Source: an uncultured Chloroflexia bacterium (GTDB lineage Bacteria > Chloroflexota > Limnocylindria > Limnocylindrales > CSP1-4). Taken from it: a stretch of DNA of 64,000 bases. Position 1 is the first letter of the stretch; the number at the start of each line of letters is the position of its first letter. This document shows, in pieces, positions 1 to 64,000 of the stretch. The notes beneath the pieces were generated by a model. It saw only the letters and a program-made list of their open reading frames with translations, did not search any database and was not told the DNA's origin. The stretch spans positions 480,001 to 544,000 of the forward strand of contig CAWHXD010000008.1 in the NCBI GenBank assembly GCA_963833225.1. Reading direction: 5' to 3'. Position numbers and translations under genes: made by a program.

Positions 1-1104
1 CTGACCCTCCAGCCGGGGCGCACGGTCTCGATCGGCCTCGCCTCGATCGCTGCGGTCGTCGCTCTCGCCGCCGGGCCGTCCATCAGCGCATCGCCGACCG
101 ATACCGCCATCGCCGCCGGTCCCGACGCGGTCCTGGTCGCCGAGGCCGAGGACGAGCCGTGGGTCGACGAGGTGGACCAGACGATGGTGGCGCCGACCGA
201 GGACAACACGGCCCCCGGGACGGCCGCACCGACCACCACGCCCGGCACACCGACCGTCGCACCGACCGTCGCACCGACCGCCACACCCGTTCGCGACATC
301 GCGAACACCGGCTCGCTGCCGAGCGACGTCAAGCCGTCCCTCAGCCGTGCCCGCGGCGACGAGGAGCGTCTCCGTGCCGACGGGTGTCTTGCCTTCGAGG
401 GTGTCACCAACCCGCCCAACTGCATCTACGGCAACAAGAGCGGCGACTTCACCGTCGCGCTCGTCGGCGACTCCCACGCTGCTCACTGGTTCCCAGCACT
501 CGAGCGTCTCGCCAAGCACGAGGGCTGGAAGATCGTCACCTTCGTCAAGGTCTCGTGCCCGTTCATCGACATGCCGGTTCGCAACCTGGCTCTCAAGCGC
601 GAGTACCGCGAGTGCGCCGACTTCAACGACGCGACGATCGCCCGGCTCAAGGCTCTCAAGCCCGACCTGACCCTGGTCTCGATGAGCCGGATGGCGATCC
701 ACCCCATGACCGCCGGCGACGACACGATCGCAGCTCGCGGCGCGGCCATCGCCCGAATGATCGCCAAGGTCCCCGGCAAGACCGCGGTCATCGTCGACAC
801 GCCGTACGCCAAGAGAGACGTCCCCGGCTGCCTGTCCGCCCACCAGGACAACGCCGACGCATGCTCGATCCCGCCCGGGACCGCGTTCGCCGGTGACTTC
901 GGCAAGGCCGAGGCCGTCGCGGCCACGGCCAGCGGCGCCGGGATCATCGACCTCACCGCCAAGTTCGTCCTCGACACCGGTCCTGTGCCGGTCGTGATTA
1001 ACGGGATGATCGTCTACCGCGACGAATGCCACATGACAGCGACCTTCTCCAAGGCGCTTGGCCCGGCGCTCGGTGCCGCGATCCAGGTCTTCCTTGCCAA
1101 CTGA
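1..1104 (+). CDS. Acyltransferase-3/SGNH hydrolase-like protein, C-terminal part (5' truncated by window)
   Basis: Frame is open from base 1; hydrophobic segment, Pro/Thr linker, then SGNH motifs VGDSHA and YRDECH (DxxH) with paired Cys. Confidence 0.8.
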   Translation: MTLQPGRTVSIGLASIAAVVALAAGPSISASPTDTAIAAGPDAVLVAEAEDEPWVDEVDQTMVAPTEDNTAPGTAAPTTTPGTPTVAPTVAPTATPVRDIANTGSLPSDVKPSLSRARGDEERLRADGCLAFEGVTNPPNCIYGNKSGDFTVALVGDSHAAHWFPALERLAKHEGWKIVTFVKVSCPFIDMPVRNLALKREYRECADFNDATIARLKALKPDLTLVSMSRMAIHPMTAGDDTIAARGAAIARMIAKVPGKTAVIVDTPYAKRDVPGCLSAHQDNADACSIPPGTAFAGDFGKAEAVAATASGAGIIDLTAKFVLDTGPVPVVINGMIVYRDECHMTATFSKALGPALGAAIQVFLAN

Positions 1105-1520
1105 CCCCGCGACCGCGGACCCGGGTTGGTGCTGACGGCGGGTTACGACGGCCGCCCGTCGGCGCGTCCCCCATCGAGGTCCTCGACGAACTCGCGGGCC
1201 GGTTGCGCCGGCGCCATCGCGAGTCGAATGAACGCAGCCCTGGCGACGTAGGCGGGTCGTAGCCCAGCTCACCGACCGAGACGCGGCGGGGACGCACGCG
1301 CTGCCACGCCCGCTCAATCGCATTGCCGACCGAGTGGATTGGCCAACTTGGCCATGACTCTTGACTCGGCCGGGAGTCCCGGCCGATCCTCTCTCGCACC
1401 ACCCGGCACTGCCGACCCTCCACGCCCCGGTCATCGACTTCCTCGCCGAATGGCTGCATCCGGGCTCTGGTGCGGGCCGGCAAACGAGCGAGCCACCTCG
1501 CCGCCGCAGGAGAGATGACG

Positions 1521-2444
1521 ATGGAGACACGCCGCTTCGGACGCCTCGGCCACCTGACCTCGGTACTCGTCTACGGCGGGGCGGGGCTGGCTGACGTACC
1601 CGACGAGGTCGCGGATCGCTCCATCGAGCTCGCCCTGGAAGCCGGGATCAACCACTTCGACACCGCCGCGGACTATGGCGACTCGGAGCTCCACCTGGGG
1701 CGCTGGATGGGCCGGATCCGGGACCGCATCTTCCTCGCGACCAAGACCGGCGACCGGACGTCGAGCGGCGCCTACGACAGCATCCGTCGCTCGCTCGAGC
1801 GCCTTCGGGTGAGCCACGTGGACCTGATCCAGCTCCACGCTGTCGGCGATCTCGAGGACCTGGACAGGGCCACACGGTCGGGAGGGGCGATCGAGGGTGC
1901 CGTGAAGGCACGGGAGGAGGGACTCGTCGGCGGGATCGGCATCACCGGGCACGGGATGGCTGCGCCCGCCACGCATCTCGAAGCCCTGCGGAGGTTCCCG
2001 TTCGACTCGGTCATCACGCCCTGGAACTACCGCCTCGCGCAGGATGCGCGGTACCAGCACGACGTTGACGCCCTGCTGGAGGAGATCACGGCGCAGGACG
2101 TGGGCCTGCGCGTGATCAAGACCATCGCTCGGAACCTCTGGAAGACATCCGAGGGCGCCACCTACGCGACCTGGTATGAGCCGATGGACGAGCAGGCATA
2201 CGTGACCGCTGCCGTGGCATTCGTGCTCGCCCGGCCCGAGGTCACCGGCATCTGCACCGCCGGCGACGTGCGGCTGCTGCCGCTGCTCATCCAGGCCGAG
2301 CACGACCGGGGATCCATGTCGTCGGGCCAGGTCGGGTCGATGTTGTCGGGCCTGCCCGGGTACGAGTCGCTGTTCGTCAGGGTCGGTGGTCGCGAGATCC
2401 CAGACTGGCTCGAGCCGCTGATGGAGGAAGGTCTGGGACGATGA
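1521..2444 (+). CDS. Aldo/keto reductase
   Basis: GINHFDTAADYGDSE, FLATK, SLERLRVSHVDLIQLH; RBS AGGAGA before ATGs at 1515/1521. Confidence 0.9.
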   Translation: METRRFGRLGHLTSVLVYGGAGLADVPDEVADRSIELALEAGINHFDTAADYGDSELHLGRWMGRIRDRIFLATKTGDRTSSGAYDSIRRSLERLRVSHVDLIQLHAVGDLEDLDRATRSGGAIEGAVKAREEGLVGGIGITGHGMAAPATHLEALRRFPFDSVITPWNYRLAQDARYQHDVDALLEEITAQDVGLRVIKTIARNLWKTSEGATYATWYEPMDEQAYVTAAVAFVLARPEVTGICTAGDVRLLPLLIQAEHDRGSMSSGQVGSMLSGLPGYESLFVRVGGREIPDWLEPLMEEGLGR

Positions 2445-2596
2445 TGTCGTGCCAGCCGCGAGGGCAAGGCCGTCGCGGTCTGGAAGGCCGCGACCGATCA
2501 GGGTGCGGCGGGCAGGAGCCTCCCGTCTACTGCAACGGCGAGGTGAGTCCACGACCGAGCTGGCACTCCCCCGCCCTGTTTCGTTCACGCGCTTGG

Positions 2597-2746
2597 GTGA
2601 AGCTCACGCCGATTGAGTGCCAGGGCTGCAGGCGCGACGTCGAGCGGAGCTCGCCGGTTCAGCGGTACTGCCGGGACTGCGCCGCTGCACGTGGGCGCGG
2701 TCGGAGCCGCGAGGCCATGGCACTGCGGCGGGGCCACGGACCATGA
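2597..2746 (+). CDS. Putative small zinc-ribbon protein (49 aa)
   Basis: GTG start; CQGC...CRDC with a basic tail; start and coding status uncertain. Confidence 0.35.
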   Translation: MKLTPIECQGCRRDVERSSPVQRYCRDCAAARGRGRSREAMALRRGHGP

Positions 2747-3010
2747 GAGGACTTCGCTGGCGATCCTCCTCCAACGCCGCGAACAGGTCCGCCGCGGAGA
2801 GATGGAGCGCTCGCGGCGAGCTGGCTGGATTCCCGGTCTCGACGATCGCCCAGCCGGGTCGACCGTCAGGTCAGCGCACTCCCGCGCAACAGGCTCGCCC
2901 CGCGCGATGGGGTTTGTGATCAGGGCGTCGAGGCGGGCGCTCACCATGGCTGTGAGCCGTGAGGCCGTGGTCCATGCAAGAGGTTCGAGCATCGTGCGGA
3001 CCCTGCGCCG

Positions 3011-4480
3011 TCAGGCGCGAAGGTCGGTTCGCGGGGCCGTGGCACGAGCACGCAGGAACGCGATGGCGGTGAACCGGCCCGCCGCGTTGAGCGCGGTGGT
3101 GTTCGGCCCGGCCGGCCGCCCGCCTTCCCACTTCGCGCGGACCTCGTCCAGCAGGCCGAACAACCGCCAGTGGTAGAGGGCACGGTGGACCGCCAACCCA
3201 GCCTGCCGAGCCGTGACCGGGACGCCGTTCGCCGCCCAGCCCTGCGCTGCGACGATCGGCCCGATCTCCCGTTCGAGCGCGTCGTCGAGGACCGGGCCAT
3301 CGAGGAGCCGGTGTGCGACGAGCTCGCTGAGCATCGCGAGGTACTCGTCCTCGCACGCGAGCGTTGCCGCGATCGCATGCCACAGGCCGACGGTGTCGTC
3401 CACGAGCCCCGTGCCACGTGGGGAGACAGCGAGTCTCCGTGACCTCTTCGACACGAGGTGCAGGCGCGCGGCGGTCTGCCGGAGGACGGCCATCTGGTGG
3501 ACGTCCGCCTCGGTCCGCGGCTGTCCCGGCCATTCCCACCAGCCGAACCGTCCGACGGCCTCGCGCACGCTGGCGGGCGACAGGTAGCCGGCCGGGGTCA
3601 GCGTGACACCCGCTGCGCACGTCTGGAGGAGCCAGCGCATCGGCGCGACCGCGGCGGCGACGTCCGACGGCCGCACGTCGGGGGGTGTCAGGCTCAGCGT
3701 CCGCTCACGCCAGGCCTGCAGGGCCGGCGGCCGCGCGAGCCGGACCCACGTGTCGACGCGTTCATCGAGGACTGCCTGGAGGACGGTCCGTTGTGCGCCA
3801 CCACCGGCAGGCGTCAGGAGCGTCTGGTTGCAGACCTCGGCGGCGACGCGCCGCCACCCGCCCCTCCCGGGCTGGAGCTCGCCGGCCGTGATCGCGCGTT
3901 CCAGCGCGTGTTCCACCGCTTGACGGGCAAGAGACTCCTCGAGGCCGAGGACCTCGCCCCATGCCAGGAGATCGGTGTCCGGCGGTTCGACGCCCGATGC
4001 GGATCGCGCCGCCCGGAACCCCGCGAACCCCTTCGCGGGCGAGCGTTCCCACGCGTCGAGGATCGCCGTCGTCGTGGGCGATCGAGCGATCGCGGCGTAG
4101 CGGTCGAGCCCGAGAAGCGACAGCAGGACGCCGGCTGCCTCCGTCACCGGACGCCACGTGTCTGCCGGATGCTTCCTGGGCACCTCGTACCAGAGGAAGA
4201 CCTGGAGACCAGCCTGGCTGATGAGCTCCTCGCCCTCGCCCGCGGTCAGGCCGTCTGCGGCGGCGCGCATCCAGATCGCCAGCTGCGGGTCGTGCCGGTC
4301 GATGGCGGCGATCACCGCGTCGACATGGTCGGCGGTCACGCCTTCCAGCGCCCGCCGGCAGTGTCCCAGGTCGCGACACCGTCCGATCGCGAAGATCCAG
4401 AACCAGTCTCCGCAGCACGATCGTGCGGCTCGAGCTTGCTCAAGGTTCGTCAACCTGGAGATCACGCGGAGCAGGGACAC
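3011..4480 (-). CDS. Hypothetical protein; C-terminal half resembles the region attached to actinobacterial pRiA4b ORF3-family proteins
   Basis: Long ORF with protein-like composition; GVTLTPAGYLSPA...WPGQPRTEAD...LHLVSKRSRRL; true start may be GTG 4339. Confidence 0.55.
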   Translation of the reverse strand: MSLLRVISRLTNLEQARAARSCCGDWFWIFAIGRCRDLGHCRRALEGVTADHVDAVIAAIDRHDPQLAIWMRAAADGLTAGEGEELISQAGLQVFLWYEVPRKHPADTWRPVTEAAGVLLSLLGLDRYAAIARSPTTTAILDAWERSPAKGFAGFRAARSASGVEPPDTDLLAWGEVLGLEESLARQAVEHALERAITAGELQPGRGGWRRVAAEVCNQTLLTPAGGGAQRTVLQAVLDERVDTWVRLARPPALQAWRERTLSLTPPDVRPSDVAAAVAPMRWLLQTCAAGVTLTPAGYLSPASVREAVGRFGWWEWPGQPRTEADVHQMAVLRQTAARLHLVSKRSRRLAVSPRGTGLVDDTVGLWHAIAATLACEDEYLAMLSELVAHRLLDGPVLDDALEREIGPIVAAQGWAANGVPVTARQAGLAVHRALYHWRLFGLLDEVRAKWEGGRPAGPNTTALNAAGRFTAIAFLRARATAPRTDLRA

Positions 4481-5390
4481 TCTCCGTCGCGCTCAGCCTC
4501 TCGCTCCTCCACAGCTGCCGCACCGGGTCCCATGCCATACCCACGGTGCCGAAGTAGACCGGCTCGAGGAACCGACGGATCGAGGACGCGGCGGCGGCCG
4601 CCGTCGGCTCCGCAAGATCGAGTTCGGCTCGCCACGCCGCGTAGGGTCGAGCCCAAGACTCCGGCGGCCCATCGATGATGGGCGGCCACGGATGGGTCGA
4701 GCGCCGCTCGAAGGTCGCCACACATGCCCTCGCCAGGGGCTCCGATCGGAACGTGAAGTGGCGCATGAACCAGGCGAGGTCGACAAGATCGCGCGCCCGC
4801 GTGTTCTCGACATCGCGTGGGAGCGTCAGGGCATGGAGCTTCTCGGCGACGTGCTGATTGATCGGGTAGACCGGGAACCGAGACCGGCGAAAGCCGAGCC
4901 CCTCGAGGACTGGATCGGAGAAGTGGGACTCGAGCTCGCCGACGACCACGTCAGCCGCACTGACATCGACCTTGAAGCGGACCAGCTCGGTGCCAGCGAG
5001 GCGCGCGACGACGGCGAACCGGAGACCGCCGCCTGGTGGGCCGTCCAAGGGTGCCGGGGGCAGCGCGACCTCGTAGCTGAAGTCATCGGCCACGTCGACG
5101 GCAAAGCCGGTGGCCAGAAGCTCGGGCGCGGTCTCGATGGCGGCGTCGATCCTGAGGTCGAGATCCTCGGTGAACCGGGCGTCGCCCGGACGTCGAAGCT
5201 GGTTGGCGTAGCCGCCCTTCACGACCCATCGTCCGGGTGCGGCTGCAAGCAGGCGGACGAGGAGGCGGTCGACCGCGACGACGAGATGGATCCGCCGCGG
5301 GACCACGCCGGCATCCCGTGCGGCGTTGCCCATCCGGACGAGGAGACTGGTCCGTCGGCCGGCCGGCGTTCCGCCCCGCGGAGTCGTCAC
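4440..5390 (-). CDS. abiEii: AbiEii/AbiGii-family nucleotidyltransferase toxin (type IV TA)
   Basis: WVVKGGYA, RFTEDLDL, AEKLHA, RARDLVDL; GTG start overlaps the antitoxin stop (GTGA, 5390-5387). Confidence 0.88.
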   Translation of the reverse strand: MTTPRGGTPAGRRTSLLVRMGNAARDAGVVPRRIHLVVAVDRLLVRLLAAAPGRWVVKGGYANQLRRPGDARFTEDLDLRIDAAIETAPELLATGFAVDVADDFSYEVALPPAPLDGPPGGGLRFAVVARLAGTELVRFKVDVSAADVVVGELESHFSDPVLEGLGFRRSRFPVYPINQHVAEKLHALTLPRDVENTRARDLVDLAWFMRHFTFRSEPLARACVATFERRSTHPWPPIIDGPPESWARPYAAWRAELDLAEPTAAAAASSIRRFLEPVYFGTVGMAWDPVRQLWRSERLSATESVPAPRDLQVDEP

Positions 5391-5935
5391 AGCCCGGAGC
5401 CCGCGAAGGGCGGGTATCGTCGAAGCTCGGCCAGGTCGTCGGGCGTGAGCATCGCCCGCGCTCGGGCAGCGCGAGTAGCCGAAACGAGCTGGTCGGGATC
5501 GGCGCCTTCGCGGGCGGCATCGAGCAGGGCGCGACGGGCGGTGCTGACCCATAGGCCGTCGCGGAGGGCTCGGTCGATCGTGGCGCCGTGACGCGAGCGG
5601 TGGAGCGTGATGCCCGGACGGAGTCTGCGTCGGGACGTCTCCGGGATCGTGAAGTGGATGGTCGAGGGGATGATGTCCGTCAGCCCGAGCAGGGTCAGCG
5701 CCGTCTGGTGGCTGAACGTGCCGAACGGCGCGATGGCCTGCAGCGCGTATAACTCATCCGCCGCGTCGGCGGGCCAGTGCGGCAGGCGGTAGAGGCCGTG
5801 GCCCACTCGCTCGGCAGAGCCGTGCTGCGCGCGCCATGTCAGTGCCCGCCGGCTGAGCCCGTGCCCAGCAGCCTGAGCGGTCGTGAAGTAGCCGTGCTGC
5901 GCCGCCGCGGTGGAGAGGAGGTCATCCCATGACAT
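5387..5935 (-). CDS. abiEi: AbiEi-family antitoxin / transcriptional regulator
   Basis: AAAQHGYFTTAQA...RVGHGLYRL wHTH, SHQTAL, RALLD; directly upstream of the toxin. Confidence 0.88.
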   Translation of the reverse strand: MSWDDLLSTAAAQHGYFTTAQAAGHGLSRRALTWRAQHGSAERVGHGLYRLPHWPADAADELYALQAIAPFGTFSHQTALTLLGLTDIIPSTIHFTIPETSRRRLRPGITLHRSRHGATIDRALRDGLWVSTARRALLDAAREGADPDQLVSATRAARARAMLTPDDLAELRRYPPFAGSGL

Positions 5936-5941
5936 GCGCCA

Positions 5942-5970
5942 ATGTTACGCATTCCGTAACAATAGGGCAA
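5942..5970 (-). promoter_or_regulatory. Leaderless abiE promoter with overlapping inverted-repeat operator
   Basis: -35 TTGCCC (5970-5965), 17 bp, -10 TAACAT (5947-5942), ATG 6 nt later; palindrome TGTTACG-N5-CGTAACA at 5943-5961. Confidence 0.7.
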
Positions 5971-5971
5971 G

Positions 5972-6046
5972 TGGCTCCGGCGGTAGGATTCGAACCTACG
6001 ACCAAGTGATTAACAGTCACCCGCTCTACCACTGAGCTACGCCGGA
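5972..6046 (-). tRNA. tRNA-Asn (GTT)
   Basis: Full cloverleaf TCCGGCG-TA-GCTC-AGTGGTA-GAGC-G-GGTGA-CTGTTAA-TCACT-TGGTC-GTAGG-TTCGAAT-CCTAC-CGCCGGA-G-CCA. Confidence 0.97.
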
Positions 6047-6364
6047 GCGAAGAGGCCGGACGGCCGGTCTCGGGGCGCCGTCGCGGCGCCGCGGGTGAGG
6101 ATAGCAGGGTCGCTGGCGCCACGAGGCCGCCACGAGGTCCCCCGTGGCCGGACCAATGGAGCCCCTGATCGCGATGCGGTTCAGATCCAGCGCCCCTACG
6201 CGGGGATCGCGCGGCGAAACCCGGGTTTCGGATCCTGGCTCGTGCGTGAAGGGGCCGACCCTGATGCAGATGGCGATCACGGGATCCGCGGACACCGCCC
6301 TCACCGTGGTCGCCAACGCGGGAACGGACGCTCAGCGAACCGGGACCACCCTAGACTGGCTGCC

Positions 6365-7207
6365 ATGAGCCTGATCTTGCCCCAGGAGCTGCTGGCCCAG
6401 CTGGGCGACCCGACGCTGCGGATCTGCGATGTTCGCTGGTGGCTGACGGATCCCGCCAAGGGTCGTCGCGACTACGCGGATTCGCATCTGCCGGGCGCCG
6501 TGTTCATCGACCTGGACCGGGACCTCGTCGCGGCCGAGGGCCCTGGCCGGCATCCCCTCCCCGACCCGGTGGCGTTCGCCACCCGGATGGCGGCGCTGGG
6601 GATCGGCGGCGACAACCCGGTGGTGGCCTACGACGACGCCGGCGGCACCGTGGCTGCCCGCCTGTGGTGGATGCTCGACGACCTTGGCCATCGCGACGTC
6701 CGGGTGCTCGATGGTGGGATCTCCGCATGGGTGGACACCGGCGGGCCGCTCACGGCAGCCGTTTCGGATCCGCCGTCCTCCCCTGCCCGCCTGACGCTGC
6801 GCAGCGCTTGGTCGCGCACGATCGACCGCGACGCGCTGGCGACCCGGCTCCGCATCGGCGACGTCGCGCTGTTCGACGCGCGGGCACGGGAGCGGTACCG
6901 GGGCGATGTCGAGCCGGTGGACCCGGTCGCCGGCCACATCCCGGGCGCGATCTCGCGTCCGACCTCCGGCAACCTGCGTCCGGACGGCCGCTTCCTGGAC
7001 CCGGCCACGCTTCGCGCCCGGTACGCCGGGCACCCAGGCGAGGCGGTGAACCAGTGCGGTTCCGGGGTCAACGCCTGCCACAATGCGCTCGCGATGCGGG
7101 TAGCCGGCCTCCCGGATCCCCTGCTCTACCCGGGCTCGTACTCGGACTGGTCGAGCACCGGGATGCCGATCGCGACGGGCGACGACCCGGGACGCTACGA
7201 GGGCTGA
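6365..7207 (+). CDS. sseA: Two-domain rhodanese / 3-mercaptopyruvate sulfurtransferase (SseA-like)
   Basis: HLPGAVF, AARLWW, GHIPGA, active loop CGSGVNA, LYPGSYSDW; TAGACT 7 nt before ATG. Confidence 0.9.
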   Translation: MSLILPQELLAQLGDPTLRICDVRWWLTDPAKGRRDYADSHLPGAVFIDLDRDLVAAEGPGRHPLPDPVAFATRMAALGIGGDNPVVAYDDAGGTVAARLWWMLDDLGHRDVRVLDGGISAWVDTGGPLTAAVSDPPSSPARLTLRSAWSRTIDRDALATRLRIGDVALFDARARERYRGDVEPVDPVAGHIPGAISRPTSGNLRPDGRFLDPATLRARYAGHPGEAVNQCGSGVNACHNALAMRVAGLPDPLLYPGSYSDWSSTGMPIATGDDPGRYEG

Positions 7208-7521
7208 CCCGCCGCCCGACCGCGCGCCGACCGGACGACCACCGCCTGGGCGACGGCGACCAGCAGCGCTGCGGTGAACCCGATCAACACGTCCCCGAGC
7301 AGTGCGACCTGGAAGCCGAACAGGCTGATCTCCGGGCCGATGGAGATCCCGAACCGGTGCCCGATCAGGTAGAACGCGAGGAACCCGGCAGCCACGGGCA
7401 GCAGATGGGCGCGCCAGCCGACTGGCCCGCCGAGGAGCACTGCCAGGCGCACGGCGACGATCCCGACCATGACCGAGCACACCAGGAACAGCGAGACGAG
7501 GGCATAGGCTTGGGGCGGCAT
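7195..7521 (-). CDS. Small membrane protein (about 3 TM)
   Basis: Three hydrophobic segments; TAGCAT 6 nt before ATG. Confidence 0.7.
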   Translation of the reverse strand: MPPQAYALVSLFLVCSVMVGIVAVRLAVLLGGPVGWRAHLLPVAAGFLAFYLIGHRFGISIGPEISLFGFQVALLGDVLIGFTAALLVAVAQAVVVRSARGRAAGQPS

Positions 7522-7575
7522 TCCTCGATGCTACCCCGTGTCCGGCTGAGCCCGCCGCTGCAGACCCGGTCGCGG

Positions 7576-9870
7576 CTACCGGCGGCCGCGCACCCTCGCC
7601 GACTTGACCGAGAGGTTCCCCGCCGCGTCGACCGCGCGCACGTAGTAGCGGGCACCGCGGACCGTGTGGATCCGGATCCGGGACACCTTCGTGCTCGCGA
7701 CGGGCTTCGCGCGGCCGGTGCGGTACACGAGGTACCGGACGACGCCGACGTCATCGGTGGACGGGGCCCAGTTGAACTTCACGTAGGCGCCCGAGCGGCG
7801 GACCTTGTGGAACCTGGCCGGCTTCGTGGGACCGGTGGTATCGGGCAGCGTCGTGACGACGATCGACGTCGCCTTGCTCACGTTGCCCACGCCGTCGAGC
7901 GCGGCAACGCTGTAGAGATAGGTGGTCTCGGGCGCCCGGGCGGTGTCCTTCCAGGTGACGCTCGACGGGGAGGCGACGAGCAACCCGTTGCGGGTGACGC
8001 GGTACCCGACCACGCCGGTGTCGTCCGTGGCGGGGGTCCAGGTCAGCGCCACGGTCGTCGTGCTCGACTCGCCGGTCACCACCTCCGGGGGCGTGGGGGC
8101 CTGCGCATCGCTCCCGGACGAGCCGGGGCTCGCGGTCGGCGTGGGCGTCGCCGACGGATCCGGGGTGCTCGAAGGAGCGGGCGTGGGGGTGGGGGTCGGG
8201 CCTGGCGTGGGCGTCGGAACCCCGGCAGGAACGTCGACCGAGACCGTCCTCTCGGGGCTCTGGTTGGTCGAGCCATCGACCGCGGTCACCCCGTAGGTGT
8301 ACGTCTCGCCACCGGCAGCGCTCGCGTCCGTCCACCCGGTCGCGCTGCCGCCGGTGGTCGCCAGCAGCGAGCCGTCGCGGGTGACCTGGTAGCCGGTCAC
8401 CGCGGTGTCGTCCGTGGAGGCGGTCCACGCCAGCGCGACGGTGCTACCGGTGACGTTGCCGGCGAGGTTTGCGGGCGCGGTCGGGGCGTACCCGTCGCGA
8501 ACCTGGACCACGACGCCCGAGGCATCCGCGGACAGCGTCGTGATCGAGAGCTTTGACACCGGATCGGTCATCGTCCTGCCGACGGCCAGGGGCGCGTCCG
8601 ACAGGGACGACGTCGCCGGCGTCGAGTCCAGGAGCAGCGTGGCCTGCGGCGACCCCGTCGGGCTTGCGGTCCCGACGCCGATCCGGATCGTGGTGCCGAC
8701 GGTGACCGGCGACCCCGCCGAGAAGTTGTCGAAGGCGCCGTAGGTCATCCGGGTGTCGAGGTCGAAGAAGCTGCCGTCCCCGCGCGGGACGCGGACGAGC
8801 TTGAGGCCGGCGCCGCCAAAGTAGGGCGTGATGGCGTAGGTGTTGCCGGGAACGGCGATCACCTTCTCCGACGACGTCAGCCAGCCGAGCTCCCCCAGGT
8901 GCGACCCGTGGTTGTGGCGGAGCGCGTTGTTGCCCATGGTGGAGAACGGGTCCGCGTAGGTGACGCTCGCGCAGCTGGTGGTCGCGGCGATCATCACCCG
9001 GGTCCCGCCGACCACGCAGTTGGCGGCGTTGCTGTGGCCCAGGCCGAAGTTGTGGCCGAGCTCGTGGGTCATGACCTGCACGGAGATGTTGCCGTTGAGG
9101 TAGGTCTCGGTCCCGGGCACGTATCCCAGGCCGGCCCAGCCGCAGGCGCTCGTGTTGGGGAACACGAACATCACGTTGCTGTAGGAGGAGAGATTGGCGC
9201 CGGCGGCGTTGGCCGCGTTCCAGGCCAGGGTGCGCCACGAGCCCCAGCTGCAGCCGGTCGTGGTCGCGTCGATCGTGTACCAGCCGAACACCGCCCCACT
9301 GACGGTCATGCGGCCCTTGGACTCCTCCTCGAAGAAGCGCCTGGCGCTCGTCGAGCTGTTGATGAGCGCGTCCTGGACCTGCGACTTGGTGAATGGGGTC
9401 GTGTGCAGGTCCGTGAAGTTGAACAGGACCACCGCGATCGACTTGGCGACGACGGTCTGCTCGACGGTGGCATCCGTCGTGGCGCCTCCGGACAGCGTGC
9501 CGCTGCCACCCATCGCGGCTGCGGACCCGTTGAGATCCGAGGAGGTGCTTCGCCGGCGGATCACGAGGCCGGCGCCCGGATCCGCGGACTGCACCCGGAG
9601 CCCGTCGCCGACGCGCGTCCCGGTGACCGTCACGCGTGAGCCGGAGATCGAGCGCGGGTCGCCCTGCTCGAACTCGACCGGGGTGATCCCGTCGGCGTTG
9701 CGGATGGAATAGACGAAGTGGTCGCGCCCATCGCCAAGTTCGACATAGGCGGTCTCGATGGTGCCGGTCAGCGACTCCAGCGCGGCTCCGCCGGGCGTCG
9801 CCGCGGCCGCCGGCGCCGCAACGACAGCGGCGAGCAGGAGGGCTGCGAGGATCTGCAGGGCGTGGCGCAT
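7576..9870 (-). CDS. Secreted metzincin (M11/gametolysin-like) with fibronectin-III domains and PT linker
   Basis: Signal peptide MRHALQILAALLLAAVVAAPAAA; HELGHNFGLGHS, DPFSTMG Met-turn; three FN3-like WxxSTDD.GV..Y repeats. Confidence 0.85.
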   Translation of the reverse strand: MRHALQILAALLLAAVVAAPAAAATPGGAALESLTGTIETAYVELGDGRDHFVYSIRNADGITPVEFEQGDPRSISGSRVTVTGTRVGDGLRVQSADPGAGLVIRRRSTSSDLNGSAAAMGGSGTLSGGATTDATVEQTVVAKSIAVVLFNFTDLHTTPFTKSQVQDALINSSTSARRFFEEESKGRMTVSGAVFGWYTIDATTTGCSWGSWRTLAWNAANAAGANLSSYSNVMFVFPNTSACGWAGLGYVPGTETYLNGNISVQVMTHELGHNFGLGHSNAANCVVGGTRVMIAATTSCASVTYADPFSTMGNNALRHNHGSHLGELGWLTSSEKVIAVPGNTYAITPYFGGAGLKLVRVPRGDGSFFDLDTRMTYGAFDNFSAGSPVTVGTTIRIGVGTASPTGSPQATLLLDSTPATSSLSDAPLAVGRTMTDPVSKLSITTLSADASGVVVQVRDGYAPTAPANLAGNVTGSTVALAWTASTDDTAVTGYQVTRDGSLLATTGGSATGWTDASAAGGETYTYGVTAVDGSTNQSPERTVSVDVPAGVPTPTPGPTPTPTPAPSSTPDPSATPTPTASPGSSGSDAQAPTPPEVVTGESSTTTVALTWTPATDDTGVVGYRVTRNGLLVASPSSVTWKDTARAPETTYLYSVAALDGVGNVSKATSIVVTTLPDTTGPTKPARFHKVRRSGAYVKFNWAPSTDDVGVVRYLVYRTGRAKPVASTKVSRIRIHTVRGARYYVRAVDAAGNLSVKSARVRGRR

Positions 9871-10167
9871 GTGGCTCCGGGTCGGCAGGTGGGGCACTCG
9901 GGGGGGGGTGCACCCGAAGCGTCGCCGGTGGGGGCGCTCGGCGGGATCGCCCGGGGGGTCATCGGGCCACGGCGATGGTCCGCCCGGACGCCGCGGGCGG
10001 GCACTGCGGTCGTGGGGGGTCTGGGGTGGTCGAGAGCGGTGCAGGCTGGTACCAGGGTCCCGGTCACGGTCGCCCGGCCGATCCCGGCGCACACGTCGCC
10101 CGGCCGAACACGAACAAGCCGCCGGCCCGTGATGGACCGGCGGCCTGCGCTGCAATGACCTGGGGGA

Positions 10168-10506
10168 TCAGCCCTCGGCCGTGTCCGCCACGACCTCCAG
10201 CTGCTCCGTGACCTCGGTCGCGGCCGCGTCGGCCGCCTCCACGGTGGCGTCGCCGCTCGATCGCGCCTCGTCGACCGCTGCCGCTGCCTTCTCGCGAACC
10301 TGGGTGATCCGCGCCTCGAGCTGCGCCTGCATCTCGCTCACGCGGCTGTCGAGACGGGCGCCGAGGGCGTCGAGGTCCCGCCGGGACAGATCGTCGCGGA
10401 CCTCCTGGTACGCCTCGCGCAGGTCGCGACCCGATTGCACCGAGTACGCGACGGCGCCCATGGCACCGACGACGAGCCCGGCCAGGAAACCGACGATGAG
10501 CTTCAT
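10168..10506 (-). CDS. YtxH-like protein (N-terminal TM plus coiled coil)
   Basis: GFLAGLVVGAMGA then a helical acidic region; RBS GGAGG. Confidence 0.65.
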   Translation of the reverse strand: MKLIVGFLAGLVVGAMGAVAYSVQSGRDLREAYQEVRDDLSRRDLDALGARLDSRVSEMQAQLEARITQVREKAAAAVDEARSSGDATVEAADAAATEVTEQLEVVADTAEG

Positions 10507-10634
10507 GGCTGCCTCCTATTCCAGGTAGATCTGCCCGACGACCATGGTCATCACGCGGCGTTGGGGTCTGAGGACAGCCTAGCGGATGTAGCCGTGCCGC
10601 CCGGCGACCGGCCCGGCGATTGGCCCAGCCGACG

Positions 10635-13103
10635 TCACCCGGGATCGGCCGCGAGCGGCGTCTGCGGCGATCGCCGGGGGGCCGTGCTCCGCGGCCGACG
10701 GACCCTCGGCTTAACCCCGGCCGGGGGGCCGTCGGCCGCGAGGGTCGCCTCGCGGGCGGCAGCGGTCGACTCGACGAGCTCCGCCGCCAGCAGCGGATGG
10801 GCGAAGAAGAAGCCCTGTCCGTAGCGACACTCGATCGTCCGCATCAGACGTGCCTGCTGGCTGGTCTCGATCCCTTCCGCTACGGTGTCGATCCCCAGCG
10901 AGTGGGCCATCGCGACAATTGCGGCCGCGAGGCCGGACGTTCGCGATGTGGCTTTGGCATCCTGGGTGAACTCGGTGGCGATCTTGAGGGCGTCCACCGG
11001 GAACTGTCGGAGGTGGCTGAGCGAGAAGTAGCCAGTGCCGAAATCGTCGATGTAGATCCGGATGCCGAGCTCGCGCAGGGTCACGAGCGTCGCGATGGTC
11101 AAGGGGGTCGCTCGCAGCAGCGCGGTCTCCGTGATCTCGAGCACGAGGCTGGTCGGGTCGACGTCGTTGTCCCGCAGCGCGTGTCGGACACCCTCGACGA
11201 AGTCATGCTCCTGGATCTCACGCGCCGAGACGTTGACGGCGACAAACATATCCGCCGGTACCGCACCGGCCCGGCGCCACGCCGCGGCCTGGCGACACGC
11301 CTCGCCAAGCACCCAGCGCCCGATCGGCAGGATCGACCCGTGCTCCTCGGCGATCTCGATGAACTGGCCGGGGGCGATCAGGCCCTTCTCGGGGTGGCGC
11401 CATCGGACGAGCGCTTCCACACCCGACAGCACGCCGGTCTTGAGTTCGACGATCGGCTGGTAGCGAAGCTCCAGTTGATCCAGCTCGACCGCCTGCTGGA
11501 GCTCGATCGCCATCTCGTGACGATCCCGGATCGCCGTGTGCATCCCAGGATCGAAGACTGCGTAGCCGGCCTTGCCGTTGGCCTTCGCCATGTACATCGC
11601 CACGTCGGCGTTGCGAACCATCTCGGCCGCGTCGCCCATCGCGTCGCGGGCGCTCGCGATGCCGATGCTGGTCGTGACCACGACACGCTGGTCTCCGATG
11701 AGATACGGAGCGCGGAGCTCGCGGACGAGACGATCGGCCATGGCAAGCGAGCGCCGAAGATCCGGATGATCCTCGGTCAGGATCGCGAACTCGTCGCCAC
11801 CGAGCCGGGCGACAAGGTCGTCGCTCCGTACCAGGCTCGCGATCCGTTCGGTGACCCCCACCAGGAGCGCGTCACCGGCCGCGTGACCCAGCGTGTCATT
11901 GACGACCTTGAAGTCGTCGAGGTCGATGAACATCACGGCCGAGATGCGATTCGCGGACCTCGTCGCGGGATCAAGGACGCGTTCGAGGCTGGTCTGGAAC
12001 GATCGCCGGTTGGCGGCGCCAGTCAGCGCATCGCGCTCGGCGAGATCCTGGACATTCTTGAGCAGGACGGCGTTCCGCAGGTTGAGGGCCGCGATCACGG
12101 CAGCCTGGGCGACCACCGAGACGACCCGGCGCTCGACGCCAAGAACCGACCGCGCGTGGTGCTCCAGCACGATCAGCCCGAGCGGCCGCCCATCGGCGAG
12201 CATCGGCGCCACCACGAGATTGCGGGCGTCCGGGAGCACCCTCGCCAACTCGGCGTCGACCCGTGGATCAAGGCGGCGGATCGCGAACGGCGCCCGCAGC
12301 TCCCAGGCCCGTGTCGCGATAGCCTCCGGCGGCAACGAGGAGGTCGGGGGCTCATCGACCCCGTGCGTGGCCAGGGCGATGAGACGGTCGTCGGACATTC
12401 CGAACAGGACAACCCGGGGGAATCCGTACCGGGAGACCAGCGCATCAATGGTGAGTCGCGCCTGCCGGACTGGGTCTCCCTCATCGTCGAGGTGCGCCCC
12501 GAGCTCGACGAGGGCTTCAAGGTCGGCCCGCCGCTGGCGGAGCTCCTTCTCGTTCATGGCCGAGAACAGCGACGTCGCGAGCGCGAACAGCCAGAAGGCG
12601 GTGACGCTGAGGACTGGCATCCTCTCGAATTCGAGCGTCACGCCAGGCTGGACATCCACCGCGGGCACCAGGCTTGCCGCCTGCGCATAGAGGACCACGA
12701 ACAGGAGCAGCGAGTGCCACAAGGCGATCTTGAGGCCCGTGCGGTACGAGGCGAGCAGCGACACGGCGACGAGGTGGAGGTACACGAGGAACCGCATCGG
12801 GCTCTGGGTACCGCCTGTCGCGTACATGGCGAGGGCCAGATAGAGCCCGTCGACGAGCAGCATCACGGTCAGGGCCGTGAACGTGACCCGGGGCTGGCGC
12901 CAGCTGAGCCACTCAAAGGCAAGGCTCAGGACGAGATAGCCGACTGACGCCCACAGCAAGCCGTCGAGCCTGATGGCGAGGGCGGCTCCGCCCGCGACGC
13001 TGAACACCACTGTGACGACAGCGATGCCGACCCTCAGGGCCAGCAGGTAGCGGAGGCGATCGCCGAGGGTGGCGACGTCAGTCCGCTCGCGGGTTGCGCT
13101 CAT
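10635..13103 (-). CDS. Membrane sensor-GAF-GGDEF-EAL c-di-GMP enzyme
   Basis: About 6 TM helices, GAF-like region, DALTG, RSDD I-site, GGDEF, EAL, DDFGTG. Confidence 0.92.
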   Translation of the reverse strand: MSATRERTDVATLGDRLRYLLALRVGIAVVTVVFSVAGGAALAIRLDGLLWASVGYLVLSLAFEWLSWRQPRVTFTALTVMLLVDGLYLALAMYATGGTQSPMRFLVYLHLVAVSLLASYRTGLKIALWHSLLLFVVLYAQAASLVPAVDVQPGVTLEFERMPVLSVTAFWLFALATSLFSAMNEKELRQRRADLEALVELGAHLDDEGDPVRQARLTIDALVSRYGFPRVVLFGMSDDRLIALATHGVDEPPTSSLPPEAIATRAWELRAPFAIRRLDPRVDAELARVLPDARNLVVAPMLADGRPLGLIVLEHHARSVLGVERRVVSVVAQAAVIAALNLRNAVLLKNVQDLAERDALTGAANRRSFQTSLERVLDPATRSANRISAVMFIDLDDFKVVNDTLGHAAGDALLVGVTERIASLVRSDDLVARLGGDEFAILTEDHPDLRRSLAMADRLVRELRAPYLIGDQRVVVTTSIGIASARDAMGDAAEMVRNADVAMYMAKANGKAGYAVFDPGMHTAIRDRHEMAIELQQAVELDQLELRYQPIVELKTGVLSGVEALVRWRHPEKGLIAPGQFIEIAEEHGSILPIGRWVLGEACRQAAAWRRAGAVPADMFVAVNVSAREIQEHDFVEGVRHALRDNDVDPTSLVLEITETALLRATPLTIATLVTLRELGIRIYIDDFGTGYFSLSHLRQFPVDALKIATEFTQDAKATSRTSGLAAAIVAMAHSLGIDTVAEGIETSQQARLMRTIECRYGQGFFFAHPLLAAELVESTAAAREATLAADGPPAGVKPRVRRPRSTAPRRSPQTPLAADPG

Positions 13104-14666
13104 CAGCTTGCCTCATCAACGAATTCGACCAGCGTGTCCGACATCGACCTCGGTGCCGCCCGCAACTTTGGGTCGCGAGCGTCCAGCGGGCCCTGCACCA
13201 GCAGGAACAGGAGCACGGCCAGGGCGAGGGCCATCGGGAACCCGAAGCTCGTGGCGACGTTGGCGGCCACGGCTGGCTGAACCGCAGCAGCGACCCCATC
13301 GACGGCGGTTGCGACAAGCGAGCCGACGAACTCACCCAGGCCCTCGTCGGGCCGCGGGCCGGCAGGGTCGGAGCCGCCGGGAGCGGTCTCGCTCGCAGGC
13401 GTGCCCGATCCGTTCGATGCCGGTCGGCCGCCACTCAGATCGGGTGTGGTGCCCTGGGAGCGCCCGCCGCCGGCAGTGAGGGCGAAGGTCGGCGACAGCG
13501 TGGCGGTGGGTCGGCGTGGGCGACCGTCGGCGTGGGCGTCGGGGTCGCGGTCGGCGTGGGTGTGGGGGTCGGCGTCGGGGTCGGCTCTGGAGCGACCGTC
13601 GGCGTGGGCGTCGGGGTCGCGGTCGGCGTGGGCGTGGGGGTCGGCGTCGGGGTCGGCGTGGGCGTCGGGGTCGGCGTGGGCGAGGGGGTCGGCGTGGGCG
13701 TGGGCGAGGGGGTCGGCGTGGGCGTCGGGGTCGGCGTGGGCGAGGGGGTCGGCGTGGGCGAGGGGGTCGGGCGTGGGCGAGGGGCGTCGGCGTGGGCGTG
13801 GGCGAGGGGGTCGGCGTGGGCGTGGGGGTCGGCGTGGGCGAGGGCGTCGGGGTCGGGGTCGGGCGTCGCGCGTGGGCGAGGGGGTCGGCGTGGGCGCGGG
13901 GTGGGCGTCGGGGTCGGGCGTGGGCGTCGGGGTCGGGGTCGGCGTCGGCGTGGGCGTCGGCGTGGGCGTCGGGGTCGGCGTGGGCGAGGGGGTCGGCGTG
14001 GGCGTCGGGGTCGGCGTGGGCGTCGGGGTCGGCGTGGGCGTCGGCGTGGGGGTCGGCGTGGGCGTCGGGGTGGGCGTGGGCGAGGGGGTCGGCGTGGGGG
14101 TCGGGGTCGGCGTGGGCGGGGGTCACGATCCGCGTGATCTTGTCCGCGAGATCGTCCCTCTCCGGCGCTCCGACAGGCTCGAAGCAGTTGAGGACTTGCC
14201 ACCAGCTCCCGCTGAGTCCGCAGATTGTGTCTGTTCCGGCCGCTGCCGCCACGTACTCCACGGAGCACGTGCCGCTGGTGCCCGTATGGCACGTCAGGTC
14301 CGGGCTCCAGCCATTGCTCGGGTCGTTTGGGCTGCCCCACAGGAAGTACACGCGCACCAGCGTGTCGGATCCGGTGAGCAGGGTGCCTTCGGAGTCGTAG
14401 ACCCGGGCGACGATGGTGAACGTCGTCCCCATGGGGCCGGACGCCGTCTCGGGCTCCAGGTCGATTGAAGCCAGCGTGGACCGCAGAGCCGTCTTCACCT
14501 CCGGGGCAACCGTCCCTCGAATGCCGAGGCTGTGCAACTGGCCTGTACCGGCGTCGGTCGCGGCGACCGACAGGACCGCACCCGTGCCGCTCGTGGTCAG
14601 GGCAAGGAGGACCGCGAGCAAGGAAGCGACGATTGGTGAGGCCACGCGCGGAACGCCAGAACGCAT
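13103..14666 (-). CDS. Surface protein: signal, Cys-containing Ig-like domain, long (Pro-Thr)n stalk, C-terminal TM anchor; frameshifted within the repeat
   Basis: N-term MRSGVPRVASPIVASLLAVLLAL; manually read C-term FGFPMALALAVLLFLLVQGPLDARDPKLRAAPRSMSDTLVEFVDEAS*, whose TGA overlaps the next ATG (TGATG). Confidence 0.7.
13500..14125. repeat. Low-complexity 6/12-bp tandem repeat encoding (Pro-Thr)n on the minus strand
   Basis: About 600 bp of GGCGTG/GGGGTC/GGCGTC/GGCGAG units with several indels. Confidence 0.9.
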
Positions 14667-14976
14667 CCTGTTCCCCGACGGAGTCCATGCCACCAGACGG
14701 TCGGCACGACGCCTTGCGGCGCACGCCAAGTGGACAGCCTGCGCGCGACTGGGACCACCGTTCGTTCGTCCTGTCTGACCCAGGTGCGCGGACGCACCGG
14801 TCCCAGCGTGGCACCGTGGCAACGGCCAGGTCCCACGATGCGGCGGGACTTTGGTCCTGCCGCTGGGGTGGGTTGGTGTCGTCCGGAGGGGCCCGGATCA
14901 GTGGCGCGAGCGCCCCGGGAAGCCGGCGACAGGTGAACCGCGATCGGCTCGTCCACTGGCTCAGCAGCCGGTGGTT

Positions 14977-16720
<1,744 letters not shown>

Positions 16721-16796
16721 CAGCAGGACCTCCGGGAGTGGGGGCGCGTGGCGAACAAACGCATTGGGACGGCGTGGGTTCGGCTGGTTGTGCGGC

Positions 16797-18725
16797 TCAT
16801 CCGGCGACCACCGGGGACCGGGCCAGGAGCCGTGTCTGGTCGCGGCGCTTGTCCAGGGACCGGCGCTGCTCGTTGAGCAGGCGGCGCTCGTTGAGCAGCC
16901 GCTCCACCGTGGCGGTGTCACCGTCGCGCTCGGCTTCGGCCGTCGCGTCGCGGTTGAACCCGGCTCGATCCTGCCAGTCAACGTCGTCGAGCTCGAGCGC
17001 GAGCCGCTCGATCTCGTAGGCGAGGGACCGGTCCGACAGGTCCCGGGGGTTGGGTCCGGGTCGCGAGACCAGCGCCTGGCCCAGGGCACGGCTCTCCTCG
17101 TCGAGGCCCTCGAGGATCGCCGCCAGCGCAAACGGGGGCCGGACTCCGTGGTCATCCCGGGTGCGGGCCTTGACCACGGCCCGGAACAGCTCGCGGGCCA
17201 CCTGGCTGGGCATCCGGTCAGGCCCCAGCTCGTCGAGCAAGCGGTCATGGGCCTCGGGAACCAGCAGCACGAGGCGCAGCAGCTCCTGCTCGGTCCGTGA
17301 GACGCCGCGCAGGATGTCGTTGACCGGCAACGAGTCCGCCGCCGCGATCACGGCGTTCGCGGTGAACCGGGTGTCCGAGCGGCGGCCGCTGCCCTCGCGC
17401 AGCGCCACGAGGAGGGCGCCGGGGCCGATCCCGGAGAGCTGGGCGATCTGCTGGAGGTACGGGTCCCGCATCAACGGCGGGAGGGTCCGCACCACCTCGA
17501 TCGCCGCCTCGGCGAACCGTGCCTTGCCGCCGGCCGCCTTGAGGTCGTTGGCGCGCGCGTGAACATCGATCAGGTGGTCCACGATCGGGCGCGCCGTCCG
17601 GACGTCCTCCCGCCAGCGGTCGGGCTCGTCCCGCAGGACCTCGTCCGGGTCCCGGCCCTCCGGCAGGCGGACCACCCGCACGTCGTCCAGCTCCACGCCG
17701 GAGTCGCTCGACGCCAGCTGGCGGATCAGCTCCTCGAGCGCCGTCGCCCCGAATGTGCCCGCCTTCTCGCCGGCCGCATCGACGTCGTAGGCGAGGGCGA
17801 TGCGCTTGGCGTACCGGGTGATGAGCGCGACCTGCCCGGGCGTGAGCGCCGTCCCGAGGCTGGCCACGACGTTCTCGAAGCCCGCCTGGTGAGCCATCAG
17901 CGCGTCCGTGTAGCCCTCGACGATCACCGCCTGGCCGGTCTTGCGGATGGCCGTCTTCGCGCGGTCGATGAGGTACAGCGTGCGGCTCTTGTCGAACAGC
18001 GGCGTGGCTGGCGAGTTGAGGTACTTGGGGCCGTGATCCCTGCCGTCATCCCCCGTGCCCTCCTTGCCCAGGATCCGCCCACCCAGGCCGACGGGGTGCC
18101 CGTTGGCATCCCGGATGGGGAAGATCACCCGCTCCCGAAACCGGTCGTAGGCGCCACCGCCACGCTGGCGCGAGCTCGCGAGCCCAACCTCCAGCAGGTC
18201 GGCCGCGCTCACCTGGCGCTTGCTGGCGAGCTGCCGGACCAGCTGGTCCCAGCCGCCGGGCGCCCAGCCCAGCTGGTGCTTCTCGATGGTCTCGTCGGTG
18301 AAGCCACGCCCCTTGAGGTACGCGAGGGCAGGTTCGCCGGTCTTCGACTTGACCAGGACCGCGTGGTAGAAGGCGATCGCAGACTCGAGCACGGTGCGCA
18401 GCCGCGCGTTGCGCGCGTCCTCGGCCTTGGTCCGCTCGTCCAGCTCCACGCCCGCCCGCGCCGCGAGCGTCTTGAGCGCCTCCGGGAACCCGACCGAATC
18501 CCGCTCCATCACGAACGTGAAGATGTCGCCGTGCTTGCCGCACCCGAAGCAATGCCACGTGTCGCGCGCCGGGGTCACGACGAACGATGGGGTCTTCTCG
18601 CCGTGGAACGGGCACAGGCCCTTGAGGGTGGTGCCCGCCTTCTTCAGCTGGACCGCCTCCCCCACGACGTCCGCGACGGGCAGGCGACCCTTGATCTCGG
18701 CGACGGTGCCGACGGCCAACCGCAA
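16797..18725 (-). CDS. dnaG: DNA primase
   Basis: CPFHGEKTPSF...CFGC zinc finger, PKYLNSP, Toprim EGYTD and YDVDAAG, DPDE. Confidence 0.97.
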   Translation of the reverse strand: MRLAVGTVAEIKGRLPVADVVGEAVQLKKAGTTLKGLCPFHGEKTPSFVVTPARDTWHCFGCGKHGDIFTFVMERDSVGFPEALKTLAARAGVELDERTKAEDARNARLRTVLESAIAFYHAVLVKSKTGEPALAYLKGRGFTDETIEKHQLGWAPGGWDQLVRQLASKRQVSAADLLEVGLASSRQRGGGAYDRFRERVIFPIRDANGHPVGLGGRILGKEGTGDDGRDHGPKYLNSPATPLFDKSRTLYLIDRAKTAIRKTGQAVIVEGYTDALMAHQAGFENVVASLGTALTPGQVALITRYAKRIALAYDVDAAGEKAGTFGATALEELIRQLASSDSGVELDDVRVVRLPEGRDPDEVLRDEPDRWREDVRTARPIVDHLIDVHARANDLKAAGGKARFAEAAIEVVRTLPPLMRDPYLQQIAQLSGIGPGALLVALREGSGRRSDTRFTANAVIAAADSLPVNDILRGVSRTEQELLRLVLLVPEAHDRLLDELGPDRMPSQVARELFRAVVKARTRDDHGVRPPFALAAILEGLDEESRALGQALVSRPGPNPRDLSDRSLAYEIERLALELDDVDWQDRAGFNRDATAEAERDGDTATVERLLNERRLLNEQRRSLDKRRDQTRLLARSPVVAG

Positions 18726-18772
18726 CTCCTCCCCAGGGTCCCTGGTTCGATTCCGGCGGAAATGAGTGCGGA

Positions 18773-18849
18773 CCTGTCAAGTCTTGACAGGCCTCGCCGC
18801 GGCCGAGGGTACCCCCGGTCCGGGGGCTTGACAAGGCAGGGCTGTCAAG
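18773..18849. promoter_or_regulatory. Two TGTCAAG/CTTGACA inverted repeats upstream of dnaG
   Basis: CCTGTCAAG-T-CTTGACAGG (18773-18791) and CTTGACA-N9-TGTCAAG (18827-18849). Confidence 0.45.
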
Positions 18850-19090
18850 GCCCGGGAGGTCGCCCGAGGCCGATGGCGGCTATGAAATCCCGATTCACTG
18901 CGTCCGAAAAGGCATCCCCTTAAGATCTGGGAACTGCCGGGCCCAGCCGAGCCCGGTGACCTCGTGCCCAACCACCCATGCGACAATCCGTCCGAGCCGC
19001 GTGCAATCGGATGGTCTCTGACAACCCAACTGTCCAGTTCGACCGACCTTTTGTGTCGATCGTCGCGGTGCAGGAACGCAGGGGTGGCTG

Positions 19091-19392
19091 ATGGCTGAAC
19101 AGTGGTTCGCCGGGCAGGGTTGGTCGGCGGCCAGTGCTGCCCTGCTGATATTCGCCTTGTCAGGTGCGATCCTCGTGTGGCTCCGCGCTTCGGGCTCGCG
19201 CCAGTTCGATCCGCCGGTCAACCGCGAGACTGTCCGGTGGGCGGCGATCGGGTTCGCAGCAATGGGGACGGCCTGGCTTGGGGGACGGCCTGGCTTGTCG
19301 GCGCAGTGGCGGGACTCGGTGGAGTCGTCGTCGGGACCGTCGCACTCGTCGTGATCTTCGGCCGTTCGTTGAGGGCACGCGCTCGATTGTAG
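19091..19392 (+). pseudogene. Small membrane protein frameshifted by a 17-bp tandem duplication
   Basis: GGGGACGGCCTGGCTTG twice (19264-19297); removing one copy joins ORFs 19091 and 19102 into one hydrophobic protein. Confidence 0.6.
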
Positions 19393-19595
19393 CGGGCTAT
19401 ATCCCCACCTTGTCCGCGCGTCCTGCCGGCCTATCGCGTCGCGAGACCGGCAGCAAGCGTTGCCAGATTGTTGGTGGCCAGGAGACGCTGACGTTCGCCT
19501 CGCGTGGTTCGTCGAGCGGCTGGCCACGCACCAGCCGACACTCGGGCCCTTGCCCACGGAGTCTCGTCTGGGGCTTGAGCGCCGAAGAGGCGGGT

Positions 19596-19916
19596 TCAAG
19601 GCCCTCGACGGACGGCAATGCCCCAGATGATCGCACCCACGGTCATTCCCACGGCCCAGATCACGAAGCCGACCCCGACGAACACGAGAACCGTCAGCAA
19701 CCGTAGATGGTGCCCATCCTCCCTGACGGTCGCGATCACCATCGTCCACAGGATCGGGAAGAGGATCCCCCAGAGGAGCAGACCCCACGTTGCCGGGCGC
19801 CAGCGTCTCGCCTCCGAGACGACCGGGCGCAGGCGTTGCCCCCCTTCCGGCAGGGAGGGTGGTGACGCGGGCCATTGTCCCAGGTGCTGAGGGCCAGGCC
19901 GACCGGGTTCGTCCAT
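19596..19916 (-). CDS. Small 2-TM membrane protein
   Basis: WGLLLWGILFPILWTMVI and LLTVLVFVGVGFVIWAVG helices. Confidence 0.6.
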   Translation of the reverse strand: MDEPGRPGPQHLGQWPASPPSLPEGGQRLRPVVSEARRWRPATWGLLLWGILFPILWTMVIATVREDGHHLRLLTVLVFVGVGFVIWAVGMTVGAIIWGIAVRRGP

Positions 19917-20224
19917 CGCCGACAGTCTATTGCCGCTCGGTGCGCGCTGCCTCCGTCATCCGGTTCGCAGCAACGAGCTCGGCAAGCGGTGGCGTTCCGG
20001 TGGTGCGTGAGTGGTGCGTCTTCACCAACAGCTACCAACAGCTGCTGCCGGTCCTGTCGCGTCGGGAGACCCGCGGGGCGTGTTGACTGCGTTCGGATAG
20101 AGAAGACGGGTCGCGGCGCGTTGCGGGTTGGCCCGCACCCCCGTGTCGGGGGAAGGTCGCCCTTGCCAGCAACACGGTGTCCGCTCGATGCTTGATCGGC
20201 GGTGTCGGCAACGAGGGGCAACGG

Positions 20225-21181
20225 ATGTCCAGACCAGGACTCGCCATAGTGGCACTCGTGGTCGTCGTGGCGCTCAGCGGGTGCCTCCCGTCATCAGTGC
20301 ACCGGGCGGTCACCGCCAGCACCTCAGCGGCTCCCACTCCGACGCCGCGTGCTGACCTCTGCTCGCAACTGGCGCAGGCGTTCGCGGAGCGCGACGCCCT
20401 CGGCGACGCGTTCCGGCTCGTCATTGCCGGCAAGGTCGAGGAGGCGATCGCCGCGGCCGGACTGATCCGGCAGCGGCTCGACGCGCTCCTTGCGGATCTG
20501 CCCGACGAACGCACGCCCGCGGAGCCCCAGCGGAGCCTCCGCGGCGTGGTGGAGGCGAGCGCGCACCTCGTCCAGGGGACCGCGGAGATCATCGACGACC
20601 CGCGTCGGCCAGTCCCTGATGCGCAGCTGATGCTCGTCGAGGGCCAGACCCTGCTCGGAGTGATCGACGCCGCCTTCTCGATGAGCGAACCGGGCGACAC
20701 GGTGAGCCAGGCCTGCCCGGGACTCGCCTTCACGGCCCAGCCGGTGAGCTTCCCACCGCGGCCATCGCCGGCTGACCTCGGGCTTCCCGATCGAGTCGGC
20801 CGCATCTTCTTCGAGCCGCACCTGGGGCGGATCAGCAACCCTGACATGGTCGAGATCCTCGAGCGCCTCGGCGCCCGCCCGGACCTCGGGCGCGAGATCG
20901 ACGTCGATGCGGCATTCGTCGAGGGCGGTCACCTCCAGATCGAGGTGTATGACGGGGTGACGGTCAACCCGGTCGACTTCGCCGTTGCGATTGCGGGAAT
21001 CCTGGCAACTGCAGGCGTCAAACCAACCGAACGGCTGGTCGCCGGGTTCTCCGTCACGGCCTTCGTCGATCGGGACGATTCGGACCTGTCGCTGCATGTG
21101 GCGTCGCGCGGCGACCGTCTCCTCGTCTTCGGCGGTTTCTCCGACACCGATGTCGAGGCGATCCTCGCGGCGATGCCCTGA
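20225..21181 (+). CDS. Hypothetical lipoprotein
   Basis: MSRPGLAIVALVVVVALSGC lipobox; RBS GAGGGG. Confidence 0.7.
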   Translation: MSRPGLAIVALVVVVALSGCLPSSVHRAVTASTSAAPTPTPRADLCSQLAQAFAERDALGDAFRLVIAGKVEEAIAAAGLIRQRLDALLADLPDERTPAEPQRSLRGVVEASAHLVQGTAEIIDDPRRPVPDAQLMLVEGQTLLGVIDAAFSMSEPGDTVSQACPGLAFTAQPVSFPPRPSPADLGLPDRVGRIFFEPHLGRISNPDMVEILERLGARPDLGREIDVDAAFVEGGHLQIEVYDGVTVNPVDFAVAIAGILATAGVKPTERLVAGFSVTAFVDRDDSDLSLHVASRGDRLLVFGGFSDTDVEAILAAMP

Positions 21182-21265
21182 CCGCGACATCGCGAGCCCC
21201 CCGACCGGGATCCAGAACCTGATCGGTCTGACCGGTCCCCCTGCTGATGACGATCGGCACCTACA

Positions 21266-21303
21266 CATCTCACTGATGGCTGAGATGCTCAGCGCGTGCT
21301 GAG
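21266..21303 (+). promoter_or_regulatory. Putative repressor operator upstream of the TDT transporter
   Basis: CATCTCA-N8-TGAGATG followed by CTCAGC-N4-GCTGAG. Confidence 0.4.
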
Positions 21304-21348
21304 ACATGGCCGACCGCCCACCTTGCGACATCGAAAGGGACGCCACAC

Positions 21349-22458
21349 GTGACCACCCTCGCCCCCGCCAGGGACACCGCGAGCGTCCCGCTCGCTCGGC
21401 TCCGCGGCTTTCATCCCGGCTGGTACGGCGCGGTCATGGGCACCGCGATCATCGGCATCATCGCCTACCAGAACCCTGGCAACGTCGCCTCGCTCGCCGA
21501 CGCCGCCCGGGCGATCGGCGTCCTGATGGTGGGTCTCGCGGCGGTGCTCGCGATCGCGCTCGGCATCCCGTACGTGCTGCGCTGGCTCCGACACCCGGCC
21601 GAGGCTCGGGCGGACCTCAGAAACCCCGTCGCCGGGGCGCTGTACGGGACGTTCCCCGGCGGGCTCCTCGTCCTCGCGATCGGCATCGCCACGATCGGGC
21701 CGTCCGTCGCCGACGAGGGCGTCGTCGCGGCGGTCGTGGCCCTCCTCGCGATCGTCGGGATTGCCCTCGCCTTCATCCTCAGCGTCGCCTTCGCCGCCCT
21801 GCTGTTCGTGAGCCGCGGCGTCGAGGCCCAGACCGTGAACGGGGCGTGGTTCATCCCGCCGGTCGTGAACATCATCGTGCCGGTCGTGCTCGTGTCACTC
21901 GCGCCGCACGTCGCGGCCGCGGACCTCCCGGGCTTGCTCGTCGCCGGCTACGCGTTCTGGGGCATGGGATTCATGCTGTTCGTGCTCGTCGCATCCCTGC
22001 TCTACGATCGGCTCGTGTTCCACCCGCTGCCCGGCGCGCCGTTGGCGCCATCCCTGTGGATCGGGCTCGGTCCGGTCGGTGTCGGGAGCCTGGCCCTGGT
22101 TCGCCTTGCATCCGCGGGTGCTCCGACCTGGGGTGACGCGTCGGCCGTCGTCTCGGTGGTCTCCGCGATCGGGGCGACGGCGCTGTGGGGATTCGGGATC
22201 TGGTGGCTCGCCGCGGCGATCGTCCTGCTCGCCGCGTACCTGCGCCAGGCTCCCCTCCCCTACGGGCTCGGCTGGTGGGGGTTCACCTTCCCGCTCGGGG
22301 CCTTCACGGCAGCCACCCTCGCGCTGGCCCGTACCTGGCACGCCGGGTCGCTCGAAGCCCTCGCCGTGGTCCTGTTCGCCACCCTCGTCGGGTTCTGGGT
22401 GGTGGTGGCCGCAAGGTCCCTGATCGCCTTGAGGACCGGCGAGGTCTGGAGGCGATAA
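21349..22458 (+). CDS. TDT/SLAC1-family anion transporter (TehA/Mae1/Ssu1-like)
   Basis: HPGWYGAVMGTA, WFIPPV, LWIGLGP, WWGFTFPLG; about 10 TM. Confidence 0.9.
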   Translation: MTTLAPARDTASVPLARLRGFHPGWYGAVMGTAIIGIIAYQNPGNVASLADAARAIGVLMVGLAAVLAIALGIPYVLRWLRHPAEARADLRNPVAGALYGTFPGGLLVLAIGIATIGPSVADEGVVAAVVALLAIVGIALAFILSVAFAALLFVSRGVEAQTVNGAWFIPPVVNIIVPVVLVSLAPHVAAADLPGLLVAGYAFWGMGFMLFVLVASLLYDRLVFHPLPGAPLAPSLWIGLGPVGVGSLALVRLASAGAPTWGDASAVVSVVSAIGATALWGFGIWWLAAAIVLLAAYLRQAPLPYGLGWWGFTFPLGAFTAATLALARTWHAGSLEALAVVLFATLVGFWVVVAARSLIALRTGEVWRR

Positions 22459-22507
22459 CAGACACCCCGCGCTTGCGCCCGCGCCTGACGCGGGTGCACC
22501 CTCGCGG

Positions 22508-24811
22508 GTGATGGGCCACCCCGACGCCGTCCAGCCCGATCTCGATGCGATCCGAGCGATCGTTGCCGCGGCACGCCGGGAGGGCCGGTCCGCGCTCCTG
22601 GAGCCCGAGGGCCTTGCGCTCCTCGCGGCGGCCGGCCTCCCGGTCCCCCGGTGGCGGTTCCTTCGCATGGCCGCTGATCTCGACGGGCGAACGCTCGCCG
22701 ACCTGCCGGGCGACCGGGTGGTCGTGAAGCTCGTGGCGCGCGACCTCTCGCACAAGACCGAGATCGGCGGCGTGATGGTCGTGCCCCGGCGGCGATCCGC
22801 GGTCGCGAGCGCCATGGAGGACATGGGGGCGCGCTGGCGCGGGGGCGCGCAGCCGCCTGTCGAGGCGTCGGGCTCCCGGCCGGACGGCTACCTCATCGTC
22901 GAGCACGTGGCCCACGACGATGCCCTCGGCGGCGAGTTGCTCGTGTCGCTCCGCTGGACCGACGACTTCGGGCCGATCGTGAGCGTCGGCGCGGGCGGCA
23001 TCCACACCGAGGCCCTTGCCCGGGACCTCCGGCCGGGACGGGAGATCGCCATCGTCTCGCCCGCGCTCACGGCGCGCGACGAGATCGGGACGATCCTCCA
23101 GGCCGCGACCGCGGTCCGCCTCGCGACGACGTCCCAGCGCGGCCAGCCCGCCCGCCTGGCGCTCGACCACCTCGTGGGGCTCGTCCGGGTGCTGCTCGAG
23201 GTTGGCGCTGCGCTCCTCCCCGCGGACCTCCTGGAGCTGGAGGTCAACCCCGTCGCCGTGACGGCGGGCGGGCTCGTGGCGCTGGACGTCCTCGTGCAGC
23301 TCGGCACGGGACCCGCGCAGGCGCCGGCACCGCGGCCGATCCACAAGATCGCCCGGCTCCTCGCACCCCGCTCGATCGCGATCGTGGGTGTCTCGGGCGG
23401 GGCCAATCCCGGCCGGGTGATCCTTGGCAACCTGCTGCGCGAGGGGTATCCGCGCGACCAGATCACCGTGCTCAAACCGGGTCGCGACGAGCTCGACGGC
23501 GTGCGCTGCGTGCCCGACCTGCCGGCCCTCGCAGCCGTGGCCGGGAAGGTGGACCTGCTGGTCGTCGCGCTGTCCGCCGCGCAGGCCCCGGACCTCGTCG
23601 CGGCCTGTGTCGAGGGGGACCACGCGGAGAGCCTGATCGTGATCCCCGCCGGGTTCGAGGAGAAGGAGGGCGGCGACGAACGGGCATCGCGCATGCGCGC
23701 GGCGGTGGCCGAGGCGAGGCGGAGCCAGAACGGCGGTCCACTGATCAACGGCGGCAACTGCCTGGGCATCCGATCGCGACCGGGGCGCTACGACACGCTG
23801 TTCATCCCGGCCTGGAAGCTGCCGACCGGCGGCGCCCCGGCGCCGATCGCCCTCGTCACCGGCAGCGGCGCGTTCGCGGTCACCCGCCTGTCCCGGCTCG
23901 GCCACCTGGATCCGCGGTACGTGATCACGGTGGGCAACCAGATGGACCTGACCGTGGGCGACTACCTCGCGCATTTCGTGGACGATCCCGTCACCCGGGT
24001 GATCGGCGTCTACGTGGAGGGGTTCGGCCCGCTCGACGGTGCCCGGTTCCTCGCCGCGGCGGCCGAGATCACGGCCCAGGGCCGGGCCGTCGTCCTGTAT
24101 CGCGCCGGGCGAACGTCGGCCGGAGCCCGGGCGTCGGCCAGCCACACGGCGTCGATCGCGGGCGACGCCGTCGTGACGCGTGAGCTTGCGGCCCAGGCCG
24201 GCGTCGCGTGGGCGGACACGCCGGCCACGTTCGATGACCTCGTCCGCGCCTTCACCCTGCTCGACGGGCGGCGTCCCGCCGGCCGGCGCCTGGGGGCGCT
24301 CACCAATGCGGGCTCGGAGTGCGTGACCATCGCGGACCACTTGGGGTGGCTGACCCTGGCACCCTTCGCGCCCCCGACGGAGGAGCGCCTCGCGGCCGTG
24401 CTCGGGGCGGCCGGCATCACCTCGGTCGTCGACGTCCACAACCCGATCGACCTGACCCCGATCGCGGGCGCCGAGGTCTACGAGGCGGTGGCCCGGATCG
24501 TCCTCGATGCGGACGAGGTGGACCTCGGCCTGGTCGGGATCGTCCCGGTGACGGACACGCTCGACGCGCTCCCGCCGGGTCCCGGGCACGGCGAGGACCT
24601 GGCGCGTCCGGGGGCGATCGCCGATCGCCTGGTGGCCACCTGGCGGGCGACCACCAAGCCGTGGGTGCTGGTGGCGGATGTCGGGCCGCTCTACGACCCG
24701 TTCATCGAGCGGCTCGACGCGGCCGGTATCCCCACGTTCCGGACGGCGGACGTGGCGACGCGCGCGCTCGGCGCGTGGTGCGACGTGATGCTCGGGCGGC
24801 GGCGCCCCTGA
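22508..24811 (+). CDS. ADP-forming acyl-CoA synthetase (acetate-CoA ligase family), ATP-grasp domain first
   Basis: HKTEIGGV, FGPIVSVGAGG, LEVNP; then PRSIAIVGVS, GGNCLG, ASHTAS (phospho-His), NPIDLT. Confidence 0.88.
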   Translation: MMGHPDAVQPDLDAIRAIVAAARREGRSALLEPEGLALLAAAGLPVPRWRFLRMAADLDGRTLADLPGDRVVVKLVARDLSHKTEIGGVMVVPRRRSAVASAMEDMGARWRGGAQPPVEASGSRPDGYLIVEHVAHDDALGGELLVSLRWTDDFGPIVSVGAGGIHTEALARDLRPGREIAIVSPALTARDEIGTILQAATAVRLATTSQRGQPARLALDHLVGLVRVLLEVGAALLPADLLELEVNPVAVTAGGLVALDVLVQLGTGPAQAPAPRPIHKIARLLAPRSIAIVGVSGGANPGRVILGNLLREGYPRDQITVLKPGRDELDGVRCVPDLPALAAVAGKVDLLVVALSAAQAPDLVAACVEGDHAESLIVIPAGFEEKEGGDERASRMRAAVAEARRSQNGGPLINGGNCLGIRSRPGRYDTLFIPAWKLPTGGAPAPIALVTGSGAFAVTRLSRLGHLDPRYVITVGNQMDLTVGDYLAHFVDDPVTRVIGVYVEGFGPLDGARFLAAAAEITAQGRAVVLYRAGRTSAGARASASHTASIAGDAVVTRELAAQAGVAWADTPATFDDLVRAFTLLDGRRPAGRRLGALTNAGSECVTIADHLGWLTLAPFAPPTEERLAAVLGAAGITSVVDVHNPIDLTPIAGAEVYEAVARIVLDADEVDLGLVGIVPVTDTLDALPPGPGHGEDLARPGAIADRLVATWRATTKPWVLVADVGPLYDPFIERLDAAGIPTFRTADVATRALGAWCDVMLGRRRP

Positions 24812-24831
24812 CGGCCCCGACCCGGGCCCGG

Positions 24832-24860
24832 TTGACAGCCCGGAGCACCCACCATACGGT
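24832..24860 (+). promoter_or_regulatory. Sigma70-type promoter of the glgX-treYZ operon
   Basis: TTGACA-17 bp-TACGGT. Confidence 0.65.
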
Positions 24861-24992
24861 CAGCGTCGCCACATCACCGATCGACCGCGCCTCGGACACC
24901 AGGCGCCGTCAGACCCCAGAGGTCCCCCCGATCCCAGCCCTGCTCACCCAGCCGATCCGTCCCTGGCGCCGCATGCCCGCGAGGCTCACCAG

Positions 24993-27109
24993 ATGACCAC
25001 CGAACGCGTCGTCTGGGCCGGCCTCCCCTACCCGCTCGGAGCCACCTACGCGGGCTGGGGAACCAACTTCGCGCTGTTCTCCGAGGTCGCCGAGCGCGTG
25101 GAGCTGTGCCTGTTCGACGACGACGGCATCGAGACGCGGATCGAGATGCCCGAATCGACGGGATACGTCTGGCACGCCTACCTGCCGCGCGTCGGCGGCG
25201 GGCAACGCTACGGGTATCGGGTCCATGGCCCATGGGACCCGTCGAACGGGCTGCGCTGCAATCCGGCCAAGCTGCTGCTTGACCCGTACGCCAAGGCGAT
25301 CGAGGGAAGTGTCGCCTGGGATGAGGCCGTCTTCCCGTACCACTTCGATAATCCCGACGGGTCGCGCAACGACGCCGACAGCGCCCCGTTCGTCCCGCGC
25401 TCGGTCGTGGTCGATCCCGACTTCGACTGGGAGGGCGATCGTCCGCCCCACCACCCACCCAACCAGACGGTCATCTACGAGGTTCACGTCAAGGGCTTCA
25501 CGGCGCGCCACCCGGGGATCCCCGACGAGCTGCGCGGCACGTACGCGGGCCTCGCCCACCCGGTGTCCATCGAGTACCTCAAGCGCCTGGGCGTGACGGC
25601 GGTGGAGCTGATGCCCGTCCACCAGTTCATCCACGACTGCTCACCTCGCGGACCGCGGCCTGCGCAACTACTGGGGCTACAACTCGATCGGCTTCCTCGC
25701 CCCGCACAACGGCTACGCGGCGAACCCCCGCGGCGGGAGCCAGGTGGCCGAGTTCAAGGCGATGGCGCGGGCGCTCCACGCGGCCGACATCGAGGTCATC
25801 CTCGATGTCGTCTACAACCACACAGCCGAGGGCAACCACCTCGGACCGATGCTGTCGATGAAGGGCATCGACAATCCCGCCTACTACCGGCTGATGTCCG
25901 ACCGGCGCCACTACATGGACTACACGGGCACCGGGAACACGCTCAACGTGCGCCACCCGCACAGCCTCCAGCTGATCATGGACAGCCTGCGCTACTGGAT
26001 CCGCGAGATGCACGTTGACGGCTTCCGGTTCGACCTCGCGGCCGCCCTTGCCCGCGAGCTGCACGAGGTGGACCGCCTGTCGGCCTTCTTCGACCTCATC
26101 CAGCAGGATCCGACCGTCAACGAGGTGAAGCTCATCGCCGAGCCTTGGGACGTGGGCGAGGGTGGCTACCAGGTGGGCAACTTCCCGCCCCAGTGGGCCG
26201 AGTGGAACGGGCGCTACCGCGACACGATCCGCGACTTCTGGCGAGGCAGCCCGGAGCCGCTCGCCGATGTCGGCTACCGGCTCACGGGCTCGTCCGACCT
26301 CTATGCCTCGAACGGCCGGCGGCCGTACGCGAGCGTGAACTTCATCACGGCCCACGACGGGTTCACGCTGGCGGACCTCGTGGCCTACGAGCACAAGCAC
26401 AACGAGGCCAACGGCGAGGACAATCGCGACGGCGAGTCCTACAACCGGTCCTGGAACCACGGGACCGAGGGCCCGACCGAGGACGAGGCGATCATGGCGG
26501 CCCGGTTGCGGGACCAGCGGGGGCTGCTGGCCACGCTGTTCCTCTCGCAGGGCGTGCCGATGCTCCTCGGCGGGGACGAGATCGGCCGGACGCAGCGGGG
26601 CAACAACAACGGCTACGCGCAGGACAACGAGCTCTCGTGGTTCGACTGGGAGGCCGCCGACCAGGACCTGCTGGCGTTCACGCGCCGGCTGATCGCCTTC
26701 CGCCAGGCCCACCAGGCGTTCCGCCGCCGGCGGTGGTTCCAGGACCGCCCGATCCACGGCGAGGAGGCCCGGGAGATCGCCTGGTACGCGCCGGATGGGA
26801 CGGAGATGGGCCACGGGCACTGGAACGATCCGGTCGAAGCGGGGCTCGGGGTGTTCCTCTCGGGCGAAGGGCTGGTGGACGTCCACGGGCTGCCCGTGAG
26901 CGACGACTCGTTCTTCCTGGCGTTCAACACGGGCTGGGAGCCACGACGCTTCAAGGTCCCCACTGCCGAAACGGCCCGTTCGTGGCAGCCTGGTCCTGGA
27001 CACGGCGTCCGCGCGCCCGTTCCCCGATCGGGGCCGGCGGATCCGCGCCGGCGGCGCGGTGACCGTCGAGCCGCGGACCGTGGTCGTCCTCCGGGGGCTC
27101 CCGGCGTGA
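24993..27109 (+). CDS. glgX: Glycogen debranching enzyme GlgX/TreX (frameshifts near 25638 and 26988)
   Basis: [60 protein letters not shown]; restored C-term WQLVLDT...VEPRTVVVL* overlaps the treY start. Confidence 0.92.
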
Positions 27110-29814
27110 CGCGGCGGCCCGAGGCCCCGCGCGCCGTGCCGCGCGCGACCTACCGAATCCAGCTGCGTCCGTCGTTCGGGTTCGACGCGGCCGCGGCCAT
27201 CGCCCCCTACCTCGAACGACTGGGCGTCAGCCACGCGTACTCGTCGCCGATCCTCCAGGCGGCACCGGGCAGCGAGCATGGCTACGACGTGGTGGACCCG
27301 CACCGGGTCAACGCGGAGCTGGGCGGCGATACGGCGCACCGCGCGTTCGGCCGCCGCCTCGCGCGGCACCACCTGGGCCACGTCATCGACATCGTGCCCA
27401 ACCACATGGCGGTCTCCGGGGCGGAGAACCCGTGGTGGTGGGACGTCCTGGAGAACGGGCCGTCGAGCCGCTATGCGCGCTACTTCGACGTGGACTGGGA
27501 CCCGCCCGAGTCGTACCTGCGCAACCTCGTCCTGCTGCCCATCCTCGGTGACCACTATGGCCGCGTCCTCGAGGCCGGCGAGCTCCGGCTGGTCCGCGAC
27601 GGCGGCTCGTTCGTGGTTGCCTACCACGACCACCGGGTGCCGGTCTCCCCGACCGCGCTCGACGGCCTGGTCGCGGCAGCGGGGCGGCGGACCGGGTCGG
27701 ACGATCTCGCCTTCATCGGTGGTGCGCTCGGGCGGCTTCCCCCGTCCACGGCGCTCGACAGGGCGAGCGTGAACCGGCGGCATCGCGACAAGGAGGTCCT
27801 CCGGTCCCAGCTCGCGCGGCTCGCGTCCGAGCGGCCGGAGATCGAGCGCGCGCTCGACGCGGAGGTCGCCGCCACGAACGCGCACCCCGACGCGCTCGAC
27901 GCGATCCTCTCCCGCCAGAACTACCGCCTCGCCCACTGGCGCGCCGCCGTCCGGGATCTCGGCTACCGCCGGTTCTTCGATGTGACCGGGCTGATCGGCA
28001 TGCGGATGGAAGACCCGGACGTGTTCGCGGAGACGCACGCGCTGGTCCTGCGCTGGATCCGCGACGGGGTGATCGACGGGATCCGGGTCGACCACCCCGA
28101 CGGGCTGCGCGATCCCGCCGAGTACTTCCGGCGCCTCCGGGAGGCGTCGCCCCGCGGCTGGATCGTCGCCGAGAAGATCCTCGAGGGCCGCGAGCGCCTG
28201 CGGGCGGACTGGACGGTCGACGGCACCACGGGCTACGAGTTCCTCAACCTGGTCGGCGGCCTGTTCGTCGATCCCGACGGCGAGGCGCCGATGACGGCGG
28301 CCTACGCCGCGTTCACCGGGCTCGAGGACGACCTCGCGTCGGTCGTGCGCGAGTCGAAGCTCGCGGTCCTGAGCGAGAACCTCGGCAGCGAGCTGAACCG
28401 CCTGACCGCCCTCCTCCTCGAGATCTGCGAGAGCCACCGCCGTCATCGCGACTACACCCGCCACGACTGCCACGAGGTGCTCCGGGAGCTCGCGGTCGTA
28501 TTCCCGCGCTACCGCACCTACGTGCGCGCGGAGGCCGGCGAGATCGCCCACGAGGACCTGGTCACGATCGCCGCGGCCGTCAAGGACGCGATCGCCGCGA
28601 GGCCCGACCTGGACCCGGTGCTCGTCCGCTTCGTGGGCGACATCCTGGCGCTCCGGGTCCGCGGGCCGGGTGAATCCGAGCTCGTGATGCGCTTCCAGCA
28701 GCTCACCGGCGCGGTCATGGCCAAGGGCGTCGAGGACACCGCCTTCTACCGCTACCACCGGCTCACCTCGCTCAACGAGGTCGGCGGGAACCCGGCGCGG
28801 TTCGGCGTGAGCGTGGCGGACTTCCACCGCGCCAACGCCGCCCGGCTCGCGACCACGCCCAACGCCATGCTGACCACCAGTACCCACGACACCAAGCGCG
28901 CCGAGGACGTGCGGGCGCGGATCCACGTGCTCTCGGAGATGCCCAGGGACTGGGCGTCGGCCGTCGAGCGGTGGTCGACGCGGCTCGCGCGCTACCGAAC
29001 GGCCGACGCGCCCGACCGGAACGCCGAGTACCTGCTGTACCAGACGCTCGTCGGGACGTGGCCGATCGAGCCCGAGCGCCTCGACGCGTACCTGCTCAAG
29101 GCGGTCCGCGAGGCCAAGGTCCGCACCTCGTGGTCCGCACCGGACGAGGCCTACGAGGCGGCGCTGGCGTCATTCGCGGCGCGGGCGATCGCGGATCGGC
29201 CGTTCCTCGCGGACCTCGAGGCCTTCCTGCCCGCGGTCATCGCGGCGGGGCGGGTCGGCACGATCGCCCAGACGCTGCTCAAGCTGACGGTGCCCGGCGT
29301 GCCCGACACCTACCAGGGCGCCGAGCTGTGGGACCTGAGCCTCGTCGACCCCGACAACCGGCGGCCGGTCGATTTCGAGCGACGGGCGCGCGTCCTCGAC
29401 CTCGTGACGGGCGCATCGCCGGAGGCCGTGCTCGACGAGATGGACGAGGGCTGGCCAAAGCTGTGGACCATCGCGCGGACCCTTGAGCTGCGCCGGCTCC
29501 GGCCCGCGCTGTTCGGCGAGGACGCGTCCTACCGCCCGCTGAAGATCGCCGGCACCCGGGCGCAGCGCCTCATCGGGTTCACCCGCCGCGATGCCGTCGC
29601 GGTGGTTGTGCCTCGCCTGGTCCATGGCCTTGGCGGGCCGGCCTGGGGTGACCCGAAGACGTGGGGCCGGACGAGCGTCGCGCTCCCGGCCGGTGTGTGG
29701 ACCAGCGTCCTCGGCGGTGGCGACATCATCGAGGGTGGTCGGAACGTGCCCGTGGCCACGCTGCTGGCCCGGTTCCCCGTGGCCCTGCTCACCCAGGCCG
29801 GGCCGGAGGCGTGA
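27106..29814 (+). CDS. treY: Malto-oligosyltrehalose synthase
   Basis: [60 protein letters not shown]. Confidence 0.95.
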
Positions 29815-31631
29815 GCGACCGCTCGACGCGTGCCGGAGCGCCGCCGGTGGTCCGGGTGTGGGCTCCCGCGGCGGACCGGGTCGAGATCGTCCTCGGGACG
29901 GATGCGGCCGACGCCACTGGCCCGGAGGCCGCGGTGCGGCGCCCGATGGATGCCGCTGGAGGCGGCTGGTGGACCGGGCGCTGGTCCGATGTCCGCGCAG
30001 GTGCGGCCTATCGGTTCTCGCTGGACGGCGGTCCCCCGCTTCCCGATCCGCGATCGGCCTGGCAGCCGGACGGCGTCCACGGTCCGTCGCGGCTGGTGGA
30101 CCACGCCGCGATGCGCTGGACGGACGCGGACTGGCAGCCTGGCCCGCTCTCGGACGCCGTGATCTACGAGCTCCACGTGGGCACCTTCACCCCGGCGGGG
30201 ACGTTCGACGGGGTCGTGGACCGCCTCGATCACCTGGCCGGTCTCGGCGTCACCCACGTCGAGCTCATGCCCGTGAACGCGTTCCCGGGCCGCGACGGCT
30301 GGGGCTACGACGGCGTGGCGCTGTTTGCGCCCCACGAGCCGTATGGCGGGCCGGACGGGCTGAAGCGGCTCGTTGACGCGTGCCATGCGCACGGGATGGC
30401 CGTGCTGCTCGACGTCGTCTACAACCACCTGGGGCCGGACGGCAACTACACCGGGGCGTACGGCCCCTACCAGACCGACCGGTACCGGACCCCGTGGGGT
30501 GCCGCAGTCAACCTCGACGGCGCGGGCAGCGACGAGATCCGCCGGTTCTTCATCGACAACGCGCTGATGTGGCTTGGCGACTACCACATCGACGGCCTCC
30601 GGATCGACGCCGTGCACGCCCTCGTGGATACGTCGGCGACCCATCTCCTCGAGCAGATGGCCACCGAGGTCCGCGCCCTGTCGCTGGAGATCGGTCGCGA
30701 CCTCGTCCTGATCGCGGAGAGCGACCTCAACGATCCGCGCCTCGTGCGCTCGCCCGGGGCCGGCGGGTACGACCTCGACGCCACCTGGGTCGACGACCTC
30801 CACCACGCGATCCACGTTGCGCTGACCGGCGAGCGGAGCGGCTACTACGAGGACTTCACGGGGCTGCCCGACATCGCGCGGGCGATGACCGACATCTACG
30901 TCTATGCGGGCCGCCATTCCGCGCATCGCGACCGCGTCCACGGCCGGGCCGCGGACGGCCTCGAGCCGGGGCGGTTCGTGGGGTTCAGCCAGAACCACGA
31001 CCAGGTCGGCAACCGAGCCCTCGGGGAGCGGCTGGAGCATCTCGCCGGGTTCGACGCCGCGATGGTCGCCGCCACGCTCGTCCTCGCCGGTCCGTTCGTG
31101 CCGCTCCTGTTCCAGGGCGAGGAGTGGGCGGCGTCGACGCCGTTCCGCTACTTCACGGACCATGAGGGTCCGGAGCTCGCGAGCGCGGTCAGCGCCGGCC
31201 GGCGCCGCGAGTTCGCGTCGTTCGGCTGGGCCCCGGAGGACGTCCCCGACCCGCAGGACCCGGCGACGCTGGCACGGTCCCGGCTCGACTGGTCCGAGGT
31301 CGCGGCACCCCGGCACGCCCGAATGCTGGACTGGTATCGGCGGCTGATCGCCCTGCGTCGTGAGCATCCCGGCCTCCGGGACGGCCGGCGGCCCAACGTC
31401 CGAGTCGACGTCGAGGCCGGCTGGATCGCGCTCGACCGCGATGGCGTCTCGGTCGTGGCGAACCTCGGGAGCGCGGCCGTGACGGTGCCCTGGCCCGGGA
31501 GCGCCGGGAACGCCCGGTGGCGGGTCGCGGCGGGATCCAGGGAACCGGTGGTGACCGGCGACAACGGCATCGGCCTGCCCCCGCTCACCACCGCGATCGT
31601 TGTCGCGGACGCCTCGCCCGACCGCGGTTGA
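29811..31631 (+). CDS. treZ: Malto-oligosyltrehalose trehalohydrolase
   Basis: [45 protein letters not shown]; GTGA overlap with treY. Confidence 0.95.
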
Positions 31632-31657
31632 CATCCCTCACGGACGTGGCCTAGGGT
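31628..31657 (+). promoter_or_regulatory. Sigma70-type promoter for glgE-treS
   Basis: TTGACA-18 bp-TAGGGT. Confidence 0.5.
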
Positions 31658-31696
31658 CAGGCTTGGCAGGGGCCCATCCATCCACGCGTCCTGGCC

Positions 31697-33771
31697 GTGC
31701 CGGTCCACCGACAGCCCCGGGAGGTTCCCATCTCCGACCACGCACGCGCCCAGCAAGCCGCCACAGCCTCCGCGGGCGCCTCCGCCGCCGGGGCCGGCGA
31801 CCTCCCCGTGGACGGGCGGCGGCGCGCGGTCGTCGAGAGCCTCACCCCGCGCGTTGACGGCGGCCGCTTCCCCGCCAAGCGGACCCTGGGTGACACCGTC
31901 GTCGTCGAGGCCGACGCGTTTGCCGATGGCCATGACGTGGTCGTGGCCATCCTCCGCCACCGCCCGCCCGGCGCGACCCAGTGGATCGAGATCCCGATGG
32001 AGGCGCTCGGCGGCGACCGGTGGCGCGCCTCGTTCAAGGTCGGGATCCTGGGCCGCCACGCGTTCACCGTGGCCGCCTGGACCGACGCGTGGGCAACGTG
32101 GCACCGCGATCTCCGGAAGCGCCTCGATGCCGGACAGGACGTCGGCGTGGACCTCCAGATCGGCGCCGCGCTCGTCGATGGTGCCGCGAGCCGCGCCAGG
32201 ACCGCCGGCGCCAGGGCCGACGCGAAGGCGCTCGAGAGCTGGGGGGCCGCGCTCCGCAGCGAGCACCATCGCGGCGATCGCGCCGGCCGGGCGCTCGACG
32301 AGGTGCTGGACCGGTTGATGCGCACCCACGCCGACCGCACCCACGAGACGCGCTTCGAGCCCACCCTCGAGATCGCCGTCGAGCCGGAGCTCGCCCGCTT
32401 CTCCACCTGGTACGAGCTGTTCCCACGGTCCGCCTCGCCGGACCCGAAGCGTCACGGCACGTTCAAGGACGTGGCCAAGCGACTCCCCTACCTCGCCGAT
32501 CTCGGCTTCGACGTGCTCTATCTGCCGCCGATCCACCCGATCGGAACGACGTTCCGCAAGGGCCCCAACAACGCCACCCAGGCAGGCCCCGGTGATCCGG
32601 GCGTGCCCTGGGGGATCGGCTCGCCCGACGGCGGTCACCAGGCGATCCACCCCGAGCTGGGCACGCTCCGGGACTTCCGCGCCCTCGTCGCCGCCGCCGA
32701 GAAGCGGGGCATCGCCGTCGCGCTCGACATCGCCTTCCAGGCCTCACCCGATCACCCCTGGGTGGCGGAGCACCCGACCTGGTTTCGGCATCGCCCCGAC
32801 GGCACGGTGCAGTACGCGGAGAACCCGCCCAAGAAATACCAGGACATCTACCCGTTCGACTTCGAATCGGTGGACTGGCCGGGCCTGTGGGCGGCGCTCG
32901 AGGGCGTCTTCCGCTACTGGATCGCCCAGGGCGTCCACGTGTTCCGCGTCGACAACCCCCACACGAAGGCGTTCCCGTTCTGGGAGTGGGCCATCGGGCG
33001 CATCAAGGCCGACCACCCCGAGATCGTGTTCCTCGCGGAGGCGTTCACCCGGCCCAAGGTCATGTACCGGCTCGGGAAGCTCGGCTTCACCCAGTCGTAC
33101 ACCTACTTCACGTGGCGGACCCGGAAGGACGAGCTGGGCGAGTACCTCGAGGAGCTGTCCACGCCACCGGTCTCGGACTTCTTCGGGCCCAACTTCTGGC
33201 CAAACACGCCGGACATCCTCCATGCCTCGCTCCAGGAGGGTGGTCGTCCGATGTTCCAGGCGCGCTACGTGCTGGCCGCGATGTCGATGCCCAGCATCGG
33301 CATCTACGGCCCTGCCTACGAGCTGGGCGTCAACACGCCGCGCGAGCCAGGCAGCGAGGAGTACTTCGACTCCGAGAAGTACCAGCAGCGGACCTGGAAC
33401 CTCGACGACCCGGTGAGCATTGCCCCCCTCATCCGGCGCGTCAACGAGATCCGCCGCGACCACCCCGCGCTGCAGCAGACCGTCGGGCTGGCGCTCCAGC
33501 CAATCGACGACGAGCAGCTCATCGCCTGGTCGAAGCGGACGGACGACCGCTCGGACCGGGTGGTCACGATCGTGAGCCTCGACCCGGCCGAGGTGCGTCG
33601 GGCGACCCTCGAGCTCGAAACCTACGACCTGTGGCTCGACCCCGGGCGCCCGATCGAGGCCGAGGATCTGCTGACCGGCGACGTGGTCCGCTTCAGCGGC
33701 AACCGGCTGGAGGTCGAGATCGACCCGTCCACGATGCCGGCGAGGATCCTGCACATCCGCGGGCAGGCCTG

Positions 33772-33772
<1 letters not shown>
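31697..33772 (+). CDS. glgE: Alpha-1,4-glucan:maltose-1-phosphate maltosyltransferase
   Basis: [52 protein letters not shown]. Confidence 0.95.
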
Positions 33773-37134
<3,362 letters not shown>

Positions 37135-37270
37135 GCCGACCGCCGGCGGGGATCGCCCAGCTGTCACCAGCCGCCGCGCCGCCCGATCATCGCGTACGCT
37201 GGGTCTCCACCCTCGTGACGGCATCGTGGGCGCACGGGCAACGACAGGGAGAATCGCAAACGGTGCACGG

Positions 37271-38329
37271 ATGATCGACGAGGAACCCTTTGGCGAGATC
37301 GCCGGGCGCCCGGCCCGGGCCTTCCGGCTCGACGGCGGGGGCGGGGTCGCGGCCCGCTTCACGGACTACGGCGCCCGCCTCACGGAGCTCCACGTCCCGG
37401 ATCGGGACGGCGTCACGGCCGACATCGTGCTGGGCTTCGACGACGCGGCGGCCTACGCCGCGTGGCCGGTGTACTTCGGGGCCACCGTGGGCCGATATGG
37501 CAACCGGATCCGGCGCGGGCGGTTCACCCTGCTCGGCCGGGACTACGAGGTCGACCACAACGAGGGCGAGCATCATCTCCACGGCGGCAGGCAGGGCTGG
37601 GACAGCCGGTTCTGGGACGCCCAGGTGGACGCGGGCGGCCGCTCGATCACCTTCCGGACCGCCAGCGCCGATGGGGAGATGGGCTTCCCGGGCGCCTGTG
37701 CGGTGCGCAGCACCTATGAGCTCACCGGGAGCACGCTGCGGATCACGATGGAGGCCGTGCCCGACGCCACCACCGTGATCAACATGGTCCACCACTCGTA
37801 CTTCAACCTGGCTGGGCACGCGTCGGGCACCGTGATGGCCCAGGAGATGCGGATCGCCGGCGACTTCTACACGCCGGTCGACCGCGACCTCCTGCCCACG
37901 GGCGAGATCCTCACGCTGGCCGGCACGCCGTTCGACTTCCTGGAGCGGCACCCCATCGGGCAACACCTCGAGGCGCTCGGGGCCGCGGCCGGCAACGCGG
38001 TCGAGGGAGGCACCGGATGGGACCACAACTGGTGCCTGCGAGGGCCCGGGAGCGATGGCCTCATCGAGGCGGCCGAGGTCCATGACCCGGCGTCAGGTCG
38101 CACGCTCCGGGTGCGCAGCACCGAGCCCGGCCTGCAGATGTACACCGGCGGCTACCTCGACGACCAGGTCGCCGGCAAGGGTGGGGCCCGCTACCGCCAG
38201 TACGGGGGCTTCACGCTGGAAACGCAGAAGTTCCCGGACTCGCCCCGGTTCGCCCACTTCCCGACGGCGACGGTGCGCGCCGGCGAGACCTATCGCCACG
38301 TGATGGTGCTGGACTTCTCCGCCGAGTAG
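37271..38329 (+). CDS. galM: Aldose 1-epimerase
   Basis: GRYGNRI, HLHGG, HSYFNL, DHNW, LETQKFPD. Confidence 0.92.
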   Translation: MIDEEPFGEIAGRPARAFRLDGGGGVAARFTDYGARLTELHVPDRDGVTADIVLGFDDAAAYAAWPVYFGATVGRYGNRIRRGRFTLLGRDYEVDHNEGEHHLHGGRQGWDSRFWDAQVDAGGRSITFRTASADGEMGFPGACAVRSTYELTGSTLRITMEAVPDATTVINMVHHSYFNLAGHASGTVMAQEMRIAGDFYTPVDRDLLPTGEILTLAGTPFDFLERHPIGQHLEALGAAAGNAVEGGTGWDHNWCLRGPGSDGLIEAAEVHDPASGRTLRVRSTEPGLQMYTGGYLDDQVAGKGGARYRQYGGFTLETQKFPDSPRFAHFPTATVRAGETYRHVMVLDFSAE

Positions 38330-38380
38330 GGCCCGACGAGGGCAGGGAACGTCGCCGCTCCCGCCAGACGACCCGCGTCG

Positions 38381-38800
38381 CTACCCGACCGACGCGCCCA
38401 GCAGGGACAGGTCCGCCTCATCGCCGGAGAGCCCCCTCGTCACGTAGATCGCACGCAGGATGGCCGCCTCCGAGGCCGGATCGTTGGCCAGCTGCGACTC
38501 CTGGAGGCGGACCTGGTAGTCCAGCACCTCGCGCTGGCTTCGGACGCTGATGTACTCCCCAACCGCCATCGAGAACGCCCCCGCGAGCAGGCCCGCGATG
38601 CCGGCGATCAGCACGACGCCCGCGTCGTTGCCGGCGGCAGCCCCCACGCCCATCACGAGGGCGAGGTTGCTCACCAGGCCGTCCGACGCCCCGAAGACGA
38701 TCGGCCGCACGACCGTTGCGCCCGGCGTGTCATGCGGTCCGGAGGGCGTCACCAGCCGGGCGACGCGAGCGCGGGCGAAACGGAACGGTGACACGGGCAT
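38381..38800 (-). pseudogene. VIT1/CCC1 Fe/Mn transporter, truncated or internally deleted
   Basis: VFGASDGLVS, AGAFSMAVGEYISVRSQRE; 139 aa with the C-terminal TM bundle missing. Confidence 0.7.
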
Positions 38801-38816
38801 GCCGCCTGAGCTGCGG

Positions 38817-39296
38817 CTACTCCGAGATACCGTCGAGGTGCTTCTGGGCTTCGAACAGGTTCAACCCGCTGTCGATCAGGTCGAGCAGCGCCGCCATCGT
38901 GCGCTCCTCCTCGACCTGCTCCTCGATGAACCAGCCGAGGAACTGCAGGGTCCGGTTGTCCCCCGCCTCGCGGGCCGCGTTGGCCAGGGCCTCGAACTGG
39001 GCCGTGACCTTGCGCTCGCTCGCCTGGGCGACCTCGACGGCTGCCCGGGCCGAGCCGTAGGCGGTCGGCGCACCGCCCACCGGCGGGAGCGAGAACTCGA
39101 CCTCGTTGTCGATCAGGAAGCTGATGATCTTCGAGGCATGCTCGGCCTCCTCGGTCCCCTGGTCGTGGAAGAACTTGGCCCAGCCGCCCAGGCTCTCGCG
39201 GGCGAAGTAGAGGGAGATGCCCATGTAGGTCTGGTGGGCGGACAGCTCGCTTGCCACCTGGGCGACGAGGAGCTTGCGGGGGGCGTCGGCGATCAT
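38817..39296 (-). CDS. ftnA: Ferritin
   Basis: ELSAHQTY, EEAEH, ERKVT, FLGWFIEEQVEEE ferroxidase motifs; RBS GAGAGGA. Confidence 0.9.
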   Translation of the reverse strand: MIADAPRKLLVAQVASELSAHQTYMGISLYFARESLGGWAKFFHDQGTEEAEHASKIISFLIDNEVEFSLPPVGGAPTAYGSARAAVEVAQASERKVTAQFEALANAAREAGDNRTLQFLGWFIEEQVEEERTMAALLDLIDSGLNLFEAQKHLDGISE

Positions 39297-39348
39297 CGGT
39301 GTGGTTCCTCTCGGCATGTCGGATGCATGAATCGTACGCGGTGCCGTC

Positions 39349-39639
39349 TCAGACCTCGCGCATGGTGTGCCCGTCGGGCTTCCGGCCGTGGCGGGCGGCA
39401 AGCTCCGCGACAACGGCCTCTGCCACCGCCGCCGCGTCACCGGGCCGGTCCGTCCACTCGGACCACGCGAAGGCCTCGAGATAGTCGTCGGTCCCGGCCA
39501 GGCCCTCACGCATGGTGATCCGGCTCACCTCCTGCATGAACCACCTGGGCATGGGCTGGTTGAGCGTCGCGCCGGCATCGTCGGCAACCTGGAGCTGGGT
39601 GGGAATGTCGCGCCAGGCGAGGACGCGGTAGCGGGCCAT
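39349..39639 (-). CDS. Small 'virulence factor' family protein (WRDIP motif)
   Basis: WRDIPTQ...RWFMQEV...GTDDYLEAFAW. Confidence 0.7.
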   Translation of the reverse strand: MARYRVLAWRDIPTQLQVADDAGATLNQPMPRWFMQEVSRITMREGLAGTDDYLEAFAWSEWTDRPGDAAAVAEAVVAELAARHGRKPDGHTMREV

Positions 39640-39680
39640 CTGGGCCTCCTCGGCTCGGGATCGGTTCTTGCGCGCTCAGA

Positions 39681-40211
39681 TCAGGCCGGGTCGGGCGCCA
39701 GGACGGGGTGGTCAAGACGTCGGGCCAGGTCGTCCTTCTCCGCGTCCGTGAGGTTCCGGTCCAGCACGGCGAGGTACTGCTCCTCCTCGGCGAGATGCAT
39801 CTTCAGCAGAGCGTGGAGCCGGTACAGCGCACGGCGCAGCTCCAGGCCCTCCATCTCGTTCCAGGTGCAGTGGTCCGCGTGGACCCGGTAGGTGCCCAGC
39901 TCCGCGATCAGCGACCGGACGATCTGGTGCTCCTCGCGCATCGGGGCCATGGTGTGGCGCGGGCCCATGATCGCTTCCAGCCGGTCGTACAGGACAGCCT
40001 CAACCGCGTCCTGGTGCGGCAGGTACTGGCCCGCGACGAACCCGTACTCCTCGTTGTACAGCGCGTGCAGCGCCTTGCACTCGACGCGACCCACCATCTC
40101 GGCGAGCGTGAGCAACCGGTCCACGTGCGGCATGAGCAGCGCGTGGTGGGCCTCGCTGGTGGCGCGCAGCGAGAGCAGGCCGGAGCCGGGGTGTGGGCGG
40201 GTGTCGGTCAC
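39681..40211 (-). CDS. Hemerythrin-like (HHE) domain protein
   Basis: HH, HQDAVE, MREEH, HLAEEE; TAGGAT 6 nt before GTG. Confidence 0.8.
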   Translation of the reverse strand: MTDTRPHPGSGLLSLRATSEAHHALLMPHVDRLLTLAEMVGRVECKALHALYNEEYGFVAGQYLPHQDAVEAVLYDRLEAIMGPRHTMAPMREEHQIVRSLIAELGTYRVHADHCTWNEMEGLELRRALYRLHALLKMHLAEEEQYLAVLDRNLTDAEKDDLARRLDHPVLAPDPA

Positions 40212-40227
40212 CCCGGCATCCTAGCCC

Positions 40228-40719
40228 CTATGCCCCGGCGACGGGGTGCGCAAGGGCAGCCGTGACCGCCTCGGCGACGTCCTCGGACACGCCGTGCTCC
40301 ACGATCCGCAGGTAGGCTTCCTCTTCCGCGATGTGCACTTTGAGCAGCGCGTACAGCTGGAACAGCACCCGCCGCAGGGCGAGCGTGCGCCCGAGCGTGA
40401 CCGTGCCAGCGTCCTTGTCGACGAGCGCTCCGAACTCCGCGACCAGGTCACGGATCCGTGCATGCTCGCGACGCATGGGCGCCATCGAGTGCCGGTTCTG
40501 GAACATCCGCTCCAGCTCCGGGTACAGCGCCCGCTCCGCGGCCTCCATGTGGGTCAGGAGCGTGCCGGCAAGGAACCCGCGCAGGTCCGCGATGCCCGCG
40601 AGGGCGCCGTCGGGCTTGGCAACCAGGAAGGCGTCCGCCATGTCCGGGATGCGGTTGACGCGCTCGAGCAACACCTCGTGGTGCGCGTGGGCGGCCTGGG
40701 GGAGAGTCTGCGAGGTCAT
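40228..40719 (-). CDS. Hemerythrin-like (HHE) domain protein
   Basis: HHE, HMEAAERALYP, MRREH, HIAEEE; ATGA overlap with the qmoC-like stop. Confidence 0.85.
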   Translation of the reverse strand: MTSQTLPQAAHAHHEVLLERVNRIPDMADAFLVAKPDGALAGIADLRGFLAGTLLTHMEAAERALYPELERMFQNRHSMAPMRREHARIRDLVAEFGALVDKDAGTVTLGRTLALRRVLFQLYALLKVHIAEEEAYLRIVEHGVSEDVAEAVTAALAHPVAGA

Positions 40720-41946
40720 GCCTTGGCTCCTTCCTTGGGCTGGCGCGACAGGGCGACGAAGAACAGGGCCACGGGCCGGTACACGGCGTGGGCGAGCTTC
40801 ATGAACGGCGCCAGGAGCACGAGCTCCATCGCGACCGCGACATGGACCAGGAACATCCAGTAGCCCCAGACCGGAGCGCCGGGGAGATACAGCGCAAGCT
40901 CGATGGCGAAGCCGGTCACGGCAGTCACCCAGAGCAGCGCAAGCAGCAGCCAGTCCGCGGTCGTCGAGCTCCGGACGCTGCGGCTCGCGGCTCGATAGCG
41001 GTCGATGATCAGGACGGTGGCGCCGTACACCAGCGACGCGCCGGCGACCGTGCCCAGCAGGCGCACGGGGTACCAGATCGGCACCGGGGTCCCGGTCTCC
41101 TTGATCCCGACCAGGGCCAGGCCGTAGTCGAGGCCGGTGGCCGCGAGCAGTCCCAGGAAGCCCCACACGACCAGCGCATGGACCAGCCAGCGGCGGCGGT
41201 ACCAGGGCACGGCGGCCGCGACGGCGTCGGCCTCGCACTCATCCCGGAAGCGGACCTGGGCGAGCGACTCCCGCGCGATCGAGGACCACAGCGCGCGTCC
41301 GGTGCGGACGAGCGCCGCCCGGGAGCCCAGCACGGATCGTGGGCTCTCGCCCTCCCGGCGGGCGATGCCGCGGGCCATGGACGCGATCCCGACGAGGCCC
41401 GGCGAGGACGACGATGACCATCAGCCCGATGCCCAGGTTGTGGATGAGCTCGGACGGGATCCATTCGAAGATCGCGAGCGTGGTCTGGTCCATCGGGCCA
41501 CGCGCCGAGAGCATGAACGCGGCGAAGAACACCGCGAGCAGCACGGCGACCACGGTCGCAAGGACGGGCCGGGTGTACATCGTGGCGGCCAGCCGGGTGC
41601 GGTCATAGCTGGCGATCGCATAGCGGCGGGTCGCCGCCATGAACTCGGACGGGTCGGCCTGCGTGGGACAGGTGTCGGCGCACTCGCCGCACTGGTAGCA
41701 CGCCCAGAGCTCCTTGGAGCTCAGGAGCGCGTCCTTCATGCCCAGCTGCGCGTAGCGGATGATCCGCCTCGGGAACGTGCCGTCGGTCTGGGCCATCGGG
41801 CAGGTCGCCGAGCAGGTCCCGCACGAGAAGCAGGCGCTGATGTCGGTGGCGCCGTAGCGCTGGATCTCCGGGTACAGCCCCAGGTCCAGGCGGACGGCGG
41901 TGGAGGCGGCCGGCGTGGTGCCGGCGGGAATGGTGGTCGCGGTCAT
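40716..41946 (-). CDS. QmoC-like subunit: HdrC-type 2x[4Fe-4S] domain plus cytochrome b membrane domain (frameshift near 41399)
   Basis: CFSCGTCSATCP, FPRRIIRYAQLG, CYQCGECADTCP; TM His in ELIHN, LVHAL, LVHVA, KLAHAVYRP. Confidence 0.85.
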
Positions 41947-42191
41947 CAGTGGTCCCGCCCGGTGGGCTCATAGAGGAAGTAGCCGTCAGCGTCGGAGCCC
42001 TTGATCTCCGCCAGCCATCCGTAGCGGCGCATGCCCATGACCCAGAACACGGTCTCGTGCGTCGGGGCATGGATCGCGTCGGCGATCTGGGGCACGGTGA
42101 GCGGGCCATCGGCGAGCGCGGCGAGGATTCTCGGGCGCATGACGGGCTCCTCGCGGATCACCTCGCGCGGGTCCCGGTTGGCGACAGGCAT
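41946..42191 (-). CDS. Small winged-helix protein within the Hdr/Qmo-like operon
   Basis: ILAALADGPLTVPQIADAI...MRRYGWL; start and stop overlap both neighbours. Confidence 0.75.
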   Translation of the reverse strand: MPVANRDPREVIREEPVMRPRILAALADGPLTVPQIADAIHAPTHETVFWVMGMRRYGWLAEIKGSDADGYFLYEPTGRDH

Positions 42192-44056
42192 CAGACGGGC
42201 ACCTCCACGAGGGCTTCGATCATCGAGGTGATCTCGAGGTCGGTGTAGCCGAGCAGGTCGATCGCGTTCTCGGGGCAGATCGGCACGCAGCCGCCACAGC
42301 CCTTGCAGCCGGTGGGGCTGATGACCGCAAAGTGCCGGTCACCCTCCTCGGCCATGGAGATCGCGTCGTAGGGACAGGCCGTGAGGCAGTCGCCGCAGGC
42401 CGTGCAGGCCTCTGGGGCCACGATGGCGACCAGCGGGTCGAGCTCGGTGAACCCCTTCTTGAGGACCGCCGCGCTCTGGGTCACGGCGGCGAGGCCGGAC
42501 ATGACCGATTCGGCGGACGTCTTGGGCCCCTGGCAGGTGCCGGCGATGAGCACGCCGTCCACCACGGTCTCGACCGGGCGCAGCTTGGGGTGGATCTCGT
42601 TGAAGAACCCGTCACTGCCCGCGGGGAGCTTGAGGATGTCCACCAGGCCCTGGTTCTCACGCGGGACCATGCCCGTGACCAGGACCACCAGGTCCACCGG
42701 AAGCGCAAGCTCCGTCCGCTCGGTGAGCAGGTCACGCACCGTGACGGTCAGCGTCCCGTCGGGCCCGGTGGCGACCGCGGGGGGCTCGTCGTTGTCGAAC
42801 TTGAGGAAGACCGATCCCCGGTCACGGGCCTCGGTGTAGAGCGGCTCGAACTTGCCGTACGTCCGCATGTCCCGGTAGAGGTGGTACTGGCGGATCGACG
42901 GGTCCAGGCCGGAGACCTGCACGGCCGTCTGCACGGTTGCCGTGCAGCAGAACCGGGAGCAGTACTCGTTCGCGCAGCCGGCCGTGCTGCGGCTGCCCAC
43001 GCAGTACACGTAGGCGACGCCGCGGACGGGCCGGCCATGCCAGCTGAGCGGGTTCCCGCTGGCTCCGTCGACCAGCGCCTTGAACTCGGATAGCGTCACC
43101 ACACCGTCGATGCCGTAACCGAGCTCGCCCTCGTCGGGCCGGTACTCGTCGAAGCCGGTGGCGACCACGATCGATCCGACCGCCACCTCGATGGTGCCCG
43201 AGCCCTCGCCGCCGATCCGGACGGTGACCCGGTAGTTGCCAAAGCTGCCGGCCTTGCCGACCAGCTCCGCGCCCGTGAGCACCGTGATCGCCGGCCGGCG
43301 TCGAACCTCGGCGACGAGGCCGTCGATCAGCTCGCTGCCCTTGCGATCGTGGGGGAACATCGAGCCGAAGCCACGGACCCAGCCGCCGAGCTCGAGCTCG
43401 CGCTCGACCAGGGTCACCTGGAGGCCGATGTCCGCGAGGCCGACGGCCGCGCGGAGCCCGGCGATACCGCCGCCGATGACCAGCGTGTGCGGGATGGTCT
43501 CGACGACCATCGGCTCGAGCGGGACGGTGTTCCGGGTGCGCCCGATGCCGGCCCTGACGAGGGCCGTGGCCTTGGCCGTGGCGCCCTCCGGGTCGTCGGT
43601 GTGGACCCACGAGCACTGCTCGCGGATGTTGACCTGGGTGTACTCGTAGGGGTTGAGGCCGGCGCGGGACGCCACGCCCCGGAACGTGTAGGTATGCAGC
43701 TTGGGCGAGCAGGACGCGACGACCAGGCCGTCAAGTCCGTTCGTCTCGATGTCGGCGGCGATGTCCTGCTGGGTGGCGTCGGAGCAGGCGAACATCGCGG
43801 TCCGCGAGACGACGACGTCGCCGTCGTCCCGGATGCCGTCGATGACCTTCTCCACGTCGACGTAGTCGCTGATGTTGCCGCCGCAGTGGCAGACATAGAC
43901 GCCGATCCTCCGGCCCGTCTGGACGCCCACGCCTTCGTTGTCGCCTGCGCGCGGTCGCTCACGCACGCCGGAAGTGCGCTCGCTCGCGTGCTCGGCTCCG
44001 CCTTGGCCTGGACGCCCGGCCGGGCCGACGAGGTCGATCCCCTGCTGCTCGCTCAT
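42191..44056 (-). CDS. hdrA: HdrA/QmoB-like flavoprotein with C-terminal ferredoxin domain (no fused MvhD)
   Basis: VYVCHCGGNI, CSP, NIREQCSWVH, GGGIAG, CVGSR..CSRFCC, HPKLRPVET, two CxxCxxCxxxC. Confidence 0.9.
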   Translation of the reverse strand: MSEQQGIDLVGPAGRPGQGGAEHASERTSGVRERPRAGDNEGVGVQTGRRIGVYVCHCGGNISDYVDVEKVIDGIRDDGDVVVSRTAMFACSDATQQDIAADIETNGLDGLVVASCSPKLHTYTFRGVASRAGLNPYEYTQVNIREQCSWVHTDDPEGATAKATALVRAGIGRTRNTVPLEPMVVETIPHTLVIGGGIAGLRAAVGLADIGLQVTLVERELELGGWVRGFGSMFPHDRKGSELIDGLVAEVRRRPAITVLTGAELVGKAGSFGNYRVTVRIGGEGSGTIEVAVGSIVVATGFDEYRPDEGELGYGIDGVVTLSEFKALVDGASGNPLSWHGRPVRGVAYVYCVGSRSTAGCANEYCSRFCCTATVQTAVQVSGLDPSIRQYHLYRDMRTYGKFEPLYTEARDRGSVFLKFDNDEPPAVATGPDGTLTVTVRDLLTERTELALPVDLVVLVTGMVPRENQGLVDILKLPAGSDGFFNEIHPKLRPVETVVDGVLIAGTCQGPKTSAESVMSGLAAVTQSAAVLKKGFTELDPLVAIVAPEACTACGDCLTACPYDAISMAEEGDRHFAVISPTGCKGCGGCVPICPENAIDLLGYTDLEITSMIEALVEVPV

Positions 44057-46830
44057 GCCGGCACCAGCTCGATCTGGGGCAGGGGTTTCGAGCGTTCGAG
44101 ATGGGCGGCCACCTGGGCGACGGCGGCGCCGGCGTGCAGGATGGAGTCCGCGATGTCCTTGGCGCCCGAGGCGGCTCCCGCCACGTAGACGCCCGGGATG
44201 CTGGTCTGGCCCGGGTTCACGTCCTCCTCCGGCTCCGCCACCCACTGCCACTCGTCGAGCGCGAGCTCGCCGACGTTGAACAGCCGTTCGGCGTCCCTGT
44301 TTGGCTGGACGCCCACCGCGAGGACGACCAGGTCGTACTCGGCCTTGGTGATGGCGCCACCGTTCTCGATGTCCTCGTAGGTGAGGATCAGGTTCCCCTC
44401 GGGGGTCTCGGTGACATCGGCGACACGGCCCTTCACGTAGCTGGCACCCATCGCCTTCGCCTGCTCGTAGAACTCGTCATAGCGCTTGCCCGGCGCCCGG
44501 ATGTCCATGTAGTGGACGGTGACGTCGGCCAGCGGCAGCGCGCCCATCAGCAGCTGGTTCTGCTTGATGGAGTACATGCAGCAGAACCGCGAGCACAGGG
44601 GGTTGCCCACCGTCTGGTCACGTGAGCCGGTGCACAGGATGTAGGCGATCCGCTCGGGGACCTTGCCGTCGCCCGGGCGCAGGATCGTGTTGAACGGCCG
44701 GGTGGGCGCCAGGAGGCGGTCCATCTGCATGCCGGTGATCACGTTCTTGTAGAGGCCGTAGCCGTACTCCGGCTTGAGGTCGGCCGGGAACAGCTTGAAG
44801 CCGGTCGAGACGACGACCGCTCCAACCCGGACCTCGAGCTCCTCGTCGTGGGCGCGCAGGTCGATGCATCCATCGACGGGGCATGCGCTGACGCACTCGC
44901 CGCACTCGGAGCAGGTGGCGCAGTCGAGGCACCGGCCGGCGGCCCGGCGGGCCTCCGCCTCGGTGAGCGGGGCCTCGACCTCCCGGAAGTCGGCCGGGGC
45001 CGGCTGGAGGTCCATGCCATTGGGGGTCTCGGCAGCGATCGCGTAGGCCTTCTGGCGAGCCAGGACGGCCTCCTTGTCCACCACCGGGAGGCGGGTGTCC
45101 CAGTCGTCGAATGCCCGTCCCGACAGCCATGCGTCGATCTGGTGGGCGGCCTTCCGGCCCTCCCCCACCGCTCGCGTGATGTCGGTCGGCCCGTTGACCG
45201 CGTCGCCCGCGGCAAACACGTGCTCGACGGCGGTCTGGCAGGTTGCCGTGTCGCTCGCGAGTCGCCCGTTGGGCAGCACCGCAACCCGGTCGCCGAAGGC
45301 GGCCGTGTCGGGCTTCATGCCGATGGCGGCGATGACCAGGTCGGCCTCGAGGGTCACCGAGGAACCCGGGATGGGCTCGACGGACTTGCGACCGGAGGCG
45401 TCCGGCGCACCCAGGCGCATCGCGGTGCACCGCAGGCCGGCGACCGCGCCGTCGGCGTTGCCCACGATCTCGGCCGGGGCGACGAGGAGGCGGAACCCGA
45501 CCCCCTCCTTCTCCGCGTCGGCCGACTCCACGTGGTGGGCGGGCATCTCGTCGCGAGAGCGACGGTAGGCCACCGTCACGCTGGCGGCGCCGAGGCGGCG
45601 GGAAACGCGCGCTGCGTCCATGGCGACGTTGCCGCCACCCACCACGACGACCTTCTTGCCGGTCAGGCCCTCGTGCTGGCCGAGATTGACCTTGCGCAGG
45701 AAGGCGGCGGCGCCGACCACGCCCAGGCGATCCTCGCCCGGAACGCCCAGGTCGCTGTCGCGGTGGGTGCCGGTGGCGACCAGCACCGCGTCAAAGCCGT
45801 CGCCCTTGAGCGAGGACGGGTCGCTGACCGCGGTGTTGACGGCGATCTCGACGCCCAGCCCGGTGACGTTCTCGATGTCACGCTCGACGACCGCGTCGGG
45901 CAACCGGTAGCTCGGGATCCCCAGGCGGAGGAACCCGCCGGCGACCGGCGCCGCCTCGAACACCTTGACGCCGTAGCCCAGCCTGGCGAGCTGGAAGGCG
46001 GCGGTCAGGCCGGTAGGCCCGGAGCCCACGATCGCGACGCGCCGGCCGTTGGGCTCGGGGCGCTCCATGCCGTTGTCGCTGCCCGATGCGTCATGCGCAT
46101 CCGAGGCGTAGCGCTTGAGCCTCCGGATCGGGAGCGTTCCCTCGAGGCTGCCGCGGGTGCACTCGCCCTCGCACGGGGCGTAGCAGGCGCGGCCGAGGGT
46201 GCCCACGAGCGGGGTTGCGTCCAGCACCAGCCGGTACGCCTCCTCGTCGAGGCCGCTCCGGATGAGGCTGACGTACCCATGGGCAGAGATGCCGGCCGGG
46301 CAGGCGAACGAGCAGGGCGAGGTCCCCTGGCGGTCGATGACCGCCTTCTTGGGCACGGCCTGCGGGAAGGCGATGTGCGCCGCTCGTCGGGCGACCAGGT
46401 CGGCGTTGAACTGGTCGGGCACCGCGACCGTGCACGCGGTCTCGCACTTCTGGCAGCCGGTGCAGGCGTCGATGTCGACGAACCGCGCCTTGCGCGTCAC
46501 CTTGGCCGTGAACGTGCCGTCGGCCGCGGACCGCACCTGGTCGACGCGGCTGTACGTGTAGGGCGTGATGTTGTCGTGGTGGATCGTCGACGCCATCTTG
46601 GGCGTCGAGATGCAGGACGCGCAGTCGAGGGTCGGGAAGACCTTCGAGAGCAGGATCATCTTGCCGCCGACGGAGGCTTCCTTCTCGACGAGCAGGACCT
46701 TGTAGCCCATGTCCCCGAGCTTGAGGGCGGACTCCATGCCGCCGATGCCGGCTCCGATCACGAGGACGTCGTAGTCGAGCGCGGCCGGGGCCTCGTCGCG
46801 GGTGGCGCAGGTATCGGTCATGTCGGTCAC
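44053..46830 (-). CDS. hdrA: HdrA/QmoA-like flavoprotein with inserted GltD/NfnB-like NAD(P)H module (HdrL-type architecture)
   Basis: GAGIGG, FPTLDCASC, CTGCQKCETAC; insert CSFACPAG, GRACYAPCEGEC, GSGPTG, GGGNVAMDAAR, YRRS; then RCLDC, CTGSRD, CSRFCC. Confidence 0.9.
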   Translation of the reverse strand: MTDMTDTCATRDEAPAALDYDVLVIGAGIGGMESALKLGDMGYKVLLVEKEASVGGKMILLSKVFPTLDCASCISTPKMASTIHHDNITPYTYSRVDQVRSAADGTFTAKVTRKARFVDIDACTGCQKCETACTVAVPDQFNADLVARRAAHIAFPQAVPKKAVIDRQGTSPCSFACPAGISAHGYVSLIRSGLDEEAYRLVLDATPLVGTLGRACYAPCEGECTRGSLEGTLPIRRLKRYASDAHDASGSDNGMERPEPNGRRVAIVGSGPTGLTAAFQLARLGYGVKVFEAAPVAGGFLRLGIPSYRLPDAVVERDIENVTGLGVEIAVNTAVSDPSSLKGDGFDAVLVATGTHRDSDLGVPGEDRLGVVGAAAFLRKVNLGQHEGLTGKKVVVVGGGNVAMDAARVSRRLGAASVTVAYRRSRDEMPAHHVESADAEKEGVGFRLLVAPAEIVGNADGAVAGLRCTAMRLGAPDASGRKSVEPIPGSSVTLEADLVIAAIGMKPDTAAFGDRVAVLPNGRLASDTATCQTAVEHVFAAGDAVNGPTDITRAVGEGRKAAHQIDAWLSGRAFDDWDTRLPVVDKEAVLARQKAYAIAAETPNGMDLQPAPADFREVEAPLTEAEARRAAGRCLDCATCSECGECVSACPVDGCIDLRAHDEELEVRVGAVVVSTGFKLFPADLKPEYGYGLYKNVITGMQMDRLLAPTRPFNTILRPGDGKVPERIAYILCTGSRDQTVGNPLCSRFCCMYSIKQNQLLMGALPLADVTVHYMDIRAPGKRYDEFYEQAKAMGASYVKGRVADVTETPEGNLILTYEDIENGGAITKAEYDLVVLAVGVQPNRDAERLFNVGELALDEWQWVAEPEEDVNPGQTSIPGVYVAGAASGAKDIADSILHAGAAVAQVAAHLERSKPLPQIELVPA

Positions 46831-47279
46831 CCCGCGGTCTTCACGGGACCGAGCGCGACCAGGGCGGTCGTGAACGTCACCATGTGCTTCGTGAATGGCT
46901 CGGAGCAGACCGAGCAGATGGCCGCCATGCGCAGGCGGTTGCCATCGATGCCTCGCTCCTTGAGCCCCTTCTGGGCGTCGGCCATGATCTTGCTCGAGCG
47001 CTTCGCGCAGTCGTGCAGATAGGCGCACTCGTCGCCATCGGAGGCCACGAACACGCCGTCAAAGCCGGAGTCGAACGCGTGCAGGATCCACGACGGCCGA
47101 ATGCCGCTGGTGCACGGGAGGCCGATCACGTTGACCCCGGGCGAGTAGTGCATGTGGGCACTGCCGGCGAGGTCGATACCGGGATCGCTGATGTTGTTGG
47201 TGGAGAACACGAGGATCCGGGGGACGAAGGTGTCTCCGGGAGCGTTCGGCTCCGTTGCGACGGGTGCGGTCATCGACAC
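46827..47279 (-). CDS. mvhD: MvhD/FlpD-like iron-sulfur subunit with atypical cysteine pattern
   Basis: PRILVF, GIDLAG, LPCTSGIRP, AFDSGFDGVFV, ECAY, GIDGNRLRM, CSVC. Confidence 0.8.
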   Translation of the reverse strand: MSMTAPVATEPNAPGDTFVPRILVFSTNNISDPGIDLAGSAHMHYSPGVNVIGLPCTSGIRPSWILHAFDSGFDGVFVASDGDECAYLHDCAKRSSKIMADAQKGLKERGIDGNRLRMAAICSVCSEPFTKHMVTFTTALVALGPVKTAG

Positions 47280-47355
47280 ATGGCTCCTGCGCAGGAGGGT
47301 GTCGCCGCGACGCTCCCCGAGGAGGCTCGTCGCGGCGACATGAGGAAAGTGGCGC

Positions 47356-47616
47356 CTACTTGCCGCGCGTGACGAAGACGCGGTCGTAGCCGTCCGCCTC
47401 CAGCACGCCCATGAAGTCGTGGCCCACCTTGCCGGACCAGGCGCTGATGTCGTTCTTGGTGGCGGGGTCGGTGGACCAGATCTCGATCACGGAGCCGACC
47501 GGGACCTTGACCATGCTCTTCTTGGCCTCGAGGAGCGGGCCCGGGCAGGCGGATCCGCGGGCGTCGACGACGGCGGCGGCGGTGATGGTCTGGAGCTCGG
47601 CGACGGTGGTGGTCAT
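47356..47616 (-). CDS. tusA: TusA-family sulfur carrier
   Basis: VDARGSACPGP, STDP, DISAW. Confidence 0.9.
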   Translation of the reverse strand: MTTTVAELQTITAAAVVDARGSACPGPLLEAKKSMVKVPVGSVIEIWSTDPATKNDISAWSGKVGHDFMGVLEADGYDRVFVTRGK

Positions 47617-47631
47617 GGCAGTTCGGTTCTC

Positions 47632-48000
47632 CTAGTAGGCGAGCGAGTTGGTGGCGGAGGTGATCTCGACGACGAAGCGGGCGGCCGCGACGACCTCCGC
47701 GCCCTCGACGAGCTCGTCGGGGGCGATGCCCCGGCTCTTGATGCAGGGGTTGCAGACGAGCAGCGCGGCGCCCAGCTCTCGCACGTCGGCGAGCAGCTTG
47801 GCGAGGGGCGGGAAGCCATCGGCGGAGACGGTCTCGGCCACGCCTTTCTTCATCAGCTCAACGCCGTCGGCCTGGAAGCCCAGGCTGACGGCCACGTCGG
47901 ACGCCAGGGCGGCGGCGGCCATCACGAACGGGATGGTGGCGTGCTCGGGATGGTCCGCCCCGTGGGTGACCATGAACACGAGCTTCTCTTGATCGGCCAT
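47632..48000 (-). CDS. DsrE-family protein
   Basis: THGADHPEHATIPFVMA, DGVELM, LLVCNPCIKSRGI. Confidence 0.85.
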   Translation of the reverse strand: MADQEKLVFMVTHGADHPEHATIPFVMAAAALASDVAVSLGFQADGVELMKKGVAETVSADGFPPLAKLLADVRELGAALLVCNPCIKSRGIAPDELVEGAEVVAAARFVVEITSATNSLAY

Positions 48001-48031
48001 CGGCGGCTCCTTGTGCCTCGCGCCCGGCGGG

Positions 48032-48443
48032 CTAGATGAAGACGATCTGGCCGTCGTCGGCGGCCAGGAGGAAGGTGGCGATGCCGCCCGAGGCGTCCAC
48101 GAGGGGGTCGAGGGCGGTGACATCGATGCCCAGCGTGTCGAGCGACCCGGAGCACGCGAGGATCGAGAGCGATCCCGAGCTCCTTGGCCATCCGGAAGGT
48201 GTCCAGCCACGGGATCGCCTTGGTGCCGTTGACCGGGCGGCTGGCACCGTCTGCCGTCGAATCCCAGGCCAGGCCGTGGCTTTCCTCGAGGCGCTCCATG
48301 CGGAACGCGTCGAGCGCCCAGTACTGGAGCAGGATGTTGACCGGCCGGTCCATCGCCGCGGCGCCGGCCGCGAGCGTGGCGGCGGCGTGCAGCTTGTCGG
48401 CCGTACCGGAGAACAGGACGATGTTGAGAGGCGCGTCGCTCAT
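48032..48443 (-). CDS. DsrE2/DrsH-like protein (frameshift near 48175)
   Basis: IVLFSGTADK, YWAL, AKELG / ILACSGS, GGIATFL...IVFI; RBS AGGTGA. Confidence 0.8.
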
Positions 48444-48812
48444 CGGGTGGTCACCTGTGTGGCTGAATGGGTGGGGCGTGAGTCCGTCCTCGGCCGCGGC
48501 GAGGGTGCCCAGCGCGGACAGGCGCCGGACGATCACGCTCCGCATGAGGTCGCAGGCGGCGAGGATCTCGGGGTCGGCGAGGCGGTAGCGGACCGTTCGT
48601 CCGTCGCGAGTGGCGTCCACCAGGCCGGCGGATCGCATGGCGGCAAGGTTCTGGGAGACCGTGGCCTGCGGGAGATCCAGCGCGAGCGCCAGCTCCCGCA
48701 CCTCCATCGGGTGCTCACCCAGGAGGTGCACGATCCGCAGCCGGTGCGTCCCGGCGAGCGCCCGGATGAGTCCGATCTGGATCAGATCGATCTCGGTGAC
48801 GGGGTCGAACAC
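48440..48812 (-). CDS. ArsR/SmtB-family regulator heading the operon
   Basis: ALAGTHRLRIVHLL, VSQNLAAMRSAGLV, RDGRTVRYRL, one Cys in ILAACD; stop inferred, since as assembled it reads into dsrE. Confidence 0.85.
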
Positions 48813-48847
48813 ATGACTCCTTGCCGTACGGCTCAGTAACTGTCATG

Positions 48848-48874
48848 CATATCTATATGTTCTTGACATATATA
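48848..48874 (-). promoter_or_regulatory. AT-rich inverted repeat, putative ArsR operator/promoter
   Basis: TATATGT-N5-ACATATA (48854-48872), about 40 bp upstream of arsR in a GC-rich context. Confidence 0.6.
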
Positions 48875-48969
48875 AGGTGCGGGCCGTCCGTCATGATCGG
48901 ATGGGTCAAGGGGCCCGGGCCAATTCCGGTGAGTCCCAGGCCCGTCGCGGGCACCGGGTGCGAGCTGTG

Positions 48970-49486
48970 TCAGCCGTCGAACGCAAACCAGCACAGCTCG
49001 TTGCGCCGCCGCTGGTCGTCGAGCACGAGATCCCGGATCTCGCGGGGGAGCTGGGCGCGCTGCCACTGGCACTCCAGGCGGCCGGCCGCCTCGCGCGTCG
49101 TCGTCGGGCGCTGCCGCTCGCGCCGCCCGGATCGCGTAGGCCGCGGCACCGAGCTCGTGGGCCGCCACATGGCCCACCGCCGCGGCCTGGCCGGCGGCGT
49201 ACGCGGCATGCCGTGCCGCCCCGCGCAGGTCCCTGGCCGCGGCGTTGGCATGGCCGGCCGCCGTGCGGGCCTCTCGCCACGGGATCTCACCCCGCGCCCA
49301 GGCACGCCCGAGGTCGATCGCCCGACGCGGACGGTCGTCGTTCGGCCGTGCCCGCTCGAAGTGGTGCAGCACGTGCTCCGCGCAGTCGGCCGCCCAGATC
49401 GCGAGCAGACGATGATCGTCGTCCTGGAGGCTCCCGCCGCGACGCACGGTGATGAACCGCGGATCCCGGATCTTGGGGAGGATCAC
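48970..49486 (-). CDS. Imm-5-like putative immunity protein (frameshift near 49095)
   Basis: WAADCAEHVL, DDRPRRAI, AAYAAGQAAAVGHVAAHELGAAAYA, ECQWQRAQLP. Confidence 0.75.
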
Positions 49487-49543
49487 CAGTCTGCCCCTCT
49501 CCCCCCTGTGGCCGGGCCATTCGCGCCGCCCGGCTTCAGGCGC

Positions 49544-49876
49544 TCAGCTCGACGTGGTCTGCCTCGGCATCGCGACCCACTGGAGGTACAGCGCGTCGAA
49601 CTCGGCCACGAGTCGCCCGCGTTCCTTCATCACCGCGGCCCACTCGTCGAACGCCGACCAGCCGGCGTCGGTCAGCTCGTAGTCGCGGCGTGCCGGGCCG
49701 GTGCCCGTGGACCATGTCGATCGGACCTGCCCGACCTTCTCGAGGTCCCGCAGCGTCCGGTAGACCTGGCCGACATCCACGGCGCCGTTGGTGATGCCCA
49801 GGCCCGCGAGCTCGCCGACGATGCCATACCCGTGGGCCGAGCCGTTGGCCAGGAGAGCGAGGACGAACGGCTCCAT
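49544..49876 (-). CDS. PadR-family regulator (possible frameshifted N-terminal extension to ATG 50088)
   Basis: LALLANGSAHGYGI, GQVYRTLRDLE, GPARRDYELT. Confidence 0.85.
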   Translation of the reverse strand: MEPFVLALLANGSAHGYGIVGELAGLGITNGAVDVGQVYRTLRDLEKVGQVRSTWSTGTGPARRDYELTDAGWSAFDEWAAVMKERGRLVAEFDALYLQWVAMPRQTTSS

Positions 49877-50208
49877 CCAGCGGTGGTGGGAGCCGACCTG
49901 CGCCCAGCCGCGATGGACGGGCGCCCCATGGGAATCCCGCGCCGACGCAATGCCGAGGGTCGGGTCCGGCGCCGTTGCGTCACCAGGCGGGACCGGACTC
50001 GACCGGGGCGTGGCGGGCGGGTCCGAGGCGCCGGTGCGATCAGGCCCGGGTCCTGGTCCGCGTGGGACGGACGGCGCGGATCATTCATATGCCCGGAGCA
50101 TACGGCCGATCCGCAAGACGATCTCGATGCTCGCGCCCGGCGGCCGGCCGAAGAGGCACCGAGCCGCGACGGCTCCCGCGACGCCACCGAGGCGCTAGGC
50201 TCGCGACC

Positions 50209-52107
50209 ATGACCTCCACCGACCGGACCCTGGCCGCCATCGTCGACACGTTCGTCCCCGCGGCCGGAGGCTTGCCCTCCGCGAGCGACCTCGGTGTCCA
50301 CCACCGGCTCCTCGCCGAGGTGGATGCGCTGGACCGGCCCGCGCTCCGCCGCCAGCTCGATGTCCTGCTCGCAGCGCTCGGCAACCCGCTCGGGACGCTG
50401 GCCCTGGGTGGCATCGGCAGCGGGCTGCGCGGGTTTGCGGACCTCGGCCAGGAGGCGCGCGAGGCGTACATGCGACGCCTTGCCGCGAGCCCCGTGGCCC
50501 TCAAGCGGACGGCGTTCCAGGACCTCAAGCGGCTGTCCCTGCTGCTCGCCTATGGGATCGAGGACAGCCCGTGGCGTGCCACGACCGGGTTTGTCGCGCC
50601 GGTTCCGGACCCGGCTGACTTCAGCGCCGTGAGCGTGCGCACGCCACGCGCCGGCGAGGTCCTTGACGCGGACGTCGTCGTGATCGGGTCGGGTCCCGGC
50701 GGCGGCGTGACCGCGCAGGTGCTGGCAACGGCCGGGCGGAAGGTGCTCGTCCTCGAGCGGGCCGCGATGGTCACCGAGGATGGCTTCGGGGGGCCCGAGC
50801 TCGACGGCCTCGGCGCCCTGTTCCTCGACCGCGGCCTGGCGGCGACCAGCGATCGGTGGATCTCCATCCGGGCCGCATCGGCGGTCGGCGGCGGGTCGGT
50901 CATCAACTGGGCGTCCTCGCTGCGACCCTCGGCGGCGGTCCGCGAGGAATGGCGTGCGGCGGGAGTCGGCGATGACCTCGACGAGCACTGCGCGGCGATC
51001 GAGGCGGATATCGGGGTCAACTCCGACGAGAGCCCGCACAACGGCCCCAACGGCCGGCTCGCGGCTGGCCTCGACGCGCTTGGGCTTCCCTGGGAGACGA
51101 TCCCGCGCAACGTGCACGGCTGCGGCGACTGTGGGCCGTGCGCCGTGGGTTGCCGGCGGGGTGCCAAGCAGTCGGTGCTCCGCCGCTCACTGGCAGACGC
51201 GTGCGCCGGTGGCGCGGAGATCCTGGACCGCACCGAGGCCCTGCGGGTGGTCCTCGAGGGTGGTCGGGCCGCGGGCGTCGTGGCCCGGGTGCCGGGCGGC
51301 AAGATCACCGTGCGGGCCCCGATGGTCGCGCTCGCGGGCGGGTCGATCCTGTCCCCCGCCGTCCTCCAGCGATCGGGCATCGCCGGCGGTGTGGCGGGTC
51401 GCTCGCTCCACATCCACCCCGTGACCGCGGTCGCCGGCATCTACGACGAGTCGATGTCCCCCTGGTCCGGGGTCCCGCAGAGCGTGATGAGCGACGCCTT
51501 CGCGCATATCGACGGCGCGTACGGGTTCCGGATGGAGGCCGCCCCAACCCACCCCGGCCTCATCGCCACCGGCTTCCCCTGGTGGGACAGCGCCAGCCAC
51601 CACGAGACGATGACCCGGTGCGACGGGATCGCGGCGTTCCTCGCGATCGTTCGCGATCGGACGGTTGGCCGGGTCGAGGCCGAGCGCGACGGGAGCGTGA
51701 CGGTCAGGTACGCACCCGGCGCTGCCGACCGGGCGATGCTGCGCCTGGCGGCGCTCGAGCTGGCCCGGCTCCAGCAGGCGGCCGGGGCCGAGCGGGTGAT
51801 CCCGCTGGTGACGCCGCCGCTGGAGTGGCGGCGCGGCGAGGCCTTCGAGCCGTACCTCGAGGTCCTCAAGGCGCGGCCGATCATCTCCAACCGGGTGCTG
51901 CTGTTCACGGCGCACCAGATGTCCTCGTGCCGGATCGGGCTCGACCCGCGGACGAGCGTCGCGGATCCGGACGGCCAGGTCCATGGCGTCCCGGGCCTGT
52001 GGGTGACCGACTCGTCGGCCATGCCATCGGCCAGCGGCGTCAACCCGATGCTGTCGCTGATGGCCCTGGCCCGCCGGACCGCCACGCGGATGGCGGCGTC
52101 CGCCTGA
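50209..52107 (+). CDS. GMC-family oxidoreductase (long-chain alcohol oxidase-like)
   Basis: VIGSGPGG, VGGGSVINW, CGPCAVGC, AHQMSSCRIG, SGVNPM; TAGGCT 7 nt before ATG. Confidence 0.88.
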   Translation: MTSTDRTLAAIVDTFVPAAGGLPSASDLGVHHRLLAEVDALDRPALRRQLDVLLAALGNPLGTLALGGIGSGLRGFADLGQEAREAYMRRLAASPVALKRTAFQDLKRLSLLLAYGIEDSPWRATTGFVAPVPDPADFSAVSVRTPRAGEVLDADVVVIGSGPGGGVTAQVLATAGRKVLVLERAAMVTEDGFGGPELDGLGALFLDRGLAATSDRWISIRAASAVGGGSVINWASSLRPSAAVREEWRAAGVGDDLDEHCAAIEADIGVNSDESPHNGPNGRLAAGLDALGLPWETIPRNVHGCGDCGPCAVGCRRGAKQSVLRRSLADACAGGAEILDRTEALRVVLEGGRAAGVVARVPGGKITVRAPMVALAGGSILSPAVLQRSGIAGGVAGRSLHIHPVTAVAGIYDESMSPWSGVPQSVMSDAFAHIDGAYGFRMEAAPTHPGLIATGFPWWDSASHHETMTRCDGIAAFLAIVRDRTVGRVEAERDGSVTVRYAPGAADRAMLRLAALELARLQQAAGAERVIPLVTPPLEWRRGEAFEPYLEVLKARPIISNRVLLFTAHQMSSCRIGLDPRTSVADPDGQVHGVPGLWVTDSSAMPSASGVNPMLSLMALARRTATRMAASA

Positions 52108-52117
52108 CGAGGTGCCG

Positions 52118-52840
52118 TCAACCGGCGACGAGCGCCGCGATCTCGGGGCGAAGGGCGGCGAGGTCGTCGTCAGCCGGGGCAAGCTCCTGCAGCTCCGGCT
52201 CCCCCGGCAGGGCGAGTCGCAGCAGCTCGCGCGCGGGATCGAGACGGCCCTCCAGCGCGTGGTAGCAGGCGAGGTTGTACCGGGCGAAGGCGGCCGACCG
52301 CGAGGGCCACCGGCCCCGCCCGACGGAGGCCTCCACCGTGGCCGCGAGGGCAGCCACGCGGTCCGACAGGTGCACGCGGGCAGCCACGGCCGGCAGGTGG
52401 GCCAGGTCGTGCTCCGGCCCGTTGCCGAGGGTCGTGCCCACGATCCGGTCCTGCGCGAGCGTCGCGTCGTCGGCGGCACGGATCTCGGTGATCAACAGGT
52501 CAGTGGCGGCATCGGCATCGGCGACGACCTGCTCCCAGGTCCAGCCGGCCCGCTCCGCGTGGATGGCCGCGTTCGTCGTGTCCGTCTCGGCCGCTGGCAG
52601 GTCGGGGCGGGGGTGCCCGTCGCGCAGCGCGGCCAGCCGCTCTGCGTGGTGACGCCGCCAGGCGGAGAGGTGCGCCTGGATGTCCTTGGCCGACCACCCG
52701 CCGCCGTCGGCGGGGGTGTCACGCTCCACCGGCCCGAGCGCGCCGAGAATCTCGCGCTCCGCGGCCCGGGCGTCGAGCAGCCCGTCGATCAAGCCCGCCC
52801 GCACGTCAGCCGGCGAGATGGAGGGATCGGTGTCGGTCAT
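52118..52840 (-). CDS. DinB/ClbS-like four-helix bundle with C-terminal TPR-like segment
   Basis: WSAKDIQAHL, NAAIH, EHDLAH, YNLACYHAL, DDDLAALR. Confidence 0.75.
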   Translation of the reverse strand: MTDTDPSISPADVRAGLIDGLLDARAAEREILGALGPVERDTPADGGGWSAKDIQAHLSAWRRHHAERLAALRDGHPRPDLPAAETDTTNAAIHAERAGWTWEQVVADADAATDLLITEIRAADDATLAQDRIVGTTLGNGPEHDLAHLPAVAARVHLSDRVAALAATVEASVGRGRWPSRSAAFARYNLACYHALEGRLDPARELLRLALPGEPELQELAPADDDLAALRPEIAALVAG

Positions 52841-52909
52841 CGCGGCATCGTAGCGCGCCGCTGTCGACGGCCGCACGGCCCCGAAACCCTGGGCCCGATG
52901 GCCCAGGAG

Positions 52910-52938
52910 TTGACGAGAATGCCGGTGACCGGCACCCT
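52910..52938 (+). promoter_or_regulatory. Promoter of the cys leader / cysE-cysK
   Basis: TTGACG-17 bp-CACCCT, with GTG 6 nt downstream. Confidence 0.55.
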
Positions 52939-52944
52939 TGCGGC

Positions 52945-52989
52945 GTGGCGTCCTACCGGCTCTCCTGCGCGTGTCCTCGGCGGCGATAA
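52945..52989 (+). CDS. Putative leaderless cysteine-sensing leader peptide MASYRLSCACPRRR
   Basis: GTG...TGC GCG TGT...TAA; hairpin GGCGGCG-ATAA-CGCCGCC (52979-52996) spans the stop; upstream of cysE. Confidence 0.5.
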   Translation: MASYRLSCACPRRR

Positions 52990-53153
52990 CGCCGCCTGTC
53001 CTGCGCGCGCCGCTCGTCGCCTGCGCCCGGCCCACCCGGCACTGAGGCCTGTGCCCCGGCCCCCACCTGTGGCCGCCTTCGCCTGACCACCTGGCCCCGT
53101 CCGGCGATCACGCGTTCCGCCCCCACCCCACCTACGAAGCTCCGGTGTGACCC

Positions 53154-54053
53154 ATGTCATCGCGTCGTTCCACCCATCCCGAGGCCATTCCGGGGACCGT
53201 CCCCGAGGCCCATCCGACCGACCTCGCCACCCTCGCCGCCCATATCGCCGAGGACGAGGCGGCCATGTTCCGCAAGCTGCCGGATCGCGACCTCGTCGCC
53301 GCGTTCACGGACGGGGTCGTGAACCTGCTGTTCCCCGACGGTCGTGATGCCCCGCGGACGCCCTCCGGGATCCACGCCGAGCTCGAGGCTCGATGCAACG
53401 CCCTGGTGCCGGTGCTCGCGCCGTTGCGCGACAAGCTGCCGGACACGCCAGAGCGCCTCGCCGCCGACTTCCGCGCCGGGCTGCCAGACATCCACGAGCA
53501 GCTGACCCTCGACGCCGAGGCGATCGAGGCCGGCGATCCGGCCGCCCACGGCACCGCCGAGGTCGTCCTCGCGTACCCGGGGTTCCTCGCCCTGGCCTAC
53601 TACCGGATCGCCCACGCGCTCCACCTGCGAGGCATCCCGCTGGTGCCGCGGATGATCGCGGAGATCGCCCACAGTCGCACCGGGGCGGATATCCACCCGG
53701 CGGCCCGCATCGGACGCAGCTGCTGCATCGACCACGGCACCGGGCTGGTGATCGGCGAGACCGCGGTGATCGGCGACACCGTCAAGCTCTACCAGGGCGT
53801 GACCCTCGGAGCCCTGTCGGTCAGCAAGCAGGCGTCGGGCACCAAGCGCCATCCCACGATCGAGGACCGCGTGGTGATCTACGCCAACGCCACGGTGCTC
53901 GGCGGCGACACCATCGTCGGGGCCGACTCGATCATCGGCGGCAACGTGTGGCTCACCCACTCGGTGCCCCCCAACTCCCTCGTCTACCACCAGAGCCAGG
54001 TCCGGGTCCGGACGACGGCCGAGGTTGCCGATCCCATCGACTTCGTGATCTGA
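53154..54053 (+). CDS. cysE: Serine O-acetyltransferase (EpsC-type)
   Basis: [37 protein letters not shown]. Confidence 0.95.
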
Positions 54054-54064
54054 AAGGAACCACC

Positions 54065-54979
54065 ATGCCCTTCAACTCCATCCTCGAGGCCATCGGCAAC
54101 ACACCGCACGTCCGGATCAACCGGCTCTATGACCCCCGCGTCTCGGTCTGGGCCAAGCTCGAGCGCCAGAACCCGGGCGGCAGCATCAAGGACCGCATCG
54201 GGCTGGCGATGATCGAGGACGCCGAGAGCCGCGGGCTGCTCAAGGCGGGCTCGGTGATCGTCGAGCCGACCTCGGGCAACACGGGCATCGGGCTTGCGCT
54301 GGTAGCCGCGGTCAAGGGCTACCGGCTGATCCTGGTGATGCCGGAGTCGATGTCGATCGAGCGCCGCAAGCTGATGCAGCTGTACGGGGCCGAGCTCGAC
54401 CTGACGCCCCGCGAGCTGGGGATGAAGGGCGCGATTGCCCGGGCCAAGGAGATCGCCGAAGAGACACCGGGCGCCTGGATCCCGATGCAGTTCGACAACC
54501 CGGCCAACGTCGACGCCCACCGGCGGACGACGGCCGAGGAGATCGCGCGGGACTTCCCGGACGGGCTGGACTACATCGTCACCGGCGTCGGCACCGGCGG
54601 CCACATCACCGGCGTTGCCGAGGCGCTCAAGCCCCGCTGGCCGAACCTCAAGGTGTTCGCCGTGGAGCCGACGCTGTCGCCGGTCCTCTCGGGCGGCGCC
54701 GCGGGGCCCCATCCGATCCAGGGGATCGGGGCGGGGTTCATCCCGGGCGTGATGCGCACGGAGCTGCTCGACGGCATCGTGCTCGTGGAGGCCAAGGATG
54801 CGTTCGAATACGCTCGTCGGGCCGCGAGCGAGGAGGGCATCCTGATCGGCGTGTCGTCGGGGGCCTCGCTGGCCGCGGTGGCCCAGCTGCTGCCGCAGGT
54901 GGCCGACGGCTCCCGGATCCTCACCTTCACGTACGACACCGGCGAGCGCTACCTCTCCGTGGACGCCCTGTTCGGCTAG
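54065..54979 (+). CDS. cysK: Cysteine synthase A
   Basis: [40 protein letters not shown]. Confidence 0.96.
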
Positions 54980-55164
54980 ATTCGCCCCGCCGGTCGCGTT
55001 CGCGCGACGCAGGCAACCGGTACGTTCGGCGCGCCACCCCATACGACGGTCCCGTGGCGCGCCGACGCAACACGTCGGACGATTCCCCAAGTTCCAATCT
55101 CCGGCGCGCGGCCCATGACGGGGGTCCCAGGACCGCGCACCAGCAGCAATCGGAGGACCGACGC

Positions 55165-55651
55165 GTGGACACCACCGGCATTCCTGAGCCGGCCGGCTGG
55201 GAGGACCCGCTCACCGGACTGCAGGGCCCCGACTTCTGGCGACGGTCACTCGTCACCGAGGTCGCCCGCAGCGCCCGGTACCGCCGCTCCCTCGCCGTCG
55301 TGATCGTCGAGGTCAGCGGCATCGAGGCGCTGGGTGAGCACGTGGGGCTGGGATGTCGCCCGACATGCGATCCACGAGGCTGCGCAGTGCCTGCGGCGGA
55401 CCTCACGGACCAGCGATCATTGCTCCCGCATCGGCCCGGCCCGCTTTGGCGTGGCGTTGACCGAGACGGACGAGATCGCGGCCATCAACTTCGTGGAGCG
55501 TGTCCGCGAGGCCGGTCCGCGTGCCATGCCCAAGGACTTCGACAGTCTCCGGTTCAGCTTTGGCTGGGCCAGCCCCAAGCAGGGCGAGTCCGCCGACGCC
55601 GTGGTTCGCCGCGCCGAGTCACGGCTGGCCCTGGAGCTCGCCGAGGCCTGA
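55165..55651 (+). CDS. Stand-alone degenerate GGDEF-domain protein (frameshift near 55339)
   Basis: RBS GGAGG; DPLTGL, EVARSARY, RTSD, GPARF in place of GGDEF, SFG. Confidence 0.75.
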
Positions 55652-55750
55652 TCCCGCTCCCGCTCCGCGGCCCGGCGTGCGGGCGCGACCGCCCAGCGTG
55701 CCCACGCGCGGTCACCCGTGAACCGAGCCGGTCAGCTCGAACCGCGGCGG

Positions 55751-57142
55751 TCAGCGCGCCGCCAAGCGCTCCGCGAGGCTGCGGCCGCTCGGAGCGCGAC
55801 CGGTGCGGGCAGACGACTCGTCGAGCCGCCCGATGGCCCACTGCGCGTAGCGGACACCCAGGTACCGGAAGGGCTCGATCTCCCAGTTCCGCGAGCGGTG
55901 GTTGACGATCGGCAGCCTGATGACCGGGTCGTCCCCGCCGGTGATGAGCTCGGTCAGGGTGCGCCCGGCCAGGTTGGTCGTGGACACCCCGTGACCCACA
56001 TAGCCACGGGCCGTGGCGATCCCGGTCGCCGGGTCGAACGCGACCGTGGGGTGCCAGTCCCGCGGCATCCCCAGCGGGCCGCCCCAGGCGTGGGTGAACT
56101 CCACGTCGCGGAGCACCGGGAACCACTCGCGAACGAAGCCGCGCAACTGCTCGTGGGTGGGGTCGTGCCGGTCGAACTCGGGCCGGATCGGTGACCCGAA
56201 GCGGTACGGCGCTCCGCGACCCCCAAACAGGATGCGGCCGTCCTCGGTGCGCGACAGGTAGTCGACGGAAAGGCGCGTCGAGGCCACCACCTCGCGGTTC
56301 GTCCAGCCGATCTCCGCCCACTGCGCCTCGCTGACAGGCTCGGTGAGCACGATGAGCGACCACAGCGGCACGAGCTGGCGATGGAGCTGGGGCAGCTCGG
56401 CAAGGTAGGCCTCGCCCGCGAGGACCACAACCCCGGCGCGGACGTCGCCCCGATCCGTGACCAGGGTCGCGTGGCCGGAGCCGTCCCGCGGCCGGAAGCC
56501 GGTGGCCGCCGTGCCCTCCGCGATTCGGGCGCCCATGCGCTCCACCACGCGGGCGAGGCCCCGGGTCAGCCGCCCCGGATGGACAACCGCCGCGTCGTCG
56601 GAGACGAGGGCCCGCAGCGCGCCCGCGATGCGGATCCGCTCGGCCAGCTCCGGGGCGTCCACCAGCCGGTACCGGTCGCCGAACCCGAACCGCTCGTACT
56701 CGCGGAGCGCGTCTTCGAGTGCAGGGATGCCCTGCGGTCCCCTTGCGACGATGATCTCGCCGCCCTTGTGGAACCCCGCATCGATCCCGGCCGCGTCGCA
56801 CGCGCGGCCCACCTCGTCGACCGCGTCGTAGGTCGCCTGCTGCATCCGTCGCGCCGCGTCGTCCCCGTGGAGACGGGCGAGCCTGGTCATGCTGATGTTG
56901 AGGTCCGGCGCGCACCACGCCCCGTTGCGCCCGGAGGCGCCGAACCCGGCGATCTCCCGCTCCACGAGCACGACCCGGAGGGCGGGATCGCGCTGGAGCA
57001 GGTAGAACGCGGTCCACAGCCCGGTCAGGCCCGCCCCGAGGATGGCCACGTCCGCGTCGGTGGAGCCGTCGAGCGGCGGACGCGGCGTGAGGTCGTCGCC
57101 CGCGTTCTCAAGCCAGAAGGAAACGGACGTGTGGTGGTTCAC
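55751..57142 (-). CDS. FAD-dependent oxidoreductase (DadA/PuuB-like)
   Basis: GAGLTGLW, GASGRNG, HPGRL, WGGPLG, GYVGHGV; TACGAT 6 nt before GTG. Confidence 0.88.
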   Translation of the reverse strand: MNHHTSVSFWLENAGDDLTPRPPLDGSTDADVAILGAGLTGLWTAFYLLQRDPALRVVLVEREIAGFGASGRNGAWCAPDLNISMTRLARLHGDDAARRMQQATYDAVDEVGRACDAAGIDAGFHKGGEIIVARGPQGIPALEDALREYERFGFGDRYRLVDAPELAERIRIAGALRALVSDDAAVVHPGRLTRGLARVVERMGARIAEGTAATGFRPRDGSGHATLVTDRGDVRAGVVVLAGEAYLAELPQLHRQLVPLWSLIVLTEPVSEAQWAEIGWTNREVVASTRLSVDYLSRTEDGRILFGGRGAPYRFGSPIRPEFDRHDPTHEQLRGFVREWFPVLRDVEFTHAWGGPLGMPRDWHPTVAFDPATGIATARGYVGHGVSTTNLAGRTLTELITGGDDPVIRLPIVNHRSRNWEIEPFRYLGVRYAQWAIGRLDESSARTGRAPSGRSLAERLAAR

Positions 57143-57272
57143 GCCGCGATCGTACCCAGACGGCGGGGGCCCACGACCGGTGTTGCGGGCAGGGCAACGA
57201 TTCCGGCCGGCGACGGGAACGGCCGCCACCGAGTACGGTTGTCGCGCTCTCCCCGCTCAAAGGTGCCACCCC

Positions 57273-57650
57273 ATGACCGCAACCCCGACCAGCATCGGCG
57301 AGCTGTTCCGCTCGCTCGGCCTCACGATCACGATCCGCGCTGCCGAGGGCGAGGAGGAGGAGGCGTGGGCCTGCACCCTGACCCGCCCGGACGGCCGGAC
57401 CTACGAGATCGAATCTGTGTCGTTCTTCGATGTCGACCCGGAAACGGGCGAGGAGTGGATCGTGGAGCCCAGCCCATCACGCGTCCTGACGGTGCTCGCC
57501 GGGGGCGATGTCGAGGACGAGGACGGCGACGAGGACGGCGAGGAGACCGACAAGGAGGCCGGCAAGGAGGCCGAAGCCGCCGCGCGCGACTTCCTGGGCG
57601 ACGAGGCCTACGAGCTGCTCGGCGTGCTGGATGCCGAGGGTCTGGACTAG
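57273..57650 (+). CDS. Acidic hypothetical protein
   Basis: ORF with GC3-rich codons and Asp/Glu-rich sequence. Confidence 0.65.
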   Translation: MTATPTSIGELFRSLGLTITIRAAEGEEEEAWACTLTRPDGRTYEIESVSFFDVDPETGEEWIVEPSPSRVLTVLAGGDVEDEDGDEDGEETDKEAGKEAEAAARDFLGDEAYELLGVLDAEGLD

Positions 57651-57666
57651 CCGGTCCCGTCGCCGG

Positions 57667-57960
57667 CTACTCGACCGGCTCCAGGTCCACGGTGCGGACG
57701 GTGCGCGCGCTCCCCGCCTCGGTGCGGACGACTGCCGCGGGGACGACCCCACCGGCCATGCGCTCGATCACGGCGGTCTCGCCGGCGTAGAGACCCGTCC
57801 CGAGGATCCGGACCTTGTCGCCGGGTGCCAGCCCCGAGCGCCCGTCGAGGGCCGCCCTGTTGATGGATACGCCCGTGGGAGGATTGATGTAGCCGGGTTC
57901 GGGCCGCGGGCCCGCCGACTTCTTGGGCGGGATGAAGACCCTGCGCTTGCGACCCGGCAC
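57667..57960 (-). CDS. Small basic protein with KOW/SH3-like motif
   Basis: LAPGDKVRILGTGLYAGETAVI; start uncertain. Confidence 0.6.
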   Translation of the reverse strand: MPGRKRRVFIPPKKSAGPRPEPGYINPPTGVSINRAALDGRSGLAPGDKVRILGTGLYAGETAVIERMAGGVVPAAVVRTEAGSARTVRTVDLEPVE

Positions 57961-58112
57961 TAGCGGGCCCAGCCGGCGCCGATGCGGCGCGTCATGCTCG
58001 TGGTCTGCGTCATGTTCACCTCTTGCCGCCGGAACGAACGTCTGTCCGGCCTCGCGCGAGTGTACGCGAGAAGCGCCAACCTCCACGGCTGCGCGGTACG
58101 GCAAGGGCGGCT

Positions 58113-58400
58113 TCAACGGCCCTCGTGTCCGGCCTCCGCACCTGGACGGAGCGCGCGGGCGAGGGTCTCGTCGGACGGCTCCACGAGCACGTTGCCGTCC
58201 GGCAGCACGACGACCGGGATCGCGAGGTAACCGGCGTCGGCGAGCATCGCCCGGACCGCGGGGTCCGCGTCCCGGTCGATCCAGGTCCACGCCAGGTCGG
58301 TGGCGTCCAGCCAGCGCTTGGTGCGGCGGCAGTCGCCGCACCAGTCCGCGCCATAGACGGTGACGACGGTGGACACGGGGAGGGCGGACGGGTCGGGCAC
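58113..58400 (-). CDS. Glutaredoxin/mycoredoxin-like protein
   Basis: VYGADWCGDC, IPVVVLPDG..LVEP; GACAAT 6 nt before GTG. Confidence 0.85.
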   Translation of the reverse strand: MPDPSALPVSTVVTVYGADWCGDCRRTKRWLDATDLAWTWIDRDADPAVRAMLADAGYLAIPVVVLPDGNVLVEPSDETLARALRPGAEAGHEGR

Positions 58401-58563
58401 GGGTCGATTGTCGAACACGGACGGGGACCTCGCAACGCGGGCGCTGGTCGCGACGGGGCGTGGCGAACCCACGGTCATCACGCGGGTCATCCGCAAACCG
58501 CCGGGGCCGCTAGACTCACGCTGGCGCCCCATTCGCCCACCTGCTCGTCGAAAGGTCACGCCC

Positions 58564-59772
58564 GTGTCGCTCCCGTCGCTCGCTCGCCTCCCTGCCCCGC
58601 CCGACCCGATCCTCGGCCTCGCCGAGGCGTTCCGCGGCGATCCGCGGACGGACAAGATCAACCTGAGCACAGGCGTGTTCGTCGACGCGACCGGGAAGAC
58701 GCCGGTGCTGCCGACCGTGCTCGAGGCCGAGCGACGGCTCGCGGCGGCCGAGGGCAGCAAGCTGTACCGCCCCATCGATGGCGACGTCGCCTATCGCGAG
58801 CTCGTGCGTGCCCTCGCCCTGGGCGCAGACCACGAGGCCGTGACGTCGGGGCGGGCGCTCGCGACCCAGACGCCGGGCGGGACCGGTGGACTGCGGGTTG
58901 CCGCCGACCTGCTGCGCCAGACCGGCTCGGGCGAGACGCTCTGGATGAGCGAGCCCACCTGGCCGAATCACCCCCAGCTGTTTGCCGCTGCCGGCTTCCG
59001 GATCCGGTCGTATCCGTACACGGACGCGAGCGGTCGTCGGATCGACGAGGACGCGATGCTCGGGGCCCTCGGCCAGGCCAGCCCGGGCGACATCGTGCTG
59101 CTCCACGGGGCGTGCCACAACCCTACCGGCGTGGACCCGTCGCCCGACCTGTGGCGGCGCATCGGGGACCTGGTGCAGGAGCGGCGCCTGCTGCCACTCG
59201 TCGACCTCGCCTACCAGGGGTTCGGTGACGGTCTCGACCAGGATGCCGCGGGCCTGCGCGAGCTCGTTCGGCCCGGGGCCGAGCTGCTGGTGTCCACGTC
59301 GTTCTCGAAGACCTTCTCGCTCTACGCGGAGCGGGTCGGGGCCATGATCGTGATCGCCGCCAGCGCCGCGGACGCCGCCGCGGTCCAGAGCCACGTCAAG
59401 ATCGCCATCCGGGTGAACTACTCCAACCCGCCGGCACACGGGGCGGACATCGTGCGCACCGTCCTCGCCGACGAGACGCTGCGCGCCGCGTGGGAGATCG
59501 AGCTGGCCGGCATGCGCAACCGGATCAACGACAACCGGCGCGCCCTGGTCGAGGCGCTCACCAGCCGCGCCATCCCTGGCGACTGGTCGGCGATCGCGAC
59601 CCAGCGCGGCATGTTCGCCCTGCTCGGGCTGACGACCGCCCAGGTCGCCCGCCTCCGGGACGAGTTCGGCGTGTATGTGGTCGGCAAGGGCCGGATCAAC
59701 GTCGCCGGCTTCACCACGGCCAACTTGGGCCCGTTCGCGGATGCCCTGGCGGAGGTGATCGCGACCTCCTGA
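58564..59772 (+). CDS. aspC: Aspartate/aromatic amino acid aminotransferase (class Ia)
   Basis: DPILGL, TPGGTGGL, HNPTG, DLAYQGF, SFSKTFSLYAERVG, GRINVAG. Confidence 0.92.
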   Translation: MSLPSLARLPAPPDPILGLAEAFRGDPRTDKINLSTGVFVDATGKTPVLPTVLEAERRLAAAEGSKLYRPIDGDVAYRELVRALALGADHEAVTSGRALATQTPGGTGGLRVAADLLRQTGSGETLWMSEPTWPNHPQLFAAAGFRIRSYPYTDASGRRIDEDAMLGALGQASPGDIVLLHGACHNPTGVDPSPDLWRRIGDLVQERRLLPLVDLAYQGFGDGLDQDAAGLRELVRPGAELLVSTSFSKTFSLYAERVGAMIVIAASAADAAAVQSHVKIAIRVNYSNPPAHGADIVRTVLADETLRAAWEIELAGMRNRINDNRRALVEALTSRAIPGDWSAIATQRGMFALLGLTTAQVARLRDEFGVYVVGKGRINVAGFTTANLGPFADALAEVIATS

Positions 59773-59947
59773 GCGGGTGGGCCCGGTCGTTCGGTCCGGC
59801 TAGGACTACCTGCCGATATCCCGGGGGCGGGCACGGGGCGATCCTAGCGGGGTACCCCTCCCCGGAGGACCGACACTGGCCGACACGCGCCCACCCGAGC
59901 CTGCAACCCCCGCCCTGACCGGCGGCGATGCCGCACGCGTCGAGACG

Positions 59948-62236
59948 ATGCGCGCGCTGCTCAGCATGCTCCCGGAACGCGTCGCGCAGTCCATCATGCC
60001 CGCGGGCACCACCCTTGACTCCATCGTGGACGCCCGGGTCACGCGACGGCTCTACCTGCGCCTCGTCGCCGCCATCACGATCGCCGCCGCGCTCGTGTTC
60101 GCCCCCTCGATGCTGGTCGCCGGCGTACCGCCGGACCGCCAGCTGCTGTTCCTCGGGGGCGTCGTGATGGCCACCCTGATCGTCTCGGCGTCACTGTTCG
60201 GCGCGCGCCGCGATTCGAAGCTGGCGCTCGTCACGGCAGCCATCGATGCCCTCGTCGTCGGCGGCCTCGGCCTGTTGATCGGCGGCTACTACCACTACAT
60301 CGGCCTCCTGTTCGCGCTCGTCGTCGTTGGCCATTCGAGCATTCACGGGTTGCGGGCGGGGCTGGTGATGGTGCTTTGCGGCACCGTCCTCGTCCCGTTG
60401 GCGCTTGCGAGCACAGACGGTGTCAATCCGGCGGACCCGCTGTTCGTCTTCATCTTCCTGGTCGGCATGACCGCGGTCACCCTGAGCCTCGACCGGCTTC
60501 GCGCCCGAGACATGACCGCGATCCATGCCAGCGAGACGCGGTACCGCGAGCTCGTCGAGCGCGTCCCGGCCGTCGTGTACACGGCCGACCTGGGGGTCGA
60601 GGGCGCGTGGCGGTACGTGAGCCCCCGCGTGGAGGCGTGGCTCGGGTTTGCTGCATCAGACTGGACGCAGGTCCCGGGGTTCTGGCTCAGCCGGGTCCAC
60701 CCCGATGACCGAGAGCTCGTCGTCGCCGACGAGGTGGAGACGTCTGCGGGTCCACCCGGGCGGACAAGCCTGATCGAGTACCGGATGATCGACCGCGGTG
60801 GCCAGACTCGGTGGGTACGCGACGAGGCCACGGTGATCGCGCCGGAGGACGGGTCGCCCGCCCACTGGAGCGGCTTCCTGGTCGACATCACCGAGCGCAA
60901 GGTCCTCGAGGACCAGCTCGAGCACCAGGCATTCCATGACCCGCTGACTGGCCTCGCCAACCGCGCCCTGTTCGCGAACCGGGTCGAGCATGCCCTGGCA
61001 CGCTCGAAGCGAAATCGCGAGTCCCTCGCCGTGCTGTTCCTCGACCTCGACGAGTTCAAGACCGTCAATGACGGCATCGGGCATGACGCTGGTGACGAGC
61101 TGCTGGTCGCGATCGGGCAGGCGCTGCAGGACTGCCTGCGCCCCATGGACACGGTGGCCCGGCTCGGCGGCGACGAGTTCGCGATCCTGCTCGAGGATCT
61201 GCCCAGCGCGGACGCGGCAGCCATGGTCGCGGACCGGATCCTCGAGGCCCTGTCGAGCCCATTCGTGGTCCACGGGCGGGGCGTGGAGATCGGCTCGAGC
61301 ATCGGGATCGCGGTCCCCACCGGGCGCAACGAGGACACCCGCGAGATGCTGCGCAACGCGGACAGCGCGATGTACGCGGCCAAGCAACACGGCAAGGGCC
61401 GGCACGAGACCTATGTGCCGGCGATGCACGCGGCCGCGGTGCGACACCTGGAGCTGACCGGCGAGATCCGGCGGGGACTCGAGCGGGGCCAGTTCCTCGT
61501 CCACTACCAACCCACGGTGCGCCTGGGTGACGGGTCGATCTCGGGCTTCGAGGCGCTCGTTCGCTGGCACCACCCTCGCCTCGGCCTCGTCCCGCCCGGG
61601 GTGTTCATCCGGACCGCGGAGGAGACGGGCCAGATCATCGCCATCGGACGCTTCGTCATCGACCAGGCGTGCCGCCAGGCTCGTGCCTGGCAGGATCTGT
61701 ACCCGGCGATGGCGCTGGCCATGAGCGTGAACGTCTCGGCGCGCCAGTTCCGCGACGAGTCGCTGGTCCCATCGGTCGCCCAGGCCCTGGCGGTGACGTC
61801 GCTTGACCCCTCGGCGCTCATCCTCGAGATCACCGAGAGCGTGGTGATGGAGGACTCCGAGGCCTCGCTCAACCGCCTGCTCGAGCTGCGGGCGCTCGGC
61901 GTGCGGCTCGCGATCGACGACTTCGGGACGGGCTACTCGTCGCTGAGCTACCTTCGTCGACTGCCCGTGGACGTGCTCAAGATCGACAAGGCGTTCGTGG
62001 ACGGGATCACGGGTGGCGGCCAGGGCCTGGAGCTGGCCCGGGTCATCGTGCGCATGGCCAAAACGCTCAACCTCGAGACCATCGCGGAGGGCGTCGAGGA
62101 GCCCAGCCAGGCGGCGGCGCTCCGTCGAATGGGCTGCGAGCAGGCGCAGGGCTTCCATTTCGCCCGCCCGATGGTCGCGGAGGAGGCGTCCAAGCTGCTG
62201 CTGGGCGGCCAGCGCCTCGAGGCCCGGGCCGGCTGA
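59948..62236 (+). CDS. Membrane PAS-GGDEF-EAL protein
   Basis: About 5-6 TM, PAS (VHPDD, EYR), HDPLTGL, RPMD, GGDEF, EAL, DDFGTGYSS. Confidence 0.93.
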   Translation: MRALLSMLPERVAQSIMPAGTTLDSIVDARVTRRLYLRLVAAITIAAALVFAPSMLVAGVPPDRQLLFLGGVVMATLIVSASLFGARRDSKLALVTAAIDALVVGGLGLLIGGYYHYIGLLFALVVVGHSSIHGLRAGLVMVLCGTVLVPLALASTDGVNPADPLFVFIFLVGMTAVTLSLDRLRARDMTAIHASETRYRELVERVPAVVYTADLGVEGAWRYVSPRVEAWLGFAASDWTQVPGFWLSRVHPDDRELVVADEVETSAGPPGRTSLIEYRMIDRGGQTRWVRDEATVIAPEDGSPAHWSGFLVDITERKVLEDQLEHQAFHDPLTGLANRALFANRVEHALARSKRNRESLAVLFLDLDEFKTVNDGIGHDAGDELLVAIGQALQDCLRPMDTVARLGGDEFAILLEDLPSADAAAMVADRILEALSSPFVVHGRGVEIGSSIGIAVPTGRNEDTREMLRNADSAMYAAKQHGKGRHETYVPAMHAAAVRHLELTGEIRRGLERGQFLVHYQPTVRLGDGSISGFEALVRWHHPRLGLVPPGVFIRTAEETGQIIAIGRFVIDQACRQARAWQDLYPAMALAMSVNVSARQFRDESLVPSVAQALAVTSLDPSALILEITESVVMEDSEASLNRLLELRALGVRLAIDDFGTGYSSLSYLRRLPVDVLKIDKAFVDGITGGGQGLELARVIVRMAKTLNLETIAEGVEEPSQAAALRRMGCEQAQGFHFARPMVAEEASKLLLGGQRLEARAG

Positions 62237-62334
62237 CGGAGCGGGCGCACAACGGACCGGCACCAAGCGCCGCAACCGGGCATCCTGAGGTGGGGCGGCC
62301 CGCCCGTGAATGTCGTCCCTCCGAGGTCCCCGTC

Positions 62335-63333
62335 ATGCGCGAGAGCAGCTTCTGGTCCACCCCTGTCCTGGCATCGGTCCTGCCCGTGGTTGCGGCATCG
62401 CGCCACGTCGCCACCAACAGCGACGAGATCGAACGGGTCGCGGACTGGCTGGCCTACGAGCCCTTCGGCTGGCCACAGGCCGTGCTGCCGTTCGAGATCG
62501 GCGACGATCCCGACATCCTGACCGACTTCCAGCTGTTCGTGAACACGCTCAACTTCGCGTTCAGCGACTTCGAGACGGGCGTCAAGTACGAGGCCGAGCG
62601 CGATGGCGCGCGGTGGTCCGACAGCGAGGGGATGCTCGCCAACATCCTCAACGCCCGCGACGCCGGCATCCCGCTGCTGACCGGCCGCTGGATGGCCGAG
62701 GCGACGCTCGCCGATGTCGAGGGGGTGTTCACCGGCTGCTCGATTCCGATGCCGATGCTCCCCGAGCGGACGGAGATCCTCAACGCCGTGGGCGCGGTGC
62801 TCGTGGACCGCTACGACGGCCGCTGGGCAAACTGGGTCCGCTCCTGTGCGCCGCGGATGTACGCGGGTGGCGACGGGCTCCTTGAACGGTTGCCCGAGGA
62901 GTTCCCCCGGTTCCGCGACATCAGCACCTATGACGGGCACGAGGTCCGGCTGTTCAAGCTCGGGCAGCTGGCCCTGTGGGGGATGCACACCGCGCACCAG
63001 GCGACGGGCCGCTTTGCCCTCGAGGATCTCGATGCCATGAGCGCCTTCGCGGACTACATCGTCCCGGTGGCCCTGCGGCTGATGCGGATCTTCGAGTACT
63101 CGCCCGAGCTGGAGCGCCGGATCAACGAGGGCGTGGAGCTGCCGCGAGACTCCGAGCAGGAGATCGAGGTGCGGGCCCACACCCTGTACGCCACCGCCGC
63201 GCTCACGGAGGCGGTCAACCGCCGCCGCCCGGCGGACCAGCAGCTGGTGATCCCGCAGCTGGACTACCGCCTGTGGAAGACGTACCACGCCACGTTCTGG
63301 CCGCACCACCTGACCCGCACGATCATGTACTAG
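62335..63333 (+). CDS. Queuosine salvage family protein (DUF2419/Qng1-like N-glycosylase)
   Basis: LNFAF, FPRFRD, FKLGQL, FADYIVP, EIEVRA, LDYRLW, HHLTRTIMY. Confidence 0.88.
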   Translation: MRESSFWSTPVLASVLPVVAASRHVATNSDEIERVADWLAYEPFGWPQAVLPFEIGDDPDILTDFQLFVNTLNFAFSDFETGVKYEAERDGARWSDSEGMLANILNARDAGIPLLTGRWMAEATLADVEGVFTGCSIPMPMLPERTEILNAVGAVLVDRYDGRWANWVRSCAPRMYAGGDGLLERLPEEFPRFRDISTYDGHEVRLFKLGQLALWGMHTAHQATGRFALEDLDAMSAFADYIVPVALRLMRIFEYSPELERRINEGVELPRDSEQEIEVRAHTLYATAALTEAVNRRRPADQQLVIPQLDYRLWKTYHATFWPHHLTRTIMY

Positions 63334-63349
63334 CCGGAGACGCAGCCCG

Positions 63350-63772
63350 ATGAAGCTGTACCTCGCCGGTCCCCTGTTCACGACGCCCGAGCGCCAGTGG
63401 AACGAGGCGCTCGCGGCACGACTCGAGGCCGCCGGCCACGAGGTCTTCGTGCCGCACCTCCACCCGCCTCGCGAACGGGCGGCCCGGACGATCTTCCTCA
63501 AGGACAAGGCGGGGATCGATTGGGCGGACGGCGTCGTGGCCATCATGGACGGCCCCGACCCGGACTCCGGGACGGCCTGGGAGTGTGGCTACGCGTTCGG
63601 CCTGGGCAAGCCGGTCGTCCTGTTCCGGAGCGATTTCCGGGCATCGGGCGACTCGACGGACATGCCCTACAACGCCATGCTCGTCGGGGCCGCCAATGCC
63701 CACATCGAGCTGCCGCTCGCCACCGAGGACCAGGCCGCGGCCGCCATCGTCGAGGCGCTCGCCGGTCTCTGA
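63350..63772 (+). CDS. Nucleoside 2-deoxyribosyltransferase family protein
   Basis: YLAGPLF, DSGTAWECGYA, NAML. Confidence 0.88.
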   Translation: MKLYLAGPLFTTPERQWNEALAARLEAAGHEVFVPHLHPPRERAARTIFLKDKAGIDWADGVVAIMDGPDPDSGTAWECGYAFGLGKPVVLFRSDFRASGDSTDMPYNAMLVGAANAHIELPLATEDQAAAAIVEALAGL

Positions 63773-63779
63773 GGCGCGC

Positions 63780-63836
63780 CGACCCCGCCGCGAGAGGCGG
63801 GCGACCCCGCCGCGAGAGGCGGGCGACCCCGCCGCG
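63780..63836. repeat. 22-bp tandem repeat (about 2.6 copies) of a GC hairpin
   Basis: CGACCCCGCCGCGAGAGGCGGG twice plus a partial copy; CCCGCC pairs with GGCGGG. Confidence 0.8.
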
Positions 63837-63865
63837 GAACGCCCGCGGTCTCGTACCATCGCGCC

Positions 63866-64000
63866 ATGAAGACTGGACTCGTGCTCCCGATGTCGGACGC
63901 GGACGCCCCCGGAGCGGGCTCCTGGCCGCGGATCCGCAAGCTCGCGTTGCTCGCGGAAGCGGGCGGGATCGACAGCCTGTGGGTCTACGACCACTTCATC
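63866..64000 (+). CDS. LLM-class flavin-dependent oxidoreductase (3' truncated by window)
   Basis: MKTGLVLP...AEAGGIDSLWVYDHF; TACCAT 6 nt before ATG. Confidence 0.8.
   Translation, partial: MKTGLVLPMSDADAPGAGSWPRIRKLALLAEAGGIDSLWVYDHFI

Follow-up and report, generated by a model that had tools for sequence, protein, structure and literature searches.

We describe a conserved operon of a Limnocylindria-type genus of Chloroflexota, with a soil-type host, in which genes for TusA- and DsrE-family sulfur carriers adjoin those of an Hdr/Qmo-type electron-transfer complex. Our best reading, to which we give about an even chance of being right, is that the operon encodes a complex linked to NADPH and quinone whose substrate is sulfane sulfur bound to the carriers. 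Methanogens and sulfate reducers depend on Hdr- and Qmo-type complexes for energy conservation, and TusA together with DsrE forms an established cytoplasmic sulfur relay. Thus the parts are known, while a literature search found no published description of the combination of TusA/DsrE carriers with a Qmo/HdrL-type complex, nor a test of its function.

The operon lies in a 64,000-nucleotide stretch of DNA (the window) from a 3.89-Mb genome that is 86% complete, so that absences from this genome are not proof. By open reading frames and domains, positions 39684-48812 of the minus strand form a twelve-gene run that includes the genes listed here in the order of transcription, below the palindrome that precedes them:

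48854..48872, no strand assigned: palindrome TATATG-N7-CATATA, candidate ArsR operator/promoter region (sequence reading and genome motif search)
48446..48812, minus: arsR, ArsR/SmtB-family regulator (HTH_5 and NF033788), 3' tail frame-shifted near 48490
48035..48443, minus: dsrE2-like sulfur-carrier gene (PF13686), split by a +1 base near 48173
47635..48000, minus: dsrE, DsrE-family protein with C-x-P-C motif (PF02635)
47359..47616, minus: tusA, sulfur carrier with CPGP active-site motif (PF01206)
46830..47279, minus: mvhD, MvhD/FlpD-like [2Fe-2S] protein (PF02662)
44056..46821, minus: hdrA1, HdrL-type N-terminal half with NADPH-FAD-2x[4Fe-4S] module (domain and PDB matches)
42194..44056, minus: hdrA2, HdrA N-terminal Fe-S, FAD and C-terminal ferredoxin domains (domain and PDB matches)
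41949..42191, minus: wHTH gene, 81-aa winged-helix protein, predicted bridging subunit (AF2 model and conservation)
40719..41946, minus: qmoC-like gene, HdrC-like 2x[4Fe-4S] and NarI/HdrE-like membrane domain, split near 41396
40231..40719, minus: hem1, hemerythrin (HHE) protein 1 (PF01814), start overlapping the qmoC stop (ATGA)
39684..40211, minus: hem2, hemerythrin (HHE) protein 2 (PF01814, below cut-off), 38%-identical paralogue of hem1

Every gene named in an earlier note on this DNA is present, in the order and on the strand that it gave, and the stop/start overlaps it reported can be read in the sequence as ATGA at hdrA1/hdrA2 and qmoC/hem1 and as 1-nt overlaps at hdrA2/wHTH and wHTH/qmoC. 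These four junctions are translationally coupled, which we count in favour of our best reading. The ATG of hdrA1 begins 5 nt past the stop of the upstream mvhD.

Three genes of the assembled copy, as the earlier note had overlooked, carry single-base insertions relative to the closest relative, which is 92% identical: near 48490 (arsR), 48173 (dsrE2) and 41396 (qmoC). The first is uncompensated and lets the ArsR tail run into dsrE2 without a stop; in the relative (locus L014), the ArsR stop overlaps the dsrE2 start. If these insertions were real, the operon would be decaying in this genome and the copy would be non-functional. Such decay would account for three uncompensated +1 changes in a span of 9.2 kb, none of them shared by the closest relative, while the counterpart genes are unbroken elsewhere in the genus (both parts of dsrE2 are in one frame in all 14 loci with the gene, and qmoC in 12 of 14). 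We nevertheless regard it as very unlikely, since the remainder of each gene retains 90-98% protein identity to the relative, the restored frames are free of stop codons, and approximately 30 uncompensated indels occur across the 39 kb aligned with the relative, with broken genes in both assemblies. One further gene, on contig C19, is likewise divided among frames, and the split of qmoC recurs in assemblies L018 and L024; the whole pattern fits indel-prone assembly. Because indels of this kind disrupt genes in each of the two assemblies compared, errors of assembly are the likelier cause of all three frameshifts.

The sulfur carriers retain their reactive residues. The TusA motif D-A-R-x-x-x-C-P-G-P, catalytic cysteine included, is invariant in all 23 aligned copies (PF01206, 1.3e-18), and the C.PC motif of DsrE is kept in 11 of 12 (PF02635, 1.5e-15). 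Against PF13686 (cut-off 25), the DsrE2-like protein scores 23.4 bits in the broken window copy and 35.7 bits in the intact copy of the relative, which is 48% identical to a paralogue on contig C19. In addition, the genome holds a second cluster, ArsR-DsrE2-TusA-DsrE2-TusA-SQR/FCSD-like, which by its gene content could supply carrier-bound sulfane sulfur.

The regulator was assigned to the ArsR family by HTH_5 (3.1e-10) and NF033788 (72 bits, cut-off 55). The persulfide sensors SqrR and BigR use two cysteines for sensing, the first in helix 2 and the second close to the C-terminus. The ArsR of the operon does not show this pair (one conserved cysteine only, in an A-C motif near residue 87, in the alignment of operon ArsR copies), and it scores 36.8 bits against the BigR model, below the cut-off of 155. 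Directly upstream of arsR, an AT-rich island contains the palindrome TATATG-N7-CATATA. This is the sole match in the 3.89-Mb genome at no more than one mismatch; five shuffles of contig C8 gave none, and the same palindrome stands upstream of arsR in the genus loci displayed. We propose it, as a new observation, as a candidate ArsR operator.

The electron-transfer subunits were assigned from domain and PDB matches. MvhD (PF02662, 9.4e-27) has cysteines conserved among 22 aligned copies. In HdrA1, of 922 aa, the two halves of HdrA occupy residues 1-130 and 613-909, and a GltD/NfnB-like module spans approximately 165-650; its PDB matches are StnC/NfnA-type and NfnB/GltD chains at about 165-645 and HdrA chains at 633-910. 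HdrA2, of 621 aa, consists of an HdrA N-terminal domain followed by an FAD domain and, at the C-terminus, a 2x[4Fe-4S] domain; in the PDB it is matched best by the HdrA chains of two methanogen Hdr complexes, 8rvu and 5odc. The two QmoC-like fragments of the window score 108.4 and 91.4 bits against NF038018, and the intact 409-aa protein of the relative scores 211.7 bits over positions 2-360 of 360, below the cut-off of 300.

The 81-aa protein has no match in Pfam or NCBIfam. Its AF2 model (pLDDT 88) gives generic winged-helix structural matches, and it carries a conserved motif, W-x-M-x-M-x-R-Y-G. The gene follows hdrA2 in all 15 genus loci and in all nine other TusA-linked loci that reach that far. 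In the predicted complex, the protein sits between HdrA2 and the QmoC Fe-S domain with a score of 0.63 (best of three controls, 0.03), a mark that 58 of 80 solved complexes attained but only 2 of 110 mismatched pairs, these counts being approximate because the alignments were self-supplied. At least 76% of contacts agree among runs, partner pLDDT is at least 82, and the modelled interface involves the invariant motif and invariant HdrA2 residues. We therefore put forward, as a new proposal, that this protein is a predicted subunit bridging HdrA2 to the Fe-S domain of QmoC. To judge from the loci fetched, among which they occur in Chloroflexota-labelled loci only, the hemerythrins were added to the operon in a single lineage. 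The first (PF01814, 1.1e-14) follows qmoC in genus loci; the second matches at 1.1e-4 (23.1 bits, below the 25.3 cut-off) and varies in position, often lying on the opposite strand beyond a padR gene.

The earlier note took the cluster for an orphan. It is instead a recurrent operon family under several phylum-level labels, and a full- or near-full-length HdrA1 relative is present in 16-18 of the 24 genomes of the genus and in none of 16 from the sister family. The gene order is identical in 14 of 15 fetched genus loci, the exception (L023) being a divergent paralogue without arsR and dsrE2. TusA, MvhD, HdrA2, the winged-helix protein and the QmoC N-domain were found in all 15, and dsrE in eight. 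In other lineages, sampled as one genome per species, tusA lies directly upstream of mvhD-hdrA1 in 13 of 80 HdrL-type loci, labelled Chloroflexia, Actinomycetota/Gaiellales, Ignavibacteriales, Bacteroidales, Aminicenantes, Zixibacteria, Deferrimicrobium and Acidobacteriota. In the remaining 67, mvhD is either missing or lies downstream, and tusA does not adjoin; since the counts come from home-made HMMs on six-frame ORFs, divergent TusA or DsrE in other loci could escape them. In an HdrA1 tree of 75 rows, the 15 TusA-linked rows, five of them from one genus, form one side of one branch (SH-aLRT 100, length 0.5), so that the linkage label changes only once, and loci from MAGs labelled Desulfobacteraceae fall outside it. 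The linkage of tusA/dsrE to hdrA, whose lack of conservation would by the earlier note have refuted its proposal, is thus kept in different lineages and tracks a single branch of the tree. All four TusA-linked loci without the QmoC membrane part carry HdrC-like and CCG-domain (HdrB-like) genes instead, which indicates that the core also occurs with a thiol/disulfide-type catalytic subunit.

These surveys bear on an alternative in which the complex serves as a general hub for electrons and has no sulfur substrate, being an oxidoreductase, possibly a bifurcating one, of the NADPH:menaquinone and/or ferredoxin type, with TusA and DsrE as neighbours for other reasons, such as sulfur supply for Fe-S clusters or regulatory input. 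The 67 loci without adjoining tusA show the HdrL-MvhD core working elsewhere, no CCG domain or other known sulfur-reactive site was recognised in the subunits of the QmoC version at the locus, and the GltD-like insert is similar to NADPH modules found in Stn/Nfn-Bfu transhydrogenases. However, the TusA linkage tracks a single long and well-supported HdrA1 branch across several phylum labels and holds with either QmoC or HdrCB as the end module, two or three different carrier genes are retained with their catalytic cysteines, and an ArsR-type regulator stands alongside in 13 of the 15 genus loci as well as in several distant ones. We consider such a hub unlikely, though well worth keeping in mind, and retain carrier-bound sulfane sulfur as the preferred substrate.

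Among known systems, canonical QmoABC (‘type I’, known from sulfate reducers and green sulfur bacteria) is similar in its two HdrA-like FAD subunits, its MvhD-type module, and a QmoC made of HdrC-like Fe-S and haem-type membrane domains, with which the intact copy of the relative aligns end to end. The MvhD-type module of canonical QmoB is at its C-terminus, whereas here MvhD is a separate upstream gene. The operon further differs in its genome lacking aprAB, whose place is taken by sulfur-carrier genes, in a QmoC whose score in the relative stays under that of the NF038018 equivalog, in the NADPH module of one HdrA, and in the extra winged-helix gene. Qmo-like proteins without Apr or Dsr have been noted as ‘type II’, HdrA-like forms in Ammonifex degensii and ‘Ca. 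Vulcanisaeta moutnovskia’ (PMC10504309). Their likeness lies in being closer to ordinary HdrA than to bacterial QmoAB, but, compared by description, the text available from that source mentions neither a TusA/DsrE linkage nor an NADPH insert (PMC10504309). The same source names QmoAB-HdrCB of Gram-positive sulfate reducers (PMC10504309). In it QmoC is swapped for soluble HdrC and HdrB, as in the TusA-linked family; AprAB is the partner in that system, whereas TusA and DsrE are the constant partners in the TusA-linked family.

The module that the earlier note read as an NAD(P)H insert in HdrA is present, but this is an already named type, HdrL (PMC2702500), which in the available account always adjoins mvhD (PMC2702500). 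The operon shares both the GltD-type NAD(P)H module and the adjacent mvhD. It differs from HdrL-MvhD in that its protein is split into genes for 922 and 621 aa, while many relatives of approximately 1470-1530 aa are single polypeptides; in that mvhD is upstream, as opposed to downstream in the non-TusA loci; and in that the TusA-linked proteins form their own branch, with a QmoC or HdrCB module and sulfur carriers attached.

Profile searches of the genome confirmed that AprA, DsrA, CCG/HdrB and hydrogenase genes are missing from the window. In the 86%-complete genome as a whole, neither AprA (best match 21.4 bits, cut-off 641.75) nor DsrA was found. All seven CCG-domain matches lie outside the window; they fall in a pair of 700-aa membrane proteins linked to EtfAB, in a GlpC-like gene and at one further locus. 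Four [NiFe]-hydrogenase loci are on other contigs with NuoF/G-like or HydBG-like neighbours; the operon locus has no hydrogenase and no HdrB, and unlike MvhAGD-HdrABC it thus lacks the Group 3c hydrogenase and HdrBC. A single GCV_H match was found (C8:398575-398928), far from the operon. Since the genome yielded neither aprA nor dsrA and a single GcvH-type gene, and the locus lacks HdrB, the cluster matches neither canonical Qmo-AprAB nor sHdr, as the earlier note had held.

The sHdr-LbpA system resembles the operon in having an HdrA-type flavoprotein encoded with TusA and DsrE-family sulfur transferases, DsrE3 in that case (PMC11094781). The operon differs in the absence of HdrB1B2 and HdrC1C2 from the locus, in its second HdrA, NADPH module, MvhD and quinone-linked anchor, and perhaps in having no LbpA set, the 86%-complete genome showing one GcvH-type gene. 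In an oxidative, sHdr-like reading, sulfane sulfur from SQR would be taken off TusA/DsrE and its electrons passed to menaquinone and NADP+, so that an aerobe would gain reducing power from sulfide or polysulfide. Such a role would suit the SQR/FCSD-like gene within the TusA/DsrE2 cluster, the two haem-copper oxidases and sulfite-oxidase-family genes of the genome, and, as far as the available text goes, the passing of sulfur from TusA/DsrE to sHdr in sulfur oxidisers (PMC11094781). Yet the locus lacks HdrB1/B2-type catalytic subunits, there is one GcvH/LbpA-type gene in the whole genome, and conversion of sulfane sulfur to sulfite requires a site that is not visible in the complex. We regard the oxidative reading as distinctly improbable.

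The analysis establishes which genes the operon contains, how far they are conserved and linked, the palindromic motif, and that no Apr/Dsr partners are found; complex formation, electron path, substrate and direction we infer from the sequences. On the preferred reading, MvhD, an HdrA1/HdrA2 heterodimer, the small winged-helix subunit and the QmoC-like anchor would form a membrane-anchored complex, in which HdrA1 and HdrA2 would be the two halves of an HdrL-type flavoprotein, with a separate NADPH-FAD entry module on HdrA1. The electron path would join NADP(H) to the flavins and Fe-S chain of both HdrA proteins and, via the haem-type QmoC membrane domain, to menaquinone. The complex would be functionally tied to TusA, DsrE and DsrE2, its physiological redox substrate probably being carrier-bound sulfane sulfur (persulfide or polysulfide), and the reductive direction, from NADPH and/or quinol to sulfide, appears the most likely. 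The operon’s own ArsR-type repressor would switch it at the candidate operator, and the two co-transcribed hemerythrins of this aerobic lineage may act as sensors or buffers of O2 or oxidants where the enzyme is sensitive to oxygen. The possibly bifurcating coupling of NADPH, quinone and persulfide proposed in the earlier note fits the domain content. Persulfide can be reduced by NADPH without quinone, so that a three-way coupling has no clear thermodynamic rationale. Also weighing against the preferred reading are the lack of a recognised sulfur-reactive site (no CCG domain) in any subunit of the QmoC version, the single conserved cysteine of ArsR, the scores of hem2 and of the DsrE2 fragment of the window below their Pfam cut-offs, and the three broken genes of this copy.

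A bolder reading, which we hold as doubtful but conceivable, is that the TusA-linked branch represents a third functional Hdr/Qmo class beside the heterodisulfide reductases and the Qmo that serves APS reductase. Enzymes of this class would act on carrier-held sulfane sulfur and would link NADPH, the persulfide on the carrier and menaquinone (or an HdrB site) by flavin-based bifurcation or confurcation; the dedicated winged-helix protein would clamp the HdrC-like domain to HdrA, and hemerythrins would guard against oxygen in aerobic soil Chloroflexota.

A conserved operon that unites Hdr/Qmo and TusA/DsrE components without APS reductase, DsrAB or, here, HdrB provides a candidate sulfane-sulfur enzyme. 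It is borne by abundant uncultured soil and freshwater bacteria in which aerobic respiration is also encoded. Experimental handles are offered by the unique operator candidate, the invariant carrier cysteines and the predicted structural role of the winged-helix protein, and the two natural versions of the complex, with QmoC or HdrCB, permit comparison. If the substrate is carrier-bound persulfide, surveys restricted to dsr, apr, sox and shdr would miss a common module, and if the third-class reading is true, there would be an unrecognised and widespread flow of sulfur and electrons in soils and sediments.

The operon lies in a 3.89-Mb genome of 20 contigs (70% G+C, 86% complete), with the window on contig C8, and close homologues of the genome's proteins are labelled 'Candidatus Limnocylindrales' or Chloroflexota in their sources. 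The run consists of twelve close-set minus-strand genes at 39684-48812, for which domain calls bore out the gene list and order proposed in the earlier note.

Genes of the operon, in order, within 39684-48812
arsR, minus strand: HTH_5 (3.1e-10), NF033788 (72 bits)
dsrE2-like gene, minus strand: PF13686
dsrE, minus strand: PF02635 (1.5e-15)
tusA, minus strand: PF01206 (1.3e-18)
mvhD, minus strand: PF02662 (9.4e-27)
hdrA1, minus strand: 922 aa, HdrA core with a GltD/NfnB-type module
hdrA2, minus strand: 621 aa, HdrA N-terminal Fe-S, FAD and C-terminal ferredoxin domains
wHTH gene, minus strand: 81-aa winged-helix protein, no family match
qmoC-like gene, minus strand: between the wHTH gene and the first hemerythrin gene
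two hemerythrin genes, minus strand: PF01814 (1.1e-14 for the first, a weak 1.1e-4 for the second)

The genes hdrA1 and hdrA2, as well as qmoC and the first hemerythrin gene, share ATGA overlaps, and one-base overlaps are found at hdrA2/wHTH and wHTH/qmoC. In HdrA1, a complete GltD/NfnB-type NADPH-FAD-2x[4Fe-4S] module occupies the inserted-ferredoxin position of the HdrA core. Over residues ~165-645, the best matches of solved structure are NfnB/GltD and the portions of Stn/Nfn-Bfu-type enzymes that bind NADPH, and over residues 633-910 they are HdrA chains. Taken together, hdrA1 and hdrA2 look like two halves of one HdrL-type protein. The HdrA/GltD fusion that defines this type was described in 2009 as always adjoining mvhD (PMC2702500), and it is mentioned again for a sulfur disproportionator (PMC12142623). 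Many of the relatives that span all of HdrA1 in a 50%-clustered protein library have 1470-1530 aa, and others have either ~900-920 aa or, with an N-terminal extension, ~1110-1140 aa. Directly downstream of the hemerythrin genes (38384-39639) there is an iron-handling trio, comprising a 96-aa PF13769 'Virulence_fact' protein, a ferritin and a VIT1 iron-transporter ORF.

As assembled, the operon contains three uncompensated single-base insertions (~48490, ~48173 and ~41396) relative to G008, the genome of the closest relative, whose HdrA1 is 92% identical; all remaining gaps between the two copies are compensating pairs. As a result, dsrE2 and qmoC each run on in another frame, and arsR enters dsrE2 without a stop, a feature that the earlier note had overlooked. 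In G008, the ArsR stop overlaps the dsrE2 start, and DsrE2 and QmoC have 136 and 409 aa, respectively. Among the 15 loci fetched from the genus, dsrE2 is in a single frame in all 14 that have the gene, and qmoC is in a single frame in 12 of 14 (L018 and L024 are split as well). Such indels are scattered: the alignment of the two contigs covers 39 kb and contains about 30 uncompensated ones, some of which break genes in this assembly and others in that of the relative. ORFs of 220, 1137 and 595 aa (window coordinates 55013-55341, 36334 and 65668-66372) are open in G008 and broken or shortened here, and near 37542 and 75450-75818 the G008 contig is the broken side. On another contig of the same genome, a sulfite-oxidase-family (Oxidored_molyb) gene at C19:66766-67207 matches its model as two pieces in different open frames, likely through another single-base assembly error. 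Because of this scatter across both assemblies, and given the split gene on C19, the three operon frameshifts are very likely assembly errors, and the operon is probably intact in the cell. The VIT1 ORF, which matches only positions 1-100 of a 214-position model, may likewise be indel-truncated.

We compared the operon with the known systems that it resembles, using the whole genome for missing partners. The earlier note had found no AprAB, DsrAB, HdrB or hydrogenase in the window and concluded that the cluster matches neither Qmo-AprAB nor sHdr, a conclusion that the present analysis supports. No AprA (best score 21 bits, cut-off 642) and no DsrA were found in the 86%-complete genome, and canonical Qmo, which serves AprAB, was rejected on the absence of aprA and the low qmoC score. 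In sHdr systems, TusA and DsrE deliver sulfur to an Hdr-like enzyme (PMC11094781). That assignment was rejected for the operon locus, which lacks CCG subunits; all CCG (HdrB-type) domains found in the genome map to other places. Two paralogous membrane Fe-S proteins of ~700 aa have two such domains each (L047:2865-4985 on contig C17 and L048:2122-4224 on contig C14) and adjoin genes assigned as EtfB/EtfA-like from their ORF sequences; the remaining domains belong to a GlpC-like gene and one further locus. A single GcvH/LbpA-type gene is present in the genome. Mvh-Hdr was likewise rejected, since neither a hydrogenase nor HdrBC is encoded at the locus; the genome has four [NiFe]-hydrogenase loci, none of them close to the operon. 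A promoter and terminator scan of 39200-49200 was uninformative (no promoter-like sites, and two terminator-like sites against 1.5 expected).

The operon is widely retained within the genus, where a full-length or near-full-length HdrA1 relative was found in 16-18 of 24 genomes. In the sister family, which has genomes of ~1.1 Mb, HdrA1 was found in none of 16 genomes, with partial GltD-like matches only. All but one of the 15 genus loci share the order ArsR-DsrE2-(DsrE)-TusA-MvhD-HdrA1-HdrA2-wHTH-QmoC-Hem. DsrE is present in eight of the 15 and ArsR in 13, the exceptions being a contig that ends before arsR and the divergent paralogue L023. The second hemerythrin gene is often found past a padR gene on the opposite strand. 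The locus with a different order (L023, in genome G001) is a 60%-identical paralogous cluster, DsrE-TusA-MvhD-HdrA1-HdrA2-wHTH-HdrC-like-hemerythrin, in which the QmoC membrane part, ArsR and DsrE2 were not detected. Another genome, G019, carries two full operon copies on different contigs (L019 and L020).

For distant lineages, a profile of nine HdrA1 relatives of 900-920 aa was searched against a one-genome-per-species collection, and the best 80 of at least 598 matching stretches were scanned with HMMs built iteratively from the operon proteins. In 13 of these best 80 loci (L050-L058, L060, L062, L087 and L127), tusA lies directly upstream of mvhD-hdrA1. These loci are labelled Chloroflexia, Actinomycetota, Gaiellales, Ignavibacteriales, Bacteroidales, Aminicenantes, Zixibacteria, Deferrimicrobium and Acidobacteriota. 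In the other 67 loci, mvhD is downstream or absent and tusA is not adjacent; L082 has tusA 6 kb off, and L059 begins at hdrA1, so that its upstream side is not covered. The survey of gene order that the earlier note had proposed finds the tusA linkage conserved across lineages, and in the HdrA tree that it had also proposed the linkage follows one branch. In a maximum-likelihood tree built from 75 HdrA1-type rows, 15 of them TusA-linked (five from one genus), the TusA-linked rows form one side of a branch with an SH-aLRT of 100 and a length of 0.5, corresponding to a single label change; the tree omits ten loci whose genes are broken or incomplete (L056, L058, L059, L087, L088, L105, L120, L122, L126 and L128). 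Actinomycetota rows are nested within those of Chloroflexota, a pattern suggestive of lateral transfer.

The downstream end varies within the operon family. Nine of the 13 TusA-linked loci reach past hdrA2, and in all nine the next gene is the wHTH gene. It is followed by a complete QmoC in five loci and, in the other four, by a short HdrC-like gene and then a CCG-domain protein of 322-381 aa (4/4 checked). TusA and a DsrE-family gene are present with either end module. On this gene-content evidence, the end module of the operon family is either quinone-linked or of the HdrB type, the same swap that distinguishes QmoABC from QmoAB-HdrCB.

The TusA motif D-A-R-x-x-x-C-P-G-P is present in 23/23 copies and the DsrE motif C-x-P-C in 11/12, and the MvhD cysteines are conserved. 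The wHTH protein contains no cysteine, and its motif W-x-M-x-M-x-R-Y-G is invariant. AlphaFold2, run on 14 sequences, models the protein as a simple winged helix (pLDDT 88). A DsrD-like role was rejected, as a fold search gave only weak matches to generic MarR/ArsR-type winged helices (best E 7.8e-4) and no DsrD entry. The place of the wHTH gene between hdrA2 and the HdrC-like gene is fixed across phyla, and the protein was therefore modelled as a possible subunit. A joint model of HdrA2, the QmoC Fe-S domain and wHTH scored 0.63, and the best of three controls scored 0.03. Of 80 solved complexes, 58 came up to this mark for the joint model, as did 2 of 110 mismatched pairs, a rough calibration given the custom alignments. 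The model runs share at least 76% of contacts, with partner pLDDT of at least 82. The predicted interface joins the invariant wHTH motif (residues 48-58), invariant HdrA2 residues ~351-374 (trimmed chain) and the cysteine-motif loops of QmoC. The modelling supports a putative role for wHTH as a structural bridge between HdrA2 and the QmoC Fe-S domain.

Just upstream of arsR, an AT-rich island in this 70% G+C genome contains the palindrome TATATG-N7-CATATA (48854-48872), which also precedes arsR in the genus loci inspected. This makes it a good candidate operator for ArsR. Since it is the sole site in the genome at up to one mismatch, ArsR is suggested to control this operon alone. The operon's ArsR has one conserved cysteine only. 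An Imm5-like ORF (PF21805, 1.4e-34; 48836-49486) ends within the AT-rich operator region. In relatives it has matches only for its last ~30 codons, which are operator DNA. The gene itself is therefore not conserved beside the operon, and the tail as annotated probably does not code for protein.

A second sulfur-carrier cluster is present on contig C19 (L046:10374-13521, corresponding to C19:688873-692020), with the order ArsR-DsrE2-TusA-DsrE2-TusA-SQR/FCSD-like. Its DsrE2 proteins have 150 and 182 aa, the first being 48% identical to the DsrE2 of the operon, and the SQR/FCSD-like flavoprotein has 413 aa. Co-regulation through the operon's palindrome is ruled out, as the motif is found nowhere else in the genome. 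The ArsR of this cluster has a cysteine in the helix-2 region that the operon's ArsR does not have. About 5 kb upstream, a [NiFe] hydrogenase large subunit gene adjoins those of a 688-aa Fer4_22/NAD_binding_1/DHODB-FeS protein and a cNMP-binding protein.

From these data we infer that MvhD, HdrA1, HdrA2, wHTH and QmoC would form one membrane-bound complex. The GltD-like module of HdrA1 would be the entry point for NADPH, electrons would run through both HdrA flavins and along the Fe-S chain, and QmoC would provide the link to menaquinone. TusA, DsrE and DsrE2 would bring or remove the sulfur substrate. We tentatively favour a reductive role, in which NADPH and/or quinol would drive the reduction of carrier-bound persulfide or polysulfide to sulfide, because of the NADPH entry, the HdrB-type disulfide-reducing subunit in the sister versions and the lack of a visible oxygen-atom-adding site; we have little confidence in this direction. 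The mechanism has two weak points, namely that the QmoC version shows no recognisable sulfur-reactive site and that three-way coupling is not needed on thermodynamic grounds. Two haem-copper oxidase genes are present in the genome, together with sulfite-oxidase-family genes, and therefore the organism probably respires oxygen. Hemerythrins were found only in Chloroflexota-labelled loci (the genus and L050) among those fetched; as a speculation, their role in an oxygen-respiring host may be to sense O2 or oxidants or to buffer them.

No published description of a TusA-MvhD-HdrL-HdrA-wHTH-QmoC operon was found in the literature searched (supplementary files and one HdrA-diversity review were outside its scope). 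The nearest published statements are a remark on 'type II Qmo' (PMC10504309) and a mention of archaeal dsrEFH type II genes that adjoin qmoAB (PMC13293266). The operon is a conserved variant of the Qmo/Hdr kind, to which this window adds a candidate operator, a modelled position for wHTH, hemerythrins confined to Chloroflexota-labelled loci, an aerobic gene complement and the TusA/DsrE2/SQR-like cluster on C19.
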